Notes under the pieces: model-generated
The model's database searches: none
What the model saw: the letters and a program-made list of their open reading frames with translations, nothing else
What the model was told of the DNA's origin: nothing
In this document: positions 1-64,000 of the stretch, one piece after another
How the letters are laid out: every line of letters begins with the position of its first letter
How positions within the stretch are numbered: the stretch's first letter is position 1
Assembly (NCBI RefSeq): GCF_055900595.2
Contig: NZ_CM148325.1
Strand: one strand, 5' to 3'
DNA length: 64,000 nucleotides
Made by a program: the position numbers and the translations under genes

Positions 1-66
1 ATTTTCAGCCATCATCCATTCGGCGATTAACAAGTAGAGTGGTTTTTCAACATATCCTTCACACAT
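1..66 (-). CDS. caiF: CaiF transcriptional activator, N-terminal 22 codons only (gene continues beyond window start)
   Basis: Reverse complement of 1..66 translates MCEGYVEKPLYLLIAEWMMAEN, matching the remembered CaiF N-terminus; start codon ATG at 64..66. Confidence 0.75.
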   Translation of the reverse strand, partial: MCEGYVEKPLYLLIAEWMMAEN

Positions 67-246
67 ACGAACTCCAGTTTCACAAATTAAAAGTCTGGCT
101 ATGACTCGTTTTGAAGCAATTAAACAAGGCCATATTAAAATTGTGGATATATCGATAGTATGCAACTTCACCGTCGATAAGTGTGAGCTAAATCCTGCTT
201 ATGTCATCAAAAAATATCGATTCCCCAAAAGATTTACTTAATGGGC

Positions 247-275
247 AAAAAAAACGGTCCTCATCAGAGAACCGT
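247..275 (-). terminator. Putative rho-independent terminator downstream of carB
   Basis: Imperfect hairpin (acggtcctc / gagaaccgt) with a run of A on + strand (T-run on - strand) just after the carB stop. Confidence 0.45.
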
Positions 276-327
276 ATTAGTTATTCGATCAAATTAGCGG
301 ATGAAAAATATCCGCCATGACACGCTA

Positions 328-3300
328 TTATTTGATCTGCGCGTGCATTTCCTGCACCGAAATTACTTTTTCAGTCGCATCGGCATTCAGCGCCATCGCG
401 GTAGCGAAACCACCGTTCAGGGTGGTGTCATAGTGCACTTTATATTGCAGCGCACTGCGACGAATCACGCGGGAGTCCTCAATCGCACGACGGCCTGAGG
501 TGGTGTTGATGATGTAGGTATATTCGCCATTCTTGATACGGTCCTGAATGTGCGGACGACCTTCATGCACCTTGTTCACCAGACGCGGGTTAATACCTGC
601 TTCGCCCAGCACAATCGCTGTGCCGTGGGTCGCATCCAGCTCGAAGCCCTGTTTCAGCAGTTTTGCCGCCAGGTCAACCACGCGTTCTTTATCGCCTTCA
701 CGCACGGAGAGCAACGCACGACCGTGTTTCTTCATCGTGGAGTTACTGCCCAGCTGCGCTTTGGCAAACGCTTCAGCGAAGGTGCGGCCCACGCCCATCA
801 CTTCCCCGGTAGAGCGCATTTCTGGCCCTAACAGCGGGTCAACGCCGGGGAATTTGTTGAACGGCAGCACCACTTCTTTCACCGAGTAATATGGCGGGAT
901 AACTTCTTTAGTTACGCCCTGCTCAGCCAGCGATTTGCCAGCCATCACACGCGCTGCCACTTTCGCCAGCGGTACGCCGGTGGCTTTAGAGACGAACGGA
1001 ACGGTACGCGCCGCACGCGGGTTAACTTCAATCAGGTAGACTTCGTTGTTTTTCACCGCAAACTGCACGTTCATCAGACCGCGCACCTGCAATTCGAAGG
1101 CCAGTTTCTGCACCTGTTGGCGCATCACATCCTGAATTTCCTGACTTAAAGTGTAGGCTGGCAGAGAACATGCAGAGTCACCGGAGTGCACGCCCGCCTG
1201 CTCGATATGCTCCATGATGCCGCCAATCAGCACCATTTCACCGTCGCAGATGGCGTCCACATCCACTTCTACCGCGTCATCGAGGAAGTGGTCCAGCAAT
1301 ACTGGTGCATCGTTAGACACGCTCACCGCCGTCTGGAAGTAGCGACGCAGGTCAGCTTCGTCATAGACGATTTCCATCGCCCGACCGCCGAGAACGTAAG
1401 ACGGACGCACCACCAGCGGGTAACCAATCTCTTTTGCCTTCTCAACCGCCATTTCAATAGCGGTAACGGTGGCGTTCGCCGGTTGTTTCAGTTTCAGACG
1501 GTCAACCGCATGCTGGAAGCGTTCACGGTCTTCCGCACGGTCGATAGCATCCGGGCTGGTGCCGATAACCGGTACGCCAGCGGCTTCCAGTGCGCGCGCC
1601 AGTTTCAGCGGGGTCTGGCCGCCGTACTGGACGATAACGCCTTTCGGCTTCTCAATACGCACGATTTCCAGCACATCTTCCAGGGTTACCGGCTCAAAGT
1701 AGAGGCGATCGGAAGTGTCGTAGTCAGTGGAGACGGTTTCCGGGTTACAGTTAACCATGATGGTTTCGTAACCGTCTTCACGTAGCGCCAGCGAGGCGTG
1801 TACACAGCAGTAGTCGAATTCAATACCCTGACCGATACGGTTCGGGCCGCCGCCGAGCACCATGATTTTGTCACGGTCAGATGGGTTGGATTCGCACTCT
1901 TCTTCATAGGTGGAGTACATATACGCGGTGTCGGTGGCAAATTCTGCCGCACAGGTATCCACACGTTTGTAGACCGGGTGCAGGTCATACTGGTCGCGTA
2001 GCTTGCGGATTTCCGCTTCGCGCACGCCCGCCAGTTTAGCCAGACGCGCGTCGGCAAAACCTTTGCGTTTCAGCTGGCGCAGGAAGTCAGCGTTCAGGCC
2101 GGTGATGCCCACTTCTGCGACTTTCTCTTCCAGACGCACCAGTTCTTCTATCTGCACCAGGAACCAGCGGTCAATGTTGGTCAGATTGAAGACGCCGTCT
2201 ACAGACAGGCCCGCACGGAAAGCATCGGCGATGTACCAGATACGCTCTGCGCCTGCGTCTTTCAGTTCGCGGCGGATTTTGGTCAGCGCTTCCGGGTCGT
2301 CCAGGCTGACTTTCGGGTCGAAGCCAGTTGCGCCCACTTCCAGGCCGCGCAGCGCTTTTTGCAGGGATTCCTGCTGCGTGCGACCAATCGCCATCACTTC
2401 GCCAACCGATTTCATCTGAGTGGTCAGACGGTCGTTAGCACCGGCGAATTTCTCGAAGTTGAAGCGAGGAATTTTGGTGACCACGTAGTCGATGGACGGC
2501 TCGAAGGAGGCCGGAGTACGCCCGCCAGTGATGTCGTTCATCAGTTCGTCGAGGGTGTAACCAACCGCCAGTTTCGCCGCCACTTTGGCAATCGGGAAAC
2601 CGGTGGCTTTCGACGCCAGCGCCGAAGAACGGGACACTCGCGGGTTCATTTCGATAACAATCAGGCGACCATTTTTCGGGTTCACCGCAAACTGGACGTT
2701 GGAACCACCGGTTTCAACGCCGATTTCACGCAGTACCGCCATCGAGGCGTTACGCATGATTTGATATTCTTTGTCGGTCAGCGTTTGGGCTGGCGCGACA
2801 GTGATGGAGTCACCGGTGTGGATGCCCATCGCATCGAAGTTTTCGATAGAGCAGACGATGATGCAGTTGTCGTTTTTATCACGCACCACTTCCATCTCGT
2901 ACTCTTTCCAGCCGATCAGCGACTCATCAATCAGCAGCTCTTTGGTCGGAGAGAGATCCAGACCGCGGGCGCAAATTTCTTCAAACTCTTCGCGGTTATA
3001 AGCGATACCGCCACCGCTACCACCCATAGTAAAGGATGGACGAATAATGCACGGGAAGCCCACTTCAGCGGCAACTGCCAGCGCTTCTTCCATGGTGTGT
3101 GCGATACCGGAACGCGCGGTTTCCAGACCAATTTTCTTCATCGCTACGTCGAAACGGCGGCGGTCTTCTGCTTTATCAATCGCATCGGCGGTAGCACCAA
3201 TCATGGTGACGCCGAACTCCTCCAGCACGCCCTGACGCTCCAGCTCCAGCGCACAGTTCAGCGCTGTCTGACCGCCCATCGTTGGCAACACCGCGTCCGG

Positions 3301-3546
3301 ACGCTCTTTTTCAATAATCTTGCGTACCACTTCCCAGTGAATCGGCTCGATGTAGGTCGCATCAGCCATTTCCGGGTCGGTCATGATGGTCGCTGGGTTG
3401 GAGTTCACCAGAATGACGCGGTAACCCTCTTCGCGCAGGGCTTTACATGCTTGCGCGCCAGAGTAGTCAAACTCACACGCCTGACCGATAACAATCGGGC
3501 CCGCACCCAGAATCAGGATACTTTTTATATCTGTACGTTTTGGCAT
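328..3546 (-). CDS. carB: Carbamoyl-phosphate synthase large subunit
   Basis: 1072-aa [33 protein letters not shown]... ending MHAQIK, recognised as CarB; follows carA in the expected operon order. Confidence 0.97.
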
Positions 3547-3563
3547 GGCTCTTTTACTCCTGA

Positions 3564-4712
3564 TTACTTAGCGGTTTTACGGTACTGCTCAATTAACGCG
3601 ATAAAGTGGTCGAACAACGGCGCGGCGTCGTGTGGACCCGGACTGGCTTCAGGGTGGCCCTGGAAGCTGAATGCCGGTTTATCGGTGCGATGAATGCCCT
3701 GTAACGTACCGTCGAACAGGGATTTATGCGTAACACGCAGGCTTGCAGGTAATGTTGCTTCATCCACCGCAAAACCGTGGTTCTGGGCGGTGATCATCAC
3801 CACGTTTTTTTCAACATCTTTAACCGGATGGTTGCCGCCGTGGTGTCCAAATTTCATTTTGACAGTCTTCGCACCGCTCGCCAGCGCCAGCAACTGATGG
3901 CCGAGGCAGATGCCGAATACCGGGATGTCGGTTTCGAGGAATTTCTGGATGGCAGTAATAGCGTAATCACACGGTGCCGGGTCGCCAGGACCGTTGGAGA
4001 GGAAGATACCGTCTGGATTCATTTTCAGTACATCTTCGGCAGATGTTTGCGCCGGAACGATGGTCAGGCGGCAGCCGCGGTCAACCAGCATGCGCAGGAT
4101 GTTGCGTTTGGCGCCGAAATCATAAGCCACGACGTGGAACGGCAACTCGTCTTCTTTCTTCGCTTCTGGCAGGCCGCCGGTCAACGTCCAGCTCCCTTGT
4201 GTCCAGCTATAGGCTTCTGCGGTGGTCACTTCTTTTGCCAGATCCATGCCGTTCAGACCTGGGAACGCGCGGGCTTTTTCTAACGCCAGCGCCGCATCCG
4301 GGTTGTCGCCCGCGATAATGCAGCCATTCTGTGCGCCTTTCTCACGCAGCAAACGCGTCAGCTTACGGGTATCGATATCAGCAATCGCCACAATGTTATG
4401 GCGTTTCAGGTAAGAAGAGAGGTCTTCGGTATTACGGAAGTTGCTGGCAATCAGCGGCAGGTCGCGAATCACCAGACCTTGGGCATGTACCTGAGAAGAT
4501 TCTTCATCGGCGTCATTAGTGCCGACATTGCCAATATGGGGATAAGTAAGAGTAACGATTTGACGAGAATAGGAAGGATCAGTGAGGATTTCTTGATAAC
4601 CGGTCATTGAAGTATTGAAAACGACTTCCCCAACCGCCGAACCTGTTGCCCCTATGGCCCGACCGTGAAACTGGGTTCCGTCTTCCAGAACCAATAGCGC
4701 TGACTTAATCAA
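3564..4712 (-). CDS. carA: Carbamoyl-phosphate synthase small subunit (glutamine amidotransferase)
   Basis: ORF contains ...[21 protein letters not shown]...; start placed at the TTG preceded by GGAGGG, matching the remembered non-ATG start of carA (ORF track extends 9 codons further upstream). Confidence 0.93.
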
Positions 4713-4715
4713 AAC

Positions 4716-4760
4716 ACCCTCCAGAGAATATTCACTCACTTTATTTGCATATTAATTCAC
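4716..4760 (-). promoter_or_regulatory. Candidate ArgR operator (ARG boxes) in the carAB promoter region
   Basis: Minus-strand sequence tgaattaatatgcaaataaagtgagtgaatattctc resembles tandem ARG boxes (TnTGAAT...ATTCAn) immediately upstream of the carA start. Confidence 0.4.
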
Positions 4761-5167
4761 AATGATGACGTAAATCAATGCAAATCTGCTTACCGACGAA
4801 TTTCTGGCAAACGGCGGCATTCTGGAGAGATGAGAGCTAAAAGTCAACTTAATGGTGGTATTTTTTATATTATTTTGTGGCTCATGCATGTTTTGCAGGC
4901 ATTAAGCGACAAAAAGATCATATAACCCGTTCTGGAAAACGCTTGCGCAGCAAGAAGATTGTATAAAATCAAAACGCGTAGAAAAAAGTGGACCAAATGG
5001 TCAAAATTTACATTAAAACAACAAAAACAGAAGAGAAAACATGTTATTTTTAGCACGATATACGCTTTTATAAATAAAAAACTCAAAATAAAAGGGCTAA
5101 AAATTAAAGCCCTTTATAATCAATAAATTAAATATGTTATTTTTGCACCATCACAAATGTTTTGTGG

Positions 5168-6004
<837 letters not shown>

Positions 6005-6155
6005 TTAATTTGCATAGACCGTTTTCAGAGTAACCAGCGCATCGCTACGCCGCCAGCCAAAAACGCTGATAATTAGAAATTAATGATAAACAGGGAGGGA
6101 TATCAGTGAAAGGCATGAGTCGATGAATGACTGCATGCCGATAACATGTGACAGG

Positions 6156-7076
6156 TTACGACGCCAGAGCCAGCACCTCAGCCACCCACTGCTGGAAACC
6201 TTTCACATCCAGATCCAGCGCCACCTGCACGTTTGCAGGTTTACTCAGGCAACCATCAATATCAACAACCGTAGTACCTGAGGTAAATTCGCCCTGCGTT
6301 TCCACCGCCACAAAACACGGCTTGAGAGTAAACAATTCCGGGTGTACCAGCCAGGCGATAGCGCAAAGATCGTGCATACGCAGTCCACTTTGCATACTGC
6401 CGCTACGGTAGTGGCTAAACAGGGCGTGTAGCATTTTTCCGGTGCGATTCAACTCCGGCAAAGTAGCGAGATAGTCAGGGGTTAACATTGCCTGATTGGT
6501 GACATCCAGACCACACATGACGATTTCGATGCCGCTACGGAAGACACAGGCTGCCGCTTCTGGATCGGCAGCGATATTAAACTCGGCGTTTGGCGTACAG
6601 TTGCCGCGTCCGGCAGAACCGCCCATGATCACCAGACGGCGAATATGCGGTTTGCATTCCGGGCATTGTGAAAGTAACAGCGCAATATTGGTTAACGGGC
6701 CGATGGCTACCAGCGTAACAGGCTCAGGCGCACGCAGCAGGGCATCACGAATCGCCAGAAATGCGGGTTTGTCCAGTGGGCTTCTGTTGTGCTCGACAAA
6801 GTCGTAGCCAGCCATTCCCGATTCACCGTGTACAGATGCCGCATTACGCGGTGCGCGTACCAGCGGCACGGAGGCTCCCTGGGCAAGCGGAATCTCCGCA
6901 TTCCAGAAATGCAGCAGTTGCAGGGCGTTGCGGGTAGTTTTCTCTACCGAGACATTACCCGCGACGGTGGTCATCAGTTGCAGGTCAAGTTCCGGGGCAA
7001 AAATCGCGGCGGCAATGGCGACGGCATCGTCAATGCCTGGGTCAGTATCAAGGAAGATGGGTATAAGTTTTGTCAT
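6156..7076 (-). CDS. rihC: Non-specific ribonucleoside hydrolase
   Basis: 306-aa ORF with [18 protein letters not shown] nucleoside hydrolase motif, recognised as RihC; N-terminus differs slightly from remembered K-12 sequence. Confidence 0.9.
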
Positions 7077-7095
7077 TACTGTCTCTCCTGGCTTG

Positions 7096-8304
7096 TTACT
7101 TGCTCATGGCTTTGAACTCATCGCGGCTGATACAGATATCCGAAATATCTTTATTCGTCACCAGACGCGGGCTAAGTTTATCGCCTTCAACAAACGGTAC
7201 TAGCGGGCAAAATTCCCCTGGAGACGCTTTATCTTCCTGCCACTGAATTTCAATGGATTCCGGCTTCATACCTGGTTTCTCTGACTGAATGACTGTGCGG
7301 ATATCCGTGGTTAACTGAAATGGCTCACACCCCTTCACATCAGTAAAAGTCGGCGTCAGATGACCATTCTTACGTTCCTGCAGATAAAAAATGCGGCCAT
7401 CGTGATAGGAAGGAATTACGTAGCAGGTATACATTTTACCTTTACTTAGCACGGGCTGAAGATAACTTGAACCTCTCTCGATCAATTCAACCTCTTTCCC
7501 CTTCCAGCGATAAACGTCAACCCCGTGACTACAGCAGCTTCCTCGCCAATGGCTGACGATCTGCTTATATTCTGCATCTGGCTCCGGCGAGGTGATTTCC
7601 TGATAAGACGCAGGCGCATCAACAAAACGTTGTGTTGAGGGATCGTAAAGCCAGGTTTGTTCGGGGATATTGGGTCCAGCGGGTAACTCTTGCGGAATGG
7701 AAAGATCCGGATAACCATCAAAATTAACATCCTTCCATTGAGGCGTAAAAATGCTACAAGTGCCGATAGAAGCAGTATATAAGGTCTGTATCGGTTTCCC
7801 ATCACGATATAATTTTATTGCTGAAATGACCGGAACATTATTACAGTCGATCGCTTTGGAAGGGTCGTAATCGTCATTCACTTCCGCCACCAGCACCAGA
7901 TCAATGCCCGGATCGTTTTTGGGTTTGTTATAGTGAAGCGCAATGGGGAAATGGTGTTTTTTATCGGCTGAAGTCCATACACCTTTTATCTCAATCGGTG
8001 AAACTTCAGCATCCCATTGACCAGAAAGTGTCTGTGTGCGCTCCTCAAGAAGCAACCGCTTAACCTGGAGAGATCCACGCAGAATTAATCGCATTTTTCT
8101 CTGATTGCAGGGTTCATAGCAATAGCTACCATGAAGGTCGTTGTTAATCCGCGTGATATCGACACTTACCTGCTTACCCGCAATCGTCCCGGAATAATTT
8201 CGATCCCAGAACGGAAATTCAAGCTGCGAAGCGCCATTGGCCGCTCCCAAACAAAATACAAAAGCCAAAAATCCCGCCAATCCATAAGCTATCTTGCTCA
8301 TCAT
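7096..8304 (-). CDS. Hypothetical secreted cysteine-rich protein (402 aa), function unknown
   Basis: Intact ORF with GGAGG Shine-Dalgarno 7 nt upstream of ATG; hydrophobic N-terminal signal-like segment ([19 protein letters not shown]); about a dozen Cys; slightly lower GC than flanking core genes; sits between ispH and rihC. Confidence 0.7.
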
Positions 8305-8329
8305 CCTTGCCTCCGCAGAAGAGTACAGC

Positions 8330-8365
8330 TAAAAAAAACCAGCAACGAATGTGCTGGTTTTGAAT
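8330..8365 (-). terminator. Putative rho-independent terminator downstream of ispH
   Basis: Hairpin aaaccagcacattcgttgctggttt followed by T-run on the minus strand. Confidence 0.45.
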
Positions 8366-8374
8366 GATTAATCT

Positions 8375-9325
8375 TTACTCGACTTCACGAATATCGACAC
8401 GCAGCTCTTTCGGCACTTCGAAAACAATGTTTTCTTCACGGCCTTCCAGCGGGATGGCTTCACCACCGCCCAGCTGCTGCAAACGTGCTACCACATTCTG
8501 CACCAGAATATCGGGAGCCGATGCGCCCGCAGTCACGCCGACGCAGTTCACGTCTTTTACCCACTCTTCCTGGATATCTTTCGCATCGTCAATCAAAAAC
8601 GCGCGTTTGCCCATACGCTGGGCCAGTTCCGCCAGACGGTTGGAGTTGGAAGAGTTTTTTGAACCAACCACCAGTACTACTTCCGCCTGTTCTGCCAGAG
8701 CGCGTACCGCTTCCTGACGGTTAGTGGTGGCGTAGCAAATGTCATCTTTGCGCGGCCCGACAATTTTCGGGAAGCGTTTACGCAACGCATCGATCACATC
8801 AGACGTGTCATCCACCGACAGCGTAGTTTGGGTCATAAAGGAGAGTTTCTCTTCGTTTTTAACCGTCAGTTTCCACACATCGTCCGGCGATTCGACCAGA
8901 TACATTCCCCCTTCCGGGTTGCTGTACTGACCCATCGTCCCTTCCACTTCCGGGTGACCGGCGTGACCGATAAGAATAGACTCTTCACCACGGCGGCTGG
9001 CACGGGCGACTTCCATATGCACTTTGGTCACCAGTGGACAGGTAGCGTCAAATACCGTCAAATCACGGCTTTTCGCTTCGTTACGTACCGCCTGAGAAAC
9101 ACCGTGTGCGGAGAAGATCAGGATCGCGCCGTCCGGCACTTCGCTGATCTGCTCAATAAAGATAGCACCACGTTCGCGCAGGCTATCGACCACGTAGCGG
9201 TTATGCACCACTTCGTGACGGACATATATCGGTGCGCCGTAAATGGCCAGCGCGTTTTCAACAATGCTGATAGCGCGGTCTACCCCGGCACAAAAACCAC
9301 GTGGGTTGGCCAACAGGATCTGCAT
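8375..9325 (-). CDS. ispH: 4-hydroxy-3-methylbut-2-enyl diphosphate reductase
   Basis: ORF contains [42 protein letters not shown]...; start trimmed to MQILL (ORF track extends 28 codons upstream). Confidence 0.95.
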
Positions 9326-9326
9326 G

Positions 9327-9776
9327 TTACGCCTCCAGTGCCGGATCGATTTCCAGCACTTCAATATCAAAATGAACGGTCTGCCCGGCCAGCGGATGAT
9401 TGAAATCAACGGTAATGGAGTCGCCGTTGATTTCGCGGATCACGCCAGGCATCTCACTGCCATCCATTGCAGTAAAAAGCATGATTGCACCAATTTCTGG
9501 CTCGCCTGCATCCATAAACTCACGGCGGGAGAAGTACTGAATCAGGTCCGGTGACGGCACGCCAAACGCCGCATCTGGCTCCAGCGAGAAGGTGGTTTTA
9601 TCGCCCACTTTCAGCCCCAGCAGGTGTTGCTCCAGACCTTCGGAGAGAGAAGCATCGCCCAGGCGGAACAGCGCCGGTTTACCGTTGTTGCGGGTAGACT
9701 CGGCGGTGGTGCCATCGTCGAGTTTTAGCGTGAAGTGCACCAGGACGGCGCTATTGCTCTGTACAGATTCAGACAT
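9327..9776 (-). CDS. fkpB: FKBP-type peptidyl-prolyl cis-trans isomerase
   Basis: 149-aa [40 protein letters not shown]... recognised as FkpB. Confidence 0.93.
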
Positions 9777-9806
9777 GCAGGTTTGCTCTTATATTTTGAG
9801 GATTTT

Positions 9807-9877
9807 TGCCGGATGCAGCCTACGATTTCGCAGCAATCTGTAGGCCGGATAAGATGCGTCAGCATCGCATCCGGCAG
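9807..9877. repeat. REP/BIME-type repetitive extragenic palindromic element
   Basis: tgccggatgcagcctac...gtaggccggataagatgcgtcagcatcgcatccggca, typical enterobacterial REP consensus, intergenic between lspA and fkpB. Confidence 0.6.
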
Positions 9878-9883
9878 GGTTTA

Positions 9884-10378
9884 TTATTGTTTTTTCGCTT
9901 TAGAAGGCAAAAAACCTTCCAGCACAATCAGTGCCGCACCGACACAGATGGCAGTATCGGCAAGGTTGAAGGTAGCGAAGTGCCAGTCGCCGACGTAGAA
10001 GTCGATCATATCGACAACGAAGCCGTGCCACAGGCGGTCGAACAGGTTGCCCAGCGCACCGCCAATAATCAGCGCGTAAGCGATATTGTTTAGCTTCTGC
10101 GTGGCCTTCGAGCGATACATCATCACCATCAGGATCACGCTAATACCAATCGCAATACCGGCAAAGAACCAACGCTGCCAGCCGCCACTATCGGCAAGGA
10201 AACTAAACGCCGCGCCATAGTTACGCGCATAATGCAGATTAAGCGACGGGAACAGCGGGACCGTATCCCCCAGAGCAAAGTTCTGGAGGATCAGGTATTT
10301 GCTGCCCAGATCGATAATCAGCACGACTACCACCAGCCACAGCCAGCGTAGCCCTGTTGAACAAATCGATTGACTCAT
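9884..10378 (-). CDS. lspA: Lipoprotein signal peptidase (signal peptidase II)
   Basis: 164-aa [33 protein letters not shown]... recognised as LspA. Confidence 0.95.
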
Positions 10379-13194
10379 CAGGCAAACTTACGTTTTTCAC
10401 CGTCACCGGCGACGTTGCTGACACAGCGGCCGCAGATTTCTGCGTGTTCCGCCACCTTGCCGACATCCTGGGTGTAGTGCCAGCAGCGTGGGCACTTCTC
10501 ACCTTCGGCTTTACTCAACGCGACTTTCAGCCCTTTGAGTACTTCGCTCTGCTGAGCATCAGCAGGGGCGTCGTTATAGTCTGCAACGGTAGCGCCGGAG
10601 GTCAACAGGACAAATCGTAATTCATCGCCCAGCGCGGTCAGTTTCGCCGCCAGTTCCGGTTCTGCATACAAGGTTACTGCCGCTTCCAGCGAGCCACCCA
10701 CTTTCTTGTCGGCACGTGCTTGCTCAATGACTTTGTTCACTTCGCCACGCACTTTCAGCAGCTCGTCCCAGAACGCATCGTTCATCGCTTCGCTGTCTGC
10801 CAGACCAAACAGGCCTTCGTACCACTCGCCGGTGAAGACGTATTTTTCACGTTCGCCCGGCAGATAGCCCCACACTTCATCAGCGGTGAAGGAGAGGATT
10901 GGTGCCATCCAGCGAACCAGCGCTTCTGCGATGTGATACAGCGCAGTCTGGCAGCTACGACGCGCCACGCTGTCCGCTTTCGCGGTGTACTGGCGGTCCT
11001 TAATGATGTCGAGGTAGAAAGAGCCCATCTCAACGGAGCAGAAGCGCATCAGACGCTGTACCACTTCGTGGAAATCGTATGCTTCGTACGCCTTGAGGAT
11101 GTCTTCCTGCGCCGCTTTCGCACAACCTACGGCCCAGCGATCCAGTACCACCATCTCTTCCGGTTTCACCATATCTTTTGCCGGATCGAAACCGTTCAGG
11201 TTTGCCAGCAGGAAACGTGCAGTGTTACGGATACGACGATAGCTGTCGGCAGCACGTTTCAGGATCTCGTCAGAAACGGCCATTTCACCGGTGTAGTCAG
11301 TTGATGCCACCCACAGACGCAGAATATCCGCGCCCAGTTTGTTCATCACATCCTGCGGCGAAACGGTGTTGCCGATGGATTTAGACATCTTGCGACCCTG
11401 ACCATCCACGGTAAAGCCGTGGGTCAGTACCTGACGATACGGCGCTTTGCCTTTCATCGCGGTGGAGATCATCAGGGAAGACATGAACCAGCCACGGTGC
11501 TGGTCAGAACCTTCCAGATACATGTCCGCTGCGTGACCAGCAAATTCCGGACGCACGTCAACAACAGAAGAGTGGGTAGATCCGGAGTCAAACCATACGT
11601 CCAGCGTATCCGGCACTTTCACGTACTGGTCAGCTTCGTCGCCGAGGATCTCTTTCGCATCAAGATCCCACCATGCCTGAATGCCATCAACTTCAACGCG
11701 TTTTGCCACTTCTTCCATCAGTTCGAGGGTACGCGGATGCAGCTCTTCCGTGTCTTTGTGCACGAACAGTGACATCGGTACGCCCCAGGTGCGCTGACGG
11801 GAGATACACCAGTCAGGACGGTTAGCGACCATCGACTCGATACGCGCCTGGCCCCAGTCAGGGATCCACTGCACGCCTTTGATCTCTTTCAGTGACTGCG
11901 CACGCAGACCTTTCTGATCCATGCTGACGAACCACTGCGGCGTAGCGCGGAAGATGATCGGCGTTTTGTGACGCCAGCAGCACGGATAGCTGTGCTGCAT
12001 TTTCTCAACGTGCAGCAGCGCGCCTTTTTCCTGTAGCAGCGCAACGACGATGTCGTTCGCTTTGAAGACGTTAACGCCATCCAGCGTCGGGTAAGTACCC
12101 GGCAGATAAGTACCGTCCGGGCCAACCGGGTTAGCGGTTTCCAGACCGTATTTCTGACCGATCACATAGTCGTCCGGGCCGTGGCCAGGCGCGGTATGAA
12201 CGGCACCGGTACCGGCATCCAGCGTAACGTGATCGCCAAGAATTGCCGGAACGTCGAAGCCCATAAACGGATGGGTAAAGCGAAGCAGCTCCAGCTCCGC
12301 ACCTTTTACCGTGCCGAGAATGGTGTAATCGGTCACGCCGATACGCTGCATTACGCTTTCAACCAGATCTTTTGCCAGAATCACAGCCTGACCGTCGATC
12401 TGCACCAGCGCATAGTCGAAATCAGGTGCAATAGAGATTGCGCGGTTGGCAGGCAGAGTCCACGGCGTGGTGGTCCAGATCACCAGCGAGATTGGGCCGT
12501 TAACGTTGCTTACGCCAAATTTTGCTTTCAGCGCATCCTGATCGACCGCCTGGAAAGCGACGTCAATGGACGGAGAAGTTTTGTCGTAATACTCAACTTC
12601 CGCTTCCGCCAGCGCAGAACGGCAGTCAACGCACCAGTGTACCGGCTTCGCGCCTTTGTGCAGGTGACCGTTGCCAATGATTTTGCCCAGCGCGCGGATG
12701 ATGTTGGCTTCAGTTTTGAAGTCCATAGTCAGGTACGGGTGCGACCAGTCGCCCAGCACGCCCAGACGGATAAAGTCTTTGCGCTGACCGTCAACCTGGG
12801 TCGCAGCGTATTCGCGGCACTTAGCGCGGAACTCGGCGGCGGTGAATTTCTCACCCGGCTTGCCGTATTCTTGCTCTACTTTCAGCTCGATCGGCAGACC
12901 GTGGCAGTCCCAGCCAGGCACATACGGCGAGTCATAACCGGAAAGCCCTTTGGACTTCACGATAATGTCTTTCAGAATCTTGTTAACCGAGTGACCAATA
13001 TGAATGCTGCCATTCGCATAAGGAGGGCCATCATGCAGAATGAAGGTTTTTTTGCCTTTTTTAGCCGCACGAATGATGCCGTACAGATCATCATCAGTCC
13101 AACGCGCCAGCATTCCCGGTTCGCGCTTGGCGAGATCGCCACGCATCGGGAACCCTGTTTCCGGCAAATTCAGGGTTGATTTATAGTCACTCAT
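10378..13194 (-). CDS. ileS: Isoleucine--tRNA ligase
   Basis: 938-aa [35 protein letters not shown]... with HIGH and KMSKS class I motifs. Confidence 0.97.
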
Positions 13195-13236
13195 CAGATT
13201 CTCGGTTCCGTATTTCGGTTTGATTACATAACAGGC

Positions 13237-23967: not shown

Positions 23968-24507
23968 CTATAGCTGTTTATTCCAGAGATGCTTGAAAAT
24001 ATCTAATGTGGAGACAACATTGGCAGGCGACATTCGGTTTAATGAGGATAGAAAGGGATGAGACTCCAGGAAGTTGATAAAACGAGTCGCGCTTGCTAAC
24101 GTCGAATACCGCATTTCATTTGCTTTCTTGTTTCCTGTAAGGTTACAAACAGCCATTGAATAATCACGGGCGGAAAATGCACGCCAGACATTATTTCTCA
24201 CGCCACCACTCAAAAACAACCGCGGCGGCGTATCATAATGAGTCGTTTTCTCGCCGCGTTCTTTCACAAATGAAATATGGCACCGGCCTTGATGAATATG
24301 CTGTAAATTAGCCATTAGACAACCGCCTAATATAAAGCACTCGTGATCAAGGTAGTGTTGAATATTTATAGAATATGCTTCAGTCAGTACTCTAACCAGT
24401 TCAAAATGGCGATACGCCGGAAGAACAGGTTTCACCAGCATCCCCGGATCGTTTTGATGTAATATCGCCCGACCATAATCAATATCAAATAAAGTATCAC
24501 GTCGCAT
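23968..24507 (-). CDS. Hypothetical protein (179 aa), function unknown
   Basis: ORF with its own strong Shine-Dalgarno (AAGGAG 8 nt upstream of ATG); overlaps the 3' end of the upstream zinc-ribbon ORF by 76 nt in another frame; no recognisable motif. Confidence 0.5.
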   Translation of the reverse strand: MRRDTLFDIDYGRAILHQNDPGMLVKPVLPAYRHFELVRVLTEAYSINIQHYLDHECFILGGCLMANLQHIHQGRCHISFVKERGEKTTHYDTPPRLFLSGGVRNNVWRAFSARDYSMAVCNLTGNKKANEMRYSTLASATRFINFLESHPFLSSLNRMSPANVVSTLDIFKHLWNKQL

Positions 24508-24944
24508 AGTAAGTAACTCCTTGCGTTGTACGTGATGCGCCAGTGTACCAGAAGTAATAATTTACGGATATCAGCAAGTGAAGCGCCTTGCTCAATCATC
24601 AATGCTAAATGTGTTCTTCGCGGCGTTGTATTTACATGATCCAGAGTGATAAAAGTTCCGGAACAATGATGACAATACATTCTCCTCTGCCCCTGAGCTG
24701 AATAGCCATACTTTTTCAGAGATGTGCTTCCGCAAGCTGGACATTGTGAAACCAACCCTCGCCATGAATGATTAACACGATTACGATAAATATTAAGAGA
24801 TCGTTCAGATATCACAGGAAACAAGTAACCGCATTCTCGACATAAAATATTTTTGCCTTGTGCAATATAATCCTGGCTATTCAACAACCCCAGGTTTTTG
24901 CATCCTGGTGTTTTGCAACAATCAACATTTACGTTGGTAAACAT
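24432..24944 (-). CDS. Tandem zinc-ribbon plus putative HTH protein, IS1 InsA-like
   Basis: Four CxxC pairs (CCKTPGC, CRECG, CPACG, CHHCSG); the second ribbon (CPACGSTSLKKYGYSAQGQRRMYCHHCSGTF) resembles the IS1 InsA zinc finger; start set at MFTNVNVD, which has an AGGGAG Shine-Dalgarno (ORF track starts 12 codons earlier without one). Confidence 0.5.
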   Translation of the reverse strand: MFTNVNVDCCKTPGCKNLGLLNSQDYIAQGKNILCRECGYLFPVISERSLNIYRNRVNHSWRGLVSQCPACGSTSLKKYGYSAQGQRRMYCHHCSGTFITLDHVNTTPRRTHLALMIEQGASLADIRKLLLLVHWRITYNARSYLLCDVILYLILIMVGRYYIKTIRGCW

Positions 24945-24998
24945 ATTCACTCCCTGCGAATACCCGGATATTATCGTCATATGTCAAAGAAAAGAACC

Positions 24999-25023
24999 TG
25001 ATTCAATGTGTAACATTGAATCA
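24999..25023 (-). terminator. Perfect 11-bp inverted repeat hairpin downstream of the sulfatase gene (putative terminator or operator)
   Basis: tgattcaatgt-gta-acattgaatca; on the minus strand it is followed by a T-rich stretch (ttcttttcttt). Confidence 0.5.
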
Positions 25024-25073
25024 GGCGGGCATAGCCCTAAATGGCATACATTACATTTATTATGATTATCAGG

Positions 25074-26567
25074 TTAGCCCCAGGTCACTGCTTCTGGTTT
25101 ATCACCTCTGGCTTTCATTAATGAATCATTATCAATATCGGCTTTATACTTTAAGAAATTACCATACATTTGTTTTTCAATGTCTGGATTTTTACCTATC
25201 TGATTAATGGTCTCAAAACGATCGGTTTTGAGGTTGTATAGGTACTTTGGCTTATTGTTACGATCGATGATCATTTTCCAGTCACCATCACGTATCGCCC
25301 ATTCGTCGGTTGGATCATCCTGGAATGGCATGTCAATTCCGAAGATTAATGGCTTTTCACGTTTTAGCGCCTTGTTCTCAAGGACAGGAACCAACGATTC
25401 GCCATCAAAAGTGCGGTCCGTCGGTAATTTGAAGTTCATCATTTTCGCCAGCGTAGGCATCCAGTCCAGACCATAAACGGGAGTATCTGAAACCATTCCC
25501 TTTGGAAGATGCTTTCCGTATTTAATAATCGCCGGAACACGGATGCCGCCTTCCCAAAGATTATCCTTGCGACCACGTAATCCATCCGTTTCCCCTGCCA
25601 AATTCAGCTCATACACTTTGCGCGCTTCACGCGTTACCGGACCGTTATCACTGGTAAAAATAACGATTGTGTTATCTTCTTCACCCATCGCTTTGATTTT
25701 ATCCAGCACTTTTCCAACCTGTGCATCCAGATAGCTGATGTTGGCATAATATTCCCCCACACCACGCCAGGGTTTATCCGCCCAGTCGCCATAAAATAAA
25801 TCAGGATGCTGTTTCTGATAGTCGCTCATATATTGTGAGTACATGTCGAGGTATTTTTTGGGCGAAGCCAGGGGACTGTGCACTTCGGTAAAAGCGACAT
25901 AAAGGAAGAAAGGCTTACTATCCTTTTTGTTATCCAACCAGTTAACGACTTCCGAACTGACATACTCACCACTCATTTTATCGGCACGAGGTGTGGGTTG
26001 CCCGTTACGCAACCAACCCGTCGGATACACCATGCCAAAACGGGGACGCTCCTTCGCATTATCCAGAGTAGCGTCGGTAACAAAACCCGCCGTATTAACC
26101 AGTGAGTAATCAAAGCCCATATCTTGTGCTTGTGGCTGATCGGTGCGATCGCCGCCTGCATTCAGATGCAGCTTACCCATCATTGCCGTGTCGTACCCTT
26201 GCGCTTTGAGTAGATTAGCAATCGTGAGTTCGTTACGCCCTAAGGCAACATCTTTGCCTGAAGGAATCCATGAGCGAATTCCAGTACGAAATGGCATCCG
26301 GCCGGTTAATAGCCCAGCGCGTGAAGGTGAACTTAAAGGGGCGGGGGCATAGTAGTCAGTAAATTTGACCCCTTCCTGGGCAAGCCTGTCGATATTAGGT
26401 GTTTTAACGATCTGATGACCATATGTTGCTAAATCGCCATAACCTAAATCATCCGCCATAATAATGACTAAATTAGGTTGTTTAGCCTCTGCGGCTAAGG
26501 CAGGACTAAAAGCATTCCCTGTGCAAACTGCAAGGCCGATCAAACTGGCCATTAACGTTTTCTGCAT
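25074..26567 (-). CDS. Periplasmic sulfatase, Ser-type
   Basis: 497-aa ORF with signal peptide and sulfatase signature region PLSSPSRAGLLTGR (Ser at the formylglycine position), LVIIMADDLGYGD metal-binding motif. Confidence 0.8.
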   Translation of the reverse strand: MQKTLMASLIGLAVCTGNAFSPALAAEAKQPNLVIIMADDLGYGDLATYGHQIVKTPNIDRLAQEGVKFTDYYAPAPLSSPSRAGLLTGRMPFRTGIRSWIPSGKDVALGRNELTIANLLKAQGYDTAMMGKLHLNAGGDRTDQPQAQDMGFDYSLVNTAGFVTDATLDNAKERPRFGMVYPTGWLRNGQPTPRADKMSGEYVSSEVVNWLDNKKDSKPFFLYVAFTEVHSPLASPKKYLDMYSQYMSDYQKQHPDLFYGDWADKPWRGVGEYYANISYLDAQVGKVLDKIKAMGEEDNTIVIFTSDNGPVTREARKVYELNLAGETDGLRGRKDNLWEGGIRVPAIIKYGKHLPKGMVSDTPVYGLDWMPTLAKMMNFKLPTDRTFDGESLVPVLENKALKREKPLIFGIDMPFQDDPTDEWAIRDGDWKMIIDRNNKPKYLYNLKTDRFETINQIGKNPDIEKQMYGNFLKYKADIDNDSLMKARGDKPEAVTWG

Positions 26568-26587
26568 AATTATTCCCTGATAAAAAA

Positions 26588-27349
26588 TTAGAAATCATAA
26601 CCAAGCATATAAATCATTTGATCGCCAAAGCCATCGTAGCCCAGCTTATTATCGAAATAACGCCACGTCACACTGGCTTTCCAGCGAGGATAGAACTTCC
26701 AGACAATAGTTAAACCGCCATTTAATCCGTTCCGGCCAAATTGCTGCTCCGTGTAAGCATCGTTCCTGTCCAGTTCTATTTCATTCCAGTTAGATAAAAC
26801 AAATTTTTCGTCAAATAACATAAATGGCAATACTGCTGTCCAGCCAACAACATAACCATTCCAACCATTCGTTTGACCATATTTAGCTGATACGTAGTCA
26901 CCAGATTGATTATGTAATCCAATATACGGTTTAAAAAAGCCCCACTCGCCGTTCCAGCCGAGATAACCGAATCCATAAAACATGTCCAGATCGTCACCCC
27001 ATGAGTTATCCCATTGGCCATAAATTTTGCCAAAGAATGTCATATCAGAGTCAAAGAGTCTGACATGCGTCATTGCTGAAACCGTATGATTTCTCCCTGC
27101 TACAGCATGATTGAGTACATTACTTTCATAAAATGAGTAAAATTCTGCTTCTTTAAAATTTACCCCAAAATCCGCAGTCACTTTCCATACTTCACCACGG
27201 TGAGTGTTTACAAATCCACTATTCCAGTCTGCATAACCCGCATTTATTGAACCAAAGGTTCCTTTATATTCTAATGAAGAATATGCAGGAAAATGATAGA
27301 TAGCTGTTATCAGGGTACACGCAATAAGAAGTCGTCTTTTGGCAGACAT
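26588..27349 (-). CDS. Outer-membrane channel, Tsx/OmpK family-like
   Basis: 253-aa ORF with signal peptide, aromatic-rich beta-strand pattern and C-terminal ...GYDF ending as in Tsx (GYNF). Confidence 0.7.
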   Translation of the reverse strand: MSAKRRLLIACTLITAIYHFPAYSSLEYKGTFGSINAGYADWNSGFVNTHRGEVWKVTADFGVNFKEAEFYSFYESNVLNHAVAGRNHTVSAMTHVRLFDSDMTFFGKIYGQWDNSWGDDLDMFYGFGYLGWNGEWGFFKPYIGLHNQSGDYVSAKYGQTNGWNGYVVGWTAVLPFMLFDEKFVLSNWNEIELDRNDAYTEQQFGRNGLNGGLTIVWKFYPRWKASVTWRYFDNKLGYDGFGDQMIYMLGYDF

Positions 27350-27903
27350 ATATTATGTTCTCCATTCATTGTTTTTATGATTCCATAGGAATTAATACAC
27401 CAGATAATTCATTTTGATTAAGAACGACTCAGAAAGTATATTTAAAGGTGAATGGCAAAGCGTGATGGAGATCGCAGATTACTTTTACCCCCGGGTGTGG
27501 AGGTATCGTGTTTCAAAAAGTGTGTCGATTTTAAATATCACTCATTGATTTATAAACATTTTTCCTCACAAAAAGAAAATTCAATTCTGTACAAGAATAT
27601 TTTGTATCTTCTATTACTTTCTCCAGTAATAACTCACCATTCAGGCATAACTTAAACCTCTTGTTCATAATCTCAACTTTTGTAAATGAAAACGCACATA
27701 AGAGTTAAAATAAACAATGTACTAAAGATTAATTACGCAAAAATGCGAGGCGTCTTCAGGATTAGAATCGATAAAACAGAATGGGTTAAAGAGAGCGATA
27801 TAATAGCGGCGGGTGCTTGAGGCTGTCTGTCTCAGGCATTAGCTGAACGGCAGATAGAGAAAAGCCCCGAGTGATATTTTACCATCAACCCGAGGCCCCC
27901 TAT

Positions 27904-28113
27904 ATGCAGAACACATGTAGAGTGCCTCTTACTGACCGTAAGGTCAAGGAGAAGAGAGCAATGAAGCAGCATAAGGCGATGATTGTCGCCCTGATCGTCA
28001 TCTGTATCACCGCCGTAGTGGCGGCGCTGGTAACGAGAAAAGACCTCTGTGAGGTTCACATCCGAACTGGCCAGACGGAGGTTGCTGTTTTCACGGCTTA
28101 CGAATCCGAGTAA
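27904..28113 (+). CDS. mokC: MokC, overlapping regulatory reading frame of the hok/sok-type locus
   Basis: 69-codon frame MQNTCRVPLTDRKVKEKRA... that reads in frame into hokC, as in the K-12 mokC/hokC arrangement. Confidence 0.65.
   Translation: MQNTCRVPLTDRKVKEKRAMKQHKAMIVALIVICITAVVAALVTRKDLCEVHIRTGQTEVAVFTAYESE
27961..28113 (+). CDS. hokC: Type I toxin HokC (Gef), small membrane toxin
   Basis: 50-aa frame MKQHKAMIVALIVICITAVVAALVTRKDLCEVHIRTGQTEVAVFTAYESE recognised as Hok-family toxin. Confidence 0.85.
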   Translation: MKQHKAMIVALIVICITAVVAALVTRKDLCEVHIRTGQTEVAVFTAYESE

Positions 28114-28216
28114 GAGCAACGGCGGGGAGTGATCCCCGCCACTTTACAGGTGCTCGCATATCTTCAACGCACCCTATTTTTACCCAAGCCTGCCCACAGG
28201 CAGGCTTTTGGGGAGG

Positions 28217-29347
28217 TTAGCGAGTCAGGTCGTCAAAAAACTTCTTCACACCATCAAAGAAGCTCTTTGAACGCGGGCTGTTGTGCTCACCGGTTGGGCC
28301 ACCGAAGCTTTCCTGCAGCTCTTGCAGCAGCTGTTTCTGCTTCTCGTTCAGACCTACCGGTGTTTCGACGACAACGCGGCACAGCAAGTCACCTTGCGCA
28401 CCGCCGCGAACAGACTTGACGCCTTTACCGCGCATACGGAACAGCTTACCGGTCTGGGTTTCGCCAGGCACTTTCAGTTTGACGCGACCATCAAGGGTCG
28501 GTACTTCGATTTCGCCACCCAGCGCTGCCATAGCGAAGTTGATCGGGACTTCGCAATACAGGTTGTTGCCTTCACGCTCGAAAATCGGGTGCTGTTTAAC
28601 CTGAACCTGAACGTATAGATCGCCTGCCGGTGCGCCATGCTCGCCCGCTTCACCTTCGCCCGCAAGACGGATGCGGTCTCCAGTGTCCACTCCTGCCGGG
28701 ATTTTAACGGACAGCGTTTTGCTGCGCTCAACACGACCATGACCATGACATTTGTTGCACGGATCTTTGATCAGCGTACCGCGGCCCTGACAGTGTGGAC
28801 AGGTCTGCTGTACAGCGAAGAAGCCCTGGCGCATCTGCACCTGACCAGAGCCATGACAGGTCGGACAGGTCTGCGGCTGTGTACCTGGTTTTGCACCGCT
28901 ACCGTGGCAAACGTCACACTCTTCCAGAGTCGGAATGCGGATCTCTTTGGTCACGCCACGTACAGCTTCTTCGAGGGTGAGCTCCATGTTATAGCGTAAA
29001 TCAGCACCGCGCGCCGCACGTTGACGACCACGTCCGCCGCCAAAAATATCGCCGAAAACGTCACCAAAAATATCGCTGAAGTCTGCGCCGCCGCCAAAAC
29101 CGCCGCCGCCCATGCCGCCTTGCTCAAACGCAGCATGACCATACTGATCGTATGCCGCACGTTTTTGCGAGTCGGTCAGAACTTCATAAGCTTCCTTGAT
29201 CTCTTTAAATTTCGCCTCGGCCTCTTTGTCACCCTGGTTACGGTCCGGGTGGTATTTCATGGCCAGGCGTTTGTAGGCCTTTTTGATTTCACGCTCTTCC
29301 GCTGTTTTGGAAACGCCTAAAATCTCGTAATAATCTTGCTTAGCCAT
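28217..29347 (-). CDS. dnaJ: Chaperone DnaJ (Hsp40)
   Basis: ORF contains [21 protein letters not shown]...HPDRNQGD J-domain and CxxCxGxG zinc-finger repeats; start trimmed to MAKQDYY. Confidence 0.97.
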
Positions 29348-29435
29348 CTTTTTTGATTTGCCCCTAGATGAATGCACGGGCGGAGAGGAAATTCCCCTTC
29401 GCCCGTGTCAGTATAATTACCCGTTTATAGGGCGA

Positions 29436-31352
29436 TTATTTTTTGTCTTTGACTTCTTCAAATTCAGCGTCGACAACATCGTCATCTTTCGCGTTGTTTG
29501 CAGAAGCATCAGCACCGGCAGTCTGCTGCTGGGCATGTTGCTGCTGGGCGATTTCCATCAGTTTCTGGGAAACCTGTGCCAGTTCCTGCATTTTCGCTTC
29601 GATAGCGGCTTTGTCTTCACCTTTCAGAGCAGTTTCCAGTGCAGTCAGCGCAGACTCGATAGCAGTTTTGTCGTCAGCCGGCAGTTTGTCGCCTGCTTCT
29701 TCAACCTGCTTACGGGTGCTGTGCAGCAGATGGTCGCCCTGGTTGCGAGTCTGTACCAGCTCTTCAAACTTACGGTCAGCTTCGGCGTTAGCTTCTGCGT
29801 CGCGTACCATTTTCTGGATTTCATCTTCGTTCAGACCAGAAGAAGCCTTGATGGTGATCTTCTGCTCTTTACCGCTGTTTTTATCTTTCGCGGAAACGTG
29901 CAGGATACCGTCAGCATCGATATCGAAGGTAACTTCGATCTGCGGCATACCGCGCGGTGCCGGGTTGATACCATCCAGGTTGAACTGACCCAGAGATTTG
30001 TTATCAGCTGCACGTTTACGTTCACCCTGCAGCACGTGGATGGTTACCGCAGACTGGTTGTCTTCAGCGGTAGAGAACACCTGGCTGTGCTTGGTCGGGA
30101 TAGTGGTGTTTTTCGCGATCAGCGTCGTCATCACACCGCCCATGGTTTCGATACCCAGAGACAGCGGGGTAACGTCCAGCAGCAGTACGTCTTTTACGTC
30201 ACCAGTCAGAACACCACCCTGAACAGCAGCACCGATGGCTACAGCTTCGTCCGGGTTAACGTCTTTACGCGGCTCTTTACCAAAGAACTCAGCAACTTTC
30301 TTCTGAACCATTGGCATACGAGTCTGACCACCAACGAGGATAACGTCGTCGATATCAGATACGGACAGGCCAGCGTCCTGCAGTGCAACTTTCAGCGGCT
30401 CAATGGAACGGTTTACCAGGTCTTCAACAAGGCTTTCCAGTTTCGCACGAGTCACTTTGATGTTCATGTGTTTCGGACCGGTCGCGTCTGCAGTGATATA
30501 CGGCAGGTTAACGTCGGTCTGCTGAGCGGAAGAAAGTTCGATTTTCGCTTTTTCTGCCGCTTCTTTCAGGCGCTGCATTGCCAGCGGATCGTTGCGCAGG
30601 TCAATGCCCTGATCTTTCTTGAATTCTTCAACCAGATAGTTAATCAGACGGCTGTCGAAGTCTTCACCACCCAGGTGGGTATCACCGTTGGTTGCCAGAA
30701 CTTCGAAGGTTTTTTCGCCGTCAACTTCGTCGATTTCGATAATGGAAATATCGAAAGTACCACCACCCAGGTCATAAACCGCGATAGTACGGTTGCCAGT
30801 ACCTTTGTCCAGACCGTAAGCCAGCGCAGCGGCGGTCGGTTCGTTGATGATACGTTTTACTTCCAGACCAGCGATACGGCCTGCGTCTTTGGTTGCCTGA
30901 CGCTGAGCATCGTTAAAGTATGCCGGTACGGTAATAACAGCTTCAGTTACCGGTTCGCCCAGGTAATCTTCCGCGGTTTTCTTCATTTTTTTCAGCACTT
31001 CAGCAGAAATCTGCGGCGGTGCCATTTTCTGGCCTTTAACTTCGACCCAAGCGTCGCCGTTATCAGCAGCAATAATTTTGAACGGCATGATGGAAACATC
31101 ACGCTGTACTTCTTCGTCCTGGAAGCGGCGGCCAATCAGGCGTTTAATCGCAAACAGGGTGTTTTGCGGGTTTGTCACTGCCTGACGTTTAGCCGGCTGA
31201 CCAACCAGAGTTTCACCATCCTGGGTATAGGCAATGATAGAAGGCGTGGTGCGATCGCCTTCGGCGTTCTCCAGTACACGAGGAGTGGTGCCATCCATAA
31301 TCGCTACACAAGAGTTGGTAGTACCCAGGTCGATACCAATTATTTTACCCAT
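29436..31352 (-). CDS. dnaK: Chaperone DnaK (Hsp70)
   Basis: 638-aa [50 protein letters not shown]... recognised as DnaK. Confidence 0.98.
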
Positions 31353-31468
31353 CTAAACGTCTCCACTATATATTCGGTCATCATGTGGTTGTGAGTCTGT
31401 AATAGGGGCGAAACGTTTGGTTTCAACAGCCCAATTTCATTTTTTTTGCAGACTCACTCACTGCGGTT

Positions 31469-31504
31469 GACTACTAAATGGGGTCGTAACCCACGTCATC
31501 AAGG
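31469..31504 (-). promoter_or_regulatory. Sigma-32 heat-shock promoter of dnaK (P1-like)
   Basis: Minus-strand sequence cCTTGATgacgtgggttacgaCCCCATTTAgtagtc matches the sigma-32 consensus (CTTGAA ... CCCCATnT) upstream of dnaK. Confidence 0.55.
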
Positions 31505-31729
31505 GGGAGATGCAAAAATTTTTTGTGCTTTTGCGCAGAAATTTCGCGATATGCCAGAACAAGACACGAAACAGACAGTAATTTCATTCATATAAAGAAT
31601 GAATCACAACCAAGGCATTCACCAAAAAATTGTAATAAAAAGAAAAGATTACATGACTGAAACTTCTTTTCATCAGCAGTAAACTAGTGGGTATTCTTCC
31701 CCCTTCCCCTCCCTACGAAGAGAATCCTT

Positions 31730-32134
31730 ATGAAATCCGTTTTTACGATTTCCGCCAGCCTGGCAATTAGCCTGTTGCTTTGCTGCACAGCGCAGGCAAA
31801 CGACCATAAAATCCTCGGCGTCATTGCGATGCCGCGTAACGAAACCAACGATCTGGCGCTGAAACTTCCTGTTTGTCGCATTGTTAAACGCATTCAACTT
31901 ACTGCCGACCATGGCGATTTACAGTTAAGTGGTGCATCGGTTTATTTCAAAGCCGCCCGTAGCGCCAGTCAGAGCCTGAATATTCCTTCAGAAATAAAAG
32001 AAGGGCAAACCACTGACTGGATCAACATTAACAGCGATAACGACAATAAACGCTGCGTCTCAAAAATCACCTTTTCCGGCCATACGGTGAACTCATCGGA
32101 TATGGCCACGCTGAAAATTATCGGCGACGACTAA
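31730..32134 (+). CDS. yaaI: Secreted protein of unknown function YaaI
   Basis: 134-aa [41 protein letters not shown]... recognised as YaaI. Confidence 0.85.
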
Positions 32135-32159
32135 CGCCAGAATATAGAAGCCACAAAAA

Positions 32160-32873
32160 ATGAATGTTAATTACCTGAATGATTCAGATCTGGATTTTCT
32201 CCAGCATTGTAGTGAGGAACAATTGGCAAATTTCGCCCGGCTGCTCACCCATAATGAAAAAGGCAAAACTCGCCTCTCCAGCGTACTGATGCGCAACGAA
32301 CTGTTTAAATCGATGGAAGGACATCCCGAGCAACATCGCCGCAACTGGCAGCTGATTGCCGGAGAATTACAGCATTTTGGTGGCGATAGTATCGCCAACA
32401 AACTGCGTGGACACGGTAAATTGTATCGGGCCATTTTGCTCGATGTTTCAAAACGATTGAAGCTGAAAGCCGACAAAGAGATGTCTACGTTTGAAATTGA
32501 GCAACAGTTACTGGAACAATTTCTGCGTAATACCTGGAAGAAAATGGACGAGGAACATAAGCAGGAGTTTCTGCACGCGGTCGATGCCAGGGTGAATGAG
32601 CTGGAAGAGCTGCTGCCGCTGCTGATGAAAGACAAATTATTGGCAAAAGGCGTGTCGCATTTGCTTTCCAACCAATTGACCCGCATTTTACGCACCCACG
32701 CAGCAATGAGCGTACTTGGGCATGGTTTGCTGCGCGGCGCGGGGCTGGGAGGCCCTGTAGGCGCGGCACTAAATGGGGTTAAAGCGGTCAGCGGCAGCGC
32801 CTATCGCGTGACGATTCCAGCCGTACTGCAAATCGCCTGCCTGCGTCGGATGGTTAGTGCCACTCAGGTCTGA
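32160..32873 (+). CDS. yaaW: Protein of unknown function YaaW
   Basis: 237-aa ORF MNVNYLNDSDLDFLQHCSEEQLANFARLLTHNEKGKTRLSSVLMRNELF... recognised as YaaW. Confidence 0.85.
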   Translation: MNVNYLNDSDLDFLQHCSEEQLANFARLLTHNEKGKTRLSSVLMRNELFKSMEGHPEQHRRNWQLIAGELQHFGGDSIANKLRGHGKLYRAILLDVSKRLKLKADKEMSTFEIEQQLLEQFLRNTWKKMDEEHKQEFLHAVDARVNELEELLPLLMKDKLLAKGVSHLLSNQLTRILRTHAAMSVLGHGLLRGAGLGGPVGAALNGVKAVSGSAYRVTIPAVLQIACLRRMVSATQV

Positions 32874-33021
32874 TACCGGAAACCGGGGAAAATTTTCATT
32901 TTCCCTTCAAAAGATCGTAGACACTGCCCCACTGGCTGATTATTATGCCGCGCCCTGAAAACACTACAGTTATTCAGGGAAATTATTTCACCATTCATTC
33001 GATGATGATTTTTGAGGAATT

Positions 33022-33588
33022 ATGGGCAACACTAAGTTGGCTAATCCGGCACCGCTGGGCCTGATGGGCTTCGGCATGACCACCATTCTGCTTAACCTGC
33101 ACAACGTGGGTTATTTCGCTCTTGACGGTATTATTCTTGCAATGGGCATTTTCTACGGCGGCATCGCGCAAATTTTTGCTGGTCTGCTGGAGTACAAAAA
33201 AGGCAACACTTTCGGTTTAACCGCATTCACCTCTTACGGTTCTTTCTGGCTGACGCTGGTTGCGATTCTGCTGATGCCGAAACTGGGTCTGACCGATGCG
33301 CCAAATGCACAGTTCCTTGGTGTATACTTGGGTCTGTGGGGCGTATTTACGCTGTTTATGTTCTTCGGCACGCTGAAAGGCGCACGCGTTCTGCAATTCG
33401 TTTTCTTTAGCCTGACCGTGCTGTTTGCCCTGCTGGCGATCGGTAACATTGTCGGTAATGCCGCGATCATCCACTTTGCCGGCTGGATTGGTCTGATCTG
33501 CGGTGCCAGCGCAATCTATCTGGCGATGGGTGAAGTACTGAACGAGCAGTTTGGTCGCACCGTTCTGCCGATTGGTGAATCCCACTAA
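33022..33588 (+). CDS. satP: Succinate-acetate/proton symporter SatP (YaaH)
   Basis: 188-aa multi-pass membrane ORF MGNTKLANPAPLGLMGFGMTTILLNLHNVGYF... recognised as SatP. Confidence 0.93.
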   Translation: MGNTKLANPAPLGLMGFGMTTILLNLHNVGYFALDGIILAMGIFYGGIAQIFAGLLEYKKGNTFGLTAFTSYGSFWLTLVAILLMPKLGLTDAPNAQFLGVYLGLWGVFTLFMFFGTLKGARVLQFVFFSLTVLFALLAIGNIVGNAAIIHFAGWIGLICGASAIYLAMGEVLNEQFGRTVLPIGESH

Positions 33589-33596
33589 TTGTTTTG

Positions 33597-33622
33597 AGAT
33601 CCCCCCGCTCGGGGGGATTTTT
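33597..33622. terminator. Bidirectional rho-independent terminator between satP and mog
   Basis: gatccccccgctcggggggattttttt: perfect GC hairpin flanked by T-run, lying between the two convergent stop codons. Confidence 0.65.
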
Positions 33623-34210
33623 TTATTCGCTAACTTCGCGTCTTGCACTCTTCGGTCTGAATGCTGCAACTACTTCCGGTGCCGTTTCAACGTATGGCCC
33701 TTCCAGCAATTGAATGCAGTACGGTACGCTGGCAAAAATACCGTGTACCACAACGTTACCCTCAGCATCCTTCACCCCTTCCAGCGTCTCTTTAATAGAC
33801 TTCGGCTGACCGGGTAAGTTAAGGATTAGTGCTTGTTTGCGAATCACGCCCACCTGGCGCGAAAGGATCGCGGTTGGAACAAAATGCAGGCTAATTTGGC
33901 GCATCTGTTCACCAAAGCCTGGCATCTCGCGGTCCGCTACTGCCAGCGTCGCATCGGGTGTGACGTCACGACGCGCCGGGCCAGTTCCGCCCGTGGTGAG
34001 CACCAGATGGCAACTCATTTCATCCACCAGCTCACACAACGTTTGCTCGATGATCGCCTGCTCGTCGGGGATTAAGCGGGTTTCCAGTTCAAACGGCGTG
34101 GTTAGCGCCGATGTCAGCCATTCTTCCAGCGCTGGGATGCCTTTATCCTGATAAACGCCGCTGGATGCGCGATCAGAGATGGAAACTAAGCCAATACGTA
34201 AAGTATTCAT
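33623..34210 (-). CDS. mog: Molybdopterin adenylyltransferase Mog
   Basis: 195-aa ORF MNTLRIGLVSISDRASSGVYQDKGIPALEEWL... recognised as Mog. Confidence 0.95.
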   Translation of the reverse strand: MNTLRIGLVSISDRASSGVYQDKGIPALEEWLTSALTTPFELETRLIPDEQAIIEQTLCELVDEMSCHLVLTTGGTGPARRDVTPDATLAVADREMPGFGEQMRQISLHFVPTAILSRQVGVIRKQALILNLPGQPKSIKETLEGVKDAEGNVVVHGIFASVPYCIQLLEGPYVETAPEVVAAFRPKSARREVSE

Positions 34211-34324
34211 TAAGATTTTTCCGTTTAAACAGTCTCGTTAAACAGAATGATACACTGCGAAGGGAGTGACAGACAGGCTTCAGAAGAGGTAGCGTGACCG
34301 ACTTCCCGGTCACGCTAAGAATGA

Positions 34325-35278
34325 TTACAGCAGATCGCCGATCATTTTTTCCAGTTTTTCCTGGTCAACAGCAAACTTACGGATACCTTCTGCCAGTTTA
34401 TCTACTGCCATTGGATCCTGGTTGTGCTGCCACAGGAACTCGGACTCAGTGATACGCGCCGGACGCGCTTTCACTTCGCCGGTGTAAGACAGTTTACGCT
34501 CGACAGCCCCTTCGCTCTCAGCCAGCTCTTTCAGCAGTGCCGGTGCGATGGTCAGACGGTCGCAGCCTGCCAGTTCCAGAATTTCGCCGATGTTACGGAA
34601 GCTTGCGCCCATCACCACGGTTTCATAACCGTGCTCTTTGTAGTACTGGTAGATTTCAGATACAGAAACCACGCCCGGATCTTCTGCCGGAGCGTACTCT
34701 TTCTTATCAGTATTCGCTTTGTACCAGTCAAGAATACGGCCAACAAATGGCGAGATCAGGAACACGCCTGCTTCCGCACAAGCACGAGCCTGAGCGAAGG
34801 AGAACAGCAGGGTCAGGTTACAGTTGATACCTTCTTTTTCCAGCTGTTCTGCAGCACGGATACCCTGCCAGGTAGAAGCCAGTTTGATCAGAATACGATC
34901 GTTGCTAATACCTGCATCGTTGTAGAGTTTGATCAGGCGTTTTGCTTTCGCAATTGACGCTTCGGTGTCATAGGAAAGACGCGCATCAACTTCAGTTGAG
35001 ATACGGCCCGGAACCAGTTTCAGGATTTCCAGACCAATATTTACTGCCAGTTTGTCGGTCGCGTCCACGATTTGCTGCGCGCGATCGTTGCTCTGCTGTT
35101 TCGCCCAGGCGACAGCATCATCAATCAACTTACGATATTCCGGAATCTGCGCTGCGTTAAGAATGAGAGAAGGGTTGGTTGTGGCATCCTGCGGTTGATA
35201 CAGCTTCATTGCCGCGATGTCCCCAGTGTCGGCCACTACGGTGGTGTACTGACGAAGGGAGGTCAATTTGTCCGTCAT
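34325..35278 (-). CDS. talB: Transaldolase B
   Basis: ORF contains [44 protein letters not shown]...; start trimmed to MTDKL. Confidence 0.96.
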
Positions 35279-35556
35279 GATAGTATTTCTCTTTAAACAG
35301 CTTGTTAGGGGGATGTAACCGGTCTGCCCTGATGATATCACGACGCAACGTCAGCGCAACCGCCGACAAGACGGTTATCGCCTGGCGAGACTGTTTCGGA
35401 TTTCTGACACTGCGTTGATATCGCCCGCCATTTTTATACAAAACCTCATGTATGCTACGCAGAAGTTATCAACTACCTCGTAGCGTATATACTTCTTAAA
35501 CAATTGGTAACGTTTACACAGGAAAGTCATCGCGACCGGCAATAAGAGGGATATGC

Positions 35557-36987
35557 ATGCCAGATTTTTTCTCCTTTATTAACAGCGTCCTTTGGGGATC
35601 GGTAATGATTTACCTGCTCTTCGGCGCAGGTTGTTGGTTCACTTTTCGCACCGGATTTGTGCAGTTTCGCTACATCCGCCAGTTTGGCAAAAGTCTTAAA
35701 AATAGCATTCATCCACAGCCAGGCGGTTTAACCTCATTTCAGTCATTGTGTACCAGTCTTGCGGCGCGCGTGGGTAGCGGCAACCTGGCTGGCGTTGCGC
35801 TGGCTATTACCGCCGGTGGACCAGGTGCCGTCTTCTGGATGTGGGTTGCCGCGTTTATCGGCATGGCGACCTCGTTTGCCGAATGTTCCCTTGCACAACT
35901 TTATAAAGAACGTGACGTTAATGGGCAGTTTCGTGGCGGACCGGCATGGTATATGGCGCGCGGGCTGGGGATGCGCTGGATGGGCGTTCTGTTCGCCCTC
36001 TTTTTGCTCATCGCCTACGGCATAATTTTCAGCGGAGTTCAGGCGAACGCCGTTGCCCGAGCCCTGAGTTTTTCTTTTGATTTTCCCCCGCTGGTGACAG
36101 GCATTATTCTTGCTGTCTTTGCTCTGCTGGCAATCACTCGCGGTCTTCATGGCGTCGCCCGGCTCATGCAGGGGTTTGTCCCGTTGATGGCGATAATCTG
36201 GGTACTGACCAGCCTGGTAATTTGCGTAATGAATATCGGGCAACTTCCCCACGTCATTTGGTCTATTTTTGAGAGTGCTTTTGGCTGGCAGGAAGCGGCA
36301 GGCGGCGCGGCGGGATATACCTTAAGCCAGGCGATTACTAACGGTTTTCAGCGCAGTATGTTTTCCAATGAGGCGGGAATGGGGTCGACGCCAAACGCGG
36401 CAGCGGCAGCTGCGTCCTGGCCTCCGCATCCCGCAGCGCAAGGGATTGTCCAGATGATTGGCATTTTTATCGACACCCTGGTCATCTGTACGGCAAGCGC
36501 CATGCTGATATTACTGGCGGGTAACGGCACAACCTACATGCCACTGGAAGGTATTCAGCTTATCCAGAAGGCGATGCGGGTGCTAATGGGTTCCTGGGGT
36601 GCGGAGTTTGTTACCCTCGTGGTTATTCTGTTTGCCTTCAGCTCCATCGTTGCCAACTACATTTATGCCGAAAACAATCTCTTCTTCTTACGCCTGAACA
36701 ACCCTAAAGCGATCTGGTGTCTGCGAATCTGCACCTTCGCAACGGTCATCGGCGGCACCTTGCTAAGTCTTCCGCTGATGTGGCAACTGGCAGATATCAT
36801 AATGGCCTGCATGGCTATTACCAATTTGACCGCCATATTACTGCTCTCGCCTGTGGTTCATACCATTGCCAGTGATTATCTACGCCAGCGTAAACTCGGC
36901 GTGCGCCCGGTGTTTGATCCGTTGCGTTATCCGGATATTGGTCGCCAGCTTTCTCCGGACGCGTGGGATGATGTTTCGCAGGAGTAA
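35557..36987 (+). CDS. yaaJ: Alanine/sodium symporter family transporter YaaJ
   Basis: 476-aa polytopic membrane ORF recognised as YaaJ. Confidence 0.92.
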   Translation: MPDFFSFINSVLWGSVMIYLLFGAGCWFTFRTGFVQFRYIRQFGKSLKNSIHPQPGGLTSFQSLCTSLAARVGSGNLAGVALAITAGGPGAVFWMWVAAFIGMATSFAECSLAQLYKERDVNGQFRGGPAWYMARGLGMRWMGVLFALFLLIAYGIIFSGVQANAVARALSFSFDFPPLVTGIILAVFALLAITRGLHGVARLMQGFVPLMAIIWVLTSLVICVMNIGQLPHVIWSIFESAFGWQEAAGGAAGYTLSQAITNGFQRSMFSNEAGMGSTPNAAAAAASWPPHPAAQGIVQMIGIFIDTLVICTASAMLILLAGNGTTYMPLEGIQLIQKAMRVLMGSWGAEFVTLVVILFAFSSIVANYIYAENNLFFLRLNNPKAIWCLRICTFATVIGGTLLSLPLMWQLADIIMACMAITNLTAILLLSPVVHTIASDYLRQRKLGVRPVFDPLRYPDIGRQLSPDAWDDVSQE

Positions 36988-37056
36988 TCACAACTATCGA
37001 TCAACTCATTCTCTTTTTTTGCTAAAGTCGGCATAAATTTCCTGCAAGGACTGGAT

Positions 37057-37833
37057 ATGCTGATTCTTATTTCACCTGCGAAAACGCTCGATTACCAAAG
37101 CCCGTTGCCCACCACGCGCTATACGCTGCCGGAGCTGTTAGACAATTCCCAGCAGTTGATCCATGAAGCGCGGAAACTGACGCCTCCGCAGATTAGCACG
37201 CTGATGCGCATCAGCGACAAACTGGCGGGTATCAACGCCGCTCGCTTTCATGACTGGCAGCCAGATTTCACGCCAGAGAATGCCCGACAAGCGATTCTGG
37301 CATTTAAAGGTGATGTCTATACTGGCTTGCAGGCCGAAACCTTCAGCGAAGATGATTTCGATTTTGCCCAACAGCATTTGCGAATGCTTTCCGGCTTGTA
37401 TGGCGTACTGCGCCCGCTCGATTTAATGCAGCCTTATCGTCTGGAAATGGGGATCCGTCTTGAGAATGCCCGAGGGAAAGATCTGTATCAATTCTGGGGA
37501 GATATCATCACCAACAAGCTGAACGAGGCGCTCGCAGCACAAGGCGATAATGTGGTGATTAATCTGGCGTCAGATGAGTATTTTAAATCGGTGAAGCCGA
37601 AGAAATTGAATGCCGAGATTATCAAGCCAGTGTTCCTCGATGAGAAGAACGGCAAATTTAAGATCATCAGCTTCTACGCTAAGAAAGCACGCGGTCTGAT
37701 GAGTCGTTTCATTATTGAAAATCGGCTGACCAAACCAGAGCAACTGACTGGTTTTAATAGCGAAGGTTACTTCTTTGATGAAGCTTCCTCCAGCAACGGC
37801 GAACTGGTGTTTAAACGCTACGAGCAGCGTTAA
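37057..37833 (+). CDS. yaaA: Peroxide stress protein YaaA
   Basis: 258-aa [44 protein letters not shown]... recognised as YaaA. Confidence 0.93.
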
Positions 37834-37845
37834 GTTTGCAGTAAA

Positions 37846-37966
37846 TGCCGGATGCGGCGTGAACGCCTTATCCGGCCTACAAAAGCATGCAGATTCAATA
37901 TATTGCAGAATTAACGTAGGCCTGATAAGACGCGCCAGCGTCGCATCAGGCGCTGAATGCCGGATT
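37846..37966. repeat. REP/BIME cluster (at least two REP units)
   Basis: gccggatgcggcgtgaacgccttatccggcctac ... gtaggcctgataagacgcgccagcgtcgcatcaggcgctgaatgccggat between yaaA and yaaX. Confidence 0.65.
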
Positions 37967-37985
37967 GTTACCCAGCATTTGTCAT

Positions 37986-38282
37986 TTAGCGGTGATGTTT
38001 GCCTGGACCATGACCGCCGTGATGATCATGAGGAGCTTTCTTATGGTGGCGCGGCGGTGGCGGCGGTCCGTGTGGGTGCCAGCGATTGCCTCGCCATTCA
38101 TAATGTTGTTTCCACCAGCCGTGGTCGCGCCAGTGACCGCCATCCCAGTAATAGCCACGATTATCACGATCGCCTATCTGTAATTTTACTGACGGGACTA
38201 ACGTAATTTCCGCAGCCTGTGCTGCCATGGGAGCGACCAGAACCAGGGAAAGTGCGAGTACGATAGATTGCATCTTTTTCAC
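37986..38282 (-). CDS. yaaX: His/Pro/Gly-rich secreted protein YaaX
   Basis: 98-aa [60 protein letters not shown]... recognised as YaaX. Confidence 0.85.
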
Positions 38283-38495
38283 AGGTTACTCCTTTTATCA
38301 TTGCCCGTTATGGGTCGATATCCGGAGATTACGCGATGAGAACGGCGGTTGTTATTCTCCGCAATCCTAATCTCTAAGTTACCGCATTTATTGAGAATTT
38401 CTCCTTTTTTCCTGTCGTTTTTCTCCATATTTTCTTCATAAAAAAGCCGGGCTGTATAAAAGCAAACCCGGCCTGATTGAGATAATGAATAGATG

Positions 38496-39782
38496 TTACT
38501 GATGATTCATCATCAATTTACGCAACGCAGCAAAATCGGCGGGCAGATTATGCGAAAGCAAGGGTAAATCAGCACGTTCTGCCAGCTCTTTTGGCAGATC
38601 CAATGTTTCACCGAGAATCGCTTCCACGCTCTCTTTAAATTTCGCCGGATGCGCGGTGCCGAGGAACAAGCCATATTCGCCTGGATGCAACTGGTCACGC
38701 AGCGCACGATAAGCTACGGCAGCGTGCGGCTCCGAGGTATAGCCCAGTTCTTTTAACTCACGCATTGTCTGTTGCGTGGTTTCATCATCTACGGCTGCAT
38801 AACCCAGCTCTTTCAGTTGCCAGATTTTGCGGCGGAATAACTCCTCCACACGCGGCCAGTTGTTCGGCTGACTCACGTCCATCGCATTGGATAATGTCGC
38901 CTGAGTCGCTTTAGGGGACCACTGCCCGTCGTGCAGGAAACGCGGCACGGTATCGTTCACGTTAGTGGCAGCGATAAAACGCTTCACCGGCAGGCCAAGA
39001 GATTTCGCCAGCAGGCCCGCAGTCAAATCGCCGAAGTTACCGCTCGGCACCGAGACAACCAGCTGGTTGCGCGCTTCCTGCGGCAGCTGCGCAACAGCTT
39101 CAAAGTAGTAGCAAATCTGCGCCAGCAAACGGCTGATGTTAATGGAGTTAGCAGAGTTTAGCCCCAGCGCCACTTTCAGTTCTTCATCATCAAACGCCTG
39201 CTTCACCAGCGCCTGACAGGCATCGAAATCGCCGTCGATGGCAACAGTTTCAATATTGCCGCCCAATGTACAGAACAGTTTTTCTTGCAGTGGACTGATT
39301 TTGCCTCGTGGATAGAGGATAACCACTTTCACATTCGGCAAACCGTAGAAAGCATGAGCCACTGCCGCTCCGGTATCACCGGAGGTCGCAGTCAGAATGG
39401 TCACTGGCTTATCGCCCGCAATATGGGTCAGCATTTGTGCCATAAAGCGACCGCCGAAATCTTTAAATGCCAGCGTTGGCCCGTGAAACAACTCCAGACA
39501 ACCGACATCGCTTTCAACATTGGCGACCGGAGCCGGGAAGGCAAACGCCGCGCATACGCGCTCTTCCAGGATTTCCTGCGGGATTTCATCACCAATAAAC
39601 GCCGAGAGGATCTTCGCACTGCGGGTGACAAAATCCAGCTTCAGCATCTCATCAATTTCAGTCAGGCTGAATTCCGGCAGGTCGTGCGGGAAAAACAGCC
39701 CCTGATTTTTGCCCAACCCCTGAGTTACGGCTTGCGCAAAGCTGACCTGTTCGTTGTGATCTTTCAGATTGTAGAGTTTCAT
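38496..39782 (-). CDS. thrC: Threonine synthase
   Basis: 428-aa ORF MKLYNLKDHNEQVSFAQAVTQGLGKNQGLFFPHDLPEF... recognised as ThrC. Confidence 0.97.
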   Translation of the reverse strand: MKLYNLKDHNEQVSFAQAVTQGLGKNQGLFFPHDLPEFSLTEIDEMLKLDFVTRSAKILSAFIGDEIPQEILEERVCAAFAFPAPVANVESDVGCLELFHGPTLAFKDFGGRFMAQMLTHIAGDKPVTILTATSGDTGAAVAHAFYGLPNVKVVILYPRGKISPLQEKLFCTLGGNIETVAIDGDFDACQALVKQAFDDEELKVALGLNSANSINISRLLAQICYYFEAVAQLPQEARNQLVVSVPSGNFGDLTAGLLAKSLGLPVKRFIAATNVNDTVPRFLHDGQWSPKATQATLSNAMDVSQPNNWPRVEELFRRKIWQLKELGYAAVDDETTQQTMRELKELGYTSEPHAAVAYRALRDQLHPGEYGLFLGTAHPAKFKESVEAILGETLDLPKELAERADLPLLSHNLPADFAALRKLMMNHQ

Positions 39783-40715
39783 TTAGTTTTCCAGTACTCG
39801 TGCGCCCGCCGTATCCAGCCGGCAAATATGAACAAAACCTTCCTGATTTTGCAGGTAGTTCTTACCCAACCAGTCGGCAACGCGCTGGACGGTATCCGGC
39901 TTGTCACACAGAGCGAACAAGGTCGGCCCGGATCCGGAGATACCGCTCGCTACCGCGCCGATTTCCGCGACCGCCTGCCGCGCCTGCTTGAAGCCAGGCA
40001 GTAAACGTTCACGGTAAGGTTCAGCGATAACATCTTTCATCAACTTCGCGGCAAGCTCAGGTTGACGGGAATAGCAGGCGTGAATGAAGCCTGCCAGATG
40101 TCGCCCGTGCGCAATGCAATCCTGGCGGCGATACTGTGCCGGTAAAATCGCCCGGGCTTCTGCCGTCGAGACTTTAATCCCCGGATATGCCAGCACCCAC
40201 AGCCACTCATCAAACCCCGGCACTTGCTGGCTGATGATGTCGTTTTCTTCGATCATCAACTGCATACCACCAAGAAAACACGGTGCCACGTTGTCGTAAT
40301 GAATGCTGCCGGAGATACGCCCTTCCAGCTCGCCCATCAAAGCCAGCAAACGAGTGTCATTAAGCGGCTTGCCGCAGTGTTCATTCATCGCCATCAGCGC
40401 CGCGACCACCGAACAGGCACTGGAGCCTAAGCCCGAGCCGATCGGCATATTCTTTTCCAGCGTCATTGCCACTGGAATTTGCTTGCCCAGCTCCTGGCAA
40501 AAACGCTCCCAGCACTGATAAACGATATTTTCCCGTGGTTCTGACGGCAGCTTATCGGCAAAGCGTCCAAGGTTGTTGAGACTGAATGTCTCTGCCGCCT
40601 CAACCGTGACTACATCTCCGAGCAATGCACCATCAACGGGTGTCACCGCCGCCCCGAGCACATCAAACCCGACGCTCATATTGGCACTGGAAGCCGGGGC
40701 ATAAACTTTAACCAT
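39783..40715 (-). CDS. thrB: Homoserine kinase
   Basis: 310-aa [37 protein letters not shown]... recognised as ThrB. Confidence 0.97.
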
Positions 40716-40716
40716 G

Positions 40717-43179
40717 TCAGACTCCTAACTTCCATGAGAGGGTACGTAGCAGATCGGCAAAGACACCAGCAGCTGTAACGTCATTGCCCGCGCCATATCC
40801 GCGCAGAACCAACGGCAGCGGCTGATAATAGTGGCTATAGAAGGCCAGGGCGTTTTCGCCATTTTTCACTTTGAACAGCGGATCATTGCCATCCACTTCG
40901 GCAATCTTCACGCGGCAGATGCCATCTTCATCAATATTGCCAACATAGCGCAAAACTTTGCCCTCATCACGAGCCTTCGCCACGCGTGCGGCAAAGAGAT
41001 CGTCGAGCTGTGACAGATTCGCCATAAAAGCTGCAACATCACCCTCTGCGTTAAACTCTGCGGGCAGCACAGGTTCAATTTCAATATCCGCCAGTTCCAG
41101 TTCACGTCCCGTTTCACGGGCGAGAATCAATAGCTTACGCGCCACATCCATACCAGAAAGATCATCTCGCGGGTCCGGTTCGGTATAACCCATTTCCCGC
41201 GCCAGCGTGGTCGCCTCGGAGAAACTCATGCCTTCGTCTAACTTGCCGAAGATATAAGAAAGCGAACCGGAAAGAATGCCGGAGAACTTCATTAATTCAT
41301 CACCTGCGTTGAGCAGATTTTGCAGGTTCTCAATAACCGGTAATCCAGCCCCAACGTTAGTGTCATAGAGGAATTTACGCCGCGATTTTTCCGCCGCATA
41401 ACGCAACTGATGGTAGTAATCCATCGACGAGGTGTTGGCCTTTTTGTTTGGCGTAACCACGTGGAAACCTTCGCGCAGGAAGTCAGCATACTGATCCGCC
41501 ACCGCCTGGCTGGAGGTACAGTCGACAATCACCGGATTCAGCAAATGATATTCTTTCACCAGGCGAATTAAGCGCCCGAGGTTAAACGGCTCTTTGGCTT
41601 GCGCCAGTTCTTCCTGCCAGTTCTCCAGATTAAGGCCATGCACATTGGTGAGCAGAGCCTTTGAGTTGGCAACGCCGCAGACACGTAAGTCGATATGTTT
41701 ATTCTTCAGCCAGCTTTGCTGGCGCTTCAGTTGCTCCAGCAGCGCACCGCCAACACCACCGACGCCAATCACAAACACTTCGATAACCTGATCGGTATTG
41801 AACAGCATCTGGTGGGTAACGCGCACGCCAGTGGTCGCATCATCGTTATTTACCACGACAGAGATTGAGCGTTCAGAAGATCCCTGAGCAATGGCGACAA
41901 TGTTGATATTGGCGCGGGCCAGCGCGGCAAAGAATTTCGCCGAGATCCCACGCAAGGTGCGCATACCATCACCTACCACCGAGATAATGGCTAGCCGTTC
42001 CGTCACCGCCAGCGGCTCCAGCAAGCCTTCCTTCAGTTCAAGATAGAACTCTTCCTGCATCGCCCGTTCAGCTCGCACACAGTCGCTTTGTGGAACGCAG
42101 AAACTGATACTGTATTCAGAAGACGATTGCGTAATCAGCACCACTGAAATGCGAGCGCGTGACATCGCTGCAAAGACGCGCGCCGCCATGCCGACCATCC
42201 CTTTCATTCCCGGACCGGAAACGCTAAACATTGCCATGTTATTCAGATTGGAAATGCCCTTGACTGGTAATTCGTCTTCATCACGGCTGGCGCCAATGAG
42301 CGTACCTGGTGCTTGAGGATTTCCGGTGTTTTTAATCAGGCAAGGGATTTGGAACTGGGCGATGGGGGTAATGGTGCGGGGGTGAAGAACTTTAGCGCCG
42401 AAGTAGGAAAGCTCCATCGCTTCCTGGTAGGACATCGACTTCAACAACCTCGCATCGGGCACCTGACGCGGGTCGCAGGTATAGACCCCGTCAACGTCCG
42501 TCCAGATCTCGCAACAATCGGCGCGTAAACAGGCAGCCAGTACCGCGGCGGAGTAGTCGGAACCGTTACGTCCAAGCACCACCAGTTCGCCTTTTTCATT
42601 ACCGGCGGTGAAACCTGCCATCAGCACCATGTGGTCAGCCGGAATGCGGCTTGCCGCAATACGGCGGGTGGACTCAGCAATATCGACGGTAGATTCGAGG
42701 TAATGACCGACTGCCAGCAGTTTTTCGACCGGATCGATTACGGTAACGTTGTGACCACGCGCTTCTAACACGCCGGCCATAATGGCGATCGACATTTTCT
42801 CGCCACGGCAAATCAGTGCCGCGTTGATGCTATCCGGGCACTGCCCTAACAAACTAATACCATGCAGGACATGTTTAATTTGGGCAAATTCCTGGTCGAC
42901 GAAAGTTTTCAGCTGCGCCAGCGGGAATCCCGGCTGAGCGGCGGCGAGTCCCGTCAGAAGTTCGGCAAAAATACGTTCGGCATCGCTGATATTGGGTAAA
43001 GCATCCTGGCCGCTAATGGTTTTTTCAATCATCGCCACCAGGTGGTTGGTGATTTTGGCGGGGGCAGAGAGGACGGTGGCCACCTGCCCCTGCCTGGCAT
43101 TGCTTTCCAGAATATCGGCAACCCGCAGAAAACGTTCTGCATTTGCCACTGATGTACCGCCGAACTTCAACACTCGCAT
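40717..43179 (-). CDS. thrA: Bifunctional aspartokinase I / homoserine dehydrogenase I
   Basis: ORF contains [48 protein letters not shown]...; start trimmed to MRVLKF (820 aa). Confidence 0.97.
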
Positions 43180-43205
43180 GGTTGTTACCTCGTTACCTTT
43201 GGTCG

Positions 43206-43242
43206 AAAAAAAAGCCCGCACTGTCAGGTGCGGGCTTTTTTC
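43206..43242 (-). terminator. thr operon attenuator (rho-independent terminator)
   Basis: Minus strand reads aagcccgcacctgacagtgcgggcttttttttcg immediately after thrL. Confidence 0.85.
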
Positions 43243-43259
43243 TGTGTTTCCTGTACGCG

Positions 43260-43328
<69 letters not shown>

Positions 43329-43538
43329 TGTTGTGTACTCTGTAATTTTTATCTGTCTGTGCGCTATGCCTATATTGGTTAAAGTATTTAGTGACCTAAG
43401 TCAATAAAATTTTAATTTACTCACGGCAGGTAACCAGTTCAGAAGCTGCTGTCAGAGACACTTTTTTTAATCCACACAGAGACATATTGCCCGTTGCAGT
43501 CAGAATGAAAAGCTGAAAAACACTTACTAAGGCGTTTT

Positions 43539-44225
43539 TTATTTGGTGATATTTTTTTCAATATCATGCAGCAAACGATGCAACATTGCCGTGTCTCGTT
43601 GCTCTAAAAGCCCCAGCCGTTGTTGTAACCAGTCGACCAGTTTTGTGTCATCTGCCACTGCCATGGTCGTCAGCAATGACATGGCTCGTTCGCGTAAAGC
43701 TTGCAGTTGATGTTGGTCTGCCGTTGTGTCACTTTTGGCCGGTTGTTGTATTAATGTTGCTAATTGATAGCAATAAACCATCACCGCCTGTCCCAGATTC
43801 AGCGAAGGATAATCTGCCACCATCGGGACACCAGTAAGAACGTCAGCCAAGGCTAACTCCTCGTTAGTCAGCCCGGAATCTTCGCGACCAAACACCAGCG
43901 CTGCATGGCTCATCCACGAGGATTTTTCCTCTAACAGCGGCACCAGTTCCACCGGCGTGGCGTAGTAATGATATTTCGCCCGACTGCGTGCAGTGGTGGC
44001 GACAGTGAAGTCGACATCGTGTAACGATTCAGCCAGAGTTGGGAAAACTTTAATATTATCAATAATATCACCAGATCCATGTGCAACCCAGCGGGTAGCT
44101 GGCTCCAGGTGTGCCTGACTATCGACAATTCGCAGCTCGCTAAACCCCATCGTTTTCATTGCCCGCGCCGCTGCCCCAATATTTTCTGCTCTGGCGGGTG
44201 CGACCAGAATAATCGTTATACGCAT
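43539..44225 (-). CDS. lasT: Putative tRNA/rRNA methyltransferase LasT (YjtD)
   Basis: 228-aa ORF MRITIILVAPARAENIGAAARAMKTMGFSELRIVDSQAH... SpoU-type methyltransferase, recognised as LasT. Confidence 0.9.
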   Translation of the reverse strand: MRITIILVAPARAENIGAAARAMKTMGFSELRIVDSQAHLEPATRWVAHGSGDIIDNIKVFPTLAESLHDVDFTVATTARSRAKYHYYATPVELVPLLEEKSSWMSHAALVFGREDSGLTNEELALADVLTGVPMVADYPSLNLGQAVMVYCYQLATLIQQPAKSDTTADQHQLQALRERAMSLLTTMAVADDTKLVDWLQQRLGLLEQRDTAMLHRLLHDIEKNITK

Positions 44226-44624
44226 ATTGACACTCTTCTTGACCTAATAACCGCGCACAGGGTGATCATTGTCAACTTATTACGCGGATCGAATTTACAA
44301 ACCCTTAACGTAAGTCGCAGAAAAAGCCCTTCACTTAACTTAAAAAAGGCTAAACTATTTCCTGACTATACTAATGGTTGAATTGTTAAAAAATGCTACA
44401 TATCCTTCTGTTTACTTAGGATAATTTTATAAAAAATAAATCTCGACAATTGGATTCACCACGTTTATTAGTTGTATGATGCAACTAGTTGGATTATTAA
44501 AATAATGTGACGAAAGCTAGCATTTAGATACGATGATTTCATCAAACTGTTAACGTGCTACAATTGAACTTGATATATGTCAACGAAGCGTAGTTTTATT
44601 GGGTGTCCGGCCCCTCTTAGCCTG

Positions 44625-44765
44625 TTATGTTGCTGTTAAAATGGTTAGGATGACAGCCGTTTTTGACACTGTCGGGTCCTGAGGGAAAGTACCCACGACC
44701 AAGCTAATGATGTTGTTGACGTTGATGGAAAGTGCATCAAGAACGCAATTACGTACTTTAGTCAT
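44625..44765 (-). CDS. yjjY: Small protein YjjY (46 aa)
   Basis: Minus-strand frame MTKVRNCVLDALSINVNNIISLVVGTFPQDPTVSKTAVILTILTAT between arcA and lasT, matching remembered YjjY; below the ORF-track length cutoff. Confidence 0.55.
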   Translation of the reverse strand: MTKVRNCVLDALSINVNNIISLVVGTFPQDPTVSKTAVILTILTAT

Positions 44766-44860
44766 GTTACGCCGATCATGTTAATTTGCAGCATGCATCA
44801 GGCAGGTCAGGGACTTTTGTACTTCCTGTTTCGATTTAGTTGGCAATTTAGGTAGCAAAC

Positions 44861-45577
44861 ATGCAGACCCCGCACATTCTTATCGTTGAAGACGAGTTGG
44901 TAACACGCAACACGTTGAAAAGTATTTTCGAAGCGGAAGGCTATGATGTTTTCGAAGCGACAGATGGCGCGGAAATGCATCAGATCCTCTCTGAATATGA
45001 CATCAACCTGGTGATCATGGATATCAATCTGCCGGGTAAGAACGGTCTTCTGTTAGCGCGTGAACTGCGCGAGCAGGCGAATGTTGCGTTGATGTTCCTG
45101 ACTGGCCGTGACAACGAAGTCGATAAAATTCTCGGCCTCGAAATCGGTGCAGATGACTACATCACCAAACCGTTCAACCCGCGTGAACTTACTATTCGTG
45201 CACGCAACCTGCTGTCCCGTACCATGAATCTTGGTACTGTCAGCGAAGAACGTCGTAGCGTTGAAAGCTACAAGTTCAATGGTTGGGAACTGGACATCAA
45301 CAGCCGTTCGCTGATCGGCCCTGATGGCGAGCAGTACAAGCTGCCGCGCAGTGAGTTCCGCGCCATGCTTCACTTCTGTGAAAACCCAGGCAAAATTCAG
45401 TCCCGTGCTGAACTGCTGAAGAAAATGACCGGCCGTGAGCTGAAACCACACGACCGTACTGTAGACGTGACGATCCGCCGTATTCGTAAACATTTCGAAT
45501 CTACGCCGGATACGCCGGAAATCATCGCCACCATTCACGGTGAAGGTTATCGCTTCTGCGGTGATCTGGAAGATTAA
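44861..45577 (+). CDS. arcA: Aerobic respiration control response regulator ArcA
   Basis: 238-aa [46 protein letters not shown]... recognised as ArcA. Confidence 0.97.
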
Positions 45578-45593
45578 TCGGCTTTACCACCGT

Positions 45594-45630
45594 CAAAAAA
45601 ACGGCGCTTTTTAGCGCCGTTTTTATTTTT
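45594..45630. terminator. Bidirectional rho-independent terminator between arcA and creD
   Basis: aaaaaaacggcgctttttagcgccgtttttattttt: hairpin flanked by A-run and T-run. Confidence 0.65.
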
Positions 45631-45635
45631 CAACC

Positions 45636-64000: not shown

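Follow-up and report, generated by a model that had tools for sequence, protein, structure and literature searches.

The nearest described system is X-Tfi(XAC2610) (PDB 4QTQ), an immunity protein of the Xanthomonas citri T4SS; the enzyme it inhibits, X-Tfe(XAC2609), is a peptidoglycan hydrolase of the GH19 class (PMC6536674, PMC10933484). The positions of its inhibitory loop and Ca2+ loop have been described (PMC10933484); a conserved Tyr, Y170, sits at the tip of the former and touches the effector's catalytic Glu. PliI, a periplasmic inhibitor of i-type lysozymes, and Tsi1, the T6SS immunity protein against Tse1, share both the beta-propeller-like topology and the loop-insertion mechanism of XAC2610 (PMC10933484), and XAC2610-like orphan immunity genes have been reported from S. 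Typhi, for example t0732 in the t0728-t0735 immunity islet (PMC7400221).

Within a window of 64,000 nucleotides (contig NZ_CM148325.1, assembly GCF_055900595.2), we analysed a gene encoding a three-module relative of X-Tfi(XAC2610). The protein is a full-length member of the DUF8339 family (PF27031; 'XAC2610-related protein', with the legacy name 'nitrite reductase'), from which it shows no difference and which as a three-domain whole is uncharacterised. At 402 aa it is longer than XAC2610 (267 aa), to which it adds an 8-stranded barrel at the N-terminus and a further domain at the C-terminus. Its signal is of the Sec kind, whereas XAC2610, an outer-membrane-anchored periplasmic lipoprotein, has a lipobox; its loop reads LPAGPNIP, without Tyr170; and its gene stands alone among housekeeping genes, with no adjacent effector bearing an XVIPCD signal. 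By analogy with PliI and Tsi1, it may act by placing an exposed loop into the active site of a peptidoglycan hydrolase, and, as with PliI, the gene is a stand-alone chromosomal one for a periplasmic protein, with no cognate toxin. Judged by its published description, t0732 is similar in being an XAC2610-related, effector-less enterobacterial gene read as protection against the toxins of other bacteria, but it sits in a multi-gene immunity array at another locus, whereas the window gene is single, in a core-genome slot that is conserved, and is a member of DUF8339, a larger family with three domains. The MliC/PliC inhibitors of c-type lysozymes are 8-stranded beta-barrels too; the window protein is not a member of that group, having neither an MliC domain (Pfam) nor a specific fold match to these inhibitors.

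The gene and its protein family

The open reading frame spans 7096-8304 and, like every feature given below, lies on the minus strand. Translation from the first ATG (8304) yields 402 aa and from the second (8301), the start chosen by PGAP, 401 aa; the stop codon is at 7096-7098. A Shine-Dalgarno GGAGG, read directly from the sequence (8310-8314), stands 5 nt 5' of the first ATG and 8 nt 5' of the second. The upstream neighbour, ispH (8375-9325), is followed by an intrinsic-terminator-like hairpin and U-run (8335-8361) with a 10 bp stem (dG -12.3 kcal/mol, z -3.7), and none of 200 shuffles folded as well. Cross-species comparison recovered the same stem in E. albertii, in a second E. coli allele (allele 2) and in Salmonella, and different stems at the same place in Citrobacter and Enterobacter. 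Downstream, the ATG of rihC (6156-7076) lies 19 nt past the stop codon, at 7076; all carriers examined have this 306-aa form of rihC, against 304 aa in the K-12 type (MRLPIFLD...).

The GC content of the gene is 45.9% (GC3 45.2%), against 52.3-55.6% in six neighbouring genes, and its codon adaptation is poorer than theirs. The low GC is common to the orthologues, which makes it a property of the gene and no evidence of recent arrival. A scan of 6900-8700 found no sigma-70-like promoter on the gene's strand, and an Rfam scan over 6000-9500 gave no match. One weak inverted repeat inside the gene was returned by the repeat search. Together, full-length homologues in three proteobacterial classes, dN/dS values of 0.17-0.31 (0.17 against Salmonella, 0.29 against E. 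albertii and 0.31 against E. coli allele 2) and a mean pLDDT of 90.4 in the AlphaFold2 model (pTM 0.82) identify a functional gene under purifying selection and not a chance ORF.

The preliminary description of this locus was accurate as to its anatomy: a complete, well-initiated gene with a signal-peptide-like N-terminus, about a dozen cysteines and lower GC than its neighbours, preceded by an ispH terminator-like hairpin and followed after 19 nt by rihC. Its view that the protein was unannotatable and matched no family is overturned by several results. The NCBIfam model NF047539 (XAC2610_fam) matches residues 189-277 (7474-7740) over model positions 2-89 of 89, scoring 89 bits where the cutoff is 35 (E 2.2e-25); the RefSeq/PGAP name is already 'XAC2610-related protein'; and the AlphaFold2 model has the same fold as the XAC2610 crystal structure (PDB 4QTQ). 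The central domain is thus homologous to XAC2610 in sequence and in fold, and in that domain a confident match to a characterised family exists; the full three-domain family has no such match.

The protein is 99% identical to a homologue (P0001) that carries Pfam PF27031 (DUF8339). A further 60 homologue clusters, all but one flagged PF27031, show 31-81% identity over 70-100% of the length, and 52 homologues were aligned end to end. In total, full-length homologues form 61 clusters and 41 species loci across Gamma-, Beta- and Alphaproteobacteria, and are common in soil Pseudomonas, Burkholderia, Massilia and Comamonas. A Pfam-A version predating PF27031 gave no match to the protein even at E<=10, phmmer against PDB sequences returned only noise (an AAA ATPase, E about 1), and the catalytic families in Pfam, NCBIfam and PDB gave none. 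PADLOC and PHROGs models each matched 0 families, placing the protein in neither an anti-phage nor a phage family. Searches of the available literature gave 0 matches for DUF8339 and nothing relevant for STM0050.

The N-terminus begins with basic residues, continues through a hydrophobic core and finishes in A-N-G, and a signal peptide is found throughout the family. The putative signal peptide (residues 1-24; 8233-8304) resembles the Sec/SPase I type, with a cleavage site placed by inference; AlphaFold2 models this segment with low confidence and places a helix at residues 10-19, the folded protein beginning at about residue 27. C18 follows F-V-F and lacks conservation among family members, so that no conserved lipobox is present, and the signal looks SPase I-type rather than that of a lipoprotein. 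The mature protein would open with an 8-stranded up-and-down beta-barrel (residues about 25-130; 7915-8232) containing the invariant motif G-x-Y-C-Y-x-P-C (C62-C66). This barrel also occurs in other proteins, where its fusion partners are muramidase, lysozyme, GH19, CHAP, lipase, toxin or RsiV-like DUF3298/PdaC domains; these partners suggest a cell-wall or hydrolase-associated binding module. A linker and the XAC2610-like core follow (residues about 131-305; 7390-7914, with approximate boundaries), and then a C-terminal beta-rich domain with a terminal helix (residues 306-402; 7099-7389), which has no solved structural neighbour.

The segment comprising residues 189-222 (7639-7740) is the most conserved; residues 191-220, the most conserved stretch of the whole family, align with the inhibitory loop region of XAC2610. 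It runs from a putative Ca2+ loop (D192-x-N194-x-D196-G-x-x-D200) through the near-invariant L-P-A-G-P-N-I-P loop, which contains no aromatic residue, to W-L-Y-D. D192-V-N194-F-D196-G-Y-P-D200 aligns with D-I-N-G-D-G-H-E-D, the acidic Ca2+-binding loop of XAC2610 (residues 151-159), pointing to a probable Ca2+ site; conservation is complete at D196 and D200 and at least 90% at D192 and N194. Y170 of XAC2610 has no Tyr counterpart in the HMM or hhalign alignments, the latter placing it in an insertion. Farther along, the motif W-R-x-S-C-C-x-H (residues 251-260; 7525-7554) contains vicinal C257-C258 and H260, also present in XAC2610 (GDGCCIH); D243, R254, H260 and the CC of CC-x-H are invariant. 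Of 11 cysteines, 10 are in the mature protein. C62/C66 and C366/C391 are invariant across the family, the latter pair lying in the C-terminal domain, and others are lost pairwise: C154/C183 in 5 sequences, C294/C326 in 7 and C257/C258 in 1.

T6SS-linked relatives and a proposed role in the periplasm

Distant DUF8339 members lie in or beside T6SS vgrG-effector modules in which the effector has a muramidase domain resembling GH19, and GH19 is also the class of the enzyme inhibited by XAC2610. In the Burkholderia ubonensis group (loci L053 and L046), the order is vgrG, effector, small exported proteins, DUF8339, PAAR and tssM, with the DUF8339 gene downstream of an M23+GH19-like effector; a profile of this effector gives PDB matches to endolysins and chitinases of the GH19 class (E 7.7e-6 and 4.4e-5). 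These T6SS-embedded cases come from closely related Burkholderia genomes. In a homologous Cupriavidus module, the gene just upstream of PAAR encodes a small XAC2610_fam protein (44.6 bits, cutoff 35). The Massilia DUF8339 gene abuts the end of a vgrG-effector operon, to which it is convergent; the effector is of the same M23+GH19 type in L024, and the DUF8339 gene stays put when the effector differs (L042).

At 38 of the 43 loci, including all enterobacterial ones, no T6SS gene or effector lies within about 6 kb. An effector-adjacent position was found only in the distant Burkholderia members L053 and L046; here the neighbours are ispH and rihC, and tblastn found no homologue of the GH19/M23 effector in the whole window. 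Among the 43 loci, no neighbour was conserved across genera, the only recurrences being within-genus synteny and antisense shadow ORFs inside the gene itself. Three loci with the same effector family (L056, L058 and L059) have no detectable XAC2610-family gene, and DUF8339 as the regular cognate immunity of the M23+GH19 effectors is therefore not supported as a rule. The likelier cognate immunity in these T6SS modules is the protein whose translation is coupled to that of the effector. A 222-aa Massilia protein encoded downstream of the effector, which by eye contains 'DINGDGKLD', was considered as XAC2610-like and ruled out (no NCBIfam match, hhalign probability 1.4%).

Our best, still tentative, reading is that the window protein is an orphan periplasmic inhibitor of peptidoglycan hydrolases, to which we assign a probability of roughly 0.45. 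Exported by Sec, its fold stabilised by a predicted five disulfides, the vicinal C257-C258 among them, and probably by Ca2+, the protein would bind and block in the periplasm a peptidoglycan hydrolase that a competitor delivers through its T6SS or T4SS; a glycosidase of the GH19 type is the most likely target. The LPAGPNIP loop on the XAC2610-like core would be the counterpart, by sequence alignment, of the loop that XAC2610, PliI and Tsi1 insert; from the alignment we also infer its exposure and its spatial relation to the Ca2+ loop and to CCxH. In E. coli, Salmonella and most other hosts, with no cognate toxin nearby, the gene would serve as an 'orphan' immunity or lysozyme-inhibitor-type defence gene. 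Its benefit would be limited to encounters with a matching attacker, which fits its patchy retention, frequent loss and truncation.

Against this inhibitor reading stand the absence of T6SS genes and effectors around most loci, the lack of a neighbour conserved across genera, the limits of the T6SS linkage described above, and the missing counterpart of XAC2610 Tyr170, a residue of experimentally established importance. Motifs so strongly conserved in three proteobacterial classes would be compatible with an enzyme too, or with a protein that binds a conserved ligand. Such conservation, from Gamma- to Beta- and Alphaproteobacteria, leads to the most serious competitor, which we nevertheless regard as doubtful: a periplasmic envelope protein unconnected with immunity, acting as a Ca2+-dependent FG-GAP/VCBS-like binder or scaffold for peptidoglycan or another envelope glycan, as a regulator of an endogenous hydrolase, or as an enzyme or metal site formed by CC-x-H, D243 and R254, all of them invariant. 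Most copies do stand alone among unrelated genes, AFDB labels distant structural relatives as FG-GAP/VCBS repeat proteins, many multidomain proteins of the envelope or hydrolase kind contain the N-barrel, and the inhibitory Tyr is absent. The searches of Pfam, NCBIfam and PDB, however, gave no catalytic family, and the sole characterised homologue is an enzyme inhibitor. The gene is also dispensable, since 99.8% of E. coli have lost it and many Salmonella entries are truncated, which would be unusual for a housekeeping envelope factor, and an envelope role leaves the placement in Burkholderia T6SS modules unexplained.

A wider version of the inhibitor reading, about which we are more sceptical, would make DUF8339 an unrecognised family of stand-alone 'Pli'-type proteins that inhibit peptidoglycan glycosidases in the periplasm, to be set beside Ivy, MliC/PliC, PliG and PliI. 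Such a family would combine the LPAGPNIP loop on an XAC2610-like scaffold with a barrel module that recurs in cell-wall hydrolases, and would be directed against GH19-type toxins of T6SS/T4SS attackers or environmental GH19 enzymes of the lysozyme/chitinase type. If so, its near-total loss from E. coli would mark a change in the competitors that the species meets. Should the inhibitor reading itself hold, the gene would open a way into an uncharacterised family, found widely in Proteobacteria, that many database entries wrongly call 'nitrite reductase', and the inhibitors known to act on toxins that degrade the cell wall would gain a three-domain architecture. Ready experimental systems exist in the B. 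ubonensis T6SS module and in the few E. coli and E. albertii strains that carry the gene.

Retention, loss and ancestry at the ispH-rihC junction

Only 9 of 5,426 complete E. coli genomes carry the gene, always on the chromosome and in single copy, so that about 99.8% lack it at this junction; K-12-like strains have 65 bp between ispH and rihC, the short gap given for K-12 in the preliminary description. The ORF is intact in all nine carriers (97.5-99.7% identity), as it is in E. albertii and in allele-2 strains. In Salmonella, AFDB entries of 127-331 aa indicate many truncated copies; the Salmonella cluster of 4,762 members cannot serve as a prevalence figure because RihC sequences are mixed into it.

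This rarity and the truncated Salmonella copies, together with the low GC and poor codon adaptation and with a terminator directly upstream of a gene that has no sigma-70-like promoter on its strand, are what would be expected of a decaying relic, intact in appearance, no longer useful in E. coli and heading for loss. We consider this improbable. Besides the intact ORFs in 9 of 9 genomes, in E. albertii and in allele-2 strains, dN/dS per domain is 0.15-0.57, below 1 in all domains and lowest in the core, and the strong Shine-Dalgarno sequence and all ten mature cysteines have been kept.

A function aimed at a host, and not at bacterial enzymes, is less probable still. A secreted or surface adhesin, or a virulence-type FG-GAP/VCBS-like protein, would suit the signal peptide, the Ca2+-loop motif and the FG-GAP/VCBS labels on distant structural relatives, and a type III effector gene lies nearby in the closest complete genome. 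Beyond Sec, however, the protein carries no signal for the outer membrane or for a secretion system, family members are common in the soil genera named above, no linkage to virulence loci was found, and the closest solved homologue is periplasmic.

The gene had also been described as inserted between ispH and rihC, a claim that did not survive comparison with related genomes. The order ispH, DUF8339 gene, rihC recurs in Salmonella, in E. albertii and in the second E. coli allele; in Citrobacter and Enterobacter the DUF8339 gene comes after the ileS-lspA-...-ispH cluster, and in Entomohabitans it adjoins rihC. Its dS against Salmonella is 1.25, within the 1.0-1.6 of the flanking genes. The repeat search found no direct or inverted repeats flanking the gene, and no flanking integrase or tRNA was found. 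Plasmid and phage searches found it on no plasmid and in no genuine phage, their matches being a single 3.2-Mb replicon of Burkholderia and some 'phage' records, few in number, that resemble bacterial contigs or fragments. Because the slot is occupied in relatives, divergence equals that of the flanks, and repeats and plasmid or phage carriage are absent, the common E. coli state is a loss. In Enterobacteriaceae the ispH-rihC slot ancestrally held the DUF8339 gene, which about 99.8% of E. coli have since lost by deletion; the feature, though real, had been catalogued before, and it represents a loss polymorphism, not a novel insertion.

A recent horizontal insertion, for instance as a small genomic islet, is accordingly very unlikely, even though the gene is rare in E. 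coli, its GC is about 8 points under that of its neighbours, and the locus sits in a block of raised divergence from K-12 (93-94% identity in the 3' half of ispH, about 90% in rihC). Recent introgression from E. albertii was ruled out, since nucleotide identity to that species is 90-94% within the gene, equal to that of the flanks. The gene has held one position in the core genome since before the Escherichia/Salmonella split, yet survives in no more than a sliver of E. coli; as a clear case of this kind for a putative defence-type gene, it is useful for studying how orphan immunity genes are retained and lost.

The remaining alternative, that the protein is a nitrite reductase, has next to no chance of being right: its only support is the name propagated through NCBI, UniProt and AFDB entries, no Pfam, NCBIfam or PDB match to any such family exists, the sequence has no CxxCH haem motif, and the fold (a beta-barrel plus an XAC2610-like domain) is unrelated. 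The name should go, and the current NCBI rule already renames these entries 'XAC2610-related protein'.

A catalogued but rare gene between ispH and rihC

The open reading frame at 7096–8304 lies on the minus strand and opens with two adjacent ATGs: the first gives 402 aa, and the second, chosen in the RefSeq PGAP annotation, 401 aa. A GGAGG Shine-Dalgarno sequence (8310–8314, minus strand) precedes the first ATG by 5 nt, and 19 nt separate the stop codon from the rihC ATG at 7076. The gene has a GC content of 45.9%, as against 52.3–55.6% for carA, dapB, rihC, ispH, fkpB, lspA and ileS, and its product contains 11 cysteines, including one in the signal peptide. A hairpin with a U-run follows ispH (8335–8361; dG −12.3 kcal/mol, z −3.7), placing a terminator ~20 nt upstream of the Shine-Dalgarno sequence, and a promoter scan of the gene's strand recovered no sigma-70-like site; transcription may proceed via ispH read-through or from a promoter within ispH. 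The preliminary description was thus accurate on the complete ORF with its GGAGG and ATG, the roughly one dozen cysteines, the lower GC, the terminator-like hairpin, the distance to rihC and the short K-12 gap, which measures 65 bp in a K-12-like genome.

Its statement that the protein matches no family did not hold, as the HMM search it had proposed returned a confident hit. An NCBIfam scan gave one match, NF047539 (XAC2610_fam), over residues 189–277 (E 2.2e-25; score 89 bits, curated cutoff 35), and RefSeq labels the gene 'XAC2610-related protein' in seven of nine E. coli carrier genomes. Searching 5.8 billion clustered proteins yielded 61 homologue clusters, almost all full-length (~390–460 aa) and flagged as Pfam PF27031, named DUF8339 in a second annotation source; a Pfam scan of the window protein was empty because the release used lacked PF27031. 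A literature search for DUF8339 found no paper naming the family. Many sources call DUF8339 proteins 'nitrite reductase', a name we rejected: NCBIfam, Pfam and PDB sequences gave no nitrite-reductase family match, the window protein has no CxxCH motif, and the fold is unrelated. The gene is real, genuinely rare in E. coli and already catalogued as DUF8339 / 'XAC2610-related protein'.

Vertical descent and loss in E. coli

The flanks matched in 5,425 of 5,426 complete E. coli genomes, yet only nine carry the gene, so the presence/absence survey suggested earlier bears out its rarity; all nine copies are chromosomal, single-copy and 97.5–99.7% identical. The slot itself is occupied elsewhere. 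Salmonella has a homologue (69% aa identity) in the same ileS-lspA-fkpB-ispH-[DUF8339]-rihC order, and that order recurs around the orthologue in E. albertii (89% aa) and around allele 2, a second version in E. coli (81% aa). Citrobacter freundii and Enterobacter share the upstream ileS-lspA cluster, with the ispH 3′ end immediately before the DUF8339 gene in both, and in Entomohabitans the gene adjoins rihC. Between the window and Salmonella, dS (here and below, dN and dS are Nei-Gojobori estimates) is 1.25 for the DUF8339 gene and 1.0–1.6 for ispH, fkpB and rihC, while nucleotide identity to E. albertii is 90–94% within the gene, equal to the flanks. This agreement with the flanks indicates that the gene was passed down vertically and not recently transferred.

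No direct or inverted repeats were found at the gene's borders, and no integrase or tRNA lies nearby. Searches with tblastn matched only one 3.2-Mb Burkholderia replicon among plasmids and no convincing phage among phage records. Four records filed as phage (OR845292.1, OR851504.1, OR851769.1 and AFYI01000001.1) hold a Salmonella-type DUF8339 gene; being very short fragments (1.5–4.3 kb) or a 290-kb Salmonella contig, they look like misfiled bacterial DNA.

The terminator stem 5′ of the gene is identical in Escherichia and Salmonella. The K-12-type spacer is a different 65 bp with its own hairpin, and K-12-type RihC (304 aa, starting MRLPIFLD) has another N-terminus than that of carriers (306 aa, starting MTKLIP). 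Because spacer and RihC N-terminus differ and relatives have the slot occupied, the usual E. coli state is a deletion or replacement allele. What had been described as an inserted gene is instead a loss polymorphism, not a novel insertion, given the occupied slot, the flank-like dS and the lack of bounding repeats. Identity to K-12 is unusually low, 89–94% against 96–99% farther out, across the stretch that runs from the ispH 3′ half over rihC into dapB-carA; the carrier and K-12-type haplotypes are accordingly both old. Within this region, rihC (6156–7076, minus strand) is ~90% identical to K-12 at the nucleotide level; in the interval from the dapB 3′ end to the carA upstream region (4900–5600), 4900–5500 is just 88–92% identical to the closest carrier, which matches at 99–100% elsewhere. 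The pattern suggests that the surroundings of the locus are a hotspot of recombination or diversity.

Pairwise dN/dS of the window gene is 0.17 with Salmonella, 0.29 with E. albertii and 0.31 with allele 2, and its neighbours show 0.02–0.11; all domains fall below 1, the central one being most constrained. These ratios mark a functional gene that is faster-evolving than housekeeping genes. Several Salmonella DUF8339 entries in AFDB span only 127–331 aa, a sign that the gene may often be truncated in that genus. A Salmonella cluster with 4,762 members is swollen by RihC sequences and gives no prevalence figure. Allele 2 (8001–9209 in its own loci), from a second E. coli lineage, encodes a protein 81% identical to the window's, with divergence mostly in the 5′ two-thirds of the gene (82–83% nucleotide identity) and a dS of 0.82 in the barrel domain versus 0.19–0.32 in the others, suggesting a mosaic or recombinant history.

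An XAC2610-like core and a candidate inhibitor

The periplasmic lipoprotein X-Tfi(XAC2610) acts as an inhibitor of X-Tfe(XAC2609), a GH19 peptidoglycan hydrolase (PMC6536674, PMC10933484). Its Ca2+ loop spans residues 151–159; a second loop, 165–173, which bears Tyr170, is predicted to enter the enzyme active site, inhibition is weaker in Y170A, and PliI and Tsi1 employ topologically equivalent loops (PMC10933484). Like XAC2610, the window protein keeps the Ca-loop motif (D192, N194, D196, D200), the CCxH motif, and a stretch aligned to the inhibitory loop with nearly equal length and a retained G-P. Unlike XAC2610, it has no counterpart of Tyr170, the loop instead being a near-invariant LPAGPNIP; it has no lipobox; and its gene has no adjoining effector. 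Conservation across DUF8339 peaks at residues 191–220, followed by WRxSCCxH (251–260). By alignment, the protein is a homologue of the XAC2610 core minus two mechanistic hallmarks of that family, and since these fail and no effector is adjacent, we filed it as DUF8339 / 'XAC2610-related' and not as X-Tfi. With three domains and neither the Tyr nor an effector, it would be a variant form of an established protein type, the XAC2610-type peptidoglycan-hydrolase inhibitors. The statements on identity, ancestry and homology are in our judgement very probably correct.

Across the family, cysteines are lost in pairs (C154 with C183, C294 with C326, C257 with C258), and C62/C66 and C366/C391 are invariant. 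Paired loss implies five predicted sequential disulfides, one vicinal, which fits periplasmic oxidative folding. The N-terminal barrel, used as a profile against 1.84 billion representative proteins, gave 827 matches at E ≤ 1e-3, of which 41 reached E ≤ 1e-10; the matching proteins are ~100–1,100 aa long. Pfam domains in 28 proteins chosen among the longer matches comprised DUF3298/PdaC (5–6), eCIS_core toxin domains (5), Muramidase, Phage_lysozyme and Lipase_3 (2 each), GH19 (1) and weak NlpC/P60 matches, and NCBIfam placed the barrel immediately before C-terminal endolysin-like domains in two ~1,000-aa proteins. The barrel thus associates with cell-wall hydrolases and toxins, partners that fit a peptidoglycan-hydrolase theme without defining its role.

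Across 43 non-redundant DUF8339 loci, no neighbour was kept between genera, and copies in Pseudomonas, Lysobacteraceae and Comamonas lie among unrelated genes. In two closely related Burkholderia (sp. F1 and B. ubonensis LMG 20358), the gene sits within a type VI secretion (T6SS) module whose genes share one strand. After vgrG come a protein of 788/822 aa and one or two small proteins with signal peptides, then DUF8339 (459/460 aa), PAAR, a protein of 390 aa and finally tssM. The 788/822-aa protein has an N-terminal M23-like signature (Pfam support just E ~2), and its C-terminal profile matches GH19 endolysins/chitinases in the PDB (9MS7, 7.7e-6; 5H7T, 4.4e-5; 4OK7), the enzyme class of XAC2610's target; database names for its homologues are 'M23 family metallopeptidase', 'predicted chitinase' and 'lysozyme family protein'. 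Cupriavidus basilensis has a homologous module, where the gene directly upstream of PAAR encodes 158 aa and scores 44.6 bits against XAC2610_fam (cutoff 35). In Massilia, the DUF8339 gene is convergent to the end of a vgrG-effector operon; the neighbouring effector is of the Burkholderia M23+GH19 type in M. kyonggiensis and different in Massilia sp. Root133, with DUF8339 position unchanged. No XAC2610-family gene could be recognised in three further modules that carry this effector family, and the proteins translationally coupled to the effector belong to other small exported families. Given these exceptions and the relatedness of the two Burkholderia, the link to T6SS M23+GH19 effectors is suggestive, not a rule.

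Paraburkholderia phenoliruptrix carries a tandem array after one vgrG (2624–12460 of its locus), each unit comprising an M23+GH19-like effector, a small exported protein and PAAR, and between species the small exported proteins of such units represent several families without mutual relation; these Burkholderiales arrays are a highly modular putative T6SS effector/immunity system. In Massilia sp. Root133, a 535-aa protein directly 3′ of vgrG (7404–9011 of its locus, minus strand) has a transmembrane-like N-terminus and a C-terminal region that, by eye, resembles a RelA/SpoT-type nucleotide pyrophosphokinase toxin.

We tentatively propose, at a probability of about 0.45, that the window protein is an exported peptidoglycan-glycosidase inhibitor of the orphan immunity or lysozyme-inhibitor type. 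After Sec export it would be oxidized to five disulfides and stabilized by Ca2+ at the DxNxDGxxD loop, and the LPAGPNIP loop would bind an incoming peptidoglycan glycosidase and block its cleft. Such an enterobacterial orphan gene would be of use against particular attackers only, which would explain why it is retained patchily, truncated in places and almost gone from E. coli. The main rival, a non-inhibitory envelope-binding or enzymatic role, is favoured by how extremely the motifs are conserved, by the lack of the Tyr and by genomic contexts that are mostly unlinked; we consider it rather less likely. The finding would gain significance should the protein prove to represent a new stand-alone muramidase-inhibitor family.

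Other loci in the window

A 490-aa ORF between rpsT and a fimbrial cluster (15257–16729, plus strand) has a counterpart annotated 'type III effector' in EC42405, the closest complete genome; the interval 14800–16000 aligns poorly to K-12-type and E. albertii loci (70–90% identity). The fimbrial cluster that follows (~16970–21550, plus strand) is split into several 167–227-aa ORFs, and in EC42405 the annotation treats chaperone and usher as pseudogenes, frameshifted or partial; a chaperone-usher operon in decay is the likely reading. Finally, two minus-strand ORFs of 179 and 182 aa (23968–24507 and 24432–24980) overlap by ~75 nt where EC42405 carries one gene of 1,245 nt annotated 'cytoplasmic protein', adjoining sulfatase-family and ompK-like genes between nhaA and mokC; the window copy may be frameshifted.

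Follow-up and report, generated by a model that had tools for sequence, protein, structure and literature searches.

The stretch of DNA analysed here, referred to below as the window, comprises 64,000 nucleotides of contig NZ_CM148325.1 in the NCBI RefSeq assembly GCF_055900595.2. Immediately 5' of nhaA, and on the same strand, it carries two overlapping open reading frames, here called ORF-A and ORF-B, which lie downstream of genes for a sulfatase and a Tsx-like porin (Table 1). The initial annotation of this DNA, made from the letters alone, had described such a pair in this position, and both the two minus-strand frames and their 76-nt overlap (24432-24507) are indeed present, as is an AAGGAG 9 nt upstream of the ATG of ORF-B. 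The window sulfatase is equal in length to its orthologues in Salmonella and Klebsiella and carries a Ser-type S-S-P-S-R motif. Gene decay is also seen elsewhere in the window, where an IS1 element lies inside a fimbrial operon and the usher frames are fragmented.

Table 1. Coordinates of the genes, predicted domains and remnants at the nhaA-proximal locus of the window
Feature	Position in window	Strand	Basis or remark
nhaR	21585-22508	minus	ORF list
nhaA	22550-23716	minus	ORF list
ORF-B, 179 aa	23968-24507	minus	ATG at 24507
3' remnant of the parent gene, codons 222-414 and stop	23968-24549	minus	ORF-B is the portion from internal Met237
ORF-A, 170 aa	24432-24944	minus	ATG at 24944; 182 aa from ATG at 24980
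Out-of-frame tail of ORF-A, 39 non-native codons and stop	24432-24549	minus	3' remnant read in the wrong frame
Deletion junction	24549/24550		Gene nt 396-663, codons 132-221 (268 bp), gone
5' remnant of the parent gene, codons 1-131 and 2 nt, native frame (first part of ORF-A)	24550-24944	minus	blastn
Predicted InsA-like helix-turn-helix, helices 1-2 (aa 108-130)	24555-24623	minus	AlphaFold2 helices, hhalign
Zinc ribbon 2, C68xxC71 ... C91xxC94, IS1 InsA-like	24663-24743	minus	NF050000, hhalign to InsA
Zinc ribbon 1, C10-x4-C15 ... C35-x2-C38	24831-24917	minus	Motif positions; strands 26-43 in the AlphaFold2 model
Intergenic region, sulfatase gene to broken gene	24945-25073	minus	Hairpin/terminator 24996-25026; native ribosome-binding site GGGAG
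Sulfatase gene, 497 aa	25074-26567	minus	Upstream cassette partner; ORF list, orthologue annotation (RefSeq), Pfam Sulfatase on orthologues
Tsx/OmpK-family porin gene, 253 aa	26588-27349	minus	First gene of the cassette; length equal to the Salmonella orthologue

In E. coli AR_0077 the corresponding locus holds a single CDS of 414 aa (WP_022645156.1), and the divergent allele of E. coli S3 is also a single CDS, of 419 aa. By megablast, the island is present in 1,274 of 5,426 complete E. coli genomes, with one CDS annotated where the window has two ORFs. The most similar of the complete E. coli genomes shows 98.3% identity over 20 kb. Pairwise blastn matched window positions 23700-24549 to positions 6001-6850 of L001 at 99.2% identity and window positions 24550-25100 to L001 positions 7119-7669 at 97.3% identity, and the 268 bp in between (L001 6851-7118) are missing from the window. 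The junction is blunt, without microhomology. Since 268 equals 3x89+1, the loss shifts the reading frame: the product of ORF-A ends ...IRKLLLL VHWRITYNARSYLL...GCW*, where the intact protein goes on ...IRKLLLLNSTGLNRE... The translated 3' remnant is identical to residues 222-414 of the AR_0077 protein and the translated 5' remnant differs from it at 4 of 131 residues, and this identity, together with the small number of 5' changes, suggests that the lesion is recent. In this genome a blunt internal deletion of 268 bp has removed codons 132-221 and shifted the frame, and ORF-A as a result reads the native codons 1-131 and then 39 nonsense codons.

The two ORFs are thus almost certainly the remains of one ancestral gene of 414 codons, and the locus is best described, with high confidence, as a deletion pseudogene. 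ORF-B is an accidental reading frame that opens at the internal Met237. The AAGGAG that had been read as its own ribosome-binding site is coding sequence of the ancestral gene, within QRKELLT. The idea of an overlapping gene pair, or of an unrecognised two-gene system, had to be given up, as both ORFs are collinear with one 414-aa CDS from which 268 bp have been deleted, and a comparison with the same locus in other E. coli and in Salmonella returned a single intact CDS and no two-ORF arrangement. Another suggestion made at the outset, that of a decayed or domesticated transposase module, came close to the truth, in that a gene derived from a transposase is present here as a broken copy. What was found is essentially one gene with an inactivating frameshift, a result which the initial annotation would have taken for an ordinary remnant of an insertion sequence (IS); the parent, however, is a single-copy, syntenic host gene under selection and not a mobile IS.

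According to a structural model of the intact protein, the deleted block carries a helix (residues 134-153) and the strands of residues 161-198, which are the first three strands of a C-terminal RNase H-like domain. This helix, the third of the predicted helix-turn-helix region, is the putative DNA-recognition helix. With it gone, ORF-A is presumed to be non-functional, and ORF-B is presumed to be so because half of the central sheet of the fold is gone; neither fragment should be expected to fold or work. On the other hand, the retention of the native ribosome-binding site and of both zinc ribbons suggests that a truncated ORF-A protein may still be made. InsA of IS1 is, by itself, a functional DNA-binding repressor, and ORF-A, which also keeps two of the helices, might by analogy persist as a shortened InsA-like protein that binds DNA and has kept some regulatory activity or gained a new one. 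We consider this very unlikely, as helix 3, which aligns with the C-terminal helix of InsA, has been replaced by 39 unrelated residues, and as the allele is restricted to this lineage and therefore gives no sign of selection for a truncated ORF-A.

The nature of the parent protein was assessed by profile searches and structure prediction. Four CxxC pairs had been noted in ORF-A; there are indeed four cysteine knuckles, but only three are of the CxxC type (CREC, CPAC and CHHC) and the remaining one is Cx4C (CKTPGC). Among the 40 members of the family alignment (A1), C35 and C38 of the first ribbon and C68, C91 and C94 of the second are invariant, and C10, C15 and C71 are conserved in at least 90%. 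The proposed likeness of the second ribbon and the helices after it to InsA is well supported. The NCBIfam model NF050000 (IS1_IS1595_Zn, residues 68-99) scored 35.6 bits on ORF-A and 31.8 bits on the intact protein against a cutoff of 28, and hhalign, run against an InsAB' built from the window's own IS1 copy (17623-18320), aligned family residues 65-145 with InsA residues 5-88 (probability 96.6%, E 5e-10), with nothing aligned beyond. The full IS1 transposase model, NF033558, gave 27-28.7 bits against a cutoff of 100 and was matched over profile positions 1-87 of 199 only, and hhalign, when forced to align the C-terminal domain with IS1 InsB, gave no significant result (probability 0.5%). 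Pfam returned nothing at E <= 0.001 on ORF-A, ORF-B or the intact protein, no full-length IS family model of NCBIfam was reached by ten distant relatives, and PHROGs gave only a weak match to a transposase zinc ribbon. A profile search of PDB sequences yielded only composition-driven matches to C2H2 zinc fingers.

The AlphaFold2 model of the intact protein, built on a 40-sequence alignment, has a pLDDT of 90.8 and a pTM of 0.91. It predicts two zinc ribbons, three helices (108-119, 123-130 and 134-153) and a beta-beta-beta-alpha-beta-alpha-beta core with an inserted beta-sheet and terminal helices, so the C-terminal domain would have an RNase H fold of the transposase type. Foldseek against the PDB found low-TM matches to Argonaute/PIWI proteins, which reflect the common RNase H fold and are uninformative past that. 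When active-site positions are assigned by the order of secondary structures in the model, neither the strand 1 position (T/S166) nor the one that follows strand 4 (P262) shows a conserved Asp or Glu among the 40 members, and E291 is the sole position that is acidic in all of them. In the same alignment, R238 and H269 are invariant and N199, Y211, Y246, W343 and N411 nearly so. The DDE triad thus appears, on the model, to have been lost, and H269, H286, H290 and E291 may form a non-canonical active site. Two other identities were also considered. That of an anaerobic sulfatase-maturating enzyme (anSME, a radical SAM/SPASM protein) was rejected, as the protein has no Pfam Radical_SAM or SPASM match and anSME is a separate upstream gene in Salmonella, Klebsiella and Scandinavium; that of a component of anti-phage defence found no support in PADLOC, with 0 families at E <= 0.1.

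E. albertii, Salmonella, Klebsiella, Citrobacter, Kluyvera and Scandinavium all have a full-length homologue of 414-438 aa, and Buttiauxella has one of 404 aa. For S. Typhi, Paratyphi C and Dublin, the AlphaFold DB contains truncated versions. An exhaustive HMMER search added remoter full-length relatives at 24-33% identity, and the family extends over Enterobacterales, Vibrionales and Alteromonadales-like bacteria; a literature search returned nothing on it. The intact gene occupies one place per genome. Its locus adjoins nhaA in E. coli, Salmonella and Klebsiella, within the dnaJ-nhaA interval in E. coli and Klebsiella, and dN/dS between the two E. coli alleles is 0.09, at a dS of about 1. 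The parent gene is single-copy, vertically inherited and under purifying selection, and it is not an insertion sequence.

These observations bear directly on the view that the window holds an ordinary decayed remnant of a mobile IS1-family element that had landed beside nhaA. Such a view could draw on the InsA-like N-terminus, on the transposase fold, on the name 'IS1 family transposase' that homologues bear in databases and on a perfect 13-nt inverted repeat that flanks the locus (23895-23907 and 25061-25073). It is nevertheless highly improbable, as there is one copy per genome, the same locus is occupied in three genera with the gene always closing the same cassette, coding sequence is constrained as described, the score lies far under the curated IS1 cutoff, and two of the three expected DDE positions have no conserved carboxylate. 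The inverted repeat, the sole candidate that emerged for the terminal repeats to be looked for in the flanks, was rejected as an IS end, because other alleles have only an imperfect version of it and its left arm lies inside the sulfatase-anSME spacer, which is conserved with Klebsiella and Salmonella. Synteny, copy number, selection and the lack of supported terminal repeats all point to a domesticated transposase rather than an IS, and we regard the parent gene as quite probably a domesticated, non-mobile transposase.

The deletion itself might be suspected of being a sequencing or assembly artefact, the real genome having an intact gene, as it is unique in a comparison with the 5,426 complete genomes: a 50-nt probe centred on the junction had 0 matches among them, and with a 161-nt probe every match listed falls in two pieces 268 bp apart. 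An artefact is extremely improbable all the same. A clean loss of 268 bp in non-repetitive coding DNA is atypical of assembly errors, a search for direct repeats in the deleted segment yielded just one, a pair of 13 nt that does not bracket it, and the window contains the further gene decay mentioned above (the IS1 in the fimbrial operon and the usher fragments). In addition, two further, independently assembled contigs are on record with precisely this frameshifted ORF-A product, and this speaks against an error of assembly. Finally, a real two-gene or programmed-frameshift module like insA/insB of IS1, with both products functional either separately or fused by slippage, is next to untenable, for although the ORFs overlap, AAGGAG precedes ORF-B and ORF-A is InsA-like, the intact homologues are all single ORFs of 404-438 aa, the split coincides exactly with the 268-bp deletion, the arrangement occurs in 0 of the 5,426 complete E. 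coli genomes, a slippery run, of the A6C type or another, is absent from the whole gene, as is any homopolymer of at least 7 (in agreement with the initial annotation, which had on this ground doubted an IS1-style programmed frameshift), both the AAGGAG and the ATG belong to the coding sequence of the intact gene, and a fused product would still be without residues 132-221.

The neighbourhood of the intact gene was followed in relatives. In Salmonella and Klebsiella the gene ends a cassette of a Tsx-like porin, a sulfatase and a radical-SAM-SPASM protein (anSME) that adjoins nhaA, and it starts 24-28 nt past the anSME stop codon. The four-gene cassette of porin, sulfatase, anSME and this gene was found at three different chromosomal sites, the two beyond nhaA being those in Scandinavium and on contig L011; at a further locus (L019) the homologue is flanked by a convergent sulfatase-anSME pair. 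E. coli is without the anSME gene. Alignment with Klebsiella and Salmonella showed that in the 129-nt spacer of E. coli the sulfatase-to-anSME spacer has been joined to the final ~20 nt that precede the ATG of the gene, and this fusion marks an older loss of anSME in E. coli. The spacer hairpin is conserved in the three genera and scores as an intrinsic terminator. The dnaJ-nhaA locus shows a series of losses, with anSME gone in E. coli and the following gene broken in the genome analysed here, while about three-quarters of E. coli lack the cassette altogether.

More distant relatives have a different neighbourhood. A scan of species-representative genomes returned 16 marine gammaproteobacterial loci in seven genera (Aliagarivorans, Agarivorans, Motilimonas, Celerinatantimonas, Gynuella, Psychromonas and Alginatibacterium), and the homologue is divergent from a nucleoside-catabolism (deo) operon in every one of them. 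The genes nupC, deoC, deoB and deoD are found together in 10 of the 16 loci, and at least deoD or deoB in the rest. On four metagenomic contigs homologues lie beside PNP, deo or nupC genes, and on two beside a 5'-nucleotidase gene. CRP-like sites are present in the spacers shared with the deo-type operons and in the enterobacterial porin promoter. An operator search found that this promoter and the deo-operon spacers also have in common a recurrent TGTTG-containing element, present in 8 of 14 loci against 1.3 expected, and it yielded no convincing operator for the two groups together.

The placement of the gene beside catabolic operons suggests a local transcription regulator, and from domain composition and gene neighbourhood we tentatively take the intact protein to be a putative DNA-binding regulator of this kind, an assignment to which we give slightly less than even odds. 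In enterobacteria its targets would be the neighbouring porin/sulfatase(-anSME) genes, and those of its distant relatives the divergently transcribed nucleoside-catabolism operons; the presumably dead catalytic domain may have become a sensor or an oligomerisation module. A regulator of the sulfatase and porin genes had been suggested for the window's ORF pair, which is plausible for the intact gene on genomic context and inapplicable to the broken copy. In its wider form, the proposal is a possible but still speculative one: the family could represent an undescribed class of transcription factors that arose from an IS1-like DDE transposase, in which the zinc-ribbon/HTH part would bind DNA and the dead RNase H-like domain would act as a sensor, for the control of nucleoside scavenging (deo/nupC/PNP/5'-nucleotidase) or, in enterobacteria, of the Tsx-porin/Ser-type sulfatase/anSME genes.

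For the window, the consequence is that its two "hypothetical proteins" are likely a mis-annotation of what is one pseudogene; the feature is ordinary gene decay, in a family that is already annotated in RefSeq. The lead lies in that family, which is conserved, uncharacterised and transposase-derived, is labelled "IS1 family transposase" in many databases and behaves as a host gene. Its consistent neighbourhood, after porin, sulfatase and anSME genes in one group and head-to-head with deo operons in the other, makes the idea of a domesticated DDE transposase acting as a local regulator directly testable.

Among known systems, InsA/InsAB' of IS1 is the nearest in build, with a C4 zinc ribbon followed by a helix-turn-helix and with a C-terminal RNase H-like fold in both, and the family's neighbours in the AlphaFold DB are mostly labelled IS1-family. 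The family differs from IS1, however, in having an extra N-terminal zinc ribbon and ~180 more residues, in being encoded by a single ORF without an A6C frameshift, and in being single-copy, syntenic and without terminal repeats; moreover, its C-terminal domain is without detectable sequence similarity to InsB and has no conserved carboxylates at the presumptive sites of the first two DDE residues. A second resemblance, to the IS256/Mutator group (ISCth4, PDB 6xg8, and the zinc-binding IS256/IS1249 variants), consists of weak matches to the N-terminal 4-Cys models NF048018 and NF033544. Here the sequence identity is only 7%, the curated full-length models score 18-35 bits against cutoffs of 150-300, and the family is without mobility features.

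In regulatory setting, the closest parallel is DeoR/CytR of E. coli. All 16 marine homologues (16/16) stand head-to-head with deo operons and have CRP-like sites in the shared spacer, and the enterobacterial cassette opens with a Tsx-family porin gene that has a CRP-like site in its promoter region. The family is set apart from these regulators by zinc ribbons and a transposase fold, as against the DeoR or LacI fold, and its own role in regulation is putative. The recruitment of transposon proteins as host transcription regulators has a precedent in the TldR repressors, which derive from TnpB. The likeness to TldR is conceptual: in both cases catalysis would have been lost and DNA targeting kept, and the gene has become fixed beside its targets or presumed targets. 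TldR, on the other hand, comes from a RuvC-type RNA-guided nuclease, whereas the family described here would come from a DDE/RNase H transposase and has no guide RNA.

Comparison of the intergenic spacers of the window with those of the two Salmonella/Klebsiella comparison loci, L003 and L006, showed that the gene for the radical SAM/SPASM sulfatase-maturating enzyme (anSME) is precisely missing in E. coli. In Salmonella, Klebsiella and Scandinavium it is located between the sulfatase gene and the transposase-derived gene; the E. coli spacer consists of the sulfatase-to-anSME spacer fused to the approximately 20 nt preceding the ATG of the downstream transposase-derived gene. Ser-type sulfatases require anSME, and the sulfatase kept in the E. 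coli cassette carries an SSPSR motif of the Ser type. Past the sulfatase stop codon, E. coli, Klebsiella and Salmonella share a conserved hairpin with a T-run behind it, and both arms of the stem show changes. This structure resembles an internal terminator or attenuator separating the sulfatase gene from the downstream genes. At the other end of the cassette, CRP-like sites similar to that of the window also precede the porin genes of Salmonella, Klebsiella, Scandinavium and L011 (a contig carrying the cassette at another chromosomal site), the Scandinavium site being a perfect TGTGA-N6-TCACA. A mokC/hokC toxin ORF (…MKQHKAMIVALIVICITAVVAALVTRKDLCEVHIRTGQTEVAVFTAYESE) was also noted between the porin gene and dnaJ.

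Coordinates of the features and compared segments
Feature	Sequence	Position	Strand	Remark
490-aa ORF	window	15257-16729	+	near rpsT
Complete IS1 (insA + insB, A6C site)	window	17623-18320		inside fimbrial operon
Fimbrial operon segment	window	18322-20574		split frames
Spacer compared	window	24945-25073
Spacer compared	L003	6675-6800 + 7960-8012
Spacer compared	L006	6663-6815 + 7960-8012
Hairpin then T-run	window	24996-25026	-	3' of sulfatase stop codon
Interval with mokC/hokC toxin ORF	window	27350-28216	+
CRP-like site TGCGATCTCCATCACG	window	27461-27476	-	upstream of porin gene
Intact allele	L001	6269-7513
Intact allele	L002	6252-7511

The two intact E. coli alleles of the transposase-derived gene, that of the AR_0077-type locus L001 and the divergent one of L002, were found in roughly 226 and 1,050 E. 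coli genomes, respectively, and differ at 15% of residues with a dS of about 1.0. Because this divergence is far above that typical of the E. coli core, it suggests either that the allelic lineages are ancient or that there was import from another Escherichia. Truncated versions were recovered among AlphaFold DB matches from S. Typhi (327 aa, Q8Z9N7), Paratyphi C (247 aa, C0Q4H7) and Dublin (375 aa, A0A8X6EQK0), and homologue searches recorded many E. coli fragments (protein fragments P0050, P0051, P0062 and P0064). The gene may have been disrupted repeatedly, above all in host-restricted lineages. A second paralogue of the fold family, roughly 20% identical, seems to be present elsewhere in enterobacterial genomes, with candidates in E. 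coli (A0A444R321), K. pneumoniae (W1DT68), Enterobacter (A0A7W3HEW9) and Salmonella (A0A659QLJ6). The region has undergone other gene decay, since the fimbrial operon carries an IS1 insertion and its chaperone and usher frames are split into several ORFs. The closest complete E. coli genome shares only 98.3% identity over 20 kb. The 490-aa ORF matches genes annotated as type III effector EspX1.

In all 16 marine gammaproteobacterial genomes (L023-L038, most with the gene near 7001; considered together with L013, L014, L016 and L018), the homologue and a deo-type operon for nucleoside catabolism are divergently oriented. These operons comprise genes drawn from TAL, nupC, add, deoC, deoA, deoB and deoD, with nupC, deoC, deoB and deoD all present in 10 of the 16 loci. 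Most of the spacers between the homologue and the operon contain a CRP-like site together with a small XapX-like ORF, and a TTACC...AT(A/C)TGTTGA element recurs upstream of the start codon. In 8 of 14 loci TGTTG is present at a distance of 15-90 nt upstream, versus 1.3 expected from shuffles.

Follow-up and report, generated by a model that had tools for sequence, protein, structure and literature searches.

A palindrome downstream of an enterobacterial sulfatase gene is very probably a conserved intrinsic terminator

A perfect inverted repeat between a sulfatase gene and a zinc-ribbon gene may be read either as the terminator of the upstream transcript or as an operator for a dimeric regulator acting on the downstream gene, and the locus analyzed here raises this question. 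In the window, by which we mean the whole 64,000-nucleotide stretch of contig NZ_CM148325.1 (assembly GCF_055900595.2), a preliminary description had pointed out an 11-bp inverted repeat, tgattcaatgt-gta-acattgaatca, at 24999-25023, with the sulfatase terminator as the preferred reading and an operator as the other. The exact sequence is present, and the repeat is perfect but longer than 11 bp, its 13-nt arms (24997-25009, CCTGATTCAATGT, and 25013-25025, ACATTGAATCAGG) being 100% complementary around a 3-nt spacer, so that 2 bp are gained on each side. Its position between the two genes was also borne out: the sulfatase stop codon (25076-25074) lies 48 nt upstream of it, and the zinc-ribbon ATG at 24944 lies 52 nt downstream. 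As argued below, the palindrome is very probably the DNA image of a Rho-independent (intrinsic) terminator of the ompK-like/sulfatase transcript on the minus strand.

The features of the locus are collected in Table 1. Both genes flanking the hairpin are on the minus strand, and the OmpK/Tsx-like channel gene is the probable first gene of the transcription unit. The ompK-sulfatase-zinc-ribbon island was found in about 1,271-1,275 of 5,426 complete E. coli genomes, including B2 strains, such as UTI89 and ST131; in one sampled O157:H7 genome the match was limited to the nhaA flank and the island was absent, and E. coli K-12 is likewise not known to carry it. The interval between dnaJ and the island holds, on the plus strand, a hokC/mokC toxin ORF with sok (27811-28113), and the sok antitoxin RNA match is full-length (27811-27963, Rfam RF01794, 116.9 bits).

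Table 1. Positions of the features at the sulfatase locus, in coordinates of the window.
Feature	Position	Strand	Remarks
nhaA	22550-23716	-	nhaR also on the minus strand
Zinc-ribbon (InsA-type) and HTH "cytoplasmic protein" pseudogene	23968-24944	-	Two frames, 268-bp deletion
Whole 3'UTR module	24978-25073	-	Full-length covariance-model match, 95.9 bits, E = 4.7e-19
U-tract TTCTTTTCTTT	24986-24996	- (sulfatase sense)	Immediately 3' of the stem
Stem-loop of the putative terminator	24997-25025	-	Minus-strand arms 25025-25013 and 25009-24997, loop UAC (25012-25010)
Sequence-conserved block GTATGCCATTTAGGGCTATGCCC	25027-25049	-	Directly upstream of the terminator stem
AT-rich proximal 3'UTR, from sulfatase stop to conserved block	25050-25073	-	Moderately conserved, 0.52
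Periplasmic sulfatase, 497 aa	25074-26567	-	Pfam Sulfatase, motif SSPSRAGLLTG
OmpK/Tsx-like outer-membrane channel	26588-27349	-	20 nt upstream of the sulfatase gene
dnaJ	28217-29377	-	

Regarding the anatomy of the element, RNA folding of the minus strand gave a hairpin of 14 pairs, the 14th being G25026.U24996, with CC/GG at its base and UUCUUUUCUUU directly after it; its folding energy is -18.8 kcal/mol alone and -25.4 in context (about -19 to -25), with a folding z of -5.5. The T-rich stretch that had been described on the minus strand is real, and corresponds to the tract in Table 1. The RNA of the plus strand forms a fold of about the same quality, but is then followed by CGGGCAUAGCCC, without a U-tract. 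In a consensus scan, the hairpin was the top terminator-like site of the 4.2-kb island on the minus strand, and its orthologue was likewise the top site of the Salmonella cluster. No other perfect inverted repeat of 11 nt or more with a spacing of up to 12 nt exists in the 64-kb window, and a search for the 25-nt pattern that tolerated up to 3 mismatches gave one occurrence in the window against 0.00 expected from 100 shuffles, which indicates that the dyad is not a chance feature.

The conservation of the element was examined by scanning the sulfatase protein against species-representative genomes, which gave 21 enterobacterial orthologous loci, and by comparing their post-stop DNA and flanking ORFs. 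A homologous 3' region follows the sulfatase stop in 16 of these 21 loci, and the same module is found in S. enterica; it consists of an AT-rich stretch, a block with a small GGGC-nnn-GCCC hairpin, the large hairpin, and then TTCTTTTATTT. A metagenome scan with the conserved block gave 34 matches, 27 of them directly after an orthologous sulfatase with hairpin and T-tract, and the remaining seven unrelated, chance matches without hairpin or T-tract. Hairpin and U-tract follow orthologous sulfatases in 27 enterobacterial sequences, which comprise 23 distinct stems. The folding energies of the orthologous hairpins range from about -13 to -24 kcal/mol (-13 to -22 for the 23 distinct ones among the 27 sequences), and the T-rich tail has 5-8 T in the first 9 nt after the stem in all 19 orthologues examined, with invariant TTTT columns. 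A covariance model of the module built from the 27 orthologues had a single match in the window, and one copy was found per orthologous locus (window and 20 loci).

Other structures were noted at the same junction. More distant orthologues (Atlantibacter, Franconibacter and C. amalonaticus) have non-homologous stable hairpins there, which are G+C-rich, with a dG of -22 to -31 kcal/mol (sulfatase-maturase spacers of L019, L020, L024 and L027), and have U-tracts that are weak or absent. In Buttiauxella, which also belongs to the distant-orthologue set (L023), the sulfatase and maturase genes are 1 nt apart and there is no hairpin. A REP/BIME repeat was considered for the element of the window since its stem base, GCCTGAT...ATCAGG, recalls REP, and was ruled out on account of its single copy, the module having 1277 places in 1275 E. 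coli genomes.

The strand on which the structure is maintained was assessed from the pattern of substitutions, using a 19-sequence MAFFT alignment with an RNAalifold consensus fold, and a 27-sequence alignment. RNAalifold predicted two helices, and compensatory double changes were present in 8 of the 13 pairs of the large stem. Among the 19 sequences, 96.3% of cells were paired, against 25-43% when the partners were slid by 1-3 columns, and double changes were counted in 35 cells, against 10.4 +/- 3.6 in shuffled alignments; the corresponding values for the 27 sequences were 96.5% against 27-44%, and 49 cells against 12.5 +/- 3.6. None of 500 shuffles reached the observed count in either alignment. 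With the basal pair excluded, the stem had 19 G.U cells and 3 A.C cells. Since G.U is valid only in sulfatase-sense RNA and is a mismatch in duplex DNA or antisense RNA, this excess informs on the strand of selection and shows that the structure has been selected in the sulfatase-sense RNA. The sense fold was at least as stable as the antisense fold in every orthologue examined, and among the 27 sequences only 4 of the 23 distinct stems were perfect DNA palindromes.

The same behavior is seen within Escherichia, in which two hairpin alleles occur, the perfect palindrome of the window and a B2 type, CCUGAUUCAGUGC-UAC-GCAUUGAAUCAGG. In the latter, both sides of the loop-closing pair differ from the window type, with C-G in place of U-A, so that the change is compensated, and an A-to-G change elsewhere leaves a G.U pair.

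In comparisons of Escherichia with other genera, identity was 0.335 at the 4-fold synonymous sites of the sulfatase gene, which are saturated, 0.31 in the 10 nt past the T-tract, 0.60 in the large stem, where the changes are compensated, 0.65 in the T-tract, and 0.79 in the 23-nt block upstream of the stem.

The order of the neighboring genes points to the transcript to which the hairpin belongs. A radical-SAM maturase gene of the anSME type is next to the hairpin in Citrobacter, Salmonella, Phytobacter and Kosakonia, and the identity of the Salmonella protein was confirmed by the Pfam domains Radical_SAM and SPASM. In these anSME-bearing genomes, the maturase gene separates the hairpin from the zinc-ribbon gene, which begins approximately 1.3 kb further downstream, and the T-tract is close to the anSME start, in S. 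enterica approximately 5 nt before the ribosome-binding site. The zinc-ribbon gene is itself the neighbor of the hairpin in Escherichia, K. oxytoca, K. spallanzanii, Kluyvera and P. massiliensis, and S. diarizonae has kept the hairpin without a zinc-ribbon gene. Because the hairpin stays at the sulfatase stop whatever gene comes next, it belongs to the 3' end of the sulfatase gene and not to the promoter of the zinc-ribbon gene. Judging from the gene orders compared, the ancestral cluster consisted, in this order, of the OmpK/Tsx-like channel, sulfatase, hairpin, radical-SAM maturase (anSME) and zinc-ribbon protein, and the maturase gene has been lost in Escherichia and in the other four taxa in which the zinc-ribbon gene adjoins the hairpin.

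These observations strongly favor the reading that had been preferred at the outset, a sulfatase terminator. In addition to the anatomy, namely, a hairpin with a U-tract on the sulfatase strand, it is backed by the compensatory changes in 27 orthologues, the strand-specific G.U pairs, and the fixed position after the stop codon. The element has a stable stem with a G+C-rich base and a U-tract 3' of it on the transcribed strand, it is co-oriented with the sulfatase gene past its stop codon, and its pairing in the sense RNA has been maintained in evolution. In the mechanism that we propose, RNA polymerase would transcribe a 13-14-bp hairpin 48 nt past the sulfatase stop, the folding of which over the weak rU:dA hybrid of UUCUUUUCUUU would release the transcript, and the hairpin would then protect the 3' end of the mRNA. 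The element is ancestral to the four-gene enterobacterial cluster, in which it lies inside the gene string between sulfatase and maturase, and the loss of the maturase gene in Escherichia placed the zinc-ribbon gene beside the old terminator, which accounts for the impression of a promoter-proximal operator.

In comparison with intrinsic terminators of Enterobacteriaceae, the element shares a G+C-based stem, a U-tract, location on the coding strand soon after a stop codon, and conservation of structure over sequence. It differs in its unusually long stem of 13-14 pairs with an A+U-rich upper half, its 3-nt loop, a U-tract interrupted by C at position 3, the lack of an upstream A-tract, the conserved block on its 5' side, and an ancestral location within a string of co-oriented genes and not at the end of it. 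A long stem with an AU-rich upper part, an interrupted U-tract and the lack of an A-tract predict moderate rather than strong termination efficiency.

Considering this location, the hairpin is probably an ancestrally leaky intra-operon terminator. In a sigma-70 promoter scan, the coding strand of the window had no site from the hairpin up to the start codon that follows it, and in Salmonella no promoter-like site was near the spacer. With the T-tract, moreover, close to the start of the maturase gene in genomes that have kept it, this gene and the zinc-ribbon gene would be transcribed largely by read-through, and we infer that termination does take place in vivo and is partial. A leaky internal terminator or 3'-end stabilizer of this kind would keep the amount of sulfatase above those of the maturase and the zinc-ribbon protein. 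Examples of such elements are the terminator within rpsU-dnaG-rpoD and the hairpins after malE and within the Rhodobacter puf operon. What the present element shares with leaky operon terminators and intercistronic stabilizers is a stable hairpin that parts a gene whose product would be required in quantity from downstream genes whose products would be required in small amounts, a downstream start within a few tens of nucleotides, and the lack of a detectable separate promoter; the element is a single copy and not a REP/BIME repeat.

A literature search by gene names and by the locus tags of UTI89, E. coli 536, LT2, SL1344 and 14028S yielded no transcript data, 3'-end data included, and a single relevant item, an SsrB ChIP-chip study of Salmonella. 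From the LT2 numbering and the gene order found here, STM0036 is probably the maturase gene. In an SsrB ChIP-chip table, the maturase and zinc-ribbon genes (SL0037-SL0038, LT2 STM0036) are listed as a separate predicted operon, which was 4-fold down in an ssrB mutant, and a weak SsrB probe signal overlaps, in S. Typhimurium, the sulfatase-maturase spacer (S. enterica L033 4687-4785) (PMC2837388). These data hint that the Salmonella spacer may also hold initiation signals.

One feature speaks against a plain terminator, namely, the 23-nt conserved block upstream, which such a terminator does not need. Its consensus is GTATGCCAYTTAGGGCnnTGCCC, and its identity of 0.79 stands against 0.335 at the saturated synonymous sites. 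It contains a small hairpin, formed by GGGC (25037-25034), a loop (25033-25031) and GCCC (25030-25027), that abuts the terminator stem; this is the second helix predicted by RNAalifold, and it showed no covariation. The block occurs only after orthologous sulfatases, both among the true metagenome matches and in the covariance search. In K. oxytoca, the block and the small hairpin have been lost and the terminator kept, which speaks against a purely structural role of the block. In our estimation, it is unlikely that the 3'UTR module with its two hairpins has a function beyond termination, with the block as a regulatory-RNA core or as a binding site that sets read-through; if true, read-through set by the block would couple the stoichiometry of sulfatase and maturase.

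In its more specific form, this alternative holds that the last 60-95 nt of the sulfatase mRNA are released or accumulate as a 3'UTR-derived sRNA, or that the block, as a site for protein or RNA binding, tunes read-through into the maturase gene. An AU-rich tract, a conserved stretch, a terminator and a U-tail are the usual layout of Hfq-dependent 3'UTR-derived sRNAs, such as CpxQ, SdhX and DapZ, and the block is placed accordingly, directly 5' of the terminator hairpin and U-tail and 3' of an AU-rich stretch, with high identity across genera in which synonymous sites are saturated and an occurrence restricted to the sulfatase 3' context. The terminator hairpin and U-tail would be shared with the parent mRNA, as in such sRNAs, and the block could supply a conserved single-stranded seed upstream of the terminator, but part of it is predicted to be paired. 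The module differs from these sRNAs in that no known family, no discrete transcript and no target was found: a search of 23000-29000 against Rfam 15 at E <= 1 gave no family for the hairpin and matched only sok, the literature examined by gene names and locus tags contained no transcript evidence, and the pairing of the block with the initiation regions of the cluster in 6 genomes was not above that of shuffles (all |z| < 1.7). Its loss in K. oxytoca despite the retained terminator and the small helix that never covaries also argue against an sRNA or a tuner, which we regard as quite unlikely. In the distal part of the sulfatase gene of Salmonella, no promoter-like site was found.

The operator reading, in which the dyad is bound by a dimeric regulator, such as the adjacent zinc-ribbon/HTH protein, and controls the zinc-ribbon promoter, requires an examination of that gene and its product. 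The likely true start is the ATG at 24944, which is preceded by GGGAG and used by all orthologues, and not the upstream ATG at 24980. Intact orthologues have 414-425 aa, and intact E. coli alleles, annotated as "cytoplasmic protein", have 414-419 aa. The gene of the window is broken by a frameshifting deletion of 268 bp relative to E. coli EC42405 (L001 2351-2618), with its junction at 24549/24550. To the left of this junction, the DNA is 100% identical to that of EC42405; to the right, the identity is 97.2% overall but falls to about 90% in 24550-25100, and this contrast shows that the locus is a mosaic of alleles. In another strain, E. coli VTB96815v, the zinc-ribbon gene is interrupted within the first few bases by an IS66 element (tnpA, tnpB and tnpC; L005 99-2411), which lies shortly past the terminator and parts this gene from the sulfatase gene.

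The zinc-ribbon protein is confined to Enterobacteriaceae (61 clusters) and is the conserved last gene product of the sulfatase cluster. Its orthologues (loci L010, L011, L014-L016, L019-L022, L024, L027 and L033) have two N-terminal zinc ribbons, the second of which is InsA/IS1-like, a helical segment resembling an HTH, and a C-terminal part of about 260 residues without a recognizable domain. The only Pfam domain recognized was the InsA-type zinc ribbon, in 10 of 17 orthologues, together with a weak IS1-like similarity at the N terminus. A structure prediction from 17 orthologues had a mean pLDDT of 51.7, which was too poor for a fold search, and a profile search of PDB sequences gave only generic zinc fingers. 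Judging from its domain content, the protein could be a domesticated transposase-derived regulator, and it may well bind nucleic acid. The evidence gathered at this locus and its orthologues provided no link between the protein and the hairpin.

The operator reading gains some plausibility from the window allele, in which the dyad is perfect over 13 bp with a 3-bp center and is near the downstream start, as in operators of dimeric HTH proteins, and from the neighboring protein, with its InsA-type zinc ribbon and a confidently modeled helical segment consistent with HTH. These properties are, however, those of one allele: 19 of the 23 distinct stems are not perfect DNA palindromes, their pairing being completed by G.U, which is a mismatch in duplex DNA, and the length and perfection that had been taken as a sign of an operator are therefore allele-specific. 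The half-site sequence varies freely with compensation. The palindrome had also been placed in the promoter region of the zinc-ribbon gene, which does not hold across genomes, the ancestral order having a whole maturase gene in between, and S. diarizonae has the hairpin without the putative regulator gene. A search of the 64-kb window for further copies of the palindrome returned no other copy or half-site, and no similar palindrome was found upstream of the cluster in the window, E. coli B2, Phytobacter or Citrobacter, where nothing is conserved. Furthermore, the putative regulator is itself a pseudogene in the window. In contrast to known operators of dimeric HTH proteins, dyad symmetry, half-sites and position relative to the zinc-ribbon gene are all unconserved here and there are no additional sites, and we consider an operator to be very improbable.

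Translation-coupled attenuation is extremely improbable. In this reading, an 8-codon mini-ORF, which begins with an ATG at 25047 and stops at a TGA (25023-25021) located in the 5' arm, would be translated, and the ribosome terminating on it would melt the terminator and allow read-through. The ATG is present in 26 of the 27 orthologues (TTG in the other) and the frame ends at the in-stem TGA in 17 of the 27 to give MP[LF]RA[MLV]P[AT]*, but the stop is lost in nine, in which the frame runs on through the hairpin, P. massiliensis has a frame-shifting deletion of 1 nt that leaves the small hairpin intact, the ATG has no Shine-Dalgarno sequence in front of it, and the apparent conservation of the peptide is expected from the nucleotide conservation of the block anyway.

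Returning to the intrinsic terminator, its gene context touches on the maturation of the sulfatase. The formylglycine-precursor residue at codon 79 (approximately 26333-26331, minus strand) is Ser in all 6 Escherichia sequences (SSPSRAGLLTG) and Cys in all 13 orthologues from other genera (CSPSRAGLLTG), the loci compared being L002, L003, L007-L018, L021, L022, L025 and L026. Ser-type sulfatases are those that strictly need a radical-SAM maturase, and the combination of a Ser residue with the lost adjacent maturase gene prompts the question of whether in Escherichia the enzyme undergoes maturation in trans or lacks activity.

The element is very probably an ordinary, well-conserved intrinsic terminator, which is a modest advance that mostly settles a question of annotation: the striking palindrome needs no new regulator and would mark the 3' end of the ompK-like/sulfatase transcript. 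If the conserved block is functional, it would represent one more case of regulation built into the 3' end of an mRNA. What Escherichia retains is a reduced version of the four-gene sulfatase cluster of enterobacteria, from which the maturase gene has been lost, and this reduction matters for studies of whether the sulfatase is active in extra-intestinal pathogenic E. coli.

Follow-up and report, generated by a model that had tools for sequence, protein, structure and literature searches.

A probably intact hokC/sokC type I toxin-antitoxin module in its IS186-free form, lying between dnaJ and a variable island

The window, that is the whole 64,000-nt stretch of contig NZ_CM148325.1 (assembly GCF_055900595.2) that was analysed, carries the toxin gene hokC with its overlapping mokC frame, convergent with dnaJ on one side and separated from nhaA by a variable island on the other. 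The orientation of the window is inverted with respect to the K-12 map, and the comparison was made with NC_000913 14000..19800. The genes and the island are arranged as follows.

21585..22508, minus strand: nhaR, flanking gene
22550..23716, minus strand: nhaA, flanking gene
23957..27730, no strand: variable island between nhaA and hokC, 3,774 bp, borders set by blast against K-12
23968..24980, minus strand: broken zinc-ribbon gene of the island, from Pfam and the annotation in relatives
25074..26567, minus strand: sulfatase gene of the island, from Pfam and the annotation in relatives
26588..27349, minus strand: Tsx/OmpK-like porin gene of the island, from Pfam and the annotation in relatives
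27904..28113, plus strand: mokC frame, 69 aa, with its ATG at 27904, an in-frame N-terminal extension of hokC
27961..28113, plus strand: hokC toxin gene, 50 aa, a Hok/Gef ORF with Shine-Dalgarno sequence AAGGAG at 27946..27951
28217..29347, minus strand: dnaJ, convergent with hokC, from its ORF and the annotation in relatives, stop codon at 28217..28219
29436..31352, minus strand: dnaK, flanking gene

The original prediction, made from the letters of the DNA, had described both the Hok frame and the overlapping Mok frame as intact, and the searches bore this out. HokC matched the Pfam family PF01848 (HOK_GEF) with 85.5 bits (E 1.8e-24, cut-off 22) over profile positions 1-42 of 42, its coding sequence aligned to that of K-12 with zero DNA differences, and no stop codon lies between the ATG at 27904 and hok. 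The mokC start is homologous to that of K-12 mokC and to the mok AUG of the R1-type locus, and K-12 annotates mokC (b0018) as an in-frame extension of hokC at the same position; codon 2 of Mok is CAG (Gln) in the window vs CTG (Leu) in K-12. By homology with R1 hok/sok, translational coupling of mok and hok would be expected here. The codon for Tyr47 of HokC (28099..28102) stands in a UACG context, and A-to-I recoding by TadA (Tyr to Cys) has been described for hokB, with similar reports for hokC, hokD and hokE (preprint 10.1101/2025.08.07.668861). In E. coli AVS0068, hokC has been naturally inactivated by a change of CAG to TAG at codon 3 (aligned to window 27967..27969), and the RefSeq annotation starts at an ATG further downstream, giving a shorter 'Hok/Gef family protein'.

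The leader of the locus matched the Rfam family RF01794 at 27811..27963 on the plus strand, with 116.9 bits (E 1e-26, gathering score 59) and over the full model, 1-157, which is far above chance level. The family bears the name 'sok antitoxin'; the strand that it matches is that of the hok mRNA, over the stretch between the 5′ end and the hok AUG, and on the minus strand the Rfam search reported no match to it. RF01794 models the refolded hok leader, with its tac/ucb stem, and not the Sok RNA. Since the match was on the plus strand alone, SokC could not be delimited by Rfam, and the K-12 annotation was used for it. The RNA elements of the locus, some transferred from K-12 or read from the sequence and others predicted from folds, are given below.

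27799..27804, plus strand: -10 element TATAAT of the hokC/mokC promoter, read from the sequence, aligning with the R1-type hok -10
27811..28210, plus strand: predicted full-length hokC mRNA, ~400 nt, from tac to the terminator U-run
27811..27822, plus strand: tac (translational activator), at the mRNA 5′ end, with fbi, ucb or 27829..27840 as partner depending on the fold
27862..27869, plus strand: ucb, the anti-Shine-Dalgarno box, matching the outer stem of the Rfam consensus
27891..27896, plus strand: mok Shine-Dalgarno region CGAGGC, 8 nt upstream of the mok AUG
27900..27920, plus strand: predicted Sok-target hairpin with loop CAGAACA, from folds of truncated mRNA, covering the mok AUG
27912 to 27854, minus strand: SokC antisense RNA, 59 nt, transferred from the annotated K-12 sokC (b4413, 16952..17010)
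27919..27947, minus strand: sokC promoter, with -35 TTGACC at 27947..27942, a 17-nt spacer and -10 CACTCT at 27924..27919
27924..27928, plus strand: dcb, GCCUC, predicted partner of the mok Shine-Dalgarno region after truncation, overlapping the sokC -10 on the opposite strand
28121..28140, plus strand: first 3′-UTR hairpin, GGCGGGGA-GUGA-UCCCCGCC, a perfect hairpin in the folds
28162..28174, plus strand: fbi, CUUCAA-C-GCACCC, pairing with tac in the full-length minimum free energy (MFE) fold
28187..28209, plus strand: terminator, a hairpin at 28187..28206 followed by UUU, from folds of both strands

On the dnaJ side, hokC had been described as lying directly beside the dnaJ 3′ end with no IS186, and the two stop codons are indeed 103 nt apart with no IS or other insertion between them. 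The K-12 order given in the original prediction was also correct: IS186A separates dnaJ from hokC in that strain, with hokC starting ~530 bp from nhaA. In the blast comparison, window 27731..28136 aligned to the hokC side of K-12 with 98.5% identity, 28125..28316 to the dnaJ side and 23506..23956 to the nhaA side. IS186A of K-12 interrupts the equivalent of window 28126..28135, where the empty target GGAGTGATCC of the window supplies the loop and some of the stem of the 28121..28140 hairpin; with a single copy of this target and homology continuous across the site, IS186 is absent from hokC in the window. The IS186 junctions in K-12 and in strain 17-07187 show a 10-bp duplication, and 22 nt separate the hokC stop from the start of the IS, in agreement with the 22 bp downstream of the reading frame reported for K-12 (bioRxiv 10.1101/2020.03.04.975888). 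In 17-07187, which is unrelated to K-12, the junction comes with an IS186/IS421 transposase. The terminators of hokC and dnaJ are reverse complements of each other, one hairpin being common to both convergent genes. Its U-run lies on the hokC strand, the dnaJ strand having UUGGGUAAAAAU after the hairpin, so that read-through of dnaKJ into antisense hokC seems possible. Further along, in the dnaK-dnaJ intergenic region, the tpke11 sRNA family (RF02031) was matched at 29348..29425 on the minus strand with 68.8 bits vs a gathering score of 43.

Of 5,426 complete E. coli genomes, 3,814 (70%) had an uninterrupted hokC–dnaJ junction, and the remaining ones break at 28125..28132, the IS186 site. The island was present at a coverage of at least 80% in 1,271 of the 5,426, and the OmpK-like gene, hokC and dnaJ were contiguous as in the window in 1,236, about a quarter. 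Both the missing IS186 and the island count as ordinary differences between strains within the E. coli pan-genome. In PMC3562002, which cites Pedersen and Gerdes 1999, an IS-free hokC/sokC is described for ECOR24, and gef/sof of K-12 is given as the same locus, with fbi thought to be disrupted by IS186. As most E. coli genomes share the arrangement, which is already published, the unusualness that had been implied for the IS-free junction disappears.

On the other side of hokC, window 23957..27730 stands in place of 112 bp of K-12. Accessory genes thus separate hokC from nhaA as had been noticed, the island measuring 3,774 bp vs the ~3.6 kb estimated by eye. Its zinc-ribbon gene, annotated in relatives as 'IS1/IS1595 family N-terminal zinc-binding domain-containing protein' with a length of 1,245 bp, is split in the window into overlapping ORFs of 179 aa and 182 aa, and since the region is ~267 bp shorter than in the relatives it is probably a pseudogene. 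A degraded chaperone-usher fimbrial operon lies next to nhaR (16973..21547, plus strand), with an IS1 transposase at 17817..18320 after the fimbrial subunit gene, a PapD-like chaperone in two ORFs and usher fragments covering ~1-321 of a 549-position profile. When window 17000..27800 was compared with the complete E. coli genomes, none was above 97.8% identity. This ceiling, together with the IS1 and the pseudogenes, suggests a lineage absent from the collection, possibly a Shigella-like or host-restricted one.

A Sok-type antisense RNA had been expected on the minus strand around 27850..27940, and alignment to K-12 places SokC at 27912..27854 with a promoter reaching to 27947. The lack of a recognisable sok promoter or antisense region in such an alignment had been named as the outcome that would count against this expectation; instead, SokC was identical to K-12 sokC at 57 of 59 positions, and the whole promoter stretch, hexamers included, was the same in both. 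The start at 27912 is 7 nt downstream of the -10. Of the two hexamers, the -35 aligned to TTGCGC of the R1-type hok/sok locus, and the -10, CACTCT, is weak, matching the consensus at A2 and T6 alone. In the fold of SokC (-23.1 kcal/mol, z -3.9), a long terminator hairpin and a U-run come after a 5′ tail that is left single-stranded; this tail, GUUCUGCAUAUAGG, is complementary to the mok start region. Judged by alignment and predicted fold, the locus thus appears to encode in cis a Sok antisense RNA opposite the mok start, with a promoter and a terminator of its own. A scan of 27600..28300 for consensus promoters and terminators returned one of each, which is chance level, and neither was at a real element; the sokC promoter, the hok promoter and the shared terminator were missed owing to the weak -10, the weak -35 and the short U-run, respectively. 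In K-12, knock-down of sokC by CRISPRi was strongly deleterious with the IS present (bioRxiv 10.1101/2020.03.04.975888).

For the hokC mRNA, the region of the -35 is weak, and we infer a start site at ~27811, which is position 1 of the Rfam model and aligns with the R1-type 5′ end; both ends of the predicted transcript were placed by analogy with R1-type hok. The ECOR24 hokC transcript is given as ~330 nt in a secondary source (PMC3562002), vs the ~400 nt predicted for the window. The full-length mRNA has a predicted MFE of -173.6 kcal/mol (z -7.3 vs shuffles; folded over 27811..28217), and in this fold tac and fbi form a helix of 12 bp with one bulge, spanning 363 nt, while ucb 27864..27869 pairs with the mok Shine-Dalgarno region 27891..27896. 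The mapping of fold-back inhibitory elements, which had been proposed as a check, therefore yielded a candidate fbi at 28162..28174 with tac as its predicted partner. Truncation of the 3′ end to 28160 or less is predicted to flip the fold, tac 27811..27818 now pairing with ucb 27862..27868, and upon further truncation the mok Shine-Dalgarno region and dcb would pair and the 27900..27920 hairpin would present the mok AUG. The first 30 nt of the mRNA, in turn, are predicted to form a 12-bp hairpin of tac with 27829..27840 (-17 kcal/mol, z -5.1).

The predicted folds thus contain a metastable 5′ hairpin that would sequester tac in the nascent transcript, as well as a masking of the mok Shine-Dalgarno region by ucb that would give way to tac/ucb and SD/dcb pairing on 3′ truncation. 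This element scheme matches the published model for hok of R1, in which a metastable hairpin, tac/fbi pairing and the ucb anti-Shine-Dalgarno box are followed by tac/ucb and SD/dcb pairing after 3′ processing, and in which dcb overlaps the Sok promoter (PMC9841398).

The long-range pairing of the two ends of the mRNA is backed by the MFE helix and by compensatory changes in three homologues, which together argue for a tac/fbi interaction at this locus. Within E. coli hokC, tac and fbi did not vary between the window and the five E. coli genomes set beside it, so that these six alleles showed no covariation, and support was drawn from distant homologues located with Rfam. In the hokD-like plasmid locus, the R1-type locus and a Vibrio plasmid locus, a 3′ segment pairs with the locus's own 5′ end, and the helix is kept by changes on both strands, such as GGGUGC/GCACCC vs GGCGC/GCGCC and UUGAGG/CUUCAA vs UCUUGG/CCAA..GA. 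The helix is broken near the middle in all of them: the hokD-like, Vibrio and window loci have one bulged base there, and the R1-type locus has a mismatch of one nucleotide per strand. Over six divergent strains, the whole transcript region was near-invariant, in contrast to its variable upstream flank. A shuffle test on the duplex energy between tac and the 3′ UTR was not significant, 214 of 2000 shuffles being as good, and was dropped because the pairing that it chose in the R1-type locus did not involve the fbi recognised there by eye.

The predicted target loop of SokC differs from that of K-12 at one position. The predicted loop CAGAACA (27907..27913) of the window corresponds to CUGAACA in K-12, so that the YUNR motif is gone; in a motif comparison over four homologous loci, the motif directly after the mok AUG was CUGA in K-12 hokC and in the R1-type locus, CUUA in the hokD-like locus and UUUG in Vibrio, and was absent in the window (CAGA). 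YUNR is an accessory kinetic feature and not a criterion of homology. In R1 this U-turn in the hok target is decisive for rapid Sok binding (PMC6562991). Two allele-specific 34-mer searches of the 5,426 complete E. coli genomes found A at 27908 in 1,901 (35%) and U in 3,476; they replaced identity-band counts on a 109-nt query, which were unable to separate the alleles. The A/U difference is a common natural polymorphism, which also changes codon 2 of Mok from Leu to Gln. The assignment of this stretch to the Sok-target loop is a prediction from the folds.

Taken together, these results indicate, with a probability that we put at about 0.88, that this is hokC/sokC (gef/sof in older usage), an intact and IS186-free member of the hok/sok family of type I toxin-antitoxin modules, with an R1-like mechanism. 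The sequence identity, the full set of elements and the predicted folds carry this reading, and transcription, processing and killing would follow by analogy with the characterised systems. As such, the module is already known: it is hokC/sokC in the common form that no IS interrupts, with a likewise common variable island next to it, and its importance is slight beyond correct annotation. A complete and uninterrupted hokC/sokC is, however, a better natural template than K-12 for the study of chromosomal hok regulation.

By homology with hok/sok of plasmid R1, regulation would proceed as follows. An mRNA of ~400 nt would initiate near 27811, and in the nascent transcript the 5′ tac would be trapped in the metastable hairpin. 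In the complete mRNA, tac would pair with fbi (28162..28174) near the 3′ end and the mok Shine-Dalgarno region would be masked by ucb, leaving the full-length hokC mRNA neither translated nor bound by the antisense. Slow exonucleolytic trimming from the 3′ end would then remove fbi, allowing tac to bind ucb, by which the mok start would be freed and the Sok-target hairpin formed. The short and unstable SokC (27912 to 27854, minus strand) would bind to the target region, block mok translation and trigger decay, RNase III being expected to cut the duplex, and through the block on mok the translation of hok would be blocked as well. Once SokC is depleted, HokC, the 50-aa membrane toxin, would be produced.

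The same features could belong to a locus that is intact but physiologically silent, a relic whose toxin is never released naturally and whose conservation reflects recent ancestry or selfish addiction. IS186 sits in the 3′ hairpin of ~30% of E. coli genomes, and in AVS0068, one of the strains sampled, codon 3 of hokC is a stop, from which it follows that loss is tolerated; yet the transcript region is almost invariant in the six divergent strains in spite of the varying upstream flank, the regulatory elements are all preserved, and the K-12 sokC knock-down is deleterious despite the IS (bioRxiv 10.1101/2020.03.04.975888). On balance we regard a silent relic as doubtful, albeit a possibility to be taken seriously. 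The IS-free junction itself could be secondary, the product of a precise excision of IS186 from a K-12-like ancestor instead of an ancestral empty site, as the presence of IS186 at exactly this site in ~1,600 genomes marks either a hotspot or an old insertion. This is, however, hard to reconcile with the one clean copy of the 10-bp target GGAGTGATCC within a perfect hairpin, with the uninterrupted state being that of the majority (70%) and of 1,236 of the 1,271 island-bearing genomes, in diverse backgrounds, and with the treatment of the IS as derived in the literature (PMC3562002; bioRxiv 10.1101/2020.03.04.975888), and excision is in our judgement extremely improbable.

The polymorphism at 27908 bears on whether antisense control is weaker or slower here than in K-12 or R1, with silencing achieved mainly by mRNA folding (tac/fbi, ucb). 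The window sequence AUGCAGAAC is without the YUNR that K-12, the R1-type, the hokD-like and the Vibrio loci all have and that is decisive for rapid Sok binding in R1 (PMC6562991), and the sokC -10, CACTCT, is poor. The A allele is nevertheless clearly viable, being carried by 1,901 of 5,426 genomes, the complementarity between SokC and its target is perfect by construction, K-12 has the same weak -10 and yet its SokC is annotated and gives a phenotype when knocked down, and the loop assignment comes from MFE prediction only; weaker antisense control thus seems unlikely. If YUNR matters as it does in R1, the A and U lineages at 27908 would differ in the ease of HokC release, and the polymorphism is in any case a ready natural experiment on antisense binding kinetics. 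A broader conjecture, to which we attach little weight, pictures a fully armed hokC, with fbi and terminator intact, that has lost the U-turn: SokC would bind more slowly, A and U lineages would differ in HokC release, and read-through from dnaKJ, dnaJ being a heat-shock gene, could yield RNA antisense to fbi and couple heat shock to hokC activation. The reading that we retain is the intact, IS186-free hokC/sokC module with an R1-like mechanism, and the named systems can be set beside it as follows.

The closest is hokC/sokC of K-12 MG1655 (gef/sof; b4412, b0018, b4413), which occupies the same position, convergent with dnaJ, and differs from window 27737..28132 at 3 of 396 nt, namely 27779 G/A, 27898 C/T and 27908 A/T (window/K-12). 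K-12 thus has T at the equivalent of 27898 and U at that of 27908, with YUNR and Leu2 of Mok, where the window has C and A. In K-12, IS186A cuts the hokC coding sequence off from fbi and the terminator, whereas the site is empty in the window, and K-12 is without the 3.77-kb island that the window has. By its description in PMC3562002, hokC/sokC of ECOR24 can be likened to the window, being the same locus, IS186-free and with an intact fbi, and the reference 'wild-type' hokC. As summarised in bioRxiv 10.1101/2025.08.07.668861, neither post-segregational killing nor rifampicin activation could be mediated by the hokC copy on the ECOR24 chromosome.

The comparison with hok/sok (parB) of plasmid R1 used an R1-type copy from an IncFII plasmid. 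Its elements follow the same order as in the window, from the -10 through tac, ucb, the mok Shine-Dalgarno sequence and AUG, dcb with the Sok promoter, the hok Shine-Dalgarno sequence, hok and the first 3′ hairpin to fbi and the terminator; it belongs to the same Rfam family (87.2 bits), with tac/fbi kept by compensatory changes, and its toxin is ~41% identical to that of the window. The R1 system is plasmid-borne and acts in post-segregational killing, whereas the window locus is chromosomal. The R1-type leader is ~20 nt longer than that of the window, its target loop has YUNR and its terminator is not common with a neighbouring gene, the window being the opposite on both of the latter points.

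On Phytobacter and Enterobacter plasmids, a relBE type II toxin-antitoxin pair is followed directly by a hok homologue, the adjacency known for relBE-hokD (relF) in K-12. The hokD-like locus that we compared, from an IncHI1B plasmid, is unlike the window in its plasmid location and in a leader insert. Its toxin is 82% identical, its leader reaches 114.9 bits in Rfam and its 12-nt tac is identical to that of the window; its fbi has the same bulged geometry, with a G-C pair replacing the window's G-U in the tac/fbi helix.
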